Shown here: piece by piece, positions 1-37,380 of the stretch | How the letters are laid out: each line of letters starts with the position of its first letter | How positions within the stretch are numbered: position 1 is the stretch's first letter | Origin: a virus | Lineage: Duplodnaviria > Heunggongvirae > Uroviricota > Caudoviricetes | Virus record (IMG/VR): IMGVR_UViG_2718218398_000011 | Reading direction: 5' to 3' (one strand) | Length of the DNA: 37,380 bases | Notes under the pieces: model-generated | Seen by the model: the letters and a program-made list of their open reading frames with translations, nothing else | Databases searched by the model: none | What the model was told of the DNA's origin: nothing | Program-made: the position numbers and the translations under genes

Positions 1-258
1 ATGCAAACCGTTATTTTTGGTCGTCCGGGTTGCCCTTACTGTGTGCGTGCAAAAGATCTGGCTGAGAAATTGAGCAATGAACGCGATGATTTCCAGTATC
101 AGTATGTAGATATTCGTGCGGAAGGGATCACTAAAGAAGATCTACAACAAAAGGCAGGTAAACCCGTAGAAACCGTGCCGCAGATTTTTGTCGATCAGCA
201 ACATATCGGCGGCTATACCGATTTTGCTGCATGGGTGAAAGAGAATCTGGACGCCTGA
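1..258 (+). CDS. grxA: glutaredoxin 1
   Basis: 85-aa translation has the CPYC active site and is near-identical to E. coli GrxA as I recall it. Confidence 0.95.
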   Translation: MQTVIFGRPGCPYCVRAKDLAEKLSNERDDFQYQYVDIRAEGITKEDLQQKAGKPVETVPQIFVDQQHIGGYTDFAAWVKENLDA

Positions 259-268
259 TCGTCTGACA

Positions 269-300
269 AGCCCTCGCATTGAGGGCTTTATTGATTTTTT
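269..300. terminator. hairpin plus T-run between convergent grxA and ybjM
   Basis: aagccctc-gcatt-gagggctt stem-loop followed by ttattgatttttt; sits at the ends of both genes. Confidence 0.5.
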
Positions 301-665
301 CTGTGCTGTGGTTTAAACAAACTACTGATAAATAAGAAACACAATGCCCCCAGCGCACACCAGAACACCGCACTTAATAACCATGCCAGCTCTTGCCAGA
401 ATGAGCGCGTCGGTGAAAAAAACAGCCGCATAATGAGCATCGAGCAGGGTGCCGCCAGCATTGCGCCAAACAGAGGTTTCAGGACTTCTCTACGATGTGA
501 AAAGAAGCTGGCAACTGCACCAGGAAGAATGAAAAATAGCAAACCGATTTCAGGATGCCCGGCAGCCCGAAAAGCGCCTTTCATGTGCGTCGCCAGAAAA
601 AGACACACCACAATGAAGAGGACAAAACAGCAGATTGCCCCCGCCCAACGTTGTTTATGTTTCAC
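288..665 (-). CDS. ybjM: inner membrane protein YbjM
   Basis: 125-aa hydrophobic ORF between grxA and ybjL, matching the K-12 gene order and length of YbjM; identity is from context and memory. Confidence 0.65.
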   Translation of the reverse strand: MKHKQRWAGAICCFVLFIVVCLFLATHMKGAFRAAGHPEIGLLFFILPGAVASFFSHRREVLKPLFGAMLAAPCSMLIMRLFFSPTRSFWQELAWLLSAVFWCALGALCFLFISSLFKPQHRKNQ

Positions 666-933
666 TCGTTCCTCCTGACACTGCGTCTATCGAACACATT
701 TTTCGCCAGTGTGGCGTTCAGTAAGATAAAGCCGCTTCGCATTCCATGCTAATATAGGCCAACGCAATTCATATAGCCGTTGATACCTAATGTGATTACA
801 CTAGTAAAATATATTGTTACTTTACTATCGTTTAGGTGCGCTGAATGAATCTGCGCCCTGAATTCTGGTAAAAACATTATCGTAAATTACCATTTCTTTC
901 AACAGCTTACTAGTAAACAAGAAGTTAGCCTCC

Positions 934-2619
934 GTGAATATAAACGTCGCCGAATTGTTAAATGGGAATTACATTCTGTTATTATTTGTGGTCCTCGCGC
1001 TTGGGCTATGTCTCGGGAAATTACGACTTGGTTCGATCCAACTGGGTAATTCCATTGGCGTTTTAGTCGTATCGCTGTTATTAGGCCAACAACATTTCAG
1101 CATTAACACCGACGCGCTTAATCTTGGCTTTATGCTGTTTATTTTCTGCGTCGGGGTCGAAGCCGGACCGAACTTTTTTTCCATTTTTTTTCGCGATGGG
1201 AAAAATTACCTAATGTTAGCACTGGTGATGGTTGGCAGTGCGCTGGTGATCGCCTTAGGGTTAGGTAAGCTGTTTGGCTGGGATATTGGCCTGACGGCCG
1301 GTATGTTAGCTGGCTCTATGACGTCGACACCGGTTCTGGTCGGTGCTGGCGATACACTGCGTCATTCCGGCATGGAAAGCAGGCAGCTCTCACTGGCACT
1401 GGATAATCTGAGCCTCGGGTATGCCTTAACCTATTTAATCGGTCTGGTGAGTTTGATTGTTGGTGCGCGTTACTTGCCGAAATTGCAGCATCAGGACTTA
1501 CAGACCAGCGCCCAGCAAATCGCCCGCGAACGTGGCCTGGACACTGATGCCAACCGTAAGGTTTATTTACCGGTGATCCGCGCCTACCGCGTCGGCCCGG
1601 AGCTGGTGGCCTGGACCGACGGCAAAAATCTGCGTGAACTGGGTATTTATCGACAAACTGGCTGCTACATTGAACGTATTCGACGTAACGGGATTCTGGC
1701 AAATCCAGACGGTGATGCGGTGCTACAAATGGGCGATGAAATAGCGTTGGTAGGCTATCCCGACGCCCACGCCCGACTCGATCCCAGCTTCCGTAACGGC
1801 AAAGAAGTTTTCGATCGTGACCTTCTCGACATGCGTATCGTCACTGAAGAAGTGGTCGTTAAAAACCATAACGCCGTTGGCAAACGTCTCGCACAACTGA
1901 AGTTGACCGATCACGGTTGCTTCCTTAACCGCGTCATTCGTAGCCAGATTGAGATGCCGATAGATGACAACGTCGTGCTTAACAAAGGTGACGTTTTACA
2001 AGTCAGCGGCGATGCCCGTCGCGTAAAAACCATCGCCGATCGCATCGGCTTTATCTCGATTCATAGCCAGGTCACTGACTTGCTGGCATTCTGCGCCTTC
2101 TTTGTTATTGGGCTGATGATCGGGATGATCACCTTCCAGTTCAGCACATTCAGTTTCGGCATGGGAAACGCTGCCGGGTTGTTATTCGCCGGAATTATGC
2201 TGGGATTTATGCGCGCTAACCACCCGACCTTCGGTTACATTCCGCAGGGTGCATTAAGCATGGTGAAAGAGTTCGGCTTAATGGTGTTTATGGCAGGCGT
2301 TGGTCTGAGCGCCGGTAGCGGTATTAATAACGGCCTGGGCGCGATTGGCGGTCAGATGTTGATTGCCGGATTGATTGTCAGTCTTGTGCCAGTGGTTATC
2401 TGTTTCTTGTTCGGTGCTTATGTATTGCGAATGAACCGCGCACTGTTGTTCGGCGCAATGATGGGCGCACGCACCTGCGCGCCGGCAATGGAGATCATCA
2501 GTGATACAGCTCGCAGTAACATCCCGGCGCTGGGCTATGCGGGCACCTATGCAATCGCCAACGTCCTGCTGACGCTGGCAGGGACAATCATCGTCATGGT
2601 ATGGCCAGGATTAGGATAA
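934..2619 (+). CDS. ybjL: putative transporter YbjL (AAE family, TrkA-C domains)
   Basis: 561-aa polytopic membrane protein with a central soluble region; length and context match E. coli YbjL. Confidence 0.9.
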
Positions 2620-2732
2620 AACTGAAGTTGCCCTGAAAATGAAATTTTTTTTGCACAACCGCAGAACTTTTCCGCAGGGCATCAGTCTTAATTAGTGCCA
2701 CTGCTTTTCTTTGATGTCCCCATTTTGTGGAG

Positions 2733-2775
2733 CCCATCAACCCCGCCATTTCGGTTCAAGGTTGATGGGTTTTTT
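2733..2775 (+). terminator. rho-independent terminator downstream of ybjL
   Basis: cccatcaacc ... ggttgatggg stem followed by tttttt. Confidence 0.5.
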
Positions 2776-2833
2776 GTTGCCTGAAATTTAAGCTGTTTAA
2801 AATCATGATGTTAGAAACACTGTTTTTTAACGA

Positions 2834-2855
2834 TGGCGACAAAATGGCGGCAGCG
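2834..2855 (+). repeat. candidate attL core
   Basis: tggcgacaaaatggcggcagcg, repeated with one mismatch at 37341..37362; immediately adjacent to the ogr stop. Confidence 0.5.
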
Positions 2856-3074
2856 TCAAAGAGAGAGCGCCACCTGTCCTGATTTCATTGGATGCGGCTG
2901 AACCGGATTTGACTCTTTTGGCGTTGCAATCGAACGAACAAAAGTTTCATGGGTAACAAAAGTATGGCTGCAGTTAATGTTCTGGCACTGGTTGTAACGC
3001 TCTTTGGTCAATGAAGATACCTGAAAACTGCTGCGAGTATGGGCGGCACTTCCACACAGTGGGCAAATCATCAT
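2856..3074 (-). CDS. ogr: Ogr/Delta zinc-finger late-gene activator
   Basis: CPLC...CQNINC C4 zinc finger; 72 aa from the ATG preceded by GGGAGA; resembles P2 Ogr. The track ORF starts further upstream at 3107. Confidence 0.85.
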   Translation of the reverse strand: MMICPLCGSAAHTRSSFQVSSLTKERYNQCQNINCSHTFVTHETFVRSIATPKESNPVQPHPMKSGQVALSL

Positions 3075-3164
3075 TTTTCGAGTTCTCCCCATTTTTGCTA
3101 AATTCACAATAATGATACCGCATTATTCCATTTTGAAAACTTAAAAGTTCTCCATTGCGAAGAA

Positions 3165-4265
3165 TCATTCCATTTCGAAATCATCAATCTTCACTTCAAG
3201 CTCCAAACTGGTCGTAAAACCGTTATTCGGGCTGACAGTATGCGTCAGAGTCGTAATGGTCCATTCCGCATCATCTATCGGCTGTTTAAAGCCACTGACT
3301 TTCACTGGCATTTCCGTGTAGAGATCTGCCCGACCTTCTGCCAGTTGTAGCGAGAATGACGCAACGCCGCGTTGCAGGCGTTCCCACTGCATTTTCGCCG
3401 CCCGTTCGGCGTTGCTCCGGTTGGCATAGGTGCGATTAAGTACCAGCACGTTTTCATCTGTACCCACCAGGTAATCGCCCTGCTTCGCTTCCGGCTCTTT
3501 CTTCTGCTTCTTAGTCCTGCGCTTACGCTTCACCGTGGTGCTTTCTTTCTTCGCGGGTTCGCGGGTATGCAACCAGCTGGCAATTACGCCCGTGTAGGCT
3601 CCGCGATCTGCCAGGGTAAAGCGGTGACTGTCGCCGTCCTTACGTGTGATTGAGATCACCGGCAGTGGTTTACCGCTGGCGCTTTTGCCCTGTCCCTGCC
3701 GGATGAATAACAGATTGCCATTTTTCACCGACGCGATGGCACCGTACTGGCGCGCCAGCCGCATCAGAAAACTGCCGTCACTCTCATTAGTCTGGTCTAT
3801 ATGCTCCACGGGCTTATCCGACAGGTCTTTACCCAGTGCCATCTTCAGCTTATGACGCGCGGCTATTTCCTTCACCACTTCCCCGACAGTGGTCTTGTGC
3901 CACGATTTTTCACGGCGGGTATTCAGCGTTTCCCTAAAATCAGCACTTCGCGCCCGGATAGTCAGGCGGTCCGGTGCGCCAGTGTGTTCAATCTCGTCCA
4001 CTGTGAATGCCCCTTTCGGGAAAAGCGGCTGCCCCTTCCAGCCCAGCGCCAGCGTAATAACCGCACCACGGCGCGGCAGCACGATTTTTCCGTCAGCGTC
4101 ATCCAGCTCCAGATCAAGCTGGTCCGCTTCAAAGCCCCGGTTATCCGTCAGCGTCAAACTCATCAGGCGGTTATCCAGCACAGTGGTGATATCCCTGCCC
4201 TCAATACTGATGCTGAATGCGGGAGTTTTGTTGCCTTTGTTAAGCAGTTCAGAGCTGAAATTCAC
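3165..4265 (-). CDS. D: tail protein D (late control gene D)
   Basis: 366-aa translation is P2 gpD-like; position after U and T. Confidence 0.9.
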   Translation of the reverse strand: MNFSSELLNKGNKTPAFSISIEGRDITTVLDNRLMSLTLTDNRGFEADQLDLELDDADGKIVLPRRGAVITLALGWKGQPLFPKGAFTVDEIEHTGAPDRLTIRARSADFRETLNTRREKSWHKTTVGEVVKEIAARHKLKMALGKDLSDKPVEHIDQTNESDGSFLMRLARQYGAIASVKNGNLLFIRQGQGKSASGKPLPVISITRKDGDSHRFTLADRGAYTGVIASWLHTREPAKKESTTVKRKRRTKKQKKEPEAKQGDYLVGTDENVLVLNRTYANRSNAERAAKMQWERLQRGVASFSLQLAEGRADLYTEMPVKVSGFKQPIDDAEWTITTLTHTVSPNNGFTTSLELEVKIDDFEME

Positions 4266-4747
4266 GACAGCAGCCCTCCCACCGTTTTACTGATATCGCT
4301 TAAGGCAGACGTTGCCGTGTCCTGCAGATTATTCAGTTGCGCACTGAGATCACCGAACATATCGGACAGGGATTCATCCACTCGTTTGAGCGACAGGGTG
4401 AACTCAATCCGGCGCGGCATACCGTCGCGGAAAAACTCCGTTTTAGTCTGATTCAGTCCCTCAATCACATACATGCCGTAAATCGTGCCGCTGCCTTCAA
4501 TCAGGGGCCATGCTTTCCCCTGTTCTGCCATCTGCTCCAGTGCCAGCAACGACAGCCTGCCGCCTGTTATTTCCGGCATAAGAACACCGGAAAGCGTCAG
4601 CATGTCGTTTTCCGGTCCCAGAAACTGCGTGGACGGACGTCGGTTTACCCGACTGTTTGCCGCATGTCGCCAGCTGCGTTGATACTGCAGTTCCTGATAC
4701 GGAACGGTGCGCAGCATAAACACGTACAATCCCAGCACCATCATCAT
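4262..4747 (-). CDS. U: tail protein U
   Basis: 161 aa, P2 gpU-like; start overlaps the T gene stop. Confidence 0.85.
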   Translation of the reverse strand: MMMVLGLYVFMLRTVPYQELQYQRSWRHAANSRVNRRPSTQFLGPENDMLTLSGVLMPEITGGRLSLLALEQMAEQGKAWPLIEGSGTIYGMYVIEGLNQTKTEFFRDGMPRRIEFTLSLKRVDESLSDMFGDLSAQLNNLQDTATSALSDISKTVGGLLS

Positions 4748-7700
4748 GCGTCGTATCCCCCCTGATCGCTGTAGTTACTCCTGGCTTTTGCCTTCAGCCT
4801 GCGTTCACGTTCATCAAGCTGGCGTGCCACCTCCCGCGCAATATCCTGCGCACTTTGTCCTGGCTGCGTCTGAATGATGATCTGCGTCGGTGCCTCAATC
4901 CGTTGAACGAGCGGCACAGTGGCTGCGCGACTCACAATTGCTTCTCCACCTTTCGCGGGAAGTGCCAAGGGGTGCAACGGTGGAAGCTCTGCTGGCGCGG
5001 CAGCAACGCCCATCATTCCGGCAACAACGGCAGCCAGTGCAGCTGTATTTCTCCGGCTGGTCACATTTGCCGGGCCGTTAACAATTTCCGGTCCGTTTTC
5101 ACCGACGATGCCAAACTGCCCGCGCGGGATATACCCGCCGCTGTCATACATCCCCGCAAAGCCATATCCCCATGATGGAAAACCACCCGATGGCATCATC
5201 ACTTTACCGTCTGCATTCACCGTCGCAGGTTGCTGACGCGTCACGCTTTCCGGCAGTTTTGCCTTTGCGGCCTCTTTACTGACAATGCCGAGCTTCTCCA
5301 GCAACCAGGAAACGCCGGATTTCAGGGAGTCCAGCGGATGCATGACCATATTCAGCCCTTCCGCCAGTGCCTCCCCGAATCGCCGCCCCATTGCCGCTGC
5401 GCTCTGCAGTTCGGCAGAGGTCGACTTAACGGGCGTCAGCAGATCAGTAAACCAGCCCCACAGCGCCTGCACTTTGTCGCCAATCCACTGGAACACGGGC
5501 TTAAGCGGTTCGAACGCTGCACTGATGGGACCTGCCGCCGCTTTGAATCCTTCCACCACGCCACCGAGAAATGCGGTGATGGGTTGCCAGTATTTCCAGA
5601 CAACCAGCGCCACGCCCGCCAGTGCAGTAACCACAAGACCTATCGGACTGAGCAGAGCACCTAACAGACCAGATATGGCATACAGGGCAACGCGCAGCAT
5701 CGCCAGTGGACCAGATGCCAGTACTCGCAGCACCGTGCCTGCGGCGGCCAGTCCACCGCGCAGTACCGCCAGAGGATTCATAAACATCACAGCAACAGCA
5801 CGTAAACCGGATAATCCAGACCGCAAAAGTGCAACTGGCGCACCTGCTACAGTTTTCAGGACATTTCCCGTCAGTGATGCCGTGCGGCGCAAAGACGACA
5901 ACGGCGCAGTAAGTAAACCTGCGGCGTTGCCCGATGAAGCAAGCCCGCGTCGCAGCAGTGCCAGTGGAGCGCCAGCCAACCAGGACAACGCGTTGCTGGT
6001 TCGAGTTACTGCTGCCATAACGGAAGGTAACGTTTTGATACCCAGCACAGAGAATCCCAGACGGATCACTGCCAGCGGCCCCAGCACTGCAGCCATCGCC
6101 ACCGCTAAGGTGCCTAGGCCGACGGTAACCGCAGCCACAACAGCCGATGCTTTCATCAGTGTGCCTGTCAGTTCCGGGTTAGCTTCCACCCAGCGACGCA
6201 ACGCCCCCGTGACGCTTTTCACCGTGTACAGAATATCCATCAGCGGCTGGCGCAGCGTTTCGCCCAGACTGCTGAAGGTGTTCTGCGCTCCGGTTTTGAC
6301 CAGCAACCACTGCGCAGAAAGTGAATCCTTGTTAATGTCGGATTCTTTCTGCATGGAGCCGAGCGCATCATTGCCCGCTGTCAGTTTTAACTGACGCTGC
6401 AGTTCCGGCAGGTTGTTTGCCAGTTTCGCCGCATCATCGCCAAACTCTTTACCAAACAACATAGTCATGGCAGACAGGCGCTTGTCCTGCGGCAGCGCGT
6501 TTACCTTCTCCAGCACGCGCTGGATGGTTCCCATCGCATCCTTCGTCATCTGCTTTTCAATCACTTCAGGATTGAGTTTCAGCAGATTCATCCCTTCAAA
6601 GAAACTCTTGCTTTGCATGGTGGCAATGGACAATTCACGCACCATCGCGTTTGCTGCACTGGCTGCAACCTCTGGCGCAGCGCCCAGTGTCAGGAAGGTG
6701 GAACCCAGCGCCGCCGCTTTACGATAATCCAGACGGTCAGCCACACCGCCCAGACGTTGCATCACATCAATGATGTCTGCCCCTTTCGACATGGCGTTAT
6801 CATCCAGATAGTTCAGCGCATCGCCGAGCTGTTCAATATTGCGGGTGGGGATTTTGTAGAGCTGGGCGATTTTCCCCAGACTTTCTGACAGTTCATCCGC
6901 TGGCAGCTCAAAGGCTGTTGCCGCCTTTGCTGCCGTACTGGCGAAGGCCAGCAGGTCACGTTTCTGATCTTCCCAACTGTCGTCAGGGTTTGCGACGTTC
7001 ATGCGCGCACCACCTTCAACCAGTGCAGCGAAATCCACCGCACCGTTTTCCATCGGCAACTGTTCGCTGGCAGCCTTGATGGCATCCTGCATTTCATAAA
7101 AACGTGCAGTGCGGTTGCCATTATCGTCACGCAGACCATTGACCTGCTTTGCCACACCTTTCATGGCATCTTCCATGCTGGTATAGCTTTTTACTGCCGC
7201 CATCACTGGTGCGCCCATTGCCAGCCCTGCAGCCGTGGTGGTGGCTCCGGCACCTGCAATACGATCACGCACCTCCAGCGAACGGGCATAACTGGCACGC
7301 GCTGCATTCATCCTGCGCTGAGCTTCCCCCAGTCGCTTCAGCCGCGCCTCCTGTTTCGAAAGTTCCTGGTTATAACGTGATGTTTCACGGGCTAAACGGG
7401 CAGTTGCTCCCGCATCGTCTTTCGCAGAAATTCCCGCCCGGTACAGTTCAGCACGCACAAGCGCCGTCTGCTGCTGCAGCTTTTTCTGGCGTTCTTCCAG
7501 GCGCTGAACAGCCAGCCGTTGACGGCCCAGAGCAACAACCTGACGTTGCGAAGGCGGCCCCATCGCTCCCAGTTCCTGACTGAGCAAATTTGCACGCTGG
7601 CGGGCATAGTTCAGCCTGTCGCCTAATTTCTGATTTTCTGCCTGCAGCTTTCGGAAGCTGTCCAGACTGCTCCCGGCCTGATCAAGCTGCTTTATTGCAT

Positions 7701-7821
7701 CGCGGGATTTTTTGACAGCAGCAGCCAGTTCTCTTGAACTGGCCTGCGCAGATCGAAATGGGCGGGTAAGCTTGTCAACCGCATTAAGAATGACCTGCAG
7801 ACGCAGGTTGTTATCACTCAT
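4744..7821 (-). CDS. T: tail tape measure protein
   Basis: 1025 aa, N-terminal coiled-coil and Ala/Gly/Leu-rich repeats typical of tape measure proteins; position after E/E'. Confidence 0.9.
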   Translation of the reverse strand: MSDNNLRLQVILNAVDKLTRPFRSAQASSRELAAAVKKSRDAIKQLDQAGSSLDSFRKLQAENQKLGDRLNYARQRANLLSQELGAMGPPSQRQVVALGRQRLAVQRLEERQKKLQQQTALVRAELYRAGISAKDDAGATARLARETSRYNQELSKQEARLKRLGEAQRRMNAARASYARSLEVRDRIAGAGATTTAAGLAMGAPVMAAVKSYTSMEDAMKGVAKQVNGLRDDNGNRTARFYEMQDAIKAASEQLPMENGAVDFAALVEGGARMNVANPDDSWEDQKRDLLAFASTAAKAATAFELPADELSESLGKIAQLYKIPTRNIEQLGDALNYLDDNAMSKGADIIDVMQRLGGVADRLDYRKAAALGSTFLTLGAAPEVAASAANAMVRELSIATMQSKSFFEGMNLLKLNPEVIEKQMTKDAMGTIQRVLEKVNALPQDKRLSAMTMLFGKEFGDDAAKLANNLPELQRQLKLTAGNDALGSMQKESDINKDSLSAQWLLVKTGAQNTFSSLGETLRQPLMDILYTVKSVTGALRRWVEANPELTGTLMKASAVVAAVTVGLGTLAVAMAAVLGPLAVIRLGFSVLGIKTLPSVMAAVTRTSNALSWLAGAPLALLRRGLASSGNAAGLLTAPLSSLRRTASLTGNVLKTVAGAPVALLRSGLSGLRAVAVMFMNPLAVLRGGLAAAGTVLRVLASGPLAMLRVALYAISGLLGALLSPIGLVVTALAGVALVVWKYWQPITAFLGGVVEGFKAAAGPISAAFEPLKPVFQWIGDKVQALWGWFTDLLTPVKSTSAELQSAAAMGRRFGEALAEGLNMVMHPLDSLKSGVSWLLEKLGIVSKEAAKAKLPESVTRQQPATVNADGKVMMPSGGFPSWGYGFAGMYDSGGYIPRGQFGIVGENGPEIVNGPANVTSRRNTAALAAVVAGMMGVAAAPAELPPLHPLALPAKGGEAIVSRAATVPLVQRIEAPTQIIIQTQPGQSAQDIAREVARQLDERERRLKAKARSNYSDQGGYDA

Positions 7822-8250
7822 CGTTGGCCCCGCTTCTCTGAATCGCTTTATACCGCCATTCCAGCACTTCGGTCAGCGGCATAACGTCAGTAACGGATGG
7901 CGGCCAGTGAAAAATGGTGGCGATATCTGCCACCAGATCGTCAACCGTCAGGCTGTCGGTAAACCGGCAAGCACCGACTTCTTCAACAAAAAAGTGACAA
8001 CCTCAACCGACATGGCAGTGAGATCTGCCGGGTCCATCTCTGCAATTTCCTGTGCAGTCAGTGCCGGACTGGAGATGCGGGGGATCACGGTCATCATCGC
8101 GTTTACATCCATATCCATAATGGCCTGCAGGCGTGTACCGCGCAGCGCACCGGACTGCGGTTTACGCAGCACAATTTCGGTGATTTCTGTTTTACCGCGC
8201 TTGATGGGGGTATCCAGTTGAATGGTCTTTTCAGTCTGCTTATCGCTCAT
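7814..8250 (-). CDS. tail assembly chaperone E+E' (programmed -1 frameshift product)
   Basis: Slippery heptamer T TTT TTG on the minus strand at about 7987..7993; the -1 frame stays open for about 58 codons to a TGA at 7814..7816, overlapping the T start. Confidence 0.55.
7948..8250 (-). CDS. E: tail assembly chaperone E
   Basis: 100-aa ORF ending VTFLLKKSVLAGLPTA; P2 gpE-like, between FII and T. Confidence 0.8.
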   Translation of the reverse strand: MSDKQTEKTIQLDTPIKRGKTEITEIVLRKPQSGALRGTRLQAIMDMDVNAMMTVIPRISSPALTAQEIAEMDPADLTAMSVEVVTFLLKKSVLAGLPTA

Positions 8251-8304
8251 TTTGCTGTCCTGTCAATTGGGTTCTGGCGCGGTATCCCGCGCCGTTCAGA
8301 TATA

Positions 8305-8820
8305 TCAGAGGCCGAGGGCGTTGCGGTGCGCTTCCATCAGGTCCACACCGTCCACAATTTCCACCATGTTGATAAGGTCCACTTCATAGAGCACCTCACC
8401 ATTGATGGTCAGCTTCGCGTAGCTGTTGGTACTGGTCACTTTGGTGGTGTTGCTTTCGCCCGTCTTCCACTCGCCGGAATCCACTTCTTTGTGACGTCCA
8501 CGCACGACAAGCTCCACGGCCTGCACTTCCCCGGTATCGTCACGCTGAATAGAGCCGGTAAAGCGCAGCTGGATGCCATCCACCGTGGCTTTACCCATCT
8601 GTTTAAACAGCAGCAATTCAGTACCACCAATGGAAAATTCTGTGTCCAGCGCACTGTCATCAAGCCCCAGATCCACATCCACCGCACCCGGCATTCCGCC
8701 GCCGCGATACTTCTCATATTTGCGGGTAAATTTCGGCAGCGTCAGCGACTCAACGATCCCCTGCCAGTTGTTCCCGTCGTTAAACAGGTTCAGGTGTTTT
8801 AATTTGCGTGGTAAAGCCAT
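8305..8820 (-). CDS. FII: tail tube protein FII
   Basis: 171 aa, P2 FII-like. Confidence 0.9.
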   Translation of the reverse strand: MALPRKLKHLNLFNDGNNWQGIVESLTLPKFTRKYEKYRGGGMPGAVDVDLGLDDSALDTEFSIGGTELLLFKQMGKATVDGIQLRFTGSIQRDDTGEVQAVELVVRGRHKEVDSGEWKTGESNTTKVTSTNSYAKLTINGEVLYEVDLINMVEIVDGVDLMEAHRNALGL

Positions 8821-8829
8821 GTTGTCCCC

Positions 8830-10002
8830 TTACGCGCTGACCTGGCTGGCGAAATTCACCAGGTACTGATCGGTGATGCGCTGACGCAGCATCAGGTTTT
8901 CAAGTGGCGGCACTGGCGTGTAGTCGTAGTCGATGGTGAGTTTTCCGGCTTTCAGCGTGTCTTTGTCGTTCACCGACTCATCCAGCCAGCAATCACCACC
9001 AATGAGATAGCCCTGACTGACCAGGCTGCGCATTTTGGCGCGGATACCTTCGATAATGTCGCGGGCCAGCGACGGGTTAAGCGGTTTATCCACCGCCCAC
9101 ATGTGTGCTTCTGCCATCGTGTCCATCAGCACCTGCGCCGTGCGGGTGTAGTTTTCGAAGGCAAAGAGCGGGTCATCACTCAGGCAGCGGGAACCCCAGA
9201 AGCGGAAACCGTCTTTACGCACAAGCGTGGTGACGTCGTTCTGGTTCAGCAGACCTGCATCGGTTGCCGGGTCCTGCAGATCCCAGAACACATCTGCAGA
9301 AATTCCGGTGACACCGTTCACGCCCACGTTGGACAGGCTTTTGTGCCATCCGGTCTGCTCGTCAATTTTGGCGCGCAGACCAAGCGCACGAGCGGTGGCA
9401 TATGCCGTTGCTTCGGCATTCAGCACCGTGTCCCAGCCAGTAAAGTCAGGCCAGATCAGCATCCCTTCGCGCTGGCTGAAGTTTTCGCGGTAAGTGATCG
9501 CCTCCTGCACTGTCTTGCAGCCATACGCTGACAGGTAAGCAAATCCACGCAGGCTTTGCGCCACGCTCAGCAACTCAGTAGCCACCGCCTTGGTGTCGTG
9601 GCCTGGCACGCCGAGAATGCGCGGTTTAACGCCGAGCTGTGACTGGGCAGATAACAGGGCTTTCATACCTGTTTTTTTACCTTCAGCAGTCACTGCGCCG
9701 ATGATATTGGTCGTGGTTTCGTCTTCCGTTTCACCCTGCGGCACACGCACAACAATGGTCACGGGTTTTGCCTGGTCAGCGATGGCATCCAGCGAACGGG
9801 CCAGAGTACCGGACTCACCCGCTTTACCGCTGGCAGTCAGCACATCAGTGATCAGCACGGGTTTATTAAGAGGAAACATTTTTGCATCGGCATCATCGCC
9901 CGTGCAGACCATACCCACGATGGCGGTGCTCACCGTGGTAATAGATCGGGTGCCTTCGTTGACTTCAACAACGCGCACCCCGTGGTGGTAATCCTGAGCC
10001 AT
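8830..10002 (-). CDS. FI: contractile tail sheath protein FI
   Basis: 390 aa, P2 FI-like. Confidence 0.9.
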
Positions 10003-10078
10003 AGTGGCGAACCTCCTGATTGGATTAGGCTTCGCCCTATGTTGAAGTGATTGTGCCTGACAAACAGCTAAACGCAGT

Positions 10079-10096
10079 TGTGTCGTTATTCACACA
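10079..10096. promoter_or_regulatory. candidate Ogr-dependent late promoter element (PF-like)
   Basis: TTGTGT-N8-ACACAA dyad (TGT-N12-ACA core), about 85 bp upstream of the FI start. Confidence 0.45.
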
Positions 10097-10144
10097 AAAT
10101 AACGGTATTTGTCTGCTTGCAGGGATAATCAACATAATGCTGAT

Positions 10145-10717
10145 TCAGGGGGATTCATTGATCTTATTTGCCGGAAATTTTCTATAAATGGTAGAAACGC
10201 CTACATCAAAAATCAGTGCAATACGCTGTCTTGATTCTCCGGCCTCGAGTAAACGCCCAATCTGTGCCCACTGTTCGGTGGTCAACTTAGGACGGCGTCC
10301 ACCTACTCTGCCTTTGGCACGAGCTGCAGCCAGCCCTGCCCTGGTACGTTCAACTATCAGTTCGCGTTCCATTTCAGCCAGGGCACCCATGACATGAAAA
10401 AAGAAACGGCCCATTGGGGTACTGGTATCAATACTGTCAGTCAGGCTTCTGAAATTCACACCACGCTGGCGCAACTCTTCTATCAGCGTAACAAGATGCC
10501 GCATACTGCGCCCCAACCTGTCCAGCTTCCAGACAACCAGCGTGTCTCCTGCCGATAGTGTCCTGAGTAGTTTTTTCAGCCCCGGTCTGTCGGACTTAGT
10601 GCCACTGATTTTGTCCTCAAAAATCCGCTCACATCCCGCGCAGTTCAGTGCATTACGTTGCAAATCGGTGTTCTGGTCATTTGTTGACACGCGTACATAG
10701 CCAATAAGCATGATCAT
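10145..10717 (-). CDS. serine DNA invertase (Hin/Gin/Pin/Cin family)
   Basis: N-terminal GYVRVSTNDQ serine-recombinase motif and C-terminal HTH; 190 aa; adjacent to an inverted-repeat crossover site. Confidence 0.9.
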   Translation of the reverse strand: MIMLIGYVRVSTNDQNTDLQRNALNCAGCERIFEDKISGTKSDRPGLKKLLRTLSAGDTLVVWKLDRLGRSMRHLVTLIEELRQRGVNFRSLTDSIDTSTPMGRFFFHVMGALAEMERELIVERTRAGLAAARAKGRVGGRRPKLTTEQWAQIGRLLEAGESRQRIALIFDVGVSTIYRKFPANKINESP

Positions 10718-10766
10718 CCCCCTGAATAAAAACCGGAGATGATGCCAGTTAGCTGTTACCTCTGCA

Positions 10767-10794
10767 TTTTCTTAAACGTTGGTTTGGGAGAAGC
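10767..10794. repeat. inversion site, left (gix/hix-like)
   Basis: TTCTTAAACG-TT-GGTTTGGGAGAA; the inner half and core are the exact inverse of the site at 12623..12650. Confidence 0.6.
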
Positions 10795-11113
10795 GGCAAA
10801 ACGGAATGTGGGAACAGGGGAAAATCAGATACCTGATATGTCAGCTTATTCATCAGGATCTGGCTGGCAAAAATTGCCTGATGGTTCAATTGAACAGTGG
10901 GGAAGAATTAATTTCCCGAATAACGCCGCGGCGGTATCTACAAATGTGACTTTCACCATTCCTTTTACGCAGGAGCCAGACGTAGTGATTGTATATGACG
11001 GCGGTTTTGGTGGTGGGAATATGTGGGGCGCAACTAACTGGACGAAAACAGGTTTCGTTGCTCATTGTAACTATGGCTTTGAAGGTGGAGCCTTCTACGC
11101 GAAAGGGCGTTAA
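10781..11113 (+). CDS. alternative tail-fibre C-terminal exon (silent in this orientation)
   Basis: Open frame runs through the left site with the same GGT TTG GGA GAA (GLGE) codons as gene H at the right site; no independent start expected. Confidence 0.55.
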   Translation, partial: GLGEAAKRNVGTGENQIPDMSAYSSGSGWQKLPDGSIEQWGRINFPNNAAAVSTNVTFTIPFTQEPDVVIVYDGGFGGGNMWGATNWTKTGFVAHCNYGFEGGAFYAKGR

Positions 11114-11115
11114 TT

Positions 11116-11556
11116 ATGAAATATTTGTATGTTGATAATCTGGCGTACCCTTATGCCCTCCAGTCTGTTTACGCTGCAAAAGGCCAATGGCCCGAAGGTA
11201 AAGGCGTGGATATAGACGAAGCTATTTTCAGGGAATATTTCCATGATACGCCGCCTGACGGTAAGTACAGAATTACCGGAGACGATGGAATGCCAGCATG
11301 GGCAGATGTTCCACCGCCAACACGTGAAGAACAAATTGCATCAGCCGAAACTAAAAAGCAGCAATTGATTAATCAGGCCAACGATTATATGAACAGTAGA
11401 CAATGGGCTGGTAAAGCGGCTATTGGTCGTCTGAAAGGTGAGGAACTGGCGCAATATAATTTGTGGCTGGATTATCTGGACGCACTGGAGCTGGTCGATA
11501 CTTCCAGTGCACCAGATATTGAATGGCCTACTCCTCCGGCAGTTCAGGCCAGATGA
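11116..11556 (+). CDS. tail fibre assembly protein (alternative)
   Basis: 146 aa; C-terminus (WLDYLDAL...APDIEWP) resembles the Tfa on the opposite strand. Confidence 0.7.
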   Translation: MKYLYVDNLAYPYALQSVYAAKGQWPEGKGVDIDEAIFREYFHDTPPDGKYRITGDDGMPAWADVPPPTREEQIASAETKKQQLINQANDYMNSRQWAGKAAIGRLKGEELAQYNLWLDYLDALELVDTSSAPDIEWPTPPAVQAR

Positions 11557-12130
11557 CATCCGGCGCGGTGCTGATATCTGTTGCCGTCACCGCGTCAATG
11601 TAATCCAGCACAGCGTTAAGCCGGGTTGTTTCTGCCTGCGTCAGTTTCCGCCCGGCCTGTAATTTCAGTTGAATCAGACTAATGGAAGCCATTGCAGTAT
11701 CAATCAGTGACTGACGCTGTGCTTCTGCCGCGTCTACTGCGGCGCGATGCTGTGCCTCAGTATCGGTCACCCATTTCTCACCATCCCATTTATCGTATGG
11801 CGTTAATGGGGCGATAGTGGTTGTATTTTCGGGGTAATCACCCGGAGTTGTGATTTCTTTGGTGTCTCCCGTTTCGGTGTTATAGACGATTTCACCGCGA
11901 TGGTCTGGCACATATTCCCATGAGTTTAAATCTGCCGAACGGCAGATTGCATAACCAGCCTTATGTATACCAGGTTCATCCAGACAGGAATATGCCGGGA
12001 TACCAACACCAACGGCAAGATATTCATTTGAAGTGGAAATATATTCCCGAGTTTCACCATCATAGCTATAGACGGTAATATTCCCCGCCTTCGTGGCAAT
12101 AAGCTCGCTATTTAATACAGCGTTATCCAT
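11528..12130 (-). CDS. tail fibre assembly protein
   Basis: 200 aa, directly downstream of H; conserved Tfa C-terminus (LDYIDAV...APDVIWP). Confidence 0.8.
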   Translation of the reverse strand: MDNAVLNSELIATKAGNITVYSYDGETREYISTSNEYLAVGVGIPAYSCLDEPGIHKAGYAICRSADLNSWEYVPDHRGEIVYNTETGDTKEITTPGDYPENTTTIAPLTPYDKWDGEKWVTDTEAQHRAAVDAAEAQRQSLIDTAMASISLIQLKLQAGRKLTQAETTRLNAVLDYIDAVTATDISTAPDVIWPELPEE

Positions 12131-13686
12131 TATGCAGCTCTCACAATATAATTAAATGACGTATTACGTGGTCGTACTGATATCCATGCACTATAAAAAC
12201 CGTCTTCTGCTGTTCTCTGCGTTCCCGTAATGGAGTTATCAGACGAAGCTGGAACATAGTTACTGCTGTCGCCAGCTTTAGAATTAGCAGGTATCCCGCT
12301 TGTTTGTACTTTATCGGCGGAAGCAAATGCTATCCCCACCTTGACAGAGGTTGTTGTATCAACCCCGTAATAATCCTGTAACGCTGTACGAATAAAAGTT
12401 GCATCCTGACCACTGAGTAGTGATCGTCCACTGTCTACACCGCGTCCATCATCCCAGCCACGAATAAACTCACCGCGTAAATCAGGCAATTTATTTGTCG
12501 GGTAAGCCTTTGCCAGTTCCGGGTATTCTTCAGCAGAAAAAGCTGCACCATTGCATTTCAACCAGCCTGTCGGTGGTGTAGCTGAAGGCCACGGAACAGG
12601 CACACCAACCGGTAATGCTGAACCTTCTCCCAAACCAAGGTATGCGAGAAGACCAGCAACATCCTTTCCACTCAAATTAGTCAGCGTATTGTCCAGCGGT
12701 TGTTTACCTGCCAGTGCATTAAGCATTGTCGTGGCAAAGTTCGGGTCATTCCCCAGCGCCGCCGCCAGTTCGTTCAGTGTATCCAGTGCCGCAGGTGCAG
12801 AACCCACCATTGCCGCAATCGCCGATTTCACAAATGCCGTGGTGGCAATCTGTGTATTGTTGACCGACTGTGCCGCAGTCGGTGCGGTTGGCGTTCCGGT
12901 GAGTGCCGGACTCGACAGCGGCGCTTTCAGTGCCAGCGCATTGTTAATGGTGGTACTGAATTTCGGATCATTGTTAATGGCTACGGCTATTTCTTTCAGC
13001 GTGTCCAGCGTGGCTGGCGCATCATTAATAAGAGCCGTCAGTGCCGCCTGAACAAATGCGGTGGTCGCAACCTGCGTGGTGTTATTCCCCGTCGCTGGCG
13101 TTGGCGCTTTGGGTGTCCCGGTAAACGTAGGACTTTCTTTGGCTGCATACTGTGAATGCGGGTCCGGTGCGGCAAGATGTTTTGCCATCTGATCATCCGC
13201 GTACACCTTCAGCTCCAGTGCCTTGTCATCCACATACTTGCGGGTTGCCAGCACTACAGCAGGGTCGATTTTCAGGGTGATATTGTCCGTGCTGCTGGTA
13301 ATCAGCACCATGCGCACGGTCTGGGTACGCCCGCTGCCTTCAGCCAGTTGCGGCTTATAGCTTTCCGGGCAGTTGCCCACGGCAATCAATGCCCCTGACT
13401 CATCAAACAGGCCCACTTCACGTATCCACCAACCGCCCTCGTTTTCAGGGATCACCTGTTCAGCAATAATCTGGCTGCTGTTCTGTGGGTCGATATAGAG
13501 CATATTCAGCGCAGCCCGACGTTTCTCATTTACCAGTGCACTCTGCTTTGCGTCCGGCGTCGGCAATGTTCCGCCACCATCGCCCACCGCCATATGGGTA
13601 ATTTTTAGCGGCACACCGAGCGCGGCGGCGCTGGCAAGTTTCGCCGCGCCAATATCCGTCAGCAGGGTATAAAATTTTGTGCTCAT
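12130..13686 (-). CDS. H: tail fibre protein H (constant N-terminus plus currently fused variable C-terminus)
   Basis: 518 aa, P2 gpH-like N-terminus with repeat-rich shaft; the inversion site lies inside the codons for LGLGEG. Confidence 0.9.
   Translation of the reverse strand: MSTKFYTLLTDIGAAKLASAAALGVPLKITHMAVGDGGGTLPTPDAKQSALVNEKRRAALNMLYIDPQNSSQIIAEQVIPENEGGWWIREVGLFDESGALIAVGNCPESYKPQLAEGSGRTQTVRMVLITSSTDNITLKIDPAVVLATRKYVDDKALELKVYADDQMAKHLAAPDPHSQYAAKESPTFTGTPKAPTPATGNNTTQVATTAFVQAALTALINDAPATLDTLKEIAVAINNDPKFSTTINNALALKAPLSSPALTGTPTAPTAAQSVNNTQIATTAFVKSAIAAMVGSAPAALDTLNELAAALGNDPNFATTMLNALAGKQPLDNTLTNLSGKDVAGLLAYLGLGEGSALPVGVPVPWPSATPPTGWLKCNGAAFSAEEYPELAKAYPTNKLPDLRGEFIRGWDDGRGVDSGRSLLSGQDATFIRTALQDYYGVDTTTSVKVGIAFASADKVQTSGIPANSKAGDSSNYVPASSDNSITGTQRTAEDGFYSAWISVRPRNTSFNYIVRAA
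12623..12650. repeat. inversion site, right (gix/hix-like), inside gene H
   Basis: TTCTCCCAAACC-AA-GGTATGCGAGAA; the inner half is the reverse complement of the left site's inner half. Confidence 0.6.
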
Positions 13687-14288
13687 GGATTCACTCTCAT
13701 TGTGTCAATAACATGGACCGCCCCGCCTTCATGCGCGGTGCCGCCAGAAATAATTGTTTCGTTGATATACGGATAGATCGTGATTTCTTCGCCAAGATAG
13801 CTGGCGGCTCCCACCCAATGCGGGCCGCTGGTCTGCAGATTGATGGACATGCCGATCATGTGGCGGCTACATGGTTTGGCATCGCTTATCAGTCGCTCAA
13901 GTTCCAGATAGGTATCTTCAGTGATGCCCTGGTCCTGCACGCCGATATCCAGGCGAAACGTGCCCGGAGCCTCTCCGGTCTGCCACCACTCAATAATGCG
14001 GATCAGGAATCCGAACGGTTCCACCACCCGCCGCACGGCACTGGTGGTTCCTTTATGCTGATGAATATAAAAAGCATCCTTCACTACCTGGCGTTTGACG
14101 CTTTCTGTCCAGCCCTCGTCCCAGCGATCCACAGAGAACGCCCAGGCGAGATAAGGCAGGAAGCTGACCGGACAGGTAGCCGGATTCCACAAGTCACGCA
14201 GCGGCACCTGCAGATCAGAAATCCCGCTACAGGTTTGCGCCAGTCGGCGCTCCAGTGAAGTTGAACCCGGTGGCAGCAGACTATTCAT
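13683..14288 (-). CDS. I: baseplate protein I
   Basis: 201 aa, P2 gpI-like (WNPATCP...LAWAFSVDRW). Confidence 0.85.
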   Translation of the reverse strand: MNSLLPPGSTSLERRLAQTCSGISDLQVPLRDLWNPATCPVSFLPYLAWAFSVDRWDEGWTESVKRQVVKDAFYIHQHKGTTSAVRRVVEPFGFLIRIIEWWQTGEAPGTFRLDIGVQDQGITEDTYLELERLISDAKPCSRHMIGMSINLQTSGPHWVGAASYLGEEITIYPYINETIISGGTAHEGGAVHVIDTMRVNP

Positions 14289-15189
14289 CCGTTCCTCCGT
14301 TGGTTACGCTCCACTGCGTACATGATGCCGCCTGTGTTTTGTTCAGGACCACATCCGCCAGAGGAGAAGCCAGCTCCACACGCTGCACACCCTCAACATG
14401 CAGGGCGGCAAAGATGGCGCTACGGCGAATATCCCGACCAAGACGCGTCTGACTGGCGATGTACTTCTGCAGGCTGGCTTTTGCCGCTGCCATTACCGGC
14501 TCTGCTTCCGGTCCCGGATAGAGAAAAATGGTGGCTTCCACGCGATACGGGATGATTTCTGCGCTGCGAACCGTCAGACGGTCAGCCACCGGGCGGACGT
14601 TCTCACTGTTCAGAGCTTTTTCCACCACGTCCAGCAGGTCTTTTTCTGCAGTTCCATCGCCTTCGCGGCTAAGGACAGTCAGCACCACCTCTGCAGGTGC
14701 CGGGCTGGTTGCACTGGCATCCGCCACCCTACCGTCGGCGCTTCGGGCATGAAATTCATAAGCTGCAGTTGGCCCCGCAACAGAAAGCCCTTCAAAGGCT
14801 GCAGGCACACGCAGGCGTAACGCTTCATCGCTTTCCATCACAGCTGCAACGGGCGGCACAGCATCATTATCAGCAGGCGTCACCGTCAGGCGTGTCACGT
14901 TGTAGTTGGCAGCGAGCTGGTCAAGATCGCCGCCCATCGCGTAAGCCACCATCACCGCCTGCGCGGCTTCGTTAATGCGCTGGCGCAGAAGCAACTCACG
15001 GTAAGCGTTCTCCTGCAACAATTTAGTGACGGGTTCAGATTCCAGTTCCAGCGTGCGGATCACGGCTTCCTGCTCATCTTTCGGATGAAGCGCCACAAAT
15101 TCTGCCTTGCGTTCGGCAAGCAGCGTCTCAAAGTCCGGCACATCCACAATCTGCGGTGCAGGCAACTGCGAAAGGTCAATCATTGCCAT
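14281..15189 (-). CDS. J: baseplate assembly protein J
   Basis: P2 gpJ-like; start placed at MAMIDLSQLP by comparison with the P2 J N-terminus. The track ORF starts at 15228. Confidence 0.85.
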   Translation of the reverse strand: MAMIDLSQLPAPQIVDVPDFETLLAERKAEFVALHPKDEQEAVIRTLELESEPVTKLLQENAYRELLLRQRINEAAQAVMVAYAMGGDLDQLAANYNVTRLTVTPADNDAVPPVAAVMESDEALRLRVPAAFEGLSVAGPTAAYEFHARSADGRVADASATSPAPAEVVLTVLSREGDGTAEKDLLDVVEKALNSENVRPVADRLTVRSAEIIPYRVEATIFLYPGPEAEPVMAAAKASLQKYIASQTRLGRDIRRSAIFAALHVEGVQRVELASPLADVVLNKTQAASCTQWSVTNGGTDE

Positions 15190-15535
15190 TCTCTGCTCCT
15201 GTTGATACGGAAAGGGACACAGGCACACCGTTATTCCGCCGCCCGGTCAGCTCCACCACCATAGAACCGTCAAAGTTGCTGTTGATGGTGATGGAATCCA
15301 GCGTCAGTCGTGGCTCCCAGCGACTCAGCGCCACATACACTGCCGACATGACCTGCAGGCGTAATGCCGGATTTTGTGGCTGGTCTATCAGTGCCGACAG
15401 CAGGGAACCATATTCCCGACGGGCAATGCGGCTACCCTGCGGCGTCAACAAAATGTCCCGCACCGACTGGCGCAGATGGTCAATATCAGTAATGGCTTTA
15501 CCGCTGGTATTGTTCATCCCGCTATAAAGCGTCAT
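15176..15535 (-). CDS. W: baseplate protein W (gp25/GPW family)
   Basis: 119 aa, P2 gpW-like. Confidence 0.85.
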   Translation of the reverse strand: MTLYSGMNNTSGKAITDIDHLRQSVRDILLTPQGSRIARREYGSLLSALIDQPQNPALRLQVMSAVYVALSRWEPRLTLDSITINSNFDGSMVVELTGRRNNGVPVSLSVSTGAENGND

Positions 15536-16110
15536 ACCGGGCCTCCGGTTGTGTCGCCGCCTTTCAGGACGCCAGTATGCTGATGTGCATCAACCACAAT
15601 CCCGTTAGAACTCATCACTCCGCCGCCCTGGGTAACGCCACCATTGATCACCACTTCGCTGTTAATGCGCGTGTGGTCAGCCTCCAGTACAAACTCACTG
15701 GTTTTCATGGTGATGTTGTCAGCGGCCTCAATGACCATTGATTTGATGCCCCTTACATACCAACGCCCGGTGGCAGGTTCGTATTCAAACCAGCCACCGT
15801 CAGGATGTTCTGTCACGCAGGCGTCTGCCGACGTCGACGGTGGCGCGAACTGATTCGAATAGATGGCGGGCAGCGCAAAGGCTGTTTCCAGATTGCCGCC
15901 CAGACTCAGTAGCACCACCTGCTCACCTTCCGATGGTCGCCACCATGTCCGGGCATTACCCGCGCGCAGCGTCAGCCAGTTAATCCAGTTGGTTTCAAGG
16001 TCGCCCGTTTTCACCCGGCAAAGCCAGTTTTCCCTGTCCACTTCGGTGACTACCCCTGTGCGGATCAGGTTGGTGATAAGGCGCATGATTTCGGTTAATT
16101 GTGCGTTCAT
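15532..16110 (-). CDS. V: baseplate spike/assembly protein V
   Basis: 192 aa, P2 gpV-like. Confidence 0.85.
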   Translation of the reverse strand: MNAQLTEIMRLITNLIRTGVVTEVDRENWLCRVKTGDLETNWINWLTLRAGNARTWWRPSEGEQVVLLSLGGNLETAFALPAIYSNQFAPPSTSADACVTEHPDGGWFEYEPATGRWYVRGIKSMVIEAADNITMKTSEFVLEADHTRINSEVVINGGVTQGGGVMSSNGIVVDAHQHTGVLKGGDTTGGPV

Positions 16111-16156
16111 AGGGAAAGGTTGCCATCAGGGGAAGAAAGGCGGCAGTGCTGCAACT

Positions 16157-16174
16157 TGTATCAGTGCTGATACA
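16157..16174. promoter_or_regulatory. candidate Ogr-dependent late promoter element (PV-like)
   Basis: Near-perfect dyad TTGTATCAG-TG-CTGATACAA (TGT-N12-ACA) between the S stop and the V start. Confidence 0.45.
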
Positions 16175-16178
16175 AAGA

Positions 16179-16625
16179 TCACCCCGCCAGCCATTGCAGA
16201 ATCATGTCGCGGGTCATTGCCTCAACATCATCATTTACACCCAGAAGGCGACGCTCTGCGTAACGAACCTCCGGTCCCTTACGACTGACGCGATCTCGCA
16301 GGCCGTAATGGTGAACGCGGGCAATGCGCTGCACCTTGCCTTCAAACTGCACGCTGGCAGAGTCGGTGCTGGCGGCAGTTTTCAGGTATTTTGTGGTGCG
16401 CAGCTTTGCAAACATCTGACGTTTGATACGGCCTTTTTTACTGCGTGCTGTTACCCGTCGCGGTTCATAGCCGCTGCCGTCAGGGTTGCGCTGCATCCTG
16501 ATATTCTGCTGCTGTGTCCGGCGAAGTTCCTGCGCCAGCTGGCGCATCATGCGGCTTCTCGAGGCTGGTTCCAGATTCGCCAGCAAGGCACTCAGCCAGT
16601 CGTCCACCTTCTGCAGTTCAGCCAC
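16179..16625 (-). CDS. S: tail completion protein S
   Basis: 148 aa, P2 gpS-like. Confidence 0.8.
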   Translation of the reverse strand: MAELQKVDDWLSALLANLEPASRSRMMRQLAQELRRTQQQNIRMQRNPDGSGYEPRRVTARSKKGRIKRQMFAKLRTTKYLKTAASTDSASVQFEGKVQRIARVHHYGLRDRVSRKGPEVRYAERRLLGVNDDVEAMTRDMILQWLAG

Positions 16626-17070
16626 GTTTCACCGTCCACATTTCTTCAGGTGCATCAGGTTCCGCTATAGCTTCAACGCTCGACACACTGCCGTCAGTGC
16701 TGACCAGCACACGTTCCGTCAGTTGCAGGTTCAGGCTGATATCACAGACATCGTTGCGCAGAATATCCACCTCAAAGGTGAATAGCTTTTCCCGTAACGC
16801 CGGGTTATTGATGGCATCGGGCTGGTTATCCCTCAGCCACAGCAAAACCGGGGCCATCAGCAGATTCTGGTCGCCGCTGAAATCCTCAATCACCGCGTTC
16901 AGTGTGTAACGGTACTCCCACGACATGGAGCTGGCCCCCGTGGCAACCAGCGAACCGTTATCCACAAACAGATGCAGTTTGTCCGGGTTATTGCGGACAT
17001 AAGGCACCGCTTTATTGAGGGCGTGGCGCAGGGATTGTGGTTTGTTCACTGTTTCGCTCCTGACACGCAA
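16618..17070 (-). CDS. R: tail completion protein R
   Basis: 150 aa, P2 gpR-like. Confidence 0.8.
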   Translation of the reverse strand: MRVRSETVNKPQSLRHALNKAVPYVRNNPDKLHLFVDNGSLVATGASSMSWEYRYTLNAVIEDFSGDQNLLMAPVLLWLRDNQPDAINNPALREKLFTFEVDILRNDVCDISLNLQLTERVLVSTDGSVSSVEAIAEPDAPEEMWTVKRG

Positions 17071-17302
17071 TAATCATGTCCACTTTGTCTGCACAGACCG
17101 CCCAGGCGGCCTCCGTTTCATCCAGCAACGCGTTCAGATCACCGTTAGTGCGCGGCGTTGCCTGATCCAGCCGACACGGCGTCACTCGCGGACAACCACT
17201 GACGGTAAGCCATACCTCCGGTGAGTGCCGGACGTTTCCGCAGCCGGATAATGTCAGCAGGCAAAGGAGTATCAGCCCAGCGGCGTAAATCCTCGTTCTC
17301 AC
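17012..17302 (-). CDS. lysC: o-spanin (LysC/Rz1-like outer-membrane lipoprotein)
   Basis: Signal peptide with lipobox LTLSGC; begins inside the lysB frame and extends beyond it (overlapped spanin architecture). Confidence 0.7.
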   Translation of the reverse strand: MRTRIYAAGLILLCLLTLSGCGNVRHSPEVWLTVSGCPRVTPCRLDQATPRTNGDLNALLDETEAAWAVCADKVDMIIACQERNSEQTTIPAPRPQ

Positions 17303-17573
17303 GTTTCAGTTCCTCGATCCGGTGTTGTCGTTGTCTCAGCAGCGTGCTGGTCTGTTCTGCTTCGGCATAGAGCCGCGCCTGCTCCCGGTTATTGGTTTCA
17401 GTCAGAATGGACAGGCTGATAAGCTGGCTATTGCTCTTTGCCAGTGCCTGGCTTTTGCTCTGCAGCTCGTCTGCCTGCGTGCTGATGGTCTGGCTGGCAT
17501 CAGCCAGCCGCCACGTCTGCCAGCCCAGCGCCGCCAGTAATAACGTCAGCACAACCAGCAGCAACCGGTTCAT
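17145..17573 (-). CDS. lysB: i-spanin (LysB/Rz-like)
   Basis: N-terminal transmembrane helix then coiled-coil; 142 aa; position as P2 lysB. Confidence 0.75.
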   Translation of the reverse strand: MNRLLLVVLTLLLAALGWQTWRLADASQTISTQADELQSKSQALAKSNSQLISLSILTETNNREQARLYAEAEQTSTLLRQRQHRIEELKRENEDLRRWADTPLPADIIRLRKRPALTGGMAYRQWLSASDAVSAGSGNAAH

Positions 17574-17947
17574 GCTGCTACCTGTTGCGCCATCTGATTA
17601 CGGGTGATCCAGAAGGCAATAACGGTCAGTAGATAAAAGACCAGGGTAATAGCCCACCCCGTCCAGGCGAGACTTACAACAATCAGCAATCGCATCACCC
17701 AACTGGTAAATACGTTTTCTTTTCGGGTAATTGTCTTCAGCAAAGATGCCCTTAACTCCTGCCAGAGCGGGCCATTCTTAATTAACGCAGCCAGTGCTAC
17801 CGGAATTACCGCCCATGTCAGCAAACAGGCTACCCAAACGCCGGACGCTGCCAGTACCGGAAAAATCCCCTGCGGATACACCATTGCTGCGATTAACAGC
17901 GCCATCCATAACATCAGAAACAGTCCGCTGATTAATTTCTTTTTCAT
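17570..17947 (-). CDS. lysA: LysA-like membrane protein (lysis timing)
   Basis: Multi-TM protein from MKKKLISG; position as P2 lysA. The track ORF extends to 18019, but the upstream part overlaps the endolysin. Confidence 0.55.
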   Translation of the reverse strand: MKKKLISGLFLMLWMALLIAAMVYPQGIFPVLAASGVWVACLLTWAVIPVALAALIKNGPLWQELRASLLKTITRKENVFTSWVMRLLIVVSLAWTGWAITLVFYLLTVIAFWITRNQMAQQVAA

Positions 17948-17948
17948 T

Positions 17949-18461
17949 TCAGTTTGCTCCCTGTAAACACCAGGCCATCTCCCGCGCACGGCGGTTATCC
18001 AGCCCCTGATTAAAAACACCTTTCACATAAACCCAGCGCGGCAACTGTCGGCATGCATCCGCCCAGCGCCGCTGATTGAGCAATTTCACCAGCGTGGAAC
18101 TACAGGCATTGCCCGTCCCCACGTTGAAGGCAAACGACACCGTAGCGTCATACACCTTCTGCGGCGGCTGTTGCTTCACACACCTTTCCATCGCCCGCTC
18201 CACTCGTAGCACGTTGGAGATCAGCCCTTCAGCTGCCTGTCGTTCCGTAATGGTTTTGCCGGGAATGACGCCTGACGTGTTACCAATGCCGTCGGTCCAG
18301 ACGCCCGCGCTGCACTGATACGGCTGCAGACGACAGCCTTCGTAATCTGCAATCAGTTTCAGCCCCTCCACGGAGGTGTGAAGCTGCTGAAAACCCGGCA
18401 GCGTGGCAGCAATAGCCAGCACGGCCCCGACAAGGCAGCGTTTAACGATTGATGGATTCAT
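17949..18461 (-). CDS. SAR endolysin (T4-lysozyme fold, P1 Lyz-like)
   Basis: N-terminal hydrophobic signal-anchor-release segment, then EG...D...T lysozyme motifs (LIADYEGCRLQPYQCSAGVWTDGIGNT), close to P1 Lyz. Confidence 0.85.
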   Translation of the reverse strand: MNPSIVKRCLVGAVLAIAATLPGFQQLHTSVEGLKLIADYEGCRLQPYQCSAGVWTDGIGNTSGVIPGKTITERQAAEGLISNVLRVERAMERCVKQQPPQKVYDATVSFAFNVGTGNACSSTLVKLLNQRRWADACRQLPRWVYVKGVFNQGLDNRRAREMAWCLQGAN

Positions 18462-18657
18462 AGTCCTCCCGCGAGATCTGCCCGTCGCGCAGAAGCTGGT
18501 AGGCTTTGTGTTTGTAGTACCAGTTGATAGCCAGCATCAGCACACCAATCATCAGGCCGCCCAGCGTTGAGGCATCCTTGATGGACAAATCGCCCAGCCA
18601 GGCCAGCACAACGGCGATGCAGTACGTGATAAAGGCGCTGATTCGCTCAAGCGTCAT
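18442..18657 (-). CDS. holin (small two-TM, probable pinholin)
   Basis: 71 aa, two hydrophobic helices and a charged C-terminus; directly upstream of, and overlapping, the endolysin. Confidence 0.7.
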   Translation of the reverse strand: MTLERISAFITYCIAVVLAWLGDLSIKDASTLGGLMIGVLMLAINWYYKHKAYQLLRDGQISREDYESINR

Positions 18658-18660
18658 AAT

Positions 18661-18864
18661 TCAGTCCCATAGCTGGACGGTCTGCACGGTGGTGGTGGTC
18701 GGAATGTCCGGCAGCTCCACCTGCAGCCCGTGAGGTAAAAAGGGGCCATATTCGGCAAGCCCCGGATTTGCCTTCAGTACCTGCTCCGTGACACCCTGCG
18801 TGCGCCCGTAATGACGCCAGCAAAGCGCGTCCACCGTGTCATACTGATGCGCACGCACTTTCAT
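18661..18864 (-). CDS. X: tail protein X
   Basis: 67 aa, P2 gpX-like. Confidence 0.8.
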   Translation of the reverse strand: MKVRAHQYDTVDALCWRHYGRTQGVTEQVLKANPGLAEYGPFLPHGLQVELPDIPTTTTVQTVQLWD

Positions 18865-19391
18865 CAGATAAGCTCCACTGTGCAGTGCGGCGCATCCTGC
18901 ACCCGGCTGATGGCCCAGCGGGCGTCACGCCACAAATCACCGCTGGATTCCGCCAGTTCCTCGCCTCGCTTCACACCGGATGCCGTGGCGTCATAGTCCT
19001 GGTATCGTTCGTTGAGCATGGCGCGTGCCCAGCAGTAAACCGCGTTGAAATAGTGCTGGATGCGCTCACTTTTGCCGTCCAGCTGTTCCGCCGGAACCTC
19101 AGCCAGCGACGCATACCCCAGCATCTGCTGACGTCTGCGAAACTCATACAGCTCTGCGTTGACCTCCGAAATTGCCGACAGCGCAACCTGCTTTAAACGC
19201 GGCTGCGTCACCGTGCCGTCAGTGCGCATGACACTGCGAAACTCCGACAGGTCCACATCAGGCCAGAACGGCGTATTCCTGATGATTTCCGCCTGTTCCG
19301 GTGCCTGTTCTGGCGCAACAAACTTCATGCTGCTTTCTCCTGAAATAGAGGGCGGTGGACGGGGTTTTGATGTGGCAGTGCCTTTCGCCAC
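18864..19391 (-). CDS. L: head completion/stabilisation protein L
   Basis: 175 aa, P2 gpL-like. Confidence 0.85.
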   Translation of the reverse strand: MAKGTATSKPRPPPSISGESSMKFVAPEQAPEQAEIIRNTPFWPDVDLSEFRSVMRTDGTVTQPRLKQVALSAISEVNAELYEFRRRQQMLGYASLAEVPAEQLDGKSERIQHYFNAVYCWARAMLNERYQDYDATASGVKRGEELAESSGDLWRDARWAISRVQDAPHCTVELI

Positions 19392-19423
19392 CCCGTGCCG
19401 CCCGTGCGCGGGGGCACGTTCTG

Positions 19424-20074
19424 TCAGCGGCTGTCATTGCGCAGTCTGCGCTCCAGCTGCTGTTTGTCTTTTTTCACGCCACAGCGGGGATCGAGCTGTA
19501 ACGCATGGTTGAGATGATTAAGGGCGGACGCCGGATTGTTTTCACTCAGGACAGCGCCAATCGCTTTATGCAGACGCGCCCGTGACTGGTCCGGCATATC
19601 CATACCGTCTGTCAGCTCCAGCGTCTGCAGCAACAGATCGGCATCAAAGCCGGTGGCGGCAAGCATTGCGCTCTGGGCTGCATCTGCCATTTCCTCTGCC
19701 AGCACGGTCTGCACGTTGCGGTTACCCAGCGGCATCACCCAGCCATGACGCAGGGCATGACGCCCGATCTCCAGCGCCCCGGCATAATCTCCGGCATCAA
19801 TGCGCCACAGCATCACGTACATCAGCACGTCATCCTGTTGAGCGCCTCCGGCAGCCAGGACACCCTCTGCCCAGGCGGCGTACTTCGGCAGCAGCTCCAC
19901 CTTGATTTCCGCTTTTTTGACCGTGGACTGAACGCCCTTGAGACGGCGGCGGTCTTCCGCCAGTTGCAGCAGCATCAGGTCATAGCCCGACGCGTGGCGA
20001 ACACTGCCGCCCTCGCGGGCGGCCTGTTCAGCCTGAACGCGCAGGCGATGCTGCCGTGCGGGACTCAGGCTCAT
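19424..20074 (-). CDS. M: terminase endonuclease (small) subunit M
   Basis: 216 aa, P2 gpM-like. Confidence 0.85.
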   Translation of the reverse strand: MSLSPARQHRLRVQAEQAAREGGSVRHASGYDLMLLQLAEDRRRLKGVQSTVKKAEIKVELLPKYAAWAEGVLAAGGAQQDDVLMYVMLWRIDAGDYAGALEIGRHALRHGWVMPLGNRNVQTVLAEEMADAAQSAMLAATGFDADLLLQTLELTDGMDMPDQSRARLHKAIGAVLSENNPASALNHLNHALQLDPRCGVKKDKQQLERRLRNDSR

Positions 20075-20077
20075 GGT

Positions 20078-21136
20078 TTATGCTCCGGCTTCTGCGGCGG
20101 CGGCGCTGAAGTCGCCAATCTGGATGTTTTCCACCAGTGCTGCGCAGCGGTAGTCCTCAACCACATAGGCTTCGTTAACGGATTCAAAGTTTTCAATCCG
20201 GTCACGTTTCGGGTTGTCGATAACCGAACGGCGGCGGGTGTCCTCCTGCCAGTAAATGGACAGGTTATCCAGACGGGTGATCAGCAGCGCATTCGGCGGG
20301 AAGAACGGCGCACGCACGGCCTGCAGGCCACCCATGCGTTTCTGACTGATGATCATATCGGCAGCCAGTTTTTCACTGTTTTCCTGCTCTTTGTTGACCA
20401 GCGGGAAATATTTGTCAGACAGCAGCTCACGACCGCAAATCACCACCAGATCGTCATCGTCCTGGTAGACCACGTCGATAAGCTCATTGACAGCATCCAT
20501 CACCACGGCGTCCAGGTTGGCATATTCTCCACCTTTGCCGACTTTCACCGCGCCCGGTGTGGTTTCACCACCCGTGGTGGTGCTGCCCATGACGTGATCC
20601 GGTGCATCCTCACGGATTTTCTGCAGCCAGCCTTTGTTCACATCCTGCAGCAGCGGGTTTTCACTACGGTTGGAGGTTTTCGCACGCTTCACGCCGTTAA
20701 AGCCGATCATGATGCGGTCCAGTGCCTGACGTTTCACGATGGCGTCACGGATACGCACCTGGAAATCCTGAAACTTCGCCCACAGGTCCAGCTTCGCGTA
20801 GGTCAGCACCGTGTCAAAGTTGGTCTGTTCACATTTGTATTCCACATCGACCATCAGCGTCGGATCGACAGGTTCACGCTCTTTCGCGGTGGTATCAGTG
20901 GTTCCGGCAATGGTGCTGCCAACACCCAGCCCCAGCAGCTGACCGGACTGCTCAGTCACTGGCGTGACGTTAATCAGCGTCAGGAAAGCGGCGGACTGCT
21001 GGATCTGGTCTTCCAGCGTCTGCTGCACAGACGGCTCCACAGTGAACTTGCTGGACAGTTCTTCAACTGCCACACCGTTCAGACGCGCCAGCTGCTGCAG
21101 GTAAGCGTTAAAAGCAAAACGGGTATTCTTCTTCAT
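20078..21136 (-). CDS. N: major capsid protein N
   Basis: 352 aa, P2 gpN-like. Confidence 0.9.
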   Translation of the reverse strand: MKKNTRFAFNAYLQQLARLNGVAVEELSSKFTVEPSVQQTLEDQIQQSAAFLTLINVTPVTEQSGQLLGLGVGSTIAGTTDTTAKEREPVDPTLMVDVEYKCEQTNFDTVLTYAKLDLWAKFQDFQVRIRDAIVKRQALDRIMIGFNGVKRAKTSNRSENPLLQDVNKGWLQKIREDAPDHVMGSTTTGGETTPGAVKVGKGGEYANLDAVVMDAVNELIDVVYQDDDDLVVICGRELLSDKYFPLVNKEQENSEKLAADMIISQKRMGGLQAVRAPFFPPNALLITRLDNLSIYWQEDTRRRSVIDNPKRDRIENFESVNEAYVVEDYRCAALVENIQIGDFSAAAAEAGA

Positions 21137-21152
21137 TGGGTTTTATGCTCCA

Positions 21153-21986
21153 TCAGCAATTGGTCAGAGTGTCAGCGGGGGCGTTGCCGCCTGTTGCACG
21201 CTGGCGGTAGTCCTGGCGGCTGTCTTCATGACTCAGCTTATCCACCAGTTCGTTAAAGGCGGTTTGCTGCTCCTGCAGGGAAGTCTCCAGCTCAGACAGG
21301 CGTTCTTCCTGTTCAGACAGGGATTTTTCGGTGCGCGCACTCAGGTTTTGCTGTTCAGTGGCGACCAGTTCCACGGCCTTATGCACATCAGAGAACCGGG
21401 CATCATCGGACTGCTCTTTTTTGGTAAACAGCGCCGTGACACGGGCAAACAGGGACGGTTTGTCGTCCTGGACTTCTTCCAGTTCGATCACCGTTTCCTC
21501 TGCAGCGGTAAAGAGATTGGCGGGGTTCTGCTTGCGGTTTGCCAGCGGGTTATGGGCTGCACTGGCGCTGAATGTCAGCATTTCAGTGCCCAGACTGGCA
21601 GGGTCATCAGTGGCAGCCAGGCCAACCAGGTAGGCTTTGCCCGTATCAGCGAACTTCGGGCTGACTTCCATAGAGGTGAATAATTTCTGGCCTTTTTTCA
21701 CCAGCTCCACCAGGGACTCCGTTGGCTCAACGTCGGCATACAGCGCCATCTTGCCTGCCAGTGGACCTTCCGTGATTTCTTCAGCAAACAGCGCCGTCAC
21801 CTTGCCGTAGCGGTTAAAGGTGCTGTCCGGCAGATAAGACTTGATGTGCTCAAGGTTAATCAGCGCGGTATACACCGCCGGGTTGTAGCTGGCTGCCATC
21901 TGTTCCAGCCATTCTCGCTGGATTTCGCGTCCATCGGTGGTGGCACCTTCCACCCCGATGCGAAAACGCTTTGCTTTCACTGTCAT
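21153..21986 (-). CDS. O: capsid scaffolding protein O
   Basis: 277 aa, P2 gpO-like. Confidence 0.9.
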   Translation of the reverse strand: MTVKAKRFRIGVEGATTDGREIQREWLEQMAASYNPAVYTALINLEHIKSYLPDSTFNRYGKVTALFAEEITEGPLAGKMALYADVEPTESLVELVKKGQKLFTSMEVSPKFADTGKAYLVGLAATDDPASLGTEMLTFSASAAHNPLANRKQNPANLFTAAEETVIELEEVQDDKPSLFARVTALFTKKEQSDDARFSDVHKAVELVATEQQNLSARTEKSLSEQEERLSELETSLQEQQTAFNELVDKLSHEDSRQDYRQRATGGNAPADTLTNC

Positions 21987-22062
21987 GAGCCGTGCTCCGT
22001 TAGAAAAAACTTACTGGAGCCTTATGGTTGCGGTGATGGGGGCAGTGAAACAATGCGCGGTA

Positions 22063-22084
22063 TTTGTACCGACAACCACACAAA
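22063..22084. promoter_or_regulatory. candidate Ogr site in the divergent O/P promoter region
   Basis: TTTGT-N12-ACAAA dyad in the 142-bp O/P intergenic region; a TGT-N12-ACA match alone is expected by chance about once in this length, so support is weak. Confidence 0.3.
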
Positions 22085-22128
22085 CCGCAGGCGGGGAAAG
22101 CCTTCATTCAAGGCTGTAGGTTTGTGCC

Positions 22129-23895
22129 ATGAACACCACACTGACACCCGCAGATCTCGATCCCCGTCGGCAGGCCATGCTGCTGTACTTTCAGGGATAC
22201 CGCGTCGCCCGCATTGCTGAAATGCTGGGCGAGAAAGTTGCAACCGTTCACAGCTGGAAAAAACGCGACAAGTGGGGTGACTATGGGCCGCTGGATCAGA
22301 TGCAGCTCACCACCGCCGCACGCTACTGCCAGCTCATTATGAAGGAGCACAAAGAAGGGAAAGATTTCAAAGAGATTGACCTGCTGGCGCGCCAGTCTGA
22401 GCGCCACGCGCGGATCGGCAAGTTTAACAATGGCGGCAACGAAGCTGACTTAAACCCTAACGTCGCCAACCGCAACAAAGGCCCGCGCCGTCAGCCGGAA
22501 AAGAATGTCTTCACCGATGAACAGATTGAGAAGCTGGAAGAAATCTTCCATTCCTCCATGTTCAACTACCAGCGCCACTGGTGGGAAGCCGGAAAAACCA
22601 ACCGCATCCGCAACCTGCTGAAGTCACGCCAGATCGGCGCGACCTTTTACTTTGCCCGTGAAGCCCTGATTGACGCCCTGCTTACCGGACGTAACCAGAT
22701 TTTCCTTTCCGCCAGTAAGGCACAGGCCCACGTCTTTAAGCAGTACATCATCGACTTCGCCAAAGAAGTGGATGTGGAACTGAAAGGCGATCCGATGGTG
22801 CTTCCTAACGGGGCCACGCTTTACTTCCTCGGCACCAATGCCCGCACGGCCCAGAGTTATCACGGCAACCTGTATCTGGATGAATATTTCTGGATACCGA
22901 AATTTCAGGAGCTACGCAAAGTGGCTTCCGGTATGGCTATTCACAAGAAATGGCGGCAGACCTATTTTTCCACACCATCCAGCCTGACCCACAGTGCTTA
23001 TCCGTTCTGGTCCGGTGCGCTGTTCAACCGTGGACGCAACAAAGCCGACAAGGTGGACATTGATCTGTCCCACAGCAATCTGGCCCCCGGCCTGCTGTGC
23101 GCTGACGGGCAATACCGCCAGATAGTCACCGTGGAAGATGCGGTGCGCGGTGGCTGTAACCTGTTCGACCTTGACCAGTTGCGCATGGAATACAGCCCGG
23201 ACGAATACCAGAACCTGCTGATGTGCGAGTTTGTGGACGATCTCGCGTCCGTGTTCCCGCTCAGCGAACTACAGGCGTGCATGGTGGACAGCTGGGAAGT
23301 CTGGACCGACTTTCATGCACTGGCGCTGCGCCCGTTTGGCTGGCGCGAAGTGTGGATCGGTTATGACCCGGCAAAAGGTACGCAGAACGGCGACAGCGCC
23401 GGATGCGTGGTGGTGGCACCGCCAGCCGTGCCGGGCGGTAAGTTCCGCATTCTTGAGCGTCACCAGTGGCGCGGGATGGACTTCCGCGCCCAGGCTGACG
23501 CCATCAAAAAACTGACTGAACAGTACAACGTGACATACATCGGTATCGACTCAACCGGCGTCGGTCACGGGGTTTACGAGAACGTGAAAGCGTTTTTTCC
23601 TGCCGTCCGGGAGTTTGTCTACAACCCCAACGTTAAAAATGCCCTGGTACTCAAGGCCTACGACATTATCAGTCACCGCCGTCTGGAGTTTGACGCCGGA
23701 CACACCGACATAGCGCAGTCATTTATGGCAATCCGTCGCGCCACCACCGCCAGCGGCAACCGCCCGACCTATGAAGCCAGCCGCAGCGAAGAAGCCAGCC
23801 ATGCCGATCTGGCGTGGGCAACAATGCACGCACTGTTTAACGAACCGCTGCAGGGCGAGTCCGCCAATACCAGCAATATTGTGGAGATTTTTTGA
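22129..23895 (+). CDS. P: terminase ATPase (large) subunit P
   Basis: 588 aa, P2 gpP-like. Confidence 0.9.
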   Translation: MNTTLTPADLDPRRQAMLLYFQGYRVARIAEMLGEKVATVHSWKKRDKWGDYGPLDQMQLTTAARYCQLIMKEHKEGKDFKEIDLLARQSERHARIGKFNNGGNEADLNPNVANRNKGPRRQPEKNVFTDEQIEKLEEIFHSSMFNYQRHWWEAGKTNRIRNLLKSRQIGATFYFAREALIDALLTGRNQIFLSASKAQAHVFKQYIIDFAKEVDVELKGDPMVLPNGATLYFLGTNARTAQSYHGNLYLDEYFWIPKFQELRKVASGMAIHKKWRQTYFSTPSSLTHSAYPFWSGALFNRGRNKADKVDIDLSHSNLAPGLLCADGQYRQIVTVEDAVRGGCNLFDLDQLRMEYSPDEYQNLLMCEFVDDLASVFPLSELQACMVDSWEVWTDFHALALRPFGWREVWIGYDPAKGTQNGDSAGCVVVAPPAVPGGKFRILERHQWRGMDFRAQADAIKKLTEQYNVTYIGIDSTGVGHGVYENVKAFFPAVREFVYNPNVKNALVLKAYDIISHRRLEFDAGHTDIAQSFMAIRRATTASGNRPTYEASRSEEASHADLAWATMHALFNEPLQGESANTSNIVEIF

Positions 23896-24923
23896 TGGGA
23901 AAGAGTAAGAAGAACCGCGCTGTGTCGACGAACCAGATTCAGCACAAAAGCCAGACTTCAGCCGAAGCATTCAGCTTTGGCGATCCCGTTCCTGTTCTGG
24001 ACCGCCGCGAACTGCTGGACTATGTAGAATGCGTACAGACAGATCGCTGGTATGAGCCGCCAGTGAGTTTTGACGGACTGGCGCGAACCTTCCGCGCTGC
24101 CGTGCATCACAGTTCACCAATTGCGGTGAAATGCAACATTCTGACCAGTACCTACATCCCTCACCCGCTTCTCAGCCAGCAGGCTTTTTCACGTTTTGTG
24201 CAGGACTATCTGGTATTTGGTAACGCTTACCTGGAGAAACGCACGAACCGGTTCGGTGAAGTTATCGCCCTTGAGCCTGCTCTGGCAAAATACACCCGAC
24301 GTGGGTTAGACCTGGATACCTACTGGTTTGTGCAATACGGTATGACAACCCAGCCGTATCAGTTCACGAAAGGCAGCATTTTTCATCTGATGGAGCCGGA
24401 CATCAACCAGGAGATCTACGGCCTGCCCGGCTATCTTTCTGCCATTCCATCCGCCCTGCTCAACGAGTCCGCCACGCTGTTCCGCCGTAAGTATTACATC
24501 AACGGCAGCCATGCAGGCTTCATCATGTACATGACCGACGCCGCGCAGAATCAGGAGGATGTGAACAACCTCCGCAACGCGATGAAAAGTGCCAAAGGTC
24601 CAGGCAACTTCCGCAACCTGTTTATGTACTCGCCTAACGGCAAAAAAGACGGGCTTCAGATCATCCCATTGTCAGAAGTCGCGGCGAAGGATGAATTTCT
24701 TAACATCAAGAACGTAAGTCGGGATGACATGATGGCGGCGCATCGTGTGCCGCCGCAGATGATGGGGATAATGCCAAACAATGTTGGGGGGTTTGGGGAT
24801 ATAGAAAAAGCCAGTTGCGTTTTTGTGCGAAATGAGTTAACTCCTTTACAAAAAAGACTTGTAGAAATTAATATTTGGCTAAAGAAAAAAATAATAGCCT
24901 TCAAAGATTATTCATTGAATTAG
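23892..24923 (+). CDS. Q: portal protein Q
   Basis: 343 aa, P2 gpQ-like; the last ~30 codons are AT-rich. Confidence 0.9.
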   Translation: MMGKSKKNRAVSTNQIQHKSQTSAEAFSFGDPVPVLDRRELLDYVECVQTDRWYEPPVSFDGLARTFRAAVHHSSPIAVKCNILTSTYIPHPLLSQQAFSRFVQDYLVFGNAYLEKRTNRFGEVIALEPALAKYTRRGLDLDTYWFVQYGMTTQPYQFTKGSIFHLMEPDINQEIYGLPGYLSAIPSALLNESATLFRRKYYINGSHAGFIMYMTDAAQNQEDVNNLRNAMKSAKGPGNFRNLFMYSPNGKKDGLQIIPLSEVAAKDEFLNIKNVSRDDMMAAHRVPPQMMGIMPNNVGGFGDIEKASCVFVRNELTPLQKRLVEINIWLKKKIIAFKDYSLN

Positions 24924-24934
24924 ATAAAATGTGT

Positions 24935-24952
24935 GGGGGATGAAAATCCCCC
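24935..24952. terminator. hairpin between convergent Q and the KAP NTPase gene
   Basis: gggggat-gaaa-atccccc, a 7-bp G/C stem with a GAAA loop in a 35-bp intergenic gap. Confidence 0.4.
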
Positions 24953-24957
24953 CCAAA

Positions 24958-26610
24958 TTACAAATACCGTCTAACACGTATTTTATTAATGCTCGACTCA
25001 TTTCCAATTCTTATCAAAGCATTTCTCGCTTTTTCTCCGATGCGTTTCATTCTTTCTGAACCATTGCTATACCCACCAAACTTAAGAGCAGTAGCTATTA
25101 TTGAATCACCACCATCAAGAATGACTTTTTTAAATAAATCATAGTAGTCATCCTCTGAGGCAGCATCCAATATTTCCTCGTGCCTATCAGACCAACCATT
25201 CTGACTTGATAATTTTATTAGAACATCCTTTATAGAACCATCCAGATTTAAAGTAGTAGAATAATCTTGGATTTTTGACTTTAACTCAGCATCTTTTATA
25301 GGATGAACATTCATGTAAATAGATTGAACATATTCCTTAAGAGCATCATTGCCGTAATTAATAAATTTACTTATTAATTCACTTGCTTTAATATTTTCAC
25401 CTAAATCTCTATACAGTCCGACAACACTATCCAAGTCACTTGGAGTTACATACTCTATCCCACCAACCACCGCTTGATATAGATTATCAATAACCTGATT
25501 TCGGTTATCTTCAAATGAATTATAGAAAAGCTTCCATGCTTCAAACAGTGAACCTCGCTTACTATCACGGATAAGTTCATCATTCCTTAGACTTACTTGC
25601 CTTTGGAAATTGTTCATATCAATATATCCATGCCTTACCATGTCTATAAGGACTTCATCAAGTTCGTTTGTTTTTTTATAATCATATATAAGCAAAGTAT
25701 TAAGCCATTTTTTTTCTTTTCCATCCTCTTTTTCATCACGCATATAGATATTTCTCATATTTCTAATATACTCCAATGATGGTACATCTCCATCTGGAGT
25801 AAATGCGTAATGACTCCAACAATACAAAGTTAAGGAGTGTGCGACTTCATTTGCAATTTTTTCAAAATTAACGTTAATGCCAGGTAACAAGGCTAGCAAA
25901 AACCGCTCTATTTTTTTCAGTATCCTAATATTCTTAATACCCAGGGAAATGGAGTATTTGCTTAATAATTTATGAACATCAGAATTATTTTTATATGCTA
26001 TAACTGCACATTCTTCTGGAGTAGGATTATAGGTAATCTCTCTATCAATAACCTTTTCTTTATAAGTGGAGTAGTCATCCATACCACTTGTCCCGTTATT
26101 AAGTAAAAGAACCACCTTACAATTTTTTTGTTCTTTCAATAAAGAAACCAACCCTAAGACATCTTTCACTTCTAAATTTTTACCACGTCTTTCTAAGTCA
26201 TCTATGACTACAATAACATTAGTAATTGACATAAATGACATTGACTCAAGTGTCGTAGTGAAATTTTTCAAAAAAGGTGTATCTTTTAACACACGAGCGG
26301 TCTTTCTAGTGCAGGATTCAAGAAGCCCCTTTGCATTTTGTGTTGCTGTTTTTAAATTAGGTTTGTTTCCAATGAAATCTTTCGTAATTGTATTTTCAAA
26401 GATGGAGTATTTTAATGCGTCCAATGAATTAACACCAAAAAGAGAGACGTAACTATATCTATTAAATGCAATCTTATTTTTATTTTCCTTTAAGAAAGCA
26501 TTCCAAGTATAGGTTTTCCCAATCCCCCACTCACCCTGAATAGCCATTACCTCAGGTTCTGCAGATGAAATAAAGTCTGACAACTGTTCTTTAATATAGT
26601 CTAATGACAT
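24958..26610 (-). CDS. KAP-family P-loop NTPase (cargo; candidate anti-phage protein)
   Basis: Walker A GEWGIGKT and Walker B VVIDDLERR in KAP-type arrangement; start placed at MSLDYIKEQL, which has GGAGA six nt upstream (track ORF starts at 26640); strongly AT-rich. Confidence 0.7.
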   Translation of the reverse strand: MSLDYIKEQLSDFISSAEPEVMAIQGEWGIGKTYTWNAFLKENKNKIAFNRYSYVSLFGVNSLDALKYSIFENTITKDFIGNKPNLKTATQNAKGLLESCTRKTARVLKDTPFLKNFTTTLESMSFMSITNVIVVIDDLERRGKNLEVKDVLGLVSLLKEQKNCKVVLLLNNGTSGMDDYSTYKEKVIDREITYNPTPEECAVIAYKNNSDVHKLLSKYSISLGIKNIRILKKIERFLLALLPGINVNFEKIANEVAHSLTLYCWSHYAFTPDGDVPSLEYIRNMRNIYMRDEKEDGKEKKWLNTLLIYDYKKTNELDEVLIDMVRHGYIDMNNFQRQVSLRNDELIRDSKRGSLFEAWKLFYNSFEDNRNQVIDNLYQAVVGGIEYVTPSDLDSVVGLYRDLGENIKASELISKFINYGNDALKEYVQSIYMNVHPIKDAELKSKIQDYSTTLNLDGSIKDVLIKLSSQNGWSDRHEEILDAASEDDYYDLFKKVILDGGDSIIATALKFGGYSNGSERMKRIGEKARNALIRIGNESSINKIRVRRYL

Positions 26611-26670
26611 GTACATTCTCCGAGATAGATAGTCATCCATATTATAACCCGAGTACTATCAAAGTAATAA

Positions 26671-26696
26671 GCGCGCGCTCGTATCCCCGCCACGCC
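26671..26696 (-). other. candidate cos site (cohesive-end region)
   Basis: Minus strand reads GGCGTGGCGGGGATACGAG CGCGCGC, resembling the P2/186 cohesive end as I remember it (GGCG[A/T]GGCGGGGAAAGCA.. followed by GCGCGC); a G-rich block in an AT-rich island at the expected map position. Confidence 0.4.
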
Positions 26697-27039
26697 TGCC
26701 CGCTTTATGTAGTGGTTTTCATGCACCTGCACGACATAAGCAAAAGCACGCCAGTTCTGGCTGGCCTCAGCAAAAACGATCCTCTAACGATCATGCGATC
26801 TCATGCGTCATAGTCATGCACAGCCAAGGGAAGCGTAAATCCGTATCTGAATGACCGCTGAAAAGCTAATCATACGGGTTTACAAAGATGAAAGTCCGCT
26901 GTGAGCGAAAAGCGGATATTCCCATTGTTTTATCTTGATCTAGTAAAAACAATACCCCCTTTACAAACAAAAATAATGAGTTACTATTTTCAGCTCCTTT
27001 TAACCCAAAGGTTTATAATTAAAAAGGAATGGCATACCG

Positions 27040-27693
27040 ATGAGTAAATACAAACTTTTCGCACAGCTATCAAGATATTCACTTGAAGCGCAGATTGATG
27101 ATTTCGAAAAATATATCCTAGGAGCAGGCGGCCAAAACAGAGTTGACTTAGCGGAATTAAAAAAAGCATATGAAGATGAAAAAAAGAATGCTCCTGACGA
27201 TTATATTAATTACTTAGAAGACTATTATTCAGAGCAATATGATTTCTTAGTTAACATACAACCAAATATTTTTAATAAATCTGCTTTGGTATCTTTATAC
27301 TCATGCTTAGAGCACAACCTAAACGACTATTGCAATATATGTCAAAGGATTGTAAACACCAATATATCAGTAACCGATTTTAATGGTGATGGCATCCACA
27401 AAGCAAAAAGATATTTAACAAAATTAATGGATATAAACTTTGGCCTGTCACAAGAGTGGCAATTCATGACAGAGTTTAACAAAGTAAGGAATTGCATAGT
27501 TCATGCTAATGGAGACATTAAAAAAATGAGCACAGCTGTAGCCTTAAAAAATATCATTGATAAAACACCTACTCTTTCATTAAACAATGAAAATAATATA
27601 ATAATCTCCTTAAATTATTTAAAAGATACTATCACAAAAATTAGAAAACTCTTTCAATGGTTATATACACATCTGGATCAATCATCGAAATGA
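27040..27693 (+). CDS. hypothetical protein with HEPN-like RNxxxH motif (cargo; candidate abortive-infection RNase)
   Basis: 217 aa; EFNKVRNCIVHANG at residues about 146-158 fits the Rx4-6H HEPN signature; AAGGAA ribosome-binding site; AT-rich. Confidence 0.5.
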   Translation: MSKYKLFAQLSRYSLEAQIDDFEKYILGAGGQNRVDLAELKKAYEDEKKNAPDDYINYLEDYYSEQYDFLVNIQPNIFNKSALVSLYSCLEHNLNDYCNICQRIVNTNISVTDFNGDGIHKAKRYLTKLMDINFGLSQEWQFMTEFNKVRNCIVHANGDIKKMSTAVALKNIIDKTPTLSLNNENNIIISLNYLKDTITKIRKLFQWLYTHLDQSSK

Positions 27694-27793
27694 ATACGAT
27701 AACATCTCAGTTTGTTATTGGTCTATTTTTGAAAACAGCTATCGATGATATTAGTCTGTTCTTCGTCAATTAATATGCAATCCATTCATGACA

Positions 27794-27815
27794 CAGGGCT
27801 GCTGTTACAGCCCTG
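27794..27815. terminator. hairpin between the convergent HEPN-like and Abi_C-like genes
   Basis: cagggctg-ctgtta-cagccctg, a perfect 8-bp stem. Confidence 0.35.
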
Positions 27816-27942
27816 ACAACCTTAGACTTCAATCGATTCAGAGATCTCTAACGCATCATCACCCGTTGAACTCACAGCGATAAGTAGACGCTGGCGGCAA
27901 CACAGAAGTGTAGCGGGAATTTGAACCACATAATTTGGTTTG

Positions 27943-28809
27943 TTAGATGGCTTTGCTTCGATATTCAATTTCTAAAATCGCCTTTGTCATTGCCGCAATA
28001 GTTATAGCTTCTACCATAGTCAATTCAGGCTTGTTCAAGCTTCCGTGTCCAGCAGTAGGTAATTTGTTGCGTAAATCATAAATATCTTTAACAGCATCAA
28101 TAAGATTCTTAGGTAATTTTGACATTTTTTCGAACTGTTTAAAAAAACCACCCAATGACTCATTTGCCACATTCGGGTTTTGAGTGATTTCCTTAGCCAT
28201 AGTTTCTAAAATATTAGAGGCTGCGTGCAGTGCACCTGCCGGATCATTATTATCCAAGCAATTATTCATTCTATCTATTTGCTGAACGATATTTGGGTGC
28301 AATCTTTTTAAGTAATCACTAGCCAATTCTTCATTAAAATTTTTGACACTTTCAAAAACATCGCAATCTAAATAAAATTTAGGATTGACTGACATCCATG
28401 TATATTTCCAATCATTTTCTAAATTATCTTTTTCCGCAATACGCCTGCCAGTGTCCTGATCTATCTCATCAACATATTTACACATATAATCGGCGTAGTA
28501 GTGTAAATATCTAAATGATATTTCTGGGCAAAAATTACTAACTGATGCAAGGCCGCCATATTCTTTTGTAGTAACTGTAGGGACTTCTTCATCACATAAA
28601 GATGAGAAAGTGGTTCTTTCCCAAAATTCGCCCAACTCTTTTTCTTTCCTAGTTGCCATACCAGCTATCACATTGATGCTTGAGAGCAAAACTACACTCT
28701 GATAGTATCGAGGACATCTGTATGAACTAGCATATGGGCATATTGATGATGCTTTACGATTAATACGCTCTTTTTCCCACCAATTTTTATCAGGAATAAT
28801 TCTTTGCAT
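27943..28809 (-). CDS. hypothetical protein with Abi_C-like C-terminal domain (cargo; candidate abortive-infection protein)
   Basis: 288 aa; the C-terminal ~100 aa (ALHAASNILETMAKEI ... DLRNKLPTAGHGS ... ITIAAMTKAILE) resemble the Abi_C/HEPN-type domain as I recall it; AT-rich. Confidence 0.45.
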   Translation of the reverse strand: MQRIIPDKNWWEKERINRKASSICPYASSYRCPRYYQSVVLLSSINVIAGMATRKEKELGEFWERTTFSSLCDEEVPTVTTKEYGGLASVSNFCPEISFRYLHYYADYMCKYVDEIDQDTGRRIAEKDNLENDWKYTWMSVNPKFYLDCDVFESVKNFNEELASDYLKRLHPNIVQQIDRMNNCLDNNDPAGALHAASNILETMAKEITQNPNVANESLGGFFKQFEKMSKLPKNLIDAVKDIYDLRNKLPTAGHGSLNKPELTMVEAITIAAMTKAILEIEYRSKAI

Positions 28810-29297
28810 AATTTAGCTACTATCTCACGAGTGAATGAATGTTTAGCCTTCTGCACAGTTTATCAGTTCCGGCATGCCTACTGCTACCCCACTGATTCAA
28901 CTTCAAGTTATGAGTTAAAGCGATTCGGTTTCGCTAGATGACACACTAGTGTTAATTTATGGATAAAAATTTATCACTTAAAATTAACTAATGCCTGTTG
29001 CGACCAAAAGTGTGCTGGAATATTATTTTCGTCTGACCTATTATCAAGCTAATTATCCAAATTAGAGTTACTCTCATTCATCAGCAACAAATAAATACAC
29101 CTGTTCACTTTCTCAAAGTGTTCCTGTTTTATTTTTAAAGCAAACAACGCCGCCTATTCGTCCGAATGTACAACAAACATCAGGTTCTGACACAAAGTGG
29201 ACGATCACTTATCAAAATGACCGCCCACCTTACACCTCATTTCACTCGTTGCCCAAACTCCCCCCAACAGGATAAATCCTCTTGGGGGCAACGTTTC

Positions 29298-29531
29298 TTA
29301 ATGCAGCCAGCTGTCGTCTTCCCACACCTTCTGCATAATTTTCATCACTTGTTTTCTTTCTTCATCCAGTTGCAGTCCGGTCAGTTCCACACCGTTAGAG
29401 CTACCTTTACGGATACGAATTACCGTTTTTGGATACAGGGGGCGCAGATTGCGGTAAAGCTCGGATTCAAGGGCGTCCAGGGTAGACTGGCTAATCTTCT
29501 GCTCTTTATCGATCATTATTTCAATGCGCAT
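29298..29531 (-). CDS. DinI-family protein (Tum C-terminal-like; SOS-induced)
   Basis: 77 aa from MRIEIMIDKEQ...; DinI-like throughout (RIEI..., ...VWEDDSWL). The track ORF starts at 29603 and overlaps the upstream gene. Confidence 0.8.
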   Translation of the reverse strand: MRIEIMIDKEQKISQSTLDALESELYRNLRPLYPKTVIRIRKGSSNGVELTGLQLDEERKQVMKIMQKVWEDDSWLH

Positions 29532-29541
29532 AAAAGTCACC

Positions 29542-29730
29542 TCAACTGATGACATCCATTGAGCGGTTGTATTCGTGGGTTCTGATCTTTGCCATGAGTT
29601 CATCAGTCAATTCAGAAACCCACTGCAGAGCCAGCCCCTTCTCTTCATCACTACACTCACTAGCCGCTACAAGCTTAAGAAAAAAATCAATGCGCTGGAG
29701 CTTCAAAGACTCCAAAAAATAGTCCTGCAT
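29542..29730 (-). CDS. small SOS-operon protein (possible Tum N-terminal-like antirepressor part)
   Basis: 62 aa from the ATG preceded by AGGAGG; first gene downstream of the LexA box. The track ORF starts at 29832, upstream of the box. Confidence 0.5.
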   Translation of the reverse strand: MQDYFLESLKLQRIDFFLKLVAASECSDEEKGLALQWVSELTDELMAKIRTHEYNRSMDVIS

Positions 29731-29773
29731 CTTTCCTCCTATGACACCACAAGCAATACTGTATGCATAACCA

Positions 29774-29789
29774 CTGTTTATATTTACAG
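29774..29789. promoter_or_regulatory. LexA (SOS) box
   Basis: CTGTTTATATTTACAG, a perfect CTGT-N8-ACAG with AT-rich spacer, overlapping a promoter-like region upstream of the small ORF and DinI-like gene. Confidence 0.75.
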
Positions 29790-29883
29790 TATATAATAAT
29801 CTTACTGATGTAAAACGTTTTTTTACGTTCATCAGCCTGATATGCCTGGTATTATTAAGAGCACGAATTGTTAATCCGCGTAA

Positions 29884-32298
29884 TTAATACAGGTTCCGCC
29901 ACTTATCATCTTCCCACAAACGCTGGTTCCGATAGAAGATACGCAAGCCTGCTCCTGACGGAATACTGCCGCCGCGAAGGAGTAAATCGACCTCTTTCTC
30001 GCTACCATCAAATCCTCTGGACTTCAGCTCATAGACGAGCTGCAGTCGCTGATGGTATGTAATTCGCTGTTTGTAGTCTTTACGCCGTTTCGGTTTAACC
30101 AGGCGTAACCTTGCTGCCAGGTCCCGGCGCTCTTTTTTGCTCATACTGTGCAGGTAATCGTGCAACTCCTTGTCATCCATGCGGGTAATGTCCGTTCTGG
30201 TATCCCCATCAGCTGATTTGTCTTTCCCTTGTTGGTACAAATTTTCAGCAAGGGGACAGTTATTGCCACGAGTCCAAGGGGCGCAAGCGCCCTGGTCGGC
30301 TGCCGCCTCCTGAACGTCAACGGCTTTACGGACCATTTTCCACTTCACTGCATGAGTGCAGATCTTGCCCTCTGCAATGGGTGACCAGATGCCATAAATA
30401 CGAATACCGTGATCGCCATAGGCGGTCGGCTCTTCGTTGATTTCATAAGCGGTTCTGATGAGGTGATATTTACGGGGAACCAGTACGCCGCCCTGCTTCA
30501 TGATGTAGGTGGCAAAGCAACCAGCATCAGCTGCAGCCAGAATGGCATCAAGGCGCGGGTTATCCAGTACCGGCGCACCTGCTTTTTTGTCACCCTGTTG
30601 CCTTGCCGCCTGACCAGCCAGCAATCGCAGTTCACGGTAAGCCTGACGCCCCGGAATGCCAAAGAAGCGGAATTGCTGAACACGATGCAGAGACGCCCAG
30701 GCATTAACGTATTCAGCGTTATCACGCAGAGATTTACCCGTTTCCTTGCTGATCTCGCCAGCCAGACCACGCCCGTCAATGTTCTTACTGATGTATTTCG
30801 CGATGTAGCTTGTTGGTGTACCTTTGCGCGGGTTTATCAGCTCAGACTTAAAGCGTGGTCCTGTGTTATTACCCAGCTCCTCGCGGTCTTCACGAATGGC
30901 AAACTTACGCAACAAAGCAGTAATGGCGCGGCGATCTTTTTTGCGCATAAAACACAACAGGTGCCAGTGAACTGTACCGTCATGATGCGGCTCAGCCACC
31001 CGCACGCCATACCAGCGCAATCCGGCTTTGTACATCGCCTTACGAAATGCAGCAAACATGCCGACCAGATAATCACTGCTTTGTCTTACCGTCGCATTTG
31101 TCCAGGTCGGGTTGGGCCTGCCGTTATTTAGCGTGGAATGGAAACGTGACGGACAGGTGATGGTGTAGAAAACGGCGCAGTCACCGCGCATTTCCGCGAT
31201 AAGCTCCAGACCTTTAACACATGCCATCATCTCATTGCGGCGATGCGCCGGGTTGCTACTACTGGCGTTTACCACGTCCTCCATATCCAGCGTGTCGCCG
31301 TCTTCGTTCACCAGTTCATGAGAACGGAAAAACTCCAGCGACTTACGGCGCTGCTCACGTTTATGCATCACGGCTTCATAGCTGACATAGGGAGATGCTT
31401 TTTTGCTGACCAGGCAAACAGCACGCAACTGCTCTTCCCGCCATTCGCAACGCATCTTCCATAATTTCCGATACCACCAGTCGGCGCACAACATACGCGC
31501 CAGCGAACCCGGAATGAGTTCATAGGGTACGGGTTTACGGCGGTTTCTTTTCCGGCGGAGTTGCTCAAACGCAGGAGGGATGACATCCAGACGCAGGGTT
31601 TCCGCCGCCACCCTTTCCCATGTCTTGCGGATTTCTTCTGGCTTAACGTCATCGGTGGCATACAAATCACCACAAGCTGCATCAAGGCACATGCTCATAT
31701 GTGCGGCAACAAGGGTAGACAGGCGCTTCACCTGATCCTGACTCATTTCAGGCAAGATCAGCAGGCCGTCCAGCCCTTCATGGCTTGCCATAAAACGAAA
31801 AGATGCAGATAGCTGGCTGTCGCGTACATGCTCTAGTCGTTCCAGACATGGTTTAATCGTCTCACGCAAATAGCGGGAATAAGCCTTTGGCCTGCCCAGG
31901 CTGCTGAAGTATTCAATACGTTGCATCAGCGGCTTGCTGATATGGGAAGGCTGGGCGTTAACGTCCGCCAGTATGACCATGTCCGGATTAAAACGCTGCT
32001 GCTCATGCACCAGCTTTGCCCGGCTAATGAGCTTATCCTGCTCCATTTCGCGCTGGACAGGATCACGGGATTCATTAAAGAAATAACGCTCCCAGACCTG
32101 ATCACTCAGTGCCTCGCGGCGCAGTTGTTCCTGCTTGTTATCGGCAGCGTACAGAGTGATCAGGTTTGAAAGCGCAGAAACCGGCGCAACTTCCGCCGGG
32201 TCCAGATAAGGGTTAATCGCCTTTTTCGGGCTGTTCCATGAGAATGCTGCGGCGGCCTCGTTAAAGCCGCTGCAGTTGTTCATATCAGCATGTCTCAT
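29884..32298 (-). CDS. A: replication initiation protein A (rolling-circle HUH endonuclease)
   Basis: 804 aa; HUH motif [11 protein letters not shown] and catalytic-Tyr motif [12 protein letters not shown], as in P2 gpA. Confidence 0.9.
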
Positions 32299-33152
32299 GC
32301 ACGTACTCCGTACACGGCAGAACTATCCACGCCACGCGAAGGATCAAATCCCACCCAGCAGCGCGCCCCAGAAACAGCGATGATTTCTGTTGCAGATTTA
32401 CTCTCACCAGCTGCTACGCCGATGCTGCGTTTTGCCTTGATGTAGTGGTGAGTAAAATTGCGATACAGCGAACGGATCAGGGATGTGTCACTGTTAGAAA
32501 CAATGACCGGATGTCCTTCTGATGACCGATGTTCAAGAACGGATGCCAGGTGATACTGGTCATCTTCAGTGAAACCATCAGTGTGATAGCTGGAAAACGT
32601 ACCGTCATACGGCGGATCGCAATACACCACATCCCCCGCCTTCAACATCGCCAGCGTTTCATCAAAGCTGGCGCAGATAAACGTTGCTCGTTGGGCTTTC
32701 TCTGCAAATGCGCAAATTTCTTTTTCAGGGAAATACGGATTTTTATAATTACCGTAGGGAATGTTGAAATGCCCGCTCTTGTTATAGCGACATAACCCAC
32801 GGTAACCGTGACGATTGAGATACAGGAAATATACCGCTTTCATGAAATCAGTAATTTCAGTTGAGTAATTAAACTCCTGCCTTATGTTGTAATAAGCCAC
32901 CTCCCTGTTTGCTTCCTTAAATAAAACTCTGGCGCGAGATATAAACGATTCACAATCAGCGGCAACCTTTTTATAGAGGTTGATTAAATCAGGATTAATA
33001 TCCGCAACCAGATAGCTGGGATAATCCGTCTCCATCATCACAGCACAGGAACCCGCGAAAGGTTCAACCAGTCGCGGGCCAGCTGGAAGATGTTTTTTCA
33101 GTTCTGACATTACGGCGGTTTTATTTCCCGCCCATTTCAGGATGGTGCTCAT
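32295..33152 (-). CDS. dam: DNA adenine methyltransferase (Dam-like, D12 class)
   Basis: PFAGSCAV (FxGxG-type) and DPPY motifs; start placed at [11 protein letters not shown], overlapping the upstream stop by ATGA (track ORF starts at 33212). Confidence 0.85.
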
Positions 33153-33376
33153 ACAGCACCTCCGTTGTAATGTTTGCCTTTCAGCTCTGCGATTTCCTGA
33201 CAGGTAATGCAAAGCTGCACACCTAGAATGGCGCGGCGGCGTGCTGGCGGAATTGGCGCTTCACACTCAATGCAAAGCACGCGGGACACGCCCGGCGTTT
33301 TGGCACGGGCAGCACGGATATGGCGCTGGCGTTCTTCTTCAACGCGCTGCTGTACGAGATCCATTGCATCAGCCAT
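33149..33376 (-). CDS. TraR/DksA-family C4 zinc-finger protein
   Basis: 75 aa; CIEC...CITC zinc finger; positional equivalent of P2 orf82. Confidence 0.8.
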   Translation of the reverse strand: MADAMDLVQQRVEEERQRHIRAARAKTPGVSRVLCIECEAPIPPARRRAILGVQLCITCQEIAELKGKHYNGGAV

Positions 33377-33615
33377 TAGTGGATCTCCTGCGCTTCGTTC
33401 TGGATTGCTTCAGCAGTTACACGCAGTAGTTCTGCTGCTTCGACGTGGTTTAGCTGGCGGGATGTGATATGACACGCCAGGCTATAAAGGCGAGCTGCCA
33501 TTGCTTCAGCCCTTGCCCGGCGTTCTTCCAGACGAGCCTCTGTCAGTAAAATATTAAGCCCTGCATCATCCGGTCCGGTTTTAGTCTTGAGGGTTTCAAT
33601 ATTACGCATAATCAA
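33376..33615 (-). CDS. hypothetical early-operon protein
   Basis: 79-aa ORF, translationally coupled within the early operon. Confidence 0.5.
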   Translation of the reverse strand: MIMRNIETLKTKTGPDDAGLNILLTEARLEERRARAEAMAARLYSLACHITSRQLNHVEAAELLRVTAEAIQNEAQEIH

Positions 33616-33676
33616 TTCTCCTGAATTTAGATAAAGGGATACCCGGCGGGTTTACGCCATTAATTTCATTAGTTGG

Positions 33677-34018
33677 TTAATTCGGCATGGTTAGCCGTCT
33701 GGGAAATAAGCTCACCACTGCACGAAAATGATTCATTGCTTTAATCAACTCCCGCTTTTCGTCAGTGGTCAGCTCATTAATGCTGATGCTATGACGTTCA
33801 GCTGGAATTTTTGCCATAAAGAATATGGCAGCCAGTGCTCGTTTATTCTGTTCGTTATTGATATCCCGTGGATCACGCATATCTTTAATAAACCGCTCAA
33901 GCTCTGACTCAATATTCAGGCCAAATACTTTCGCCCTTAACTCCGCAATGTGATTAAGTCCATTCAGGCGTTCACCGGGGCTTAATGGAACAGTTGCTGC
34001 AGCGCCATTAATTGCCAT
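33677..34018 (-). CDS. hypothetical early-operon protein
   Basis: 113-aa ORF in the same orientation as A. Confidence 0.5.
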   Translation of the reverse strand: MAINGAAATVPLSPGERLNGLNHIAELRAKVFGLNIESELERFIKDMRDPRDINNEQNKRALAAIFFMAKIPAERHSISINELTTDEKRELIKAMNHFRAVVSLFPRRLTMPN

Positions 34019-34040
34019 ACTTCATATCCCCCAAACGCAG

Positions 34041-34265
34041 CTATCGTTCTTTGTTCTTACGGTAACGCTCAAGAGGAGATACATTTTTTCGTATCGTCTC
34101 TTTAACCTGCTCTCCCCGTAAAAACGTCCCATCCTTTAACGCGAAAAAGTAACTGCCATCGCCCGACAATGACGGATAGCAACAGAGCAAATCATCTTCA
34201 GGTACTGAATAACTCTCCCCTCTGTAACGAAACTGATAAACCACTTCACTTTCTGCCGCATACAT
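34041..34265 (-). CDS. hypothetical small early protein (fil/dhr position)
   Basis: 74-aa ORF; overlaps a second ORF (34136..34432) in another frame, so the true gene is uncertain. Confidence 0.4.
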   Translation of the reverse strand: MYAAESEVVYQFRYRGESYSVPEDDLLCCYPSLSGDGSYFFALKDGTFLRGEQVKETIRKNVSPLERYRKNKER

Positions 34266-34439
34266 TTGGACTTTCTCCGTTTCCTCGTGGTCAATTCAGA
34301 CAGCAATTCATCTTGTGAATGACATGGATGCCAGCGTTTTCCATCCTCACCCGTGATCCAGCCGTGACCGTAGTGCATTGCCGGGCTTTGTTTTACCAGC
34401 AGCGATGCAAATGATGGTTCTTTCGTCAGCATAAGCACC

Positions 34440-34958
34440 TCACAGCAAACCGAATGAAGCACCGAGGCCAGTCACGGTATCAACTGCACTCGCCATCGCA
34501 GGGTTAGCCTGTAAACGGGCCTGCAATGAAACAGCAGCCAACGCCATCAGTCGTGTTACAGAGTTAATGCTGCTGATAGCATCACGACGACCTGCACTGG
34601 TTTTTACATCGCCAGATACCGCACCTGCAGCAACACGCCCGATCTCTGCGGTTGCACTCATGACGTAATGTGGCAGTTTCTCTTTTGCCACCTCATTAAT
34701 TGGTACGCATGGCAGGCAGTGAATCTGTGCCAGAAAACCATCTACCAACGTTGAATCTTCAGTCAGATCGGTAAGCAGCCAGATTTCTGGTGCGGTTAAT
34801 AAATGAGGTTGAGCTGGGTTCAGCTTGTTCCGCAGAATCTGCACATTCATGCCCGCACGTTCTGCCAGTTGCACCAGATTGTGGCGCAGTGCGAATGCAC
34901 GACAGGCTTCATCAAAATGTGGATGTTTGGAAACTTGGTAATCAAACATGGTTTTCAA
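34440..34958 (-). CDS. cII: CII-like transcriptional activator (phage 186 type); could instead be a P2 B-like protein
   Basis: 172 aa; N-terminus ([23 protein letters not shown]...) matches my recollection of 186 CII; sits directly after the apl/cox-like gene. Confidence 0.6.
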
Positions 34959-35013
34959 CTCCGAACTTATCGCAAAATCGAACTCAGCGTCTTATTGCGA
35001 AAATAGACGTCTA

Positions 35014-35217
35014 TTAAGCAGACAAAGCATCAACAGTCAGAGCAGCCAGGTTAATCATTACCTTTTCACGTTTTTTGTCTTTACGAAGACGATGACGAGG
35101 TAGTCGGCCATCAGCCAACATGTCGTTAATCGTATCAATAGAAAGGCCAGTCAGTTCGCTATAACGTTCGATTGTGACATGTGGTGTATTCAGAGTAATT
35201 GAAATGTTAGGTGTCAT
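35014..35217 (-). CDS. Apl/Cox-like small DNA-binding protein (excisionase/repressor of the lysogenic promoter)
   Basis: 67-aa basic protein, first gene of the leftward early operon, divergent from cI. Confidence 0.5.
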
Positions 35218-35362
35218 AAGGCAACATTCCTTCTAGATATGGCTTGTGGCGAGCCGTTGTTTGTCGTGATTAGTAGTGAAGGCTCCAAAAGAACACTTCT
35301 GGTTCAACTTTAAGATCGCTTTTGGAATCTGTCAACGAATTTTGGATTTCTTTGGAGGACTT
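35218..35362. promoter_or_regulatory. immunity switch region (early and lysogenic promoters and operators)
   Basis: 145-bp gap between the divergent apl/cox-like and cI genes; inferred from position only. Confidence 0.5.
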
Positions 35363-35932
35363 GTGGATTTCAATAGCGGCGGTAAGAAAGCCATAGAACG
35401 TTTAGTTGAAGCATATGGGTTCGGTACCCGTCAGGCTCTCTGTGATCATTTAGGTGTTTCTAAGAGCACCATGGCAACGCGCTATATGCGTGATATTTTT
35501 CCAGCAGATTGGGTAATCCAGTGCGCCCTTGAAACGGGCACCTCGCTTAATTGGCTAACAACAGGGCATGGTTCAAAGCAAGCATCAGCAAATACAAATA
35601 CTATAGAAGTAGAAAAATATTTATTGTCTGATGGAGCATTGCAGAAAGACGGTTTTTATATTTTTGATAAGGAATTTCTACCCTCTACGTTTAAAAAACC
35701 TTTTGTCATCACAGATAACAATTCTGAATTTATTTGTGATAAAGAATTTGATGATATACGTGATGGTAAATGGGTAATAAGTATTGATGGCGAAATAACG
35801 ATCCGTGACATTACTCGTTTACCCGGTGGAAGAATCTTCGTCGAGGGTGGAAACAGAGCCTTCGAATGCAAGATAGAAGACATTGAAATAATTGGTAAAA
35901 TTATAAGTTTAACAGTCAAGTATGTTAAATAG
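35363..35932 (+). CDS. cI: CI immunity repressor (phage 186 type)
   Basis: In-frame GTG at about 35363 preceded by GGAGG; LVEAYGFGTRQALCDHLGVS...CALETGTSLNWLTTGHG resembles the 186 CI N-terminal domain. The track ORF starts at 35276. Confidence 0.8.
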   Translation: MDFNSGGKKAIERLVEAYGFGTRQALCDHLGVSKSTMATRYMRDIFPADWVIQCALETGTSLNWLTTGHGSKQASANTNTIEVEKYLLSDGALQKDGFYIFDKEFLPSTFKKPFVITDNNSEFICDKEFDDIRDGKWVISIDGEITIRDITRLPGGRIFVEGGNRAFECKIEDIEIIGKIISLTVKYVK

Positions 35933-35947
35933 TACCGGGAGGAAACT

Positions 35948-36139
35948 ATGCTTGGTAAGGTATTTTTTGTGGTTTTGTCATGTTCTTTGTTATTAAACCC
36001 ACTAACTACCTATGCTAGAAATTATCCCTGCTCAGGGAAAAAGGGAGGTGTTTCTCACTGTACCTCAGATGGCAAATTCGTTTGCAATGATGGAACTATT
36101 AGTAAATCCAAAAAAATCTGTACTAAAAACTCACGATAA
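35948..36139 (+). CDS. small secreted Cys-rich peptide (moron between cI and int)
   Basis: 63 aa; signal peptide [23 protein letters not shown] followed by a ~40-aa mature region with four Cys; AT-rich. Confidence 0.5.
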
Positions 36140-36327
36140 CTTTTGCTTTTATATCTGCGTCTAAAATAAAAATGAGCCGCAGGTTAACCGCAAAAGTTAC
36201 ATGCTCACATAGCAAAAAGAATAGCCAACTTCATTATGGCTTCAGTGAGATGTATGGTCGTAGGATTTCATACATTGACACTGGTTATACATACAGTAAA
36301 AATGCTCTCTACTGGAGGGCATTTTTT

Positions 36328-37380
36328 ATGGCAGTACGAAAACTCACCACAGGGAAATGGCTTTGCGAATGTTACCCCGCCGGACGTAGTGGGCGTCGTG
36401 TGCGTAAACAATTCGCCACCAAAGGCGAAGCTCTGGCTTTTGAGCGCCACACGATGGAAGAAACCGAAGCAAAGCCCTGGCTGGGTGAATCAGTGGATCG
36501 TCGAACACTGAAAGACGTAGTTGAGCTATGGTTCAAACTACATGGTAAATCTCTAACCGCTGGGCAGCATGTCTATGACAAATTGCTGTTGATGGTTGAC
36601 GCTCTGGGCAATCCCCTTGCAACCGATCTCACATCTAAAATGTTTGCCCACTATCGAGATAAACGCCTGACGGGTGAGATCTACTTCAGCGAGAAATGGA
36701 AAAAAGGAGCAAGCCCAGTCACTATTAACCTGGAGCAAAGCTATCTTAGTAGTGTTTTTAGCGAACTATCCCGCCTGGGCGAATGGTCGTATCCGAACCC
36801 ACTGGAGAACATGCGAAAATTCACCATCGCAGAAAAAGAGATGGCATGGCTTACCCATGAGCAGATTGTTGAATTGCTGGCTGATTGTAAACGTCAGGAC
36901 CCAATTCTGGCACTGGTAGTTAAGATATGCTTAAGCACTGGCGCACGCTGGCGTGAAGCCGTAAATCTTACCCGCTCACAGGTGACCAAATACCGAATTA
37001 CCTTTGTAAGAACGAAGGGGAAGAAAAACAGAAGCATCCCTATCAGTAAAGAGCTTTACGAAGAGATCATGGCGCTTGATGGGTTCAATTTCTTCACAGA
37101 CTGTTATTTTCAATTTTTATCCGTGATGGAAAAAACGTCTATCGTGCTCCCTCGCGGTCAACTCACACACGTTCTGCGCCATACGTTTGCGGCGCACTTC
37201 ATGATGTCGGGTGGAAACATTCTGGCCTTACAAAAAATTCTCGGACACCACGATATAAAAATGACTATGCGTTACGCACATCTGGCACCGGATCATCTGG
37301 AAACGGCGCTTCGTTTCAATCCTCTGGCAACGCTGCCAAGTGGCGACAAAGTGGCGGCAGCGGTTGGCATTACCCCGTAA
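36328..37380 (+). CDS. int: tyrosine integrase (P2/186 family)
   Basis: Start at MAVRKLTTGKW with GGAGGG upstream (track ORF starts at 36172); TGARWREA box and HVLRHTFAAHF...MRYAHL catalytic region; the stop is the last codon of the window. Confidence 0.9.
   Translation: MAVRKLTTGKWLCECYPAGRSGRRVRKQFATKGEALAFERHTMEETEAKPWLGESVDRRTLKDVVELWFKLHGKSLTAGQHVYDKLLLMVDALGNPLATDLTSKMFAHYRDKRLTGEIYFSEKWKKGASPVTINLEQSYLSSVFSELSRLGEWSYPNPLENMRKFTIAEKEMAWLTHEQIVELLADCKRQDPILALVVKICLSTGARWREAVNLTRSQVTKYRITFVRTKGKKNRSIPISKELYEEIMALDGFNFFTDCYFQFLSVMEKTSIVLPRGQLTHVLRHTFAAHFMMSGGNILALQKILGHHDIKMTMRYAHLAPDHLETALRFNPLATLPSGDKVAAAVGITP
37341..37362 (+). repeat. candidate attR core, inside the int 3' end
   Basis: tggcgacaaagtggcggcagcg, matching 2834..2855 at 21 of 22 positions in direct orientation. 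Confidence 0.5.

Follow-up and report, generated by a model that had tools for sequence, protein, structure and literature searches.

Orphan enzymes forming m6A in GATC are encoded by several phages of Dam-positive hosts, such as P1, T4 and the Stx phage VT2, and the Dam of P1 has a documented part in pac cleavage. Among P2-like phages, the type represented by Salmonella phage RE2010, Fels-2 and Klebsiella phage 4LV2017, together with many E. coli prophages, carries a gene annotated as DNA (adenine) methyltransferase between a TraR-like gene and the replication gene A; on the function of the Dam of Fels-2 or P2-like phages, the literature gave annotation-level mentions only. For the Ec67 element of E. 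coli Cl-1, a Dam methylase function is announced by the title of Hsu, Inouye & Inouye 1990 (PNAS 87:9454; PMC55184), cited in PMC7826664, and the element hosting the Ec67 retron is referred to as a prophage related to 186 and about 34 kb long (PMC7826664; Dodd & Egan 1996 Virology 219:115). In phage 186 itself, the place directly upstream of A is held by orf84, a PAPS-reductase-like gene of family PF01507. According to the curated record of this phage, translation of A appears to need translation to the end of orf84, and the genes of this slot are marked as non-essential.

The window analysed here, a 37,380-nucleotide stretch of DNA from a member of the Caudoviricetes (IMG/VR record IMGVR_UViG_2718218398_000011), carries at 32295..33152 on the minus strand a dam ORF of 285 aa (stop codon included in the coordinates), which begins with ATG at 33152-33150 and ends with TGA at 32297-32295. 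The gene is not new: exactly the same protein has an existing database entry, ‘dam [Escherichia coli O25b:H4]’, and the PGAP label ‘DNA adenine methylase’ is found among the E. coli matches listed. Recognisable by routine annotation, and with a near-identical homologue published in 1990, the gene carries little weight as a discovery. The sequence-only reading of this DNA was silent on the gene being long known and routinely annotated. The interest of the locus lies rather in the example it provides of a general question, namely the frequent presence of a Dam gene in temperate phages whose enterobacterial hosts already have one.

Over the full gene, the window dam is 97.2% identical to those of Salmonella phage RE2010 and Klebsiella phage 4LV2017 (Elveevirus), and the best 30 phage matches range from 95.9 to 97.2% identity, corresponding to allelic differences only; the Fels-2 (Felsduovirus) record also matches. 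The protein listed in databases as ‘retron EC67 DNA adenine methylase’, likewise of 285 aa and falling in the same 90%-identity cluster, shares 95% identity with the window protein, a figure that applies to a protein named after the Ec67 enzyme by annotation transfer and not to the original Ec67 sequence. The window prophage and the Ec67 element are of the same kind, but the former has no recognisable retron and bears near cos a cargo made of a KAP-family NTPase gene and two low-GC ORFs. The Dam proteins of P1, T4 and VT2 are far more distant in sequence, the T4 enzyme matching the window protein at E 6e-18. Phage 186 orf84 shares with the window dam its operon position and a 4-nt overlap with A, while the families of the two proteins, PF01507 and PF02086, are unrelated.

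The assignment to the D12-class N6-adenine methyltransferases, made by the sequence-only reading from the DPPY motif, was borne out by the class and subfamily profiles. The protein matches PF02086 over the whole profile (positions 1-253 of 253; E 8e-76; 255.5 bits for a cut-off of 22 bits) and scores 321.3 bits against the ‘dam’ subfamily model TIGR00571 (cut-off 114.85 bits), thus giving full-length matches above the curated cut-offs at both the class and the subfamily level. It also matches phrog_56 ‘DNA methyltransferase’ and, over residues 4-260, the solved structures of E. coli Dam (EcoDam; 2g1p and 4gol; E 6e-74). A structure predicted from a 12-sequence alignment was poor (mean pLDDT 53.5, pTM 0.45), too low for a fold search or for an assessment of the C-terminal tail, and the fold assignment consequently rests on the 48% identity to solved EcoDam (PDB 2g1p, 4gol, 4rtj), with which the protein shares fold family and motif order. 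The AdoMet-binding motif I (FxGxG), encoded at 33048..33065 on the minus strand (EPFAGS, residues 30-35) and aligned to EPFVGAG of EcoDam, lies N-terminal to the catalytic motif IV, the order of the alpha group. In this motif, E30, P31, F32 and G34 are invariant in 13/13 rows of the alignment, and A33 and S35 in the 12 phage-type sequences, E. coli Dam being the row that departs at these two. The catalytic DPPY itself (residues 179-182; codons at 32607..32618, minus strand) could be read directly from the sequence; it is invariant in every row of both family alignments and is kept by 78 of the 80 other-species homologues. Membership of the M.EcoGII type of non-specific adenine methyltransferase, prophage-borne in E. 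coli, was also considered and rejected: M.EcoGII is a beta-class enzyme (PMC7544214), and the window protein has the alpha-class order and is Dam-like.

The residues by which EcoDam reads GATC are K9, Y119, N120, L122, R124, P134 and Y138, R124 being the key discriminator (PMC4417163). Alignment with EcoDam places the DNA-recognition hairpin of the window protein at residues 117-136 (codons at 32745..32804, minus strand), where Y117, R118, L120, R122, P132 and Y136 face Y119, N120, L122, R124, P134 and Y138, respectively. Six of the seven contact residues are therefore kept (K6, Y117, L120, R122, P132 and Y136), and these six are invariant across the phage Dam family; the seventh differs throughout this family, N120 of EcoDam being replaced by R118. 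The window protein also departs from EcoDam by a 5-aa deletion after DPPY and by a different and longer C terminus. Its score against the housekeeping-Dam equivalog model NF008152 (PRK10904) is 290.9 bits, below the cut-off of 441 bits, which indicates that it belongs to a paralogous phage lineage and is not an orthologue of chromosomal dam; the window gene lies in a phage lytic operon and the EcoDam gene in the chromosomal dam operon. The product would be an orphan Dam-type methyltransferase, transferring the methyl group of AdoMet to N6 of adenine in GATC, and the R118 substitution and the post-DPPY deletion may have changed its kinetics or its preference for flanking bases.

The gene is inserted without any intergenic space between two early genes of the same strand. 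Upstream, at 33149..33376 on the minus strand, is a gene for a TraR/DksA-type C4 zinc-finger protein (PF01258, zf-dskA_traR, E 9.6e-9; TIGR02419 right at cut-off), whose TGA stop (33151-33149) overlaps the Dam ATG. Downstream, at 29884..32298 on the minus strand, is gene A, encoding the rolling-circle nickase that initiates replication (PF05840, Phage_GPA, E 3.6e-127; same start in the PGAP annotation of strain E189), whose ATG (32298-32296) overlaps the Dam stop. Both junctions, as read from the sequence, are 4-nt ATGA overlaps, which fits the translational coupling named in the sequence-only reading. A Shine-Dalgarno-like GGAGG for Dam is located within the TraR-like ORF (33159..33163, minus strand), 6 nt before the ATG, and a GGAG for gene A within the 3' end of the Dam ORF (32306..32309, minus strand), 7 nt before the A ATG. 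Since the Dam stop overlaps the A start and the A ribosome-binding site lies in the last dam codons, ribosomes ending Dam likely feed the translation of A; translational coupling of Dam and A is thus likely, with phage 186 as a precedent at the same junction. An attenuator hairpin similar to tM1 of 186 was looked for in the first part of A (32170-32225, minus strand), but the folding energy there is not better than that of shuffled sequences (z = -0.39) and the region does not align to 186, so that no such hairpin is proposed.

The gene order is that of a 186/Fels-2-type early operon of Peduoviridae: cI opposite apl, then cII, small ORFs, genes for DUF5347 and DUF2732, the DksA/TraR zinc-finger gene, a variable slot, A and a DinI/Tum-like gene, on one strand. 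The same order is present in the PGAP-annotated strain E189 and in the curated phage 186 record, which upholds the location in the early replication operon given by the sequence-only reading. A candidate early lytic promoter (TTGACA-17-TAAAGT; 35307..35335, minus strand), a consensus match only, is the sole minus-strand sigma-70-like site in 29200-35400, and is placed between the cI and apl genes as is the curated pR of phage 186. This pR-like promoter would drive the operon from the apl-like gene and cII to TraR, Dam and A, along which no excess of terminators was detected. This arrangement places dam within the early lytic (replication) operon of a P2-like prophage of the 186/Fels-2 type.

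No restriction-endonuclease family was detected with Pfam, PADLOC and PHROG profiles among the neighbouring ORFs or the prophage ORFs checked, consistent with the earlier remark that no cognate restriction gene lies nearby. The cargo ORFs match KAP NTPase models and, weakly, Abi_C and HEPN models, which are not endonucleases, and the best PADLOC model for the protein is ‘orphan methyltransferase’ (oMTase; E 6e-112). An endonuclease partner was found neither in the window nor in related loci, the gene being flanked in the 80 other-species loci by early genes of phages or by further genes for DNA modification.

Among complete E. coli genomes, 1238 of 5426 (23%) carry the dam gene. Inactive homologues, which the sequence-only reading had named as counting against its proposal, were not encountered: among the homologues from 80 species, the 78 complete ORFs are all intact (266-297 aa), and the gene is under purifying selection, with a dN/dS of 0.10-0.13 at a dS of 0.16-0.20. 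Its setting is also conserved, an A homologue being found downstream in 74/80 loci, even where A is just 30-39% identical. The 4-nt overlap of the TraR-like gene with dam recurs in 50 of 78 homologous loci, and that with the next downstream ORF, either A or an inserted gene, in 43 of 78. Genes found at this position in relatives encode a C5-cytosine methyltransferase, a PAPS-reductase-domain protein, a second D12 methyltransferase, a DnaQ-like exonuclease or a DUF3850/ASCH protein, and some relatives have both Dam and a PAPS-reductase gene. Thirteen phage contigs with an A 66-85% identical to that of the window (12/13 at least 82%) and the same cos-flanking sequence do not have any Dam homologue, and this absence from close relatives implies that neither replication nor packaging requires dam. 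The gene is, on these comparisons, an accessory and exchangeable element of a slot for DNA-modification or DNA-processing genes. What the comparative data add is thus a dam kept under purifying selection, dispensable in close relatives and located in an exchangeable ‘DNA-modification slot’ directly upstream of the replication initiator.

We consider it likely that this dam encodes a functional orphan GATC methyltransferase, confined to the lytic cycle and made together with A, which tops up the methylation of phage DNA and thereby serves anti-restriction. Being in an early lytic operon repressed by CI, and having no promoter-like site of its own, the gene should be silent in the lysogen. After infection or induction, Dam would be produced along with the rolling-circle initiator A, providing extra methylase capacity at a time when phage DNA outpaces the scarce host Dam. 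Progeny genomes would then be packaged with full GATC methylation, which would shield them from those restriction enzymes that Dam methylation blocks and leave no hemimethylated or unmethylated GATC to be targeted. High-copy DNA is limited by the supply of host Dam, and the Dam enzymes of phages have been seen as directed against type II restriction-modification (bioRxiv 10.1101/2020.06.22.160242). A role in anti-restriction or supplementary methylation is plausible for the window enzyme, though all hosts known for this phage group are Dam-positive and the benefit of added GATC methylation is therefore not obvious. Restriction enzymes that GATC methylation blocks are not known to be common in Enterobacterales. 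The composition of the phage DNA gives no signal of GATC avoidance or enrichment that would point to restriction pressure or regulation: its 125 sites correspond to an observed/expected ratio of 0.75, similar to that of other 4-bp palindromes and hence neither enriched nor strongly avoided, and they do not cluster in A or the immunity region.

The prophage gene could alternatively act in lysogenic conversion, a Dam overproduced from the integrated prophage altering the methylome, mutation rate, gene expression or virulence of the host. Dam dosage affects host physiology and over-expression of Dam causes strong phenotypes (bioRxiv 10.1101/2020.06.22.160242), and the GC content of dam (46.5%) is below that of the TraR-like gene (56.6%) and of A (52.7%), as is often the case in moron-like genes. 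Against expression from a prophage, there is no same-strand promoter-like site between the pR-like site and dam, the gene overlaps both of its neighbours by 4 nt, and in phage 186 the operon concerned is repressed by CI. Moreover, dam mutants of Salmonella LT2, a strain carrying Fels-2, have, as far as is known, no GATC methylation, which argues that the prophage copy is silent, and we regard lysogenic conversion as unlikely.

A second alternative, which takes up a control function raised in the sequence-only reading beside anti-restriction, is that the initiation of replication, or cos cleavage and packaging, depends on GATC methylation by the phage enzyme as an obligatory control, in the manner of Dam methylation at P1 pac. 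The physical, and probably translational, link of dam to A would fit such a role, as would the presence beside cos of three GATC sites in 23 bp (26778-26800), two of which (26778 and 26789), at 80-100 bp from cos, are invariant in eight Dam-bearing phages but without counterpart in the aligned right end of phage 186, which has no Dam. This pair nevertheless tracks the A/cos lineage and not Dam, being equally present in the 13 Dam-less contigs mentioned above, so that a specific link of the cos-adjacent sites to the phage Dam was rejected. These close relatives complete replication and packaging with no Dam of their own, every gene occupying the slot in phage 186 is marked as non-essential, and the GATC density in A, which contains the origin in P2 and 186, is average (3.7 per kb). 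A required role of the phage enzyme in replication or packaging is therefore improbable; host Dam being able to supply the methylation, a dependence on methylation as such could still hold.

The departures from EcoDam raise the possibility of a specificity or substrate unlike that of the host enzyme, such as relaxed recognition of the first base, single-stranded rolling-circle intermediates or non-GATC sites. The differences are invariant in the family (R118 for N120 and the 5-residue deletion directly after DPPY), a C-terminal tail of about 25 aa is conserved with invariant W266 and D276, and the 291 bits obtained with the host-Dam model remain below its cut-off. On the other side, the equivalents of R124, L122, P134, Y119, K9 and Y138 of EcoDam are all kept, the 95%-identical protein bears the name of the Ec67 enzyme, which is reported, by the title of its description, to have Dam function, and the absence of the tail in distant homologues (266-277 aa) shows that it is not a family-wide requirement. 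An altered specificity thus seems doubtful, with little probability. It is very unlikely that these lineage features (the arginine in place of N120, the deletion and the tail) would adapt the enzyme to a task beyond the reach of host Dam, such as work on rolling-circle intermediates or recruitment by A, with full methylation, including that of the invariant cos-proximal GATC pair, serving as a packaging checkpoint, or that the enzyme would be a signal for the msDNA (retron) defences carried by the same phage family.

Finally, the proposal that dam supplies the modification activity of a restriction-modification system, with the endonuclease encoded at another place in the element, is effectively refuted: D12-class enzymes are also known in type II systems, e.g. 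DpnII, and PADLOC type II methyltransferase models also match the protein, but the orphan model matches it best, no endonuclease family turned up among the prophage ORFs checked, and the neighbours in the 80 other-species loci are without exception early phage genes or further genes for modification.

The 285-aa ORF at 32295-33152 (minus strand), referred to here as the window Dam, matches the D12-class N6-adenine DNA methyltransferase profile (Pfam PF02086) across its full length (E 8e-76), scores 321 bits against a cut-off of 115 for NCBIfam TIGR00571 ('Dam family site-specific DNA-(adenine-N6)-methyltransferase') and aligns over residues 4-260 with the solved E. coli Dam structures (E 6e-74). 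Motif I (EPFAGS, residues 30-35) lies N-terminal to motif IV (DPPY, residues 179-182, nt 32607-32618), as read from the sequence. The protein is 48% identical to the Dam of the E. coli host (EcoDam), of which residues K9, Y119, L122, R124, P134 and Y138 are kept as K6, Y117, L120, R122, P132 and Y136. In the EcoDam structural work (PMC4417163), Y119 is the tyrosine that intercalates, the first base pair is read by K9 and Y138, the third is contacted by L122 and P134, and discrimination at the fourth comes from a contact between R124 and its G. GATC specificity is strongly predicted from this sequence for the window Dam. The phage-type sequences differ from EcoDam in the seventh contact residue (N120, replaced by R118 in all of them), in a 5-residue deletion after DPPY and in an extra conserved C-terminal tail of about 25 aa that the host enzyme lacks. 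This tail (residues 261-285, 32295-32372, minus strand; W266 and D276 invariant in a 12-sequence alignment) is conserved among homologues of about 59% identity or higher and absent from the more distant ones of 266-277 aa and from the shorter homologues of Photorhabdus, Xenorhabdus and Providencia; the AlphaFold model obtained from the same shallow alignment (pLDDT 53.5) is too poor for judging its order. Because its score falls below the housekeeping-Dam equivalog cut-off (291 versus 441 bits), the window Dam is assigned on sequence grounds to a separate phage lineage of the family. M.EcoGII was ruled out as a relative.

Beyond the host DNA at 1-2619 (grxA, ybjM, ybjL), the window is a P2-like prophage of the 186/Fels-2 type, with an Ogr-like zinc-finger gene and tail genes in its left part, terminase and portal at 22129-24923 and a DinI/Tum-like gene at 29298-29603; an E. 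coli E189 prophage has an identical gene order in its PGAP annotation. The DinI/Tum-like gene is followed by a minus-strand operon listing A, Dam, the TraR-like gene, DUF2732, DUF5347, small ORFs, cII and an apl-like gene, which cI (35276-35932) and the integrase face. The sole sigma-70-like site on the operon strand (35335-35307, minus) is a candidate promoter placed like pR of the related phage 186, and terminator-like sites in the operon region show no excess over shuffled controls. In the curated 186 record, the matching operon runs from pR through apl, cII, fil, dhr, CP80 (DUF2732), CP81 (a DksA-like zinc finger), CP82, CP83 and orf84 to A.

The Dam ORF is intact, from an ATG at 33152-33150 to a TGA at 32297-32295. 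An alternative 305-aa reading is possible from a TTG further upstream; the start annotated by PGAP in near-identical prophages and that of all homologues is one sequence (11 protein letters not shown). Profile matches identify the upstream neighbour as a DksA/TraR-type C4 zinc-finger protein (the TraR-like gene, 33149-33376, minus strand) and the downstream one as a P2/186-type replication protein (A, 29884-32298, minus strand). Both junctions of Dam are ATGA overlaps, and Shine-Dalgarno-like sequences, GGAGG for Dam and GGAG for A, are embedded within the preceding ORFs. These profile matches, motifs, neighbours and overlaps bear out in every sequence-level detail the sequence-only reading, which had described a D12-class enzyme with a DPPY motif placed between these two genes. 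The ribosome-binding site of A sits in the 3' end of the Dam tail codons. Three predicted GATC targets lie within the Dam gene, one of them made by its own active-site codons (GAT CCG, encoding D-P of DPPY, 32615-32618).

The gene is long known, routinely annotated and very common in phages, and nothing new in itself; its identification in the sequence-only reading was real and correctly interpreted at that level. The best 30 phage matches, 95.9-97.2% identical and annotated as DNA (adenine) methyltransferase, take in Salmonella phage RE2010, Klebsiella phage 4LV2017 and many other Klebsiella phages, and a Fels-2 record is also matched. It occurs in 1238 of 5426 complete E. coli genomes, where all the matches listed are annotated 'DNA adenine methylase' and flanked by a 'TraR/DksA family transcriptional regulator' and a 'replication endonuclease', and at least 589 IMG/VR contigs match. 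An identical protein is already deposited as 'dam [Escherichia coli O25b:H4]', in a 90%-identity cluster of 4038 members; among them is a protein called 'retron EC67 DNA adenine methylase', which shares 95% identity with the window Dam. As cited in PMC7826664, the Ec67 element, a prophage of some 34 kb related to 186 (Hsu, Inouye & Inouye 1990; Dodd & Egan 1996), was described under a title that includes 'Dam methylase functions' (Hsu, Inouye & Inouye 1990). Three E. coli proteins of 456-496 aa (P0008, P0009, P0076) carry a Dam portion (72-91% of its length, 94-97% identity) fused to a Phage_GPD domain (PF05954), presumably from rearranged or mis-assembled prophages.

A comparison restricted to one genome per species gave 80 loci with Dam identities of 49-96%, from Escherichia, Citrobacter, Enterobacter, Kosakonia, Pantoea, Erwinia, Photorhabdus, Xenorhabdus, Providencia, Morganella and other genera. 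In 74 of the 80, Dam is followed downstream by an A homologue, including loci where A identity is only 30-39%; in most, it is preceded by homologues of the TraR-like gene, DUF2732 and cII. The 4-nt overlap is the most frequent junction on either side (upstream 50/78, downstream 43/78). Since each of the 78 complete ORFs (266-297 aa) is intact, DPPY is present in 78/80 loci and dN/dS against the window gene is low (0.10-0.13 for unsaturated pairs with dS 0.16-0.20, 0.04-0.19 at larger distances), the inactivation in homologues that would have spoken against a functional enzyme was not observed. One locus (L013, QAKE01000041.1), on a contig labelled 'MAG: Bacillota bacterium', has the usual enterobacterial arrangement cII-DUF5347-DUF2732-TraR-...-Dam-A, and its proteins are 80-89% identical to those of the window; the label most likely reflects wrong binning, not a phage of Firmicutes.

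The position between the TraR-like gene and A is variable among relatives (L010, L015, L018, L019, L024, L028, L040, L042, L044, L049, L051, L053, L063, L064, L079), in which Dam is accompanied or replaced by a C5-cytosine methyltransferase (PF00145), a PAPS-reductase-domain protein (PF01507, 186 orf84 type), a second D12 methyltransferase, a DnaQ-like exonuclease (PF00929, 186 CP82 type), a DUF3850/ASCH protein, a DUF7415 protein or a 250-aa protein with no Pfam hit that by eye resembles a DpdA-like transglycosylase. Together they form an exchangeable DNA-modification/processing module adjoining the replication initiator. The 186 record marks every gene of this slot as non-essential and indicates that translation of A appears to need translation through the end of orf84; because the window Dam holds the orf84 position with the identical 4-nt overlap onto A, its translational coupling to A would have, by analogy, a direct precedent. 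Thirteen contigs among those retrieved via the PAPS-reductase gene encode an A 66-85% identical to that of the window (at least 82% in 12 of them) and no Dam homologue, which argues that Dam is accessory and that phages of this lineage can replicate and be packaged with no Dam gene of their own; this disfavours the control of both processes previously proposed as a possible role. At the 5' end of A, a possible hairpin resembling tM1 scored no better than shuffled sequences.

The best-supported reading is that Dam would act as an accessory lytic-phase GATC methyltransferase supplementing the host Dam during rolling-circle phage replication, with a benefit that we infer. Lambda DNA obtained from dam+ cells is methylated only to about half. 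GATC sites occur in the phage at an ordinary frequency, and the known hosts are all Dam-positive. Host Dam has been described as being in limiting supply when DNA is at high copy number, and the usual view of phage Dam enzymes is that they serve against type II restriction (bioRxiv 10.1101/2020.06.22.160242).

In an alternative reading, GATC methylation would gate packaging. The cos region (26667-26822) comprises a putative 19-nt cohesive-end sequence near 26679-26697, where the phage SEN8 record ends exactly, a minus-strand terminator hairpin (about 26747-26766) and, just past it, a conserved block of repeated GCATG motifs and GATC sites at 26778, 26789 and 26797, a region that might bind terminase or a host factor. 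These three sites fall inside 23 bp, 80-100 bp from cos; the first two are invariant in eight related Dam-bearing phages and missing from the aligned 186 right end. Across 122 contigs, however, the pair follows the A/cos lineage, occurring in Fels-2-type lineages whether or not they carry Dam and lacking in the 186-type, and thus has no specific link to the phage gene. A role of Dam in lysogenic conversion is unlikely because of its operon position and the lack of a promoter-like site of its own.

The orphan status noted from the sequence holds: no restriction endonuclease match was found among the prophage ORFs examined, and the best PADLOC model for the window Dam is 'orphan methyltransferase'. 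The gene for a 560-aa KAP-family P-loop NTPase (24958-26640, minus strand; PADLOC candidate system PDC-S49, phrog_4740), inserted between portal and cos, is probably anti-phage cargo; its 1683 bp have a GC content of 33% and contain zero GATC sites. The cargo at the corresponding site of Fels-2 and RE2010 is different and includes an AIPR family protein whose annotation is prevention of superinfection. Two further low-GC ORFs (27040-27693, plus strand, 30% GC; 27943-28809, minus strand, 35% GC), between cos and the DinI/Tum-like gene, have no PHROG match and only weakly match a DRT model, in its HEPN part (E 1e-5), and Abi_C (E 0.002); their site is a hotspot housing retrons Ec67 and Ec86 in related prophages.

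Follow-up and report, generated by a model that had tools for sequence, protein, structure and literature searches.

Phage 186, which itself has P2-type structural genes, is the reference system for the immunity region described here. Among Escherichia coli prophages, the closest described system is DuoHS of strain HS, in which induction by mitomycin C requires cleavable LexA and tum; that study does not state which open reading frame (ORF) of the tum region was deleted (PMC12055606). Modular exchange of immunity regions and of repressor domains has been described for lambdoid imm regions and in the diversity of Stx-phage CI proteins (PMC8951638). For P2-like phages, a 2011 survey of 31 members found no regulatory region chimeric between the P2 and 186 types and recombination among close relatives only; it did not examine intragenic junctions and reports no boundary inside cI (PMC3448106).

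We analysed a 37,380-nucleotide stretch of DNA (the window; IMG/VR record IMGVR_UViG_2718218398_000011) and found that its cI gene is a natural recombinant, in which a conserved DNA-binding domain adjoins an AT-rich oligomerization domain that is exchanged together with downstream cargo.

Organization of the immunity region

The final 5 kb of the window form the early/immunity end of a prophage inserted between rybB/ybjL and rcdA. Positions 1–2778 are host sequence with grxA, ybjC, ybjL and the sRNA gene rybB, the window ends on the integrase stop codon, and rcdA is the next host gene in identical prophages. The prophage has structural genes of P2/186 type, and the region very probably controls lysis and lysogeny in an intact E. 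coli prophage of the Peduoviridae (P2/186 family). To annotate it, we took the 100% identical copy in E. coli strain 4314, mapped its PGAP annotation onto window coordinates and combined this with profile matches:

34136–34432, minus strand: fil, 98 aa, 186 Fil family (Pfam Phage_186_Fil, E 9e-23; PGAP)
34440–34949, minus strand: cII, 169 aa, ATG start (Pfam Phage_CP76, E 3e-42)
35014–35217, minus strand: apl/cox-like gene, 67 aa (phrog_575 'Cox-like excisionase and repressor', E 1e-29)
35363–35932, plus strand: cI, 189 aa from its favoured GTG start, 186-type immunity repressor
35948–36139, plus strand: ydcA-like gene, 63 aa (NCBIfam NF007463; phrog_6000; PGAP 'YdcA family protein')
36328–37380, plus strand: int, tyrosine integrase, 350 aa (family matches and PGAP)

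The cI, apl/cox-like and cII-like genes, which the original prediction had named from the bare sequence, are all present where it had placed them. The lytic operon runs in the order apl (Cox-like), cII (CP76 family) and fil. Its first gene, apl/cox-like, is labelled hypothetical by PGAP and its product has a weak match to the excisionase domain TIGR01764, while PGAP names the cII product 'phage regulatory CII family protein'. With fil at the left and the ydcA-like gene and int at the right, the arrangement is that of phage 186. The YdcA-like protein scores 115.8 bits against NF007463, above the NCBIfam equivalog cut-off of 93, and has a hydrophobic, signal-peptide-like N terminus and a cysteine-rich composition; its gene is cargo in the lysogenic operon. 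A 74-aa ORF at 34041–34265 shows no detectable similarity to 186 Dhr, and Rfam and tRNA scans gave no matches within the immunity region. The region is otherwise ordinary and is already annotated in hundreds of genomes.

Relationship of CI and CII to phage 186

Both domains of CI match profiles of the 186 repressor. The N-terminal domain (NTD) matches Phage_CI_repr (PF07022; E 3e-31, 107.9 bits against a cut-off of 22) and the C-terminal oligomerization domain (CTD) matches Phage_CI_C (PF16452; E 4e-29). Searches against known structures returned 186 CI itself (PDB 2FJR, E 4e-32, the NTD aligning with 186 CI residues 10–70) and its isolated CTD (PDB 2FKD, E 3e-15). Against the annotated phage 186 record, CI is 32% identical overall, with 39% in the NTD and 28% in the CTD; CII is 69% identical to its counterpart, Fil 61% and the apl-like protein 25%. 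The resemblance of the repressor N terminus and of the activator to 186 CI and CII, proposed earlier, is thereby borne out. The earlier proposal had credited the N terminus only; judged by the profile and structure matches, the C-terminal half of CI is of the 186 type as well, though very diverged. A 186-like switch in a P2-type backbone, the other part of that proposal, is a correct description and, given the make-up of phage 186 itself, an unremarkable one.

Two other kinds of switch were considered and rejected. A self-cleaving repressor of the LexA/lambda type finds no support, as the Peptidase_S24 score of 16.1 bits lies below the cut-off of 23.3. A P2-type switch, with a short C repressor of ~99 aa acting on direct repeats, a Cox protein and neither cII nor tum, is contradicted by the 189-aa two-domain CI and by the presence of cII and a tum-like locus.

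The likeness to 186 comprises gene order and orientations, the CI domains, promoter-like hexamers at equivalent distances, and a LexA box with a DinI-like Tum C-terminal part downstream of gene A. The two also differ. The cI gene starts with ATG in 186 and with GTG in the window; the 186 cI stop codon overlaps the int start, whereas the window has a cargo gene between the two; Tum is split into ORFs of 62 and 77 aa in the window; and the attachment site is beside rybB rather than at ileY. Given the low identities of CI and Apl (32% and 25%), the window phage is almost certainly heteroimmune to 186.

Start codon of cI

The cI reading frame contains two in-frame GTG codons, at 35276 (218 aa) and at 35363 (189 aa). 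Initiation at the upstream codon would extend the repressor at its N terminus; the frame is uninterrupted from 35276 on, and in some genomes both PGAP and JGI annotate the longer protein. Set against this are the relatives. The column aligned with GTG 35363 holds ATG in the prophage of strain MIN6, TTG in that of N44 and GTG in that of A30, a GGAG motif lies 4–6 nt ahead of it in all four aligned prophages, and the MIN6 sequence upstream of it is largely unrelated to that of the window. Most CI homologues are 186–189 aa long, the alignment of 186 CI begins at 35363, and PGAP places the start there in the identical prophage. The best pR-like promoter (35335..35307) sits between the two GTG codons, as in 186, and would fall within the extension. 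Taken together, these points make the 218-aa form quite improbable and favour GTG 35363 as the start of cI, in agreement with the GTG start suspected at the outset.

Base composition of cI and its surroundings

An AT-rich C-terminal half of cI, followed by an AT-rich peptide gene, had been noticed by inspection, and measurement confirmed both. Codons 1–70 of cI have a GC content of 0.48 and a third-position GC content (GC3) of 0.41; in the remainder of the gene these values are 0.325 and 0.25. The ydcA-like gene (0.354) and the spacer before int (0.367) are similarly low, compared with 0.484 for int and 0.504 for the whole window. Maximum-likelihood change points place the drop at 35590, inside cI, and the recovery at ~36304, so that the AT-rich block runs through the 63-aa gene (35948–36139) and stops just short of int (36328). 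Only 8 of 1,000 codon shuffles matched the cI step in strength.

Low GC is common to three unrelated CTD alleles (the CTDs of A30 and N44 are both at 0.36), and composition alone would therefore not prove a recent exchange; 186 shows a weaker step of its own, 0.48 to 0.43. The composition step is thus characteristic of the family and does not date the exchange. That every examined CTD allele is AT-rich regardless of its sequence is also what would be expected without any recombination, if the GC drop and the divergence came from faster evolution of the CTD and from a different amino-acid and codon make-up. The fall of GC3 along with total GC speaks against that explanation, as do the alignments described below.

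A recombination junction within cI

To locate exchanges, we compared the window by megablast with 5,426 complete E. coli genomes and took representatives from each class of match. The classes comprised full-length matches, matches from ~35390 or 35408 onward, and matches up to 35538 or 35556. A30 represents the last kind. Its sliding identity to the window is ~94–100% over 33600–~35500, 80% in the 35500–35549 bin and ~45–50%, the random level, thereafter. MIN6 and 50EVAW show the opposite pattern, with 96–100% identity up to 34950, 44–78% over 34950–35500 and 96–100% from ~35500 to the end of int; their low-identity stretch extends over apl and the promoters as far as cI codon 50.

We then scored, over 35200–35940, the sites at which A30 and MIN6 differ. 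Left of 35503, the window agrees with A30 at 99 informative sites and with MIN6 at none; right of the junction, it agrees with MIN6 at 181 of 190 sites and with A30 at 9 (Fisher P 1.7e-67). Triplets, sliding identity and alignment together define one feature:

35503..35527: recombination junction, cI codons ~47–55 (PADWVIQCA)

The cI gene is thus a natural recombinant. The original prediction of a recombination junction inside cI is upheld in substance, by comparison rather than by composition; the similarity junction does not coincide with the GC step but precedes it by ~70 bp. The codons between junction and GC step (LETGTSLNWLTTGHG) encode conserved protein sequence, and the PADWVIQCA stretch is conserved in all relatives, even in 186. 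Crossovers are located in the conserved codons for WVIQCALETG...WL.TG.G, where the DNA-binding domain ends, probably because no other DNA close to the hypervariable CTD is well conserved.

The abruptness of the change bears directly on the explanation without recombination. Identity to A30 goes from ~98–100% to random within ~40 bp and changes in the opposite sense against MIN6, and a pattern of 99:0 followed by 9:181 cannot come from differences in evolutionary rate.

Two exchange units and their distribution

One unit is seen in the comparison with DuoHS. By sequence, the window prophage is a close sibling of DuoHS: the two have the same integration site, 96–98% DNA identity in structural and replication genes, an identical DinI-like protein, a 62-aa Tum-like protein differing by one residue, CTDs identical at 104 of 114 CI positions and the same ydcA-like slot. 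They differ in the apl gene (73 aa in DuoHS), in promoter/operator DNA and in CI residues 2–50, of which just 37 of 49 are identical, which together make up a distinct 'imm' cassette, of the MIN6 type, with bounds at ~34950 and ~35510; the gpA–gpQ island also holds other cargo. The first exchange unit consists of apl, the promoters and operators, and CI residues 1–~50 (34950–~35510). The second, AT-rich unit holds CI from residue ~59 onward and the cargo before int:

~35539–36267, plus strand: AT-rich exchangeable cassette, with the CI linker and C-terminal oligomerization domain, the ydcA-like gene and the pre-int spacer

BLAST limits of this cassette are 35539–36267 against A30 and 35573–36268 against N44, and these boundaries agree with the two GC change points (35590 and 36304). 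In A30, the replacement is 2.9 kb long and encodes a hypothetical protein, an N-acetyltransferase (GNAT) and an ASCH-domain gene product; in N44, it encodes a KAP-family NTPase. The cassette has a GC content of 0.34, and the cargo DNA that replaces it is at 0.32 (A30) and 0.34 (N44). The right edge, ~60 bp before int, is the same for these two unrelated replacements.

In the set of 5,426 E. coli genomes, the whole 1-kb stretch occurs at ≥99% identity in 76, the promoter/NTD module in 151 and the CTD in 630. Among 110 CI representatives from a large protein collection, mean pairwise identity is 81% in the NTD and 40% in the CTD, figures that come from the top matches to this CI and so inflate NTD conservation relative to the CTD; conservation falls sharply at ~residue 70. 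The survey query was full-length CI, as a protein search with the NTD alone gave just truncated fragments. The NTD cluster of the window is paired with 19 CTD clusters and its CTD cluster with two NTD clusters, and five pairs of NTD clusters each have a common CTD cluster. At the thresholds used, no strict violation emerged from a four-gamete test on the clustered domains.

Some of these data are what divergence without recombination would produce, namely CTDs far more diverged than NTDs over the 110 homologues and a positive correlation between NTD and CTD identities (r = 0.51). The right boundary shared by two unrelated replacement cassettes (36268/36269) is not, and with the triplet pattern it leaves that explanation extremely unlikely and, at this locus, effectively refuted.

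Promoters and candidate operators

Sequence around the first exchange unit contains several elements that may control the switch:

34922..34949: putative CII-binding/pE region, 5' end of cII, assigned by position
35002..35015: 14-bp perfect palindrome AATAGACGTCTATT at the apl stop codon, the position of the 186 FR operator
35199..35227, plus strand: putative pL-like promoter, TTGAAA-17-CAACAT, assigned by position
35307..35335, minus strand: pR-like promoter, TTGACA-17-TAAAGT, promoter scan, 10 of 12 matches, facing pL
35320..35370, plus strand: candidate CI operators, three TTTTGGAWTY-like repeats over pR and the cI start

The pR-like promoter is 28 bp away from the start of cI, compared with 15–20 bp for the pR −35 hexamer of 186, and ~83 nt upstream of apl. 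The putative pL is at the same distance from the apl start codon as 186 pL; it falls under the promoter-scan threshold, and its −10 hexamer has 3 of 6 matches. Its stretch is kept in all four aligned prophages, but it overlaps the ribosome-binding site and N terminus of apl. Were both promoters active, their convergent overlap would be roughly 66 bp. The putative CII-binding region occupies the place that the CII site has in the annotated 186 record (23435–23462), and a comparison by eye of the first 28 bp of cII with that site gave 24 of 28 identical positions.

The three TTTTGGAWTY-like repeats are spaced 20 and 21 bp apart, and three of the eight matches in the whole window cluster at pR. 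In 186, three operators lie two helical turns apart at the equivalent position (PMC3675496). These phased copies are a weak lead to the CI operators. Other searches returned less. ATTCAC-N5-GTGAAT operators of the 186 type were not found in the window, repeat finding and k-mer comparison of pR, pB and the flanks revealed no sites like 186 pB or like 186 FL/FR, the distal pair ~300 bp away, palindrome scans of the window and MIN6 gave no consistent set of CI sites, and Tandem Repeats Finder returned no rows. The 14-bp palindrome AATAGACGTCTATT is present as a single copy in the window, and a copy search found no site resembling it at pR.

By homology with 186, the switch may work as follows. 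CI would bind DNA through its N-terminal helix-turn-helix and oligomerize through its CTD, repressing the leftward lytic promoter pR, which would be opposed by a weak rightward lysogenic promoter, pL. Transcription from pR would drive apl, cII, fil and the replication genes, and CII would activate pE at the apl/cII junction to establish lysogeny. Transcription from pL would then express cI, the ydcA-like gene and int. Induction would depend on a LexA-repressed Tum-like antirepressor locus 5.6 kb leftward rather than on self-cleavage of the repressor.

The Tum-like locus and SOS induction

That locus is made up of three features:

29298..29531, minus strand: DinI-like ORF, 77 aa (Pfam DinI, E 1e-22), counterpart of the 186 Tum C-terminal half
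29542..29730, minus strand: 62-aa ORF (phrog_698), located where 186 Tum has its N-terminal part
29774..29789: LexA box CTGTTTATATTTACAG, the only perfect CTGT-N8-ACAG in the window

The LexA box is conserved in A30, MIN6 and N44. It lies downstream of the replication gene, like 186 p95–tum, and ahead of the Tum-like pair (29298–29790). The DinI-like product is 41% identical to 186 Tum residues 71–145 and covers positions 71–148 of the 151-position, Tum-type phrog_189 profile. The 62-aa ORF is annotated by PGAP in four relatives; a BLAST comparison with 186 Tum gave no significant match, and its likeness to Tum residues ~10–50 is one seen by eye only.

The perfect LexA box and a Tum-like locus near-identical to that of DuoHS, whose induction depends on LexA and tum (PMC12055606), make SOS inducibility of the prophage plausible. 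The SOS-inducible switch envisaged in the original prediction is supported to this extent, by analogy.

Functional state of the switch

A chimeric repressor might instead mark a decayed, non-functional immunity remnant in a cryptic prophage. The repressor is indeed naturally chimeric, Tum occupies two ORFs instead of the one in 186, and Fil is longer than 186 Fil. Yet all ORFs are intact, and DuoHS, which is inducible and infectious, has the same split Tum arrangement and is collinear with the window prophage at 96–98%, all structural genes included (PMC12055606). Moreover, the identical 1-kb segment recurs in 76 or more complete genomes; their sources are horses, cattle, dogs, humans and river water. 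Decay is thus a very improbable reading, and an intact switch is the one we adopt.

Exchange within the repressor and its implications

Exchange at the domain boundaries of repressors is familiar in other temperate phages. As in lambdoid and Stx phages, exchange here has its bounds within the repressor gene, close to where the two domains meet, and short conserved coding stretches serve as crossover sites. The locus differs from those systems in two respects: a 186-type CTD builds a wheel of seven dimers and is not a LexA-like cleavable domain, and the CTD of the window travels with cargo of the lysogenic operon. Variable cargo between cI and int, known from the P2-like cargo slot, is found alike in the window, N44 and A30. 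The study of cargo hotspots in P2-like prophages placed no boundary inside the repressor gene, whereas here the left boundary lies in cI and the CTD belongs to the variable unit. The map of this minor cargo/defence slot between repressor and integrase in P2-like prophages is thereby refined, its left edge lying inside the repressor gene.

A30, MIN6 and N44 have near-identical copies of the Tum-like pair with its promoter, although their CI CTDs are just 28–36% identical. An inducer that stays near-identical across CTDs sharing ~30% identity would have to act on the conserved NTD. We tentatively propose, as a possibility that we consider more doubtful than probable, that in this CI subfamily the DNA-binding domain is conserved and is the target of the Tum-like inducer, while the oligomerization domain is hypervariable, exchanged and coupled to cargo in an AT-rich cassette with fixed boundaries.

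Nature supplies matched material for examining this proposal. The window and A30 have the same DNA-binding domain with unrelated oligomerization domains, and the window and MIN6/DuoHS have the same oligomerization domain with different immunity cassettes. Such natural CI pairs could be used to test which domain Tum targets and whether the repressor wheels of different prophages mix. If the proposal is true, incompatibility of repressor wheels between co-resident prophages would be one candidate driver of CTD diversification, and escape from the antirepressors of satellites or competitors another; alternatively, the CTD may merely hitch-hike with its cargo.

Organization of the cI gene and its homologues

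Within cI, at the boundary between the linker and the C-terminal domain of the repressor, we observed an imperfect inverted repeat (35583-35633), with 17-nt arms that are 76% complementary and separated by 17 nt. The repeat lies near the position of the FL operator in phage 186, and no related sequence was found at the pR-like promoter. In E. coli MIN6, which carries a related prophage, the repeat is still recognisable, with differing arm bases (about 82%, by eye).

Many of the CI homologues recovered by protein search (P0046-P0056 and P0071-P0098) are 290-327 aa long and carry an additional N-terminal domain, PF20432 or PF18024, ahead of the two CI domains. These proteins represent an extended form of the repressor found here.

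Beyond cI, the segment 36015-36200, comprising the 3' portion of the ydcA-like gene and the spacer downstream, is 100% identical in strain AH21, where it adjoins an EAL-domain gene and is not accompanied by the cI part. The AH21 copy may be a prophage remnant.

The fil and tum-like loci

The Fil protein measures 98 aa in the window, compared with 75 aa in 186. The 3' end of fil overlaps by 130 nt with an ORF left uncalled by PGAP, the two together occupying 34041-34432 on the minus strand:

34041-34265, minus strand, 74-aa ORF, phrog_4312

This ORF takes the position that dhr holds in 186, and its comparison with 186 Dhr revealed no similarity.

The tum-like locus (29298-29730, minus strand) consists of a 62-aa ORF followed by a 77-aa DinI-like protein, each with its own Shine-Dalgarno sequence. 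By contrast, Tum of 186 is a single protein of 146 aa. The two-ORF arrangement is common to strains A30, MIN6, N44 and E. coli HS.

Prophage end, cargo island and tail-fibre region

The left prophage end directly adjoins a host small RNA gene:

2700-2778, plus strand, rybB, host sRNA gene (Rfam RF00110, 105 bits)
about 2856-3080, minus strand, ogr/B-like gene

Attachment may take place at a site that includes the 3' end of rybB, which would be comparable to 186, where the end of a tRNA gene serves for attachment.

An AT-rich cargo island (24881-29300), which separates the portal gene from the tum-like locus, encodes:

24958-26640, minus strand, KAP-family P-loop NTPase, 560 aa
27040-27693, plus strand, 217-aa ORF
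27943-28809, minus strand, 288-aa ORF with a weak Abi_C match

The island is missing or different in E. coli HS, and is equivalent to the gpA-gpQ defence hotspot already described for P2-like phages. The tail-fibre region (10128-13223) diverges from the E. coli HS prophage, which is 97% identical elsewhere, suggesting that the two prophages carry different host-range cassettes.

What the first reader, a model, noticed from the sequence alone, without database searches (positions are those of the whole stretch)
35948..36139. Small secreted Cys-rich peptide encoded between cI and int
The 63-aa ORF has a clear signal peptide and a four-Cys mature region. It sits in the lysogenic cI-int transcription unit and is AT-rich, so it would be expressed in the lysogen. 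It has no obvious phage function, making it a candidate lysogenic-conversion factor such as a toxin, bacteriocin-like peptide or exclusion protein.
Basis: partly seen in the sequence, partly recalled or inferred. Interest (0 to 1): 0.5.

Follow-up and report, generated by a model that had tools for sequence, protein, structure and literature searches.

The report
Prophage-borne YdcA-family periplasmic mini-protein
The small gene between the repressor and integrase of this E. coli 186-like prophage is real and encodes an exported, disulfide-bonded, strongly basic 40-residue peptide of the catalogued YdcA family; its function is unknown, but it is under very strong selection and is carried by many temperate phages, so it probably acts in the lysogen's cell envelope.

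Summary
The ORF at 35948-36139 is real. It has a strong ribosome-binding site 15 nt after the cI stop, a Sec-type signal peptide (predicted cut A23|R24) and a 40-aa mature peptide (pI 9.7, about +7) with four invariant cysteines. It is not an orphan: it passes the NCBIfam YdcA-type model NF007463, and RefSeq calls the identical protein 'YdcA family protein'. About 12% of complete E. coli genomes carry it.

Diverged alleles sit in the same cI-int slot in Enterobacter, Yersinia and Haemophilus (unannotated in HP2/S2) prophages. The mature core shows 19-20 synonymous against 1 non-synonymous codon change. It is more conserved than the flanking CI and, except in one pair with near-identical Int, the flanking Int.

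In relatives the slot holds defence genes (PD-Lambda-1, a KAP NTPase) or, in Vibrio phage K139, the periplasmic exclusion protein Glo.

The only structural relative is Dis2 of the Legionella Dot/Icm secretion system. The domain is also fused to three unrelated secreted nuclease families.

Best reading: a lysogen-expressed periplasmic accessory protein, most likely an exclusion or DNA-entry factor. That role is inferred, not shown. A toxin or bacteriocin role is unlikely. Moderate interest.

The parts
35307..35335 (-). Promoter-like site (TTGACA-17-TAAAGT) facing the apl/cox-like and cII genes; the likely lytic promoter (pR equivalent) of the 186-type switch.
   Evidence: Consensus scan. Position relative to the apl-like gene (35014-35217, -) and CII/CP76 (34440-34958, -). 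The function is inferred from the 186/K139 architecture.
35363..35932 (+). cI repressor gene (GTG start, 189 aa), the first gene of the lysogenic operon.
   Evidence: Pfam Phage_CI_repr 3e-31 and Phage_CI_C 4e-29. The RefSeq annotation of the identical locus gives the same coordinates.
35937..35943 (+). Shine-Dalgarno sequence GGGAGGA of the ydcA-like gene, 4-5 nt before its ATG and 4 nt after the cI stop codon.
   Evidence: Read directly from the sequence.
35948..36016 (+). Codons 1-23: Sec (signal peptidase I) signal peptide [23 protein letters not shown], with the predicted cut after A23.
   Evidence: n/h/c layout and hydrophobicity. A23 is invariant or nearly so, and the AxA motif is conserved although the signal peptides are otherwise only 19-71% identical. 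AF2 models residues 3-14 as a helix.
36017..36139 (+). Mature 40-aa YdcA-family peptide [40 protein letters not shown] plus stop codon. It has four conserved Cys, pI 9.7 and a net charge of about +7.
   Evidence: NCBIfam NF007463 scores 115.8 bits against a cutoff of 93; phrog_6000 2e-34. Invariant residues. Purifying selection. Charge. AF2 core pLDDT 88-90.
36140..36272 (+). 3' spacer that belongs to the cargo. It is AT-rich and strongly structured, with a long hairpin at about 36137-36199. No canonical terminator was found on the + strand.
   Evidence: RNA fold z = -4.86 for 36130-36345. Terminator scan. The segment is absent where the slot is empty (ESSI2_ev129, 78-nt cI-int gap).
36273..36327 (+). 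Conserved int leader: a promoter-like TTGACA-N17-AAAAAT, then a hairpin whose 3' arm contains the int Shine-Dalgarno (GGAGGG), followed by a U-run and the int ATG. It marks the right border of the cargo slot.
   Evidence: The same architecture, with different (compensatory) stem sequences, occurs in L086, L094 and L096 whatever the cargo.
36328..37380 (+). P2/186-type tyrosine integrase (350 aa).
   Evidence: Pfam Int_N 3e-32 and Phage_integrase 7e-22. RefSeq coordinates.

Best explanation
The ORF is the prophage copy of a YdcA-family gene.

Shown or nearly shown (about 0.9):
- It is a real, translated gene.
- It lies 15 nt behind cI with its own strong ribosome-binding site and no intervening terminator, so it should be made whenever the repressor is made, that is, in the lysogen.
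- Its product carries a Sec signal peptide and four invariant cysteines. The expected end product is a roughly 4.3-kDa, two-disulfide, strongly cationic mini-protein in the periplasm.

Inferred (about 0.35-0.4): it is accessory cargo that acts on a very conserved component of the proteobacterial envelope or on DNA in transit through it. It would protect the lysogen against incoming DNA (superinfection exclusion, possibly also conjugation or transformation).

Proposed mechanism: the basic, disulfide-stapled YdcA fold docks either on nucleic acid or on outer-membrane-proximal lipoprotein complexes. Its relative Dis2 docks this way on DotK, DotC and DotD under the outer membrane. Docking would obstruct or mark the entry route. 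The same fold serves as the N-terminal targeting or substrate-binding module of secreted nucleases.
For: Identity:
- NF007463 above its cutoff.
- RefSeq names the identical protein 'YdcA family protein'.
- Homologues carry Pfam PF27300:YdcA.

Expression logic:
- SD and 15-nt spacing; no + strand terminator between cI and the ORF.
- In HP2 the homologue's ATG overlaps the cI stop.
- In Enterobacter prophages the gene ends 3 nt before int.
- K139 has an annotated PL lysogenic operon cI-orf2-glo-int.

Export:
- The signal peptides are variable but always Sec-like, while the mature part is nearly invariant.
- K-12 YdcA is described as having a signal sequence and being predicted periplasmic (bioRxiv 10.1101/2024.02.12.579971).

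Constraint:
- 19-20 synonymous against 1 non-synonymous codon change in the core.
- The mature part is 76-94% identical across operons whose CI proteins are only 28-65% identical. Int is 49-64% identical, except 98% in the window/L086 pair.

Cargo and defence context:
- The slot is empty in ESSI2_ev129.
- It holds PD-Lambda-1 (PADLOC 3e-120) in phage 813R9.
- It holds YdcA plus a PDC-S20 KAP NTPase (1e-171) in L086.
- Rousset et al. 2022 describe the cI-int interval of K139-like phages as a defence hotspot (PMC9122126).
- K139 Glo, in that slot, is annotated 'periplasmic protein; involved in phage exclusion'.
- The family recurs in other moron slots next to TA, SocA and KilA-N cargo in Acinetobacter prophages. 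It also recurs in the tail region of Moraxella phages and next to ogr in a Proteus P2-like prophage.

Mechanistic hints:
- The profile hits Dis2 (7muc_AN) at E 3.4e-4.
- hhalign gives 91.7% probability.
- Foldseek's top hit is Dis2, probability 0.96.
- Dis2 lies near the outer membrane and contacts DotK, DotC and DotD (PMC8486379, PMC12716638).
- The YdcA domain is fused N-terminally to SNase, Endonuclease_NS (3 proteins) and PLDc_2 nucleases.
Against: - No experiment on any phage-borne YdcA was found. PADLOC has no model that matches it.
- Location in a hotspot is guilt by association. The same slot could carry any lysogen-beneficial gene.
- Nuclease fusions are rare, 5 of 149 representative clusters. 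They are equally compatible with an anchoring or secretion role as with DNA binding.
- Loss of Dis2 barely affects the Dot/Icm machine (PMC12716638), so the fold may be a dispensable structural 'staple'.
- The only phenotype reported for the chromosomal paralogue is stress-related: sensitivity to 3-hydroxypropionate and acid induction (PMC7642389). It is not phage-related.
- The consensus scan did not find pL. A promoter-like element before int shows that the operon structure is not fully resolved.
Confidence: 0.4

Rival explanations
1. Host-fitness (lysogenic conversion) factor for envelope stress. The phage copy does what the chromosomal YdcA does: it stabilises or modifies the envelope or periplasm under acid or organic-acid stress. 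It would raise lysogen fitness with no anti-phage role.
For: - The K-12 ydcA deletion is sensitive to 300 mM 3-hydroxypropionate. ydcA is reported to be YdcI-controlled and induced at pH 5 (PMC7642389).
- Most family members are stand-alone chromosomal genes outside prophages. About 70 of the 80 species-level loci have no CI or Int neighbour.
- The strong, broad conservation of the mature peptide fits a housekeeping-type envelope target.
Against: - A host that already has chromosomal ydcA gains little from a second copy. Yet about 12% of E. coli genomes carry the phage allele as well.
- The recurrent placement among defence, TA and exclusion cargo is not explained.
- The reported phenotype is a single growth curve in one paper, and the mechanism is unknown.
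Confidence: 0.27
2. Accessory 'staple' for an envelope-spanning machine. Like Dis2, it would bind outer-membrane lipoproteins or OmpA-like proteins of a secretion, conjugation or pilus apparatus and tune its efficiency. Examples include modulating conjugative DNA transfer or competence.
For: - Homology to Dis2, a 13-copy peripheral subunit of the Dot/Icm outer-membrane cap that touches DotK, DotC and DotD.
- One family member is fused to a T6SS VasL domain.
- UniRef labels the identical protein 'Conjugal transfer protein'. This is an automatic name and weak evidence.
- Many phage hosts that carry it are naturally competent (Haemophilus, Moraxella, Acinetobacter).
Against: - No secretion-system genes lie next to any of the inspected loci.
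- E. coli K-12 has YdcA but no Dot/Icm-like system.
- The database name has no traceable experimental basis.
Confidence: 0.15
3. Secreted toxin, enterotoxin-like or bacteriocin-like cationic peptide aimed at other cells.
For: It is a small, cationic, four-cysteine, Sec-exported peptide. Its gross parameters resemble STb enterotoxin (48 aa, 4 Cys, basic; my recollection) or defensin-like peptides.
Against: - No double-glycine leader, and no ABC/PCAT exporter, immunity gene or maturation gene nearby. The neighbours are only cI and int.
- No sequence similarity to STb.
- A Sec signal alone delivers only to the periplasm in a Gram-negative cell.
- Homologues are chromosomal in K-12 and in rhizobia, Comamonas, Herbaspirillum and others.
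- The same domain serves as an internal module of nucleases and of Dis2.
Confidence: 0.04
4. Chance ORF or non-functional remnant that hitch-hikes with the immunity region.
For: It lies in an AT-rich, recombinogenic region. It is short. The cI-ydcA segment could be exchanged as a block.
Against: - 19-20 synonymous against 1 non-synonymous codon change.
- 445 family clusters at 50% identity.
- Curated family models exist.
- Strong SD.
- It is conserved across CI proteins that are only 28-65% identical.
Confidence: 0.01

Closest known systems
E. coli K-12 YdcA (b1419) and the YdcA family (Pfam PF27300; NCBIfam PRK10040 models NF007462/NF007463)
   Same: Same architecture: a Sec signal peptide followed by the PCSGxKGG[IV]SHC...GKFVCNDG[ST]xSxSKKxC core with four Cys. 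The core is 78% identical to K-12 YdcA. The window protein passes NF007463, and RefSeq names it 'YdcA family protein'.
   Different: K-12 ydcA is a chromosomal gene between rydC/cybB and hokB, not in a prophage. The window allele belongs to the separate NF007463 sub-model and fails the K-12-type model NF007462 (68.5 against 118 bits). It is cargo of a lysogeny operon. The function of either copy is unknown.
[quoted passage not shown]
   Same: It is the only solved structure that matches. The profile E-value is 3.4e-4, hhalign gives 91.7% probability, and Foldseek's top hit has probability 0.96 with 38% identity over 39 columns. Both share a Sec signal, the CCS-K-GG-x-x-C...G-x-x-VCN-G motif, disulfide stapling and a periplasmic location. 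A Dis2-like fragment carries the precomputed PF27300 label.
Glo of Vibrio cholerae phage K139 (Peduoviridae)
   Same: Same place and same logic. It is a small protein with a signal peptide, encoded between cI and int in the PL lysogenic operon of a P2-related phage, and annotated 'periplasmic protein; involved in phage exclusion'. Rousset et al. 2022 call this interval a defence hotspot.
   Different: There is no sequence relationship. Glo is 137 aa and lacks the Cys motif. The exclusion function is documented for Glo (Nesper et al. 1999, cited in PMC4870250; the paper itself could not be read) but not for any YdcA.
Small periplasmic or envelope superinfection-exclusion and moron proteins of other phages (T4 Sp and Imm, lambda-family Cor/Bor/Lom, T5 Llp). 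From general knowledge; not tested here.
   Same: All are small, exported, expressed from the prophage or early in infection, dispensable for phage growth, and act in the envelope.
   Different: No homology was detected. phrog_6000 has unknown function, and PADLOC and BFVD gave nothing. Several of those proteins are lipoproteins or membrane proteins, whereas this one is predicted to be soluble.
Secreted nucleases with an N-terminal YdcA domain (SNase, Endonuclease_NS, PLD/Nuc-type)
   Same: They carry the same signal-peptide-plus-YdcA module at the N-terminus (P0106, P0159, P0183, P0181).
   Different: The window protein has no catalytic domain. It is the module alone. Whether the module binds DNA, anchors the enzyme or aids secretion is unknown.

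Membership tests
YdcA family (NCBIfam NF007463 / PRK10040.1-2; Pfam PF27300) | Score above the curated cutoff of the family model. | tested here: met
   NF007463 scores 115.8 bits against a cutoff of 93, covering residues 5-63 on model positions 1-58 of 58. PF27300 is missing from the local Pfam copy. It is, however, the precomputed Pfam label of the 98%-identical P0001 and of all close homologues.
YdcA family (NCBIfam NF007463 / PRK10040.1-2; Pfam PF27300) | N-terminal Sec signal peptide followed by a roughly 33-40-aa core with four conserved Cys and the GKKGG / CNDG-x-S-x-SK motifs. | tested here: met
   Alignments A1 and A2: P27, C28, S29, K32, G33, G34, C38, F44, C46, D48, G49, S52, S54, K55 and C58 are invariant or nearly so. 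An AxA motif lies upstream of the core in 166 of 179 members.
K-12-type YdcA orthologue (NCBIfam NF007462 / PRK10040.1-1) | Score above the curated cutoff (118 bits). | tested here: not met
   68.5 bits, below 118. The window protein is a paralogous, prophage-borne subfamily, not the chromosomal orthologue.
Dis2-type Dot/Icm outer-membrane-cap subunit | Two tandem YdcA-like lobes pinned by five disulfides. | tested here: not met
   The window protein has a single lobe and four Cys in its mature part. Dis2's two lobes are described in PMC8486379.
Dis2-type Dot/Icm outer-membrane-cap subunit | Occurs in an organism or element that has a Dot/Icm (type IVB) system and is part of the complex. | tested here: not met
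   No T4SS genes occur in the window or in any inspected locus. Physical association cannot be tested with these tools.
Phage superinfection-exclusion protein of the K139 Glo type | Sequence homology to Glo. | tested here: not met
   The Glo sequence has no Cys motif and did not appear in any homology search.
Phage superinfection-exclusion protein of the K139 Glo type | Exported protein encoded between cI and int in the lysogenic operon. | tested here: met
Phage superinfection-exclusion protein of the K139 Glo type | Reduces infection by homologous or heterologous phage when expressed. | not testable with these tools
   This needs plating-efficiency and DNA-injection assays.
Class II microcin / bacteriocin-like peptide | Double-glycine-type leader with a dedicated ABC/PCAT exporter and an adjacent immunity gene. 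| tested here: not met
   The leader is Sec-type with a TYA|R cut site. The only neighbours are cI and int, and there are no further ORFs with family hits in 35933-36327.
Heat-stable enterotoxin STb-like peptide | Sequence similarity to STb. | tested here: not met
   BLASTP found no alignment at E <= 100.
Bacterial lipoprotein | Lipobox [LVI][ASTVI][GAS]C at the end of the signal peptide, with the Cys conserved. | tested here: not met
   C12 is preceded by V-L-S, lies only 11 residues from the N-terminus with K4 inside the excluded stretch, and is not conserved in the family.
Known anti-phage defence system (PADLOC-DB 2.0) | Match to any PADLOC protein model. | tested here: not met
   No hit for the peptide. 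Neighbours in related loci do hit PD-Lambda-1 and PDC-S20.

The most novel reading that the evidence does not exclude
The YdcA fold is a periplasmic module that recognises DNA, or the site where DNA crosses the outer membrane. Temperate phages of many proteobacteria would express the free module from their lysogeny operons or moron slots. It would serve as a minimal, enzyme-free blocker of incoming DNA (superinfection, conjugation, natural transformation). [quoted passage not shown] That would make it a new, very small and very widespread class of exclusion or defence factor. It would also assign a first function to E. coli YdcA and to Dis2.
Probability: 0.15. Interest if true: 0.7.

Novelty: new member of a known kind. 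Interest (0 to 1): 0.4.

Why it matters
The gene itself is catalogued, but nobody knows what YdcA proteins do.

This analysis shows three things about the phage-borne copies:
- They are among the most strongly constrained genes of the lysogeny module.
- They are expressed with the repressor.
- They recur across Peduoviridae of Enterobacterales and Pasteurellaceae, and across unrelated prophages of Acinetobacter and Moraxella.

About 12% of complete E. coli genomes and a very large number of A. baumannii assemblies carry one.

If the protein is an exclusion or DNA-entry factor, it would affect phage-therapy host-range predictions and horizontal gene transfer in important pathogens. It would also give a handle on two orphan proteins, E. 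coli YdcA and Legionella Dis2. The Dis2 literature calls Dis2 specific to Legionellales, but it appears to belong to this wider family.

If instead it is a stress-tolerance factor, it is an ordinary lysogenic-conversion gene.

Tried and rejected
- **Local Pfam scan of the peptide.** It gave only a spurious sub-threshold hit (GULLO2-like, E 0.075). The true family, PF27300, is newer than the local copy.
- **Weak NCBIfam hit to lpg1681_fam** (E 0.11). I read the lpg1681 paper. The protein has two TM helices, is linked to DsbD2, and shows no convincing relation, so I dropped it.
- **'ydcA' in the gonococcal genetic island and on F/ColV plasmids**. I judged these to be naming coincidences and did not pursue them.
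- **Rfam scan of 34900-36600.** Nothing significant.
- **PADLOC.** No model matches the peptide.
- **Retrieving Dis2.** Searching with a 46-aa fragment returned only two truncated homologues. I used a composite sequence for hhalign.
- **Third large homology search, with a core-domain profile.** It listed only stand-alone small proteins. The census of domain fusions therefore rests on the 149 representatives.
- **K139 literature.** Nesper et al. 1999 and Kapfhammer et al. 2002 are not held. The Glo function is taken from the GenBank annotation and from PMC4870250.
- **HP2 orf1(S).** It has no relatives outside HP2/S2 in the phage collection.
- **Context on plasmid p3ABAYE.** It is phage-like, with no T4SS link. 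The E. coli 'plasmid' hit is the same prophage with flanking chromosomal genes, so it is probably a mis-assigned replicon.

Full report
**1. What is there**

The window holds an E. coli P2/186-like prophage. Host genes ybjM and ybjL lie at its left end, and the integrase lies at its right end. The identical locus sits next to rcdA/ybjJ in many E. coli chromosomes.

The right end has the 186-type switch:
- An apl/cox-like gene (35014-35217, -) and CII/CP76 (34440-34958, -), read leftward from a promoter-like site at 35335-35307.
- cI (35363-35932, GTG start; Pfam Phage_CI_repr + Phage_CI_C).
- The 63-codon ORF (35948-36139).
- A P2-type integrase (36328-37380), read rightward.

The ORF starts 15 nt after the cI stop and has a GGGAGGA Shine-Dalgarno 4-5 nt upstream. 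The scan found no terminator-like site on the + strand between cI and the ORF. The ORF is 35% GC, inside an AT-rich stretch that also covers the 3' half of cI and the spacer before int.

**2. Is it a gene?**

Yes. Three lines of evidence agree.

- The product passes the curated NCBIfam model NF007463 (PRK10040.1-2; 115.8 bits against a cutoff of 93) and matches phrog_6000 at 2e-34.
- RefSeq annotates the identical protein (WP_000900883.1) as 'YdcA family protein'. Homologues carry Pfam PF27300:YdcA. That family is absent from the local Pfam copy, which explains the empty Pfam result.
- Selection is strong. Alleles from other 186-like prophages (L086 and L090) are only 76-78% identical in DNA across the 32-codon core. 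They differ by 19-20 synonymous and 1 non-synonymous codon; dN is 0.02-0.03 and dS is saturated.

The mature part is 76-94% identical between operons whose CI proteins are only 28-65% identical. Int is 49-64% identical, apart from 98% in the window/L086 pair. The signal-peptide part is only 19-71% identical. In most comparisons the mature peptide is therefore the most conserved product of the lysogeny module.

**3. The product**

Residues 1-23 (MLGK / [12 protein letters not shown] / NPLTTYA) form a textbook Sec signal peptide. T is at -3 and A at -1.
- A23 is invariant or nearly invariant in the family.
- 166 of 179 members have an AxA-like motif just upstream of the first conserved Cys.
- C12 is not a lipobox cysteine.

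The predicted mature peptide is [40 protein letters not shown]. It has 40 aa, a mass of 4.3 kDa, pI 9.7, a charge of about +7, and four invariant Cys.

AlphaFold2 with a 49-sequence alignment gives pLDDT 88-90 for the core, which forms a small beta-hairpin. Cleavage, disulfide formation and periplasmic location are inferred, not shown. The K-12 paralogue is described in the same terms in bioRxiv 10.1101/2024.02.12.579971.

**4. Family and distribution**

A profile search of 1.84 billion representative proteins finds 445 clusters at E <= 1e-3. A second search finds 811 clusters at 90% identity. A species-level scan finds the motif in Gamma-, Beta- and Alphaproteobacteria.

This allele is present in 647 of 5426 complete E. 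coli genomes and in at least 535 IMG/VR contigs. It is absent from every deposited enterobacterial phage genome. The 27 phage records that carry a homologue are Moraxella, Acinetobacter, Haemophilus and Pseudomonas phages.

**5. Context is conserved yet cargo-like**

Diverged alleles occupy the same cI-int position with different cI alleles:
- E. coli/Citrobacter-type prophages, as cI-ydcA-KAP NTPase-int.
- Enterobacter, where the gene ends 3 nt before int.
- Yersinia.
- Haemophilus phages HP2 and S2. There the 60-aa homologue is unannotated, its ATG overlaps the cI stop, and the secreted orf1(S) and int follow it.

Other 186-like phages fill the slot differently:
- It is empty in ESSI2_ev129, with a 78-nt gap.
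- It holds PD-Lambda-1 (PADLOC 3e-120) in phage 813R9.
- It holds an unknown 349-aa protein in phage 4LV2017.

In Vibrio phage K139 the annotated lysogenic operon is cI-orf2-glo-int, and Glo is a 'periplasmic protein; involved in phage exclusion'. Glo is not homologous to YdcA. Rousset et al. 2022 describe this cI-int interval as a defence hotspot in K139-like phages.

Outside Peduoviridae the family sits in other accessory slots:
- Among tail genes in Moraxella and Acinetobacter prophages, next to HicAB, SocA, KilA-N and Arc cargo.
- Next to ogr at the end of a Proteus P2-like prophage.

Most species-level loci, however, are chromosomal and have no CI or Int neighbour. The K-12 gene lies between rydC and hokB.

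**6. Clues to mechanism**

(a) The only solved structure related to the family is Dis2 (Lpg0823) of the Legionella Dot/Icm T4SS.
- The profile E-value is 3.4e-4.
- hhalign gives 91.7% probability.
- The chain was identified as Dis2 from its modelled lengths, 78 and 76 residues, which match Dis2 39-116 and 40-115.
- Dis2 consists of two such lobes stapled by five disulfides. It sits near the outer membrane and contacts the lipoproteins DotK, DotC and DotD. It is dispensable for assembly (PMC8486379, PMC12716638).
- Those papers treat it as specific to Legionellales. A Dis2-like fragment nevertheless carries the PF27300 label.

(b) Some family members have two or three tandem copies.

(c) The signal-peptide-plus-YdcA module is fused to three unrelated secreted nuclease families: SNase, Endonuclease_NS (3 proteins) and PLDc_2. 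It is also fused to a VasL domain and, in 18 proteins, to a GPRGG-type PBCV basic adaptor domain.

(d) The chromosomal K-12 gene has one reported phenotype, sensitivity to 3-hydroxypropionate, and is said to be acid-induced via YdcI.

**7. Interpretation**

Firmly supported: this is a real, lysogen-expressed, exported, disulfide-bonded, cationic mini-protein of the YdcA family, carried as accessory cargo.

My best functional guess (about 0.35-0.4) is an envelope-acting protective factor against incoming DNA (superinfection exclusion or a related block). It rests on four observations:
- the defence and exclusion character of the slot;
- co-occurrence with defence and TA cargo;
- extreme conservation, which implies a conserved envelope or nucleic-acid target;
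- the nuclease fusions and the Dis2 precedent for docking under the outer membrane.

The rivals are:
- A stress-tolerance conversion factor (0.27).
- A Dis2-like accessory of an envelope machine (0.15).
There is no dedicated export or immunity gene, the leader is Sec-type, there is no similarity to STb, and housekeeping-like chromosomal homologues are widespread.
- A chance ORF, which is excluded.

**8. Novelty and score**

The protein family and this exact protein are already catalogued, so the finding is a member of a known kind with unknown function. The 30 papers that mention YdcA contain nothing on phages. I did not find these points in the searchable literature:
- the conserved cI-ydcA-int arrangement across distant Peduoviridae, including the unannotated HP2/S2 ORF;
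- the strength of selection;
- the link to Dis2;
- the nuclease fusions.

Interest is 0.4. It is a solid lead on a widespread orphan, but the evidence for its role is circumstantial.

Noticed in passing
window 36273-36327 (also L086 ~5550-5611, L094 ~5775-5834, L096 ~3140-3198): A conserved element lies immediately upstream of int whatever fills the cI-int slot. It has a promoter-like TTGACA-N17-AAAAAT / ACTG...ACAGTAAAT motif, then a hairpin whose 3' arm contains the int Shine-Dalgarno, then a U-run and the ATG. The stem sequences differ between loci but stay complementary (window AUGCUCUCU/GGAGGGCAU; L086 AGUCCUCA/UGAGGACU; L094 AGCCCUC/GAGGGCU; ESSI2 UACCCCU/AGGGGUA). It looks like a terminator or translational attenuator, or an own-promoter leader, that controls int.
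   Followed up: partly
[not shown]
   Followed up: yes
PDB 7MUC/7MUD chain AN (Dis2, Lpg0823) versus alignment A2: The literature describes Legionella Dis2 as specific to Legionellales and without structural relatives. It appears instead to be a tandem duplication of the YdcA domain, which is widespread in Proteobacteria and their phages.
   Followed up: partly
L086 4001-5529 (E. coli/Citrobacter-type 186-like prophage): Here ydcA is followed after 11 nt by a 443-aa KAP-family NTPase that matches the PADLOC candidate system PDC-S20 (1e-171), giving cI-ydcA-KAP NTPase-int. Whether the two genes work together is unknown. ydcA also occurs alone.
   Followed up: partly
window 24958-26640 (-), with unassigned ORFs at 27040-27693 (+), 27943-28809 (-) and 29166-29549 (+): The known P2 hotspot between the portal/terminase genes and gpA carries a 559-aa KAP-family P-loop NTPase (Pfam KAP_NTPase; PADLOC candidate PDC-S49, 2e-25). 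Three further ORFs there have no family hit. This is likely defence cargo.
   Followed up: partly
window 10145-10717 (-) with 10739-11556 (+) and 11528-13686 (-): A resolvase/invertase (Pfam Resolvase + HTH_7) sits next to oppositely oriented tail-fibre C-terminal and tail-fibre-assembly genes. This arrangement suggests an invertible host-range switch of the Gin/Cin type.
   Followed up: no
window ~35550-36300: The AT-rich segment (29-37% GC) is not limited to the small ORF. It also covers the C-terminal half of cI and the 3' spacer. The CI C-domain and the cargo may therefore share a foreign origin or be exchanged together.
   Followed up: no
window 36137-36199: A long, stable hairpin (AACUUUUGC...GCAAAAGUU with an inner stem) lies directly after the ydcA stop and has no U-tract. 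A terminator-like site on the opposite strand lies at 36193-36177. Its function is unknown (RNA stability element or recombination scar?).
   Followed up: no
L190-L194 (Acinetobacter baumannii prophages), gene at 4001-4177: The YdcA homologue P0302 is extremely common in A. baumannii assemblies: the index lists it in 4261 blocks. It is always followed by a DUF4236 gene, in the moron slot between the tail tube/chaperone genes and the tape-measure gene, beside variable TA, SocA and KilA-N cargo.
   Followed up: partly
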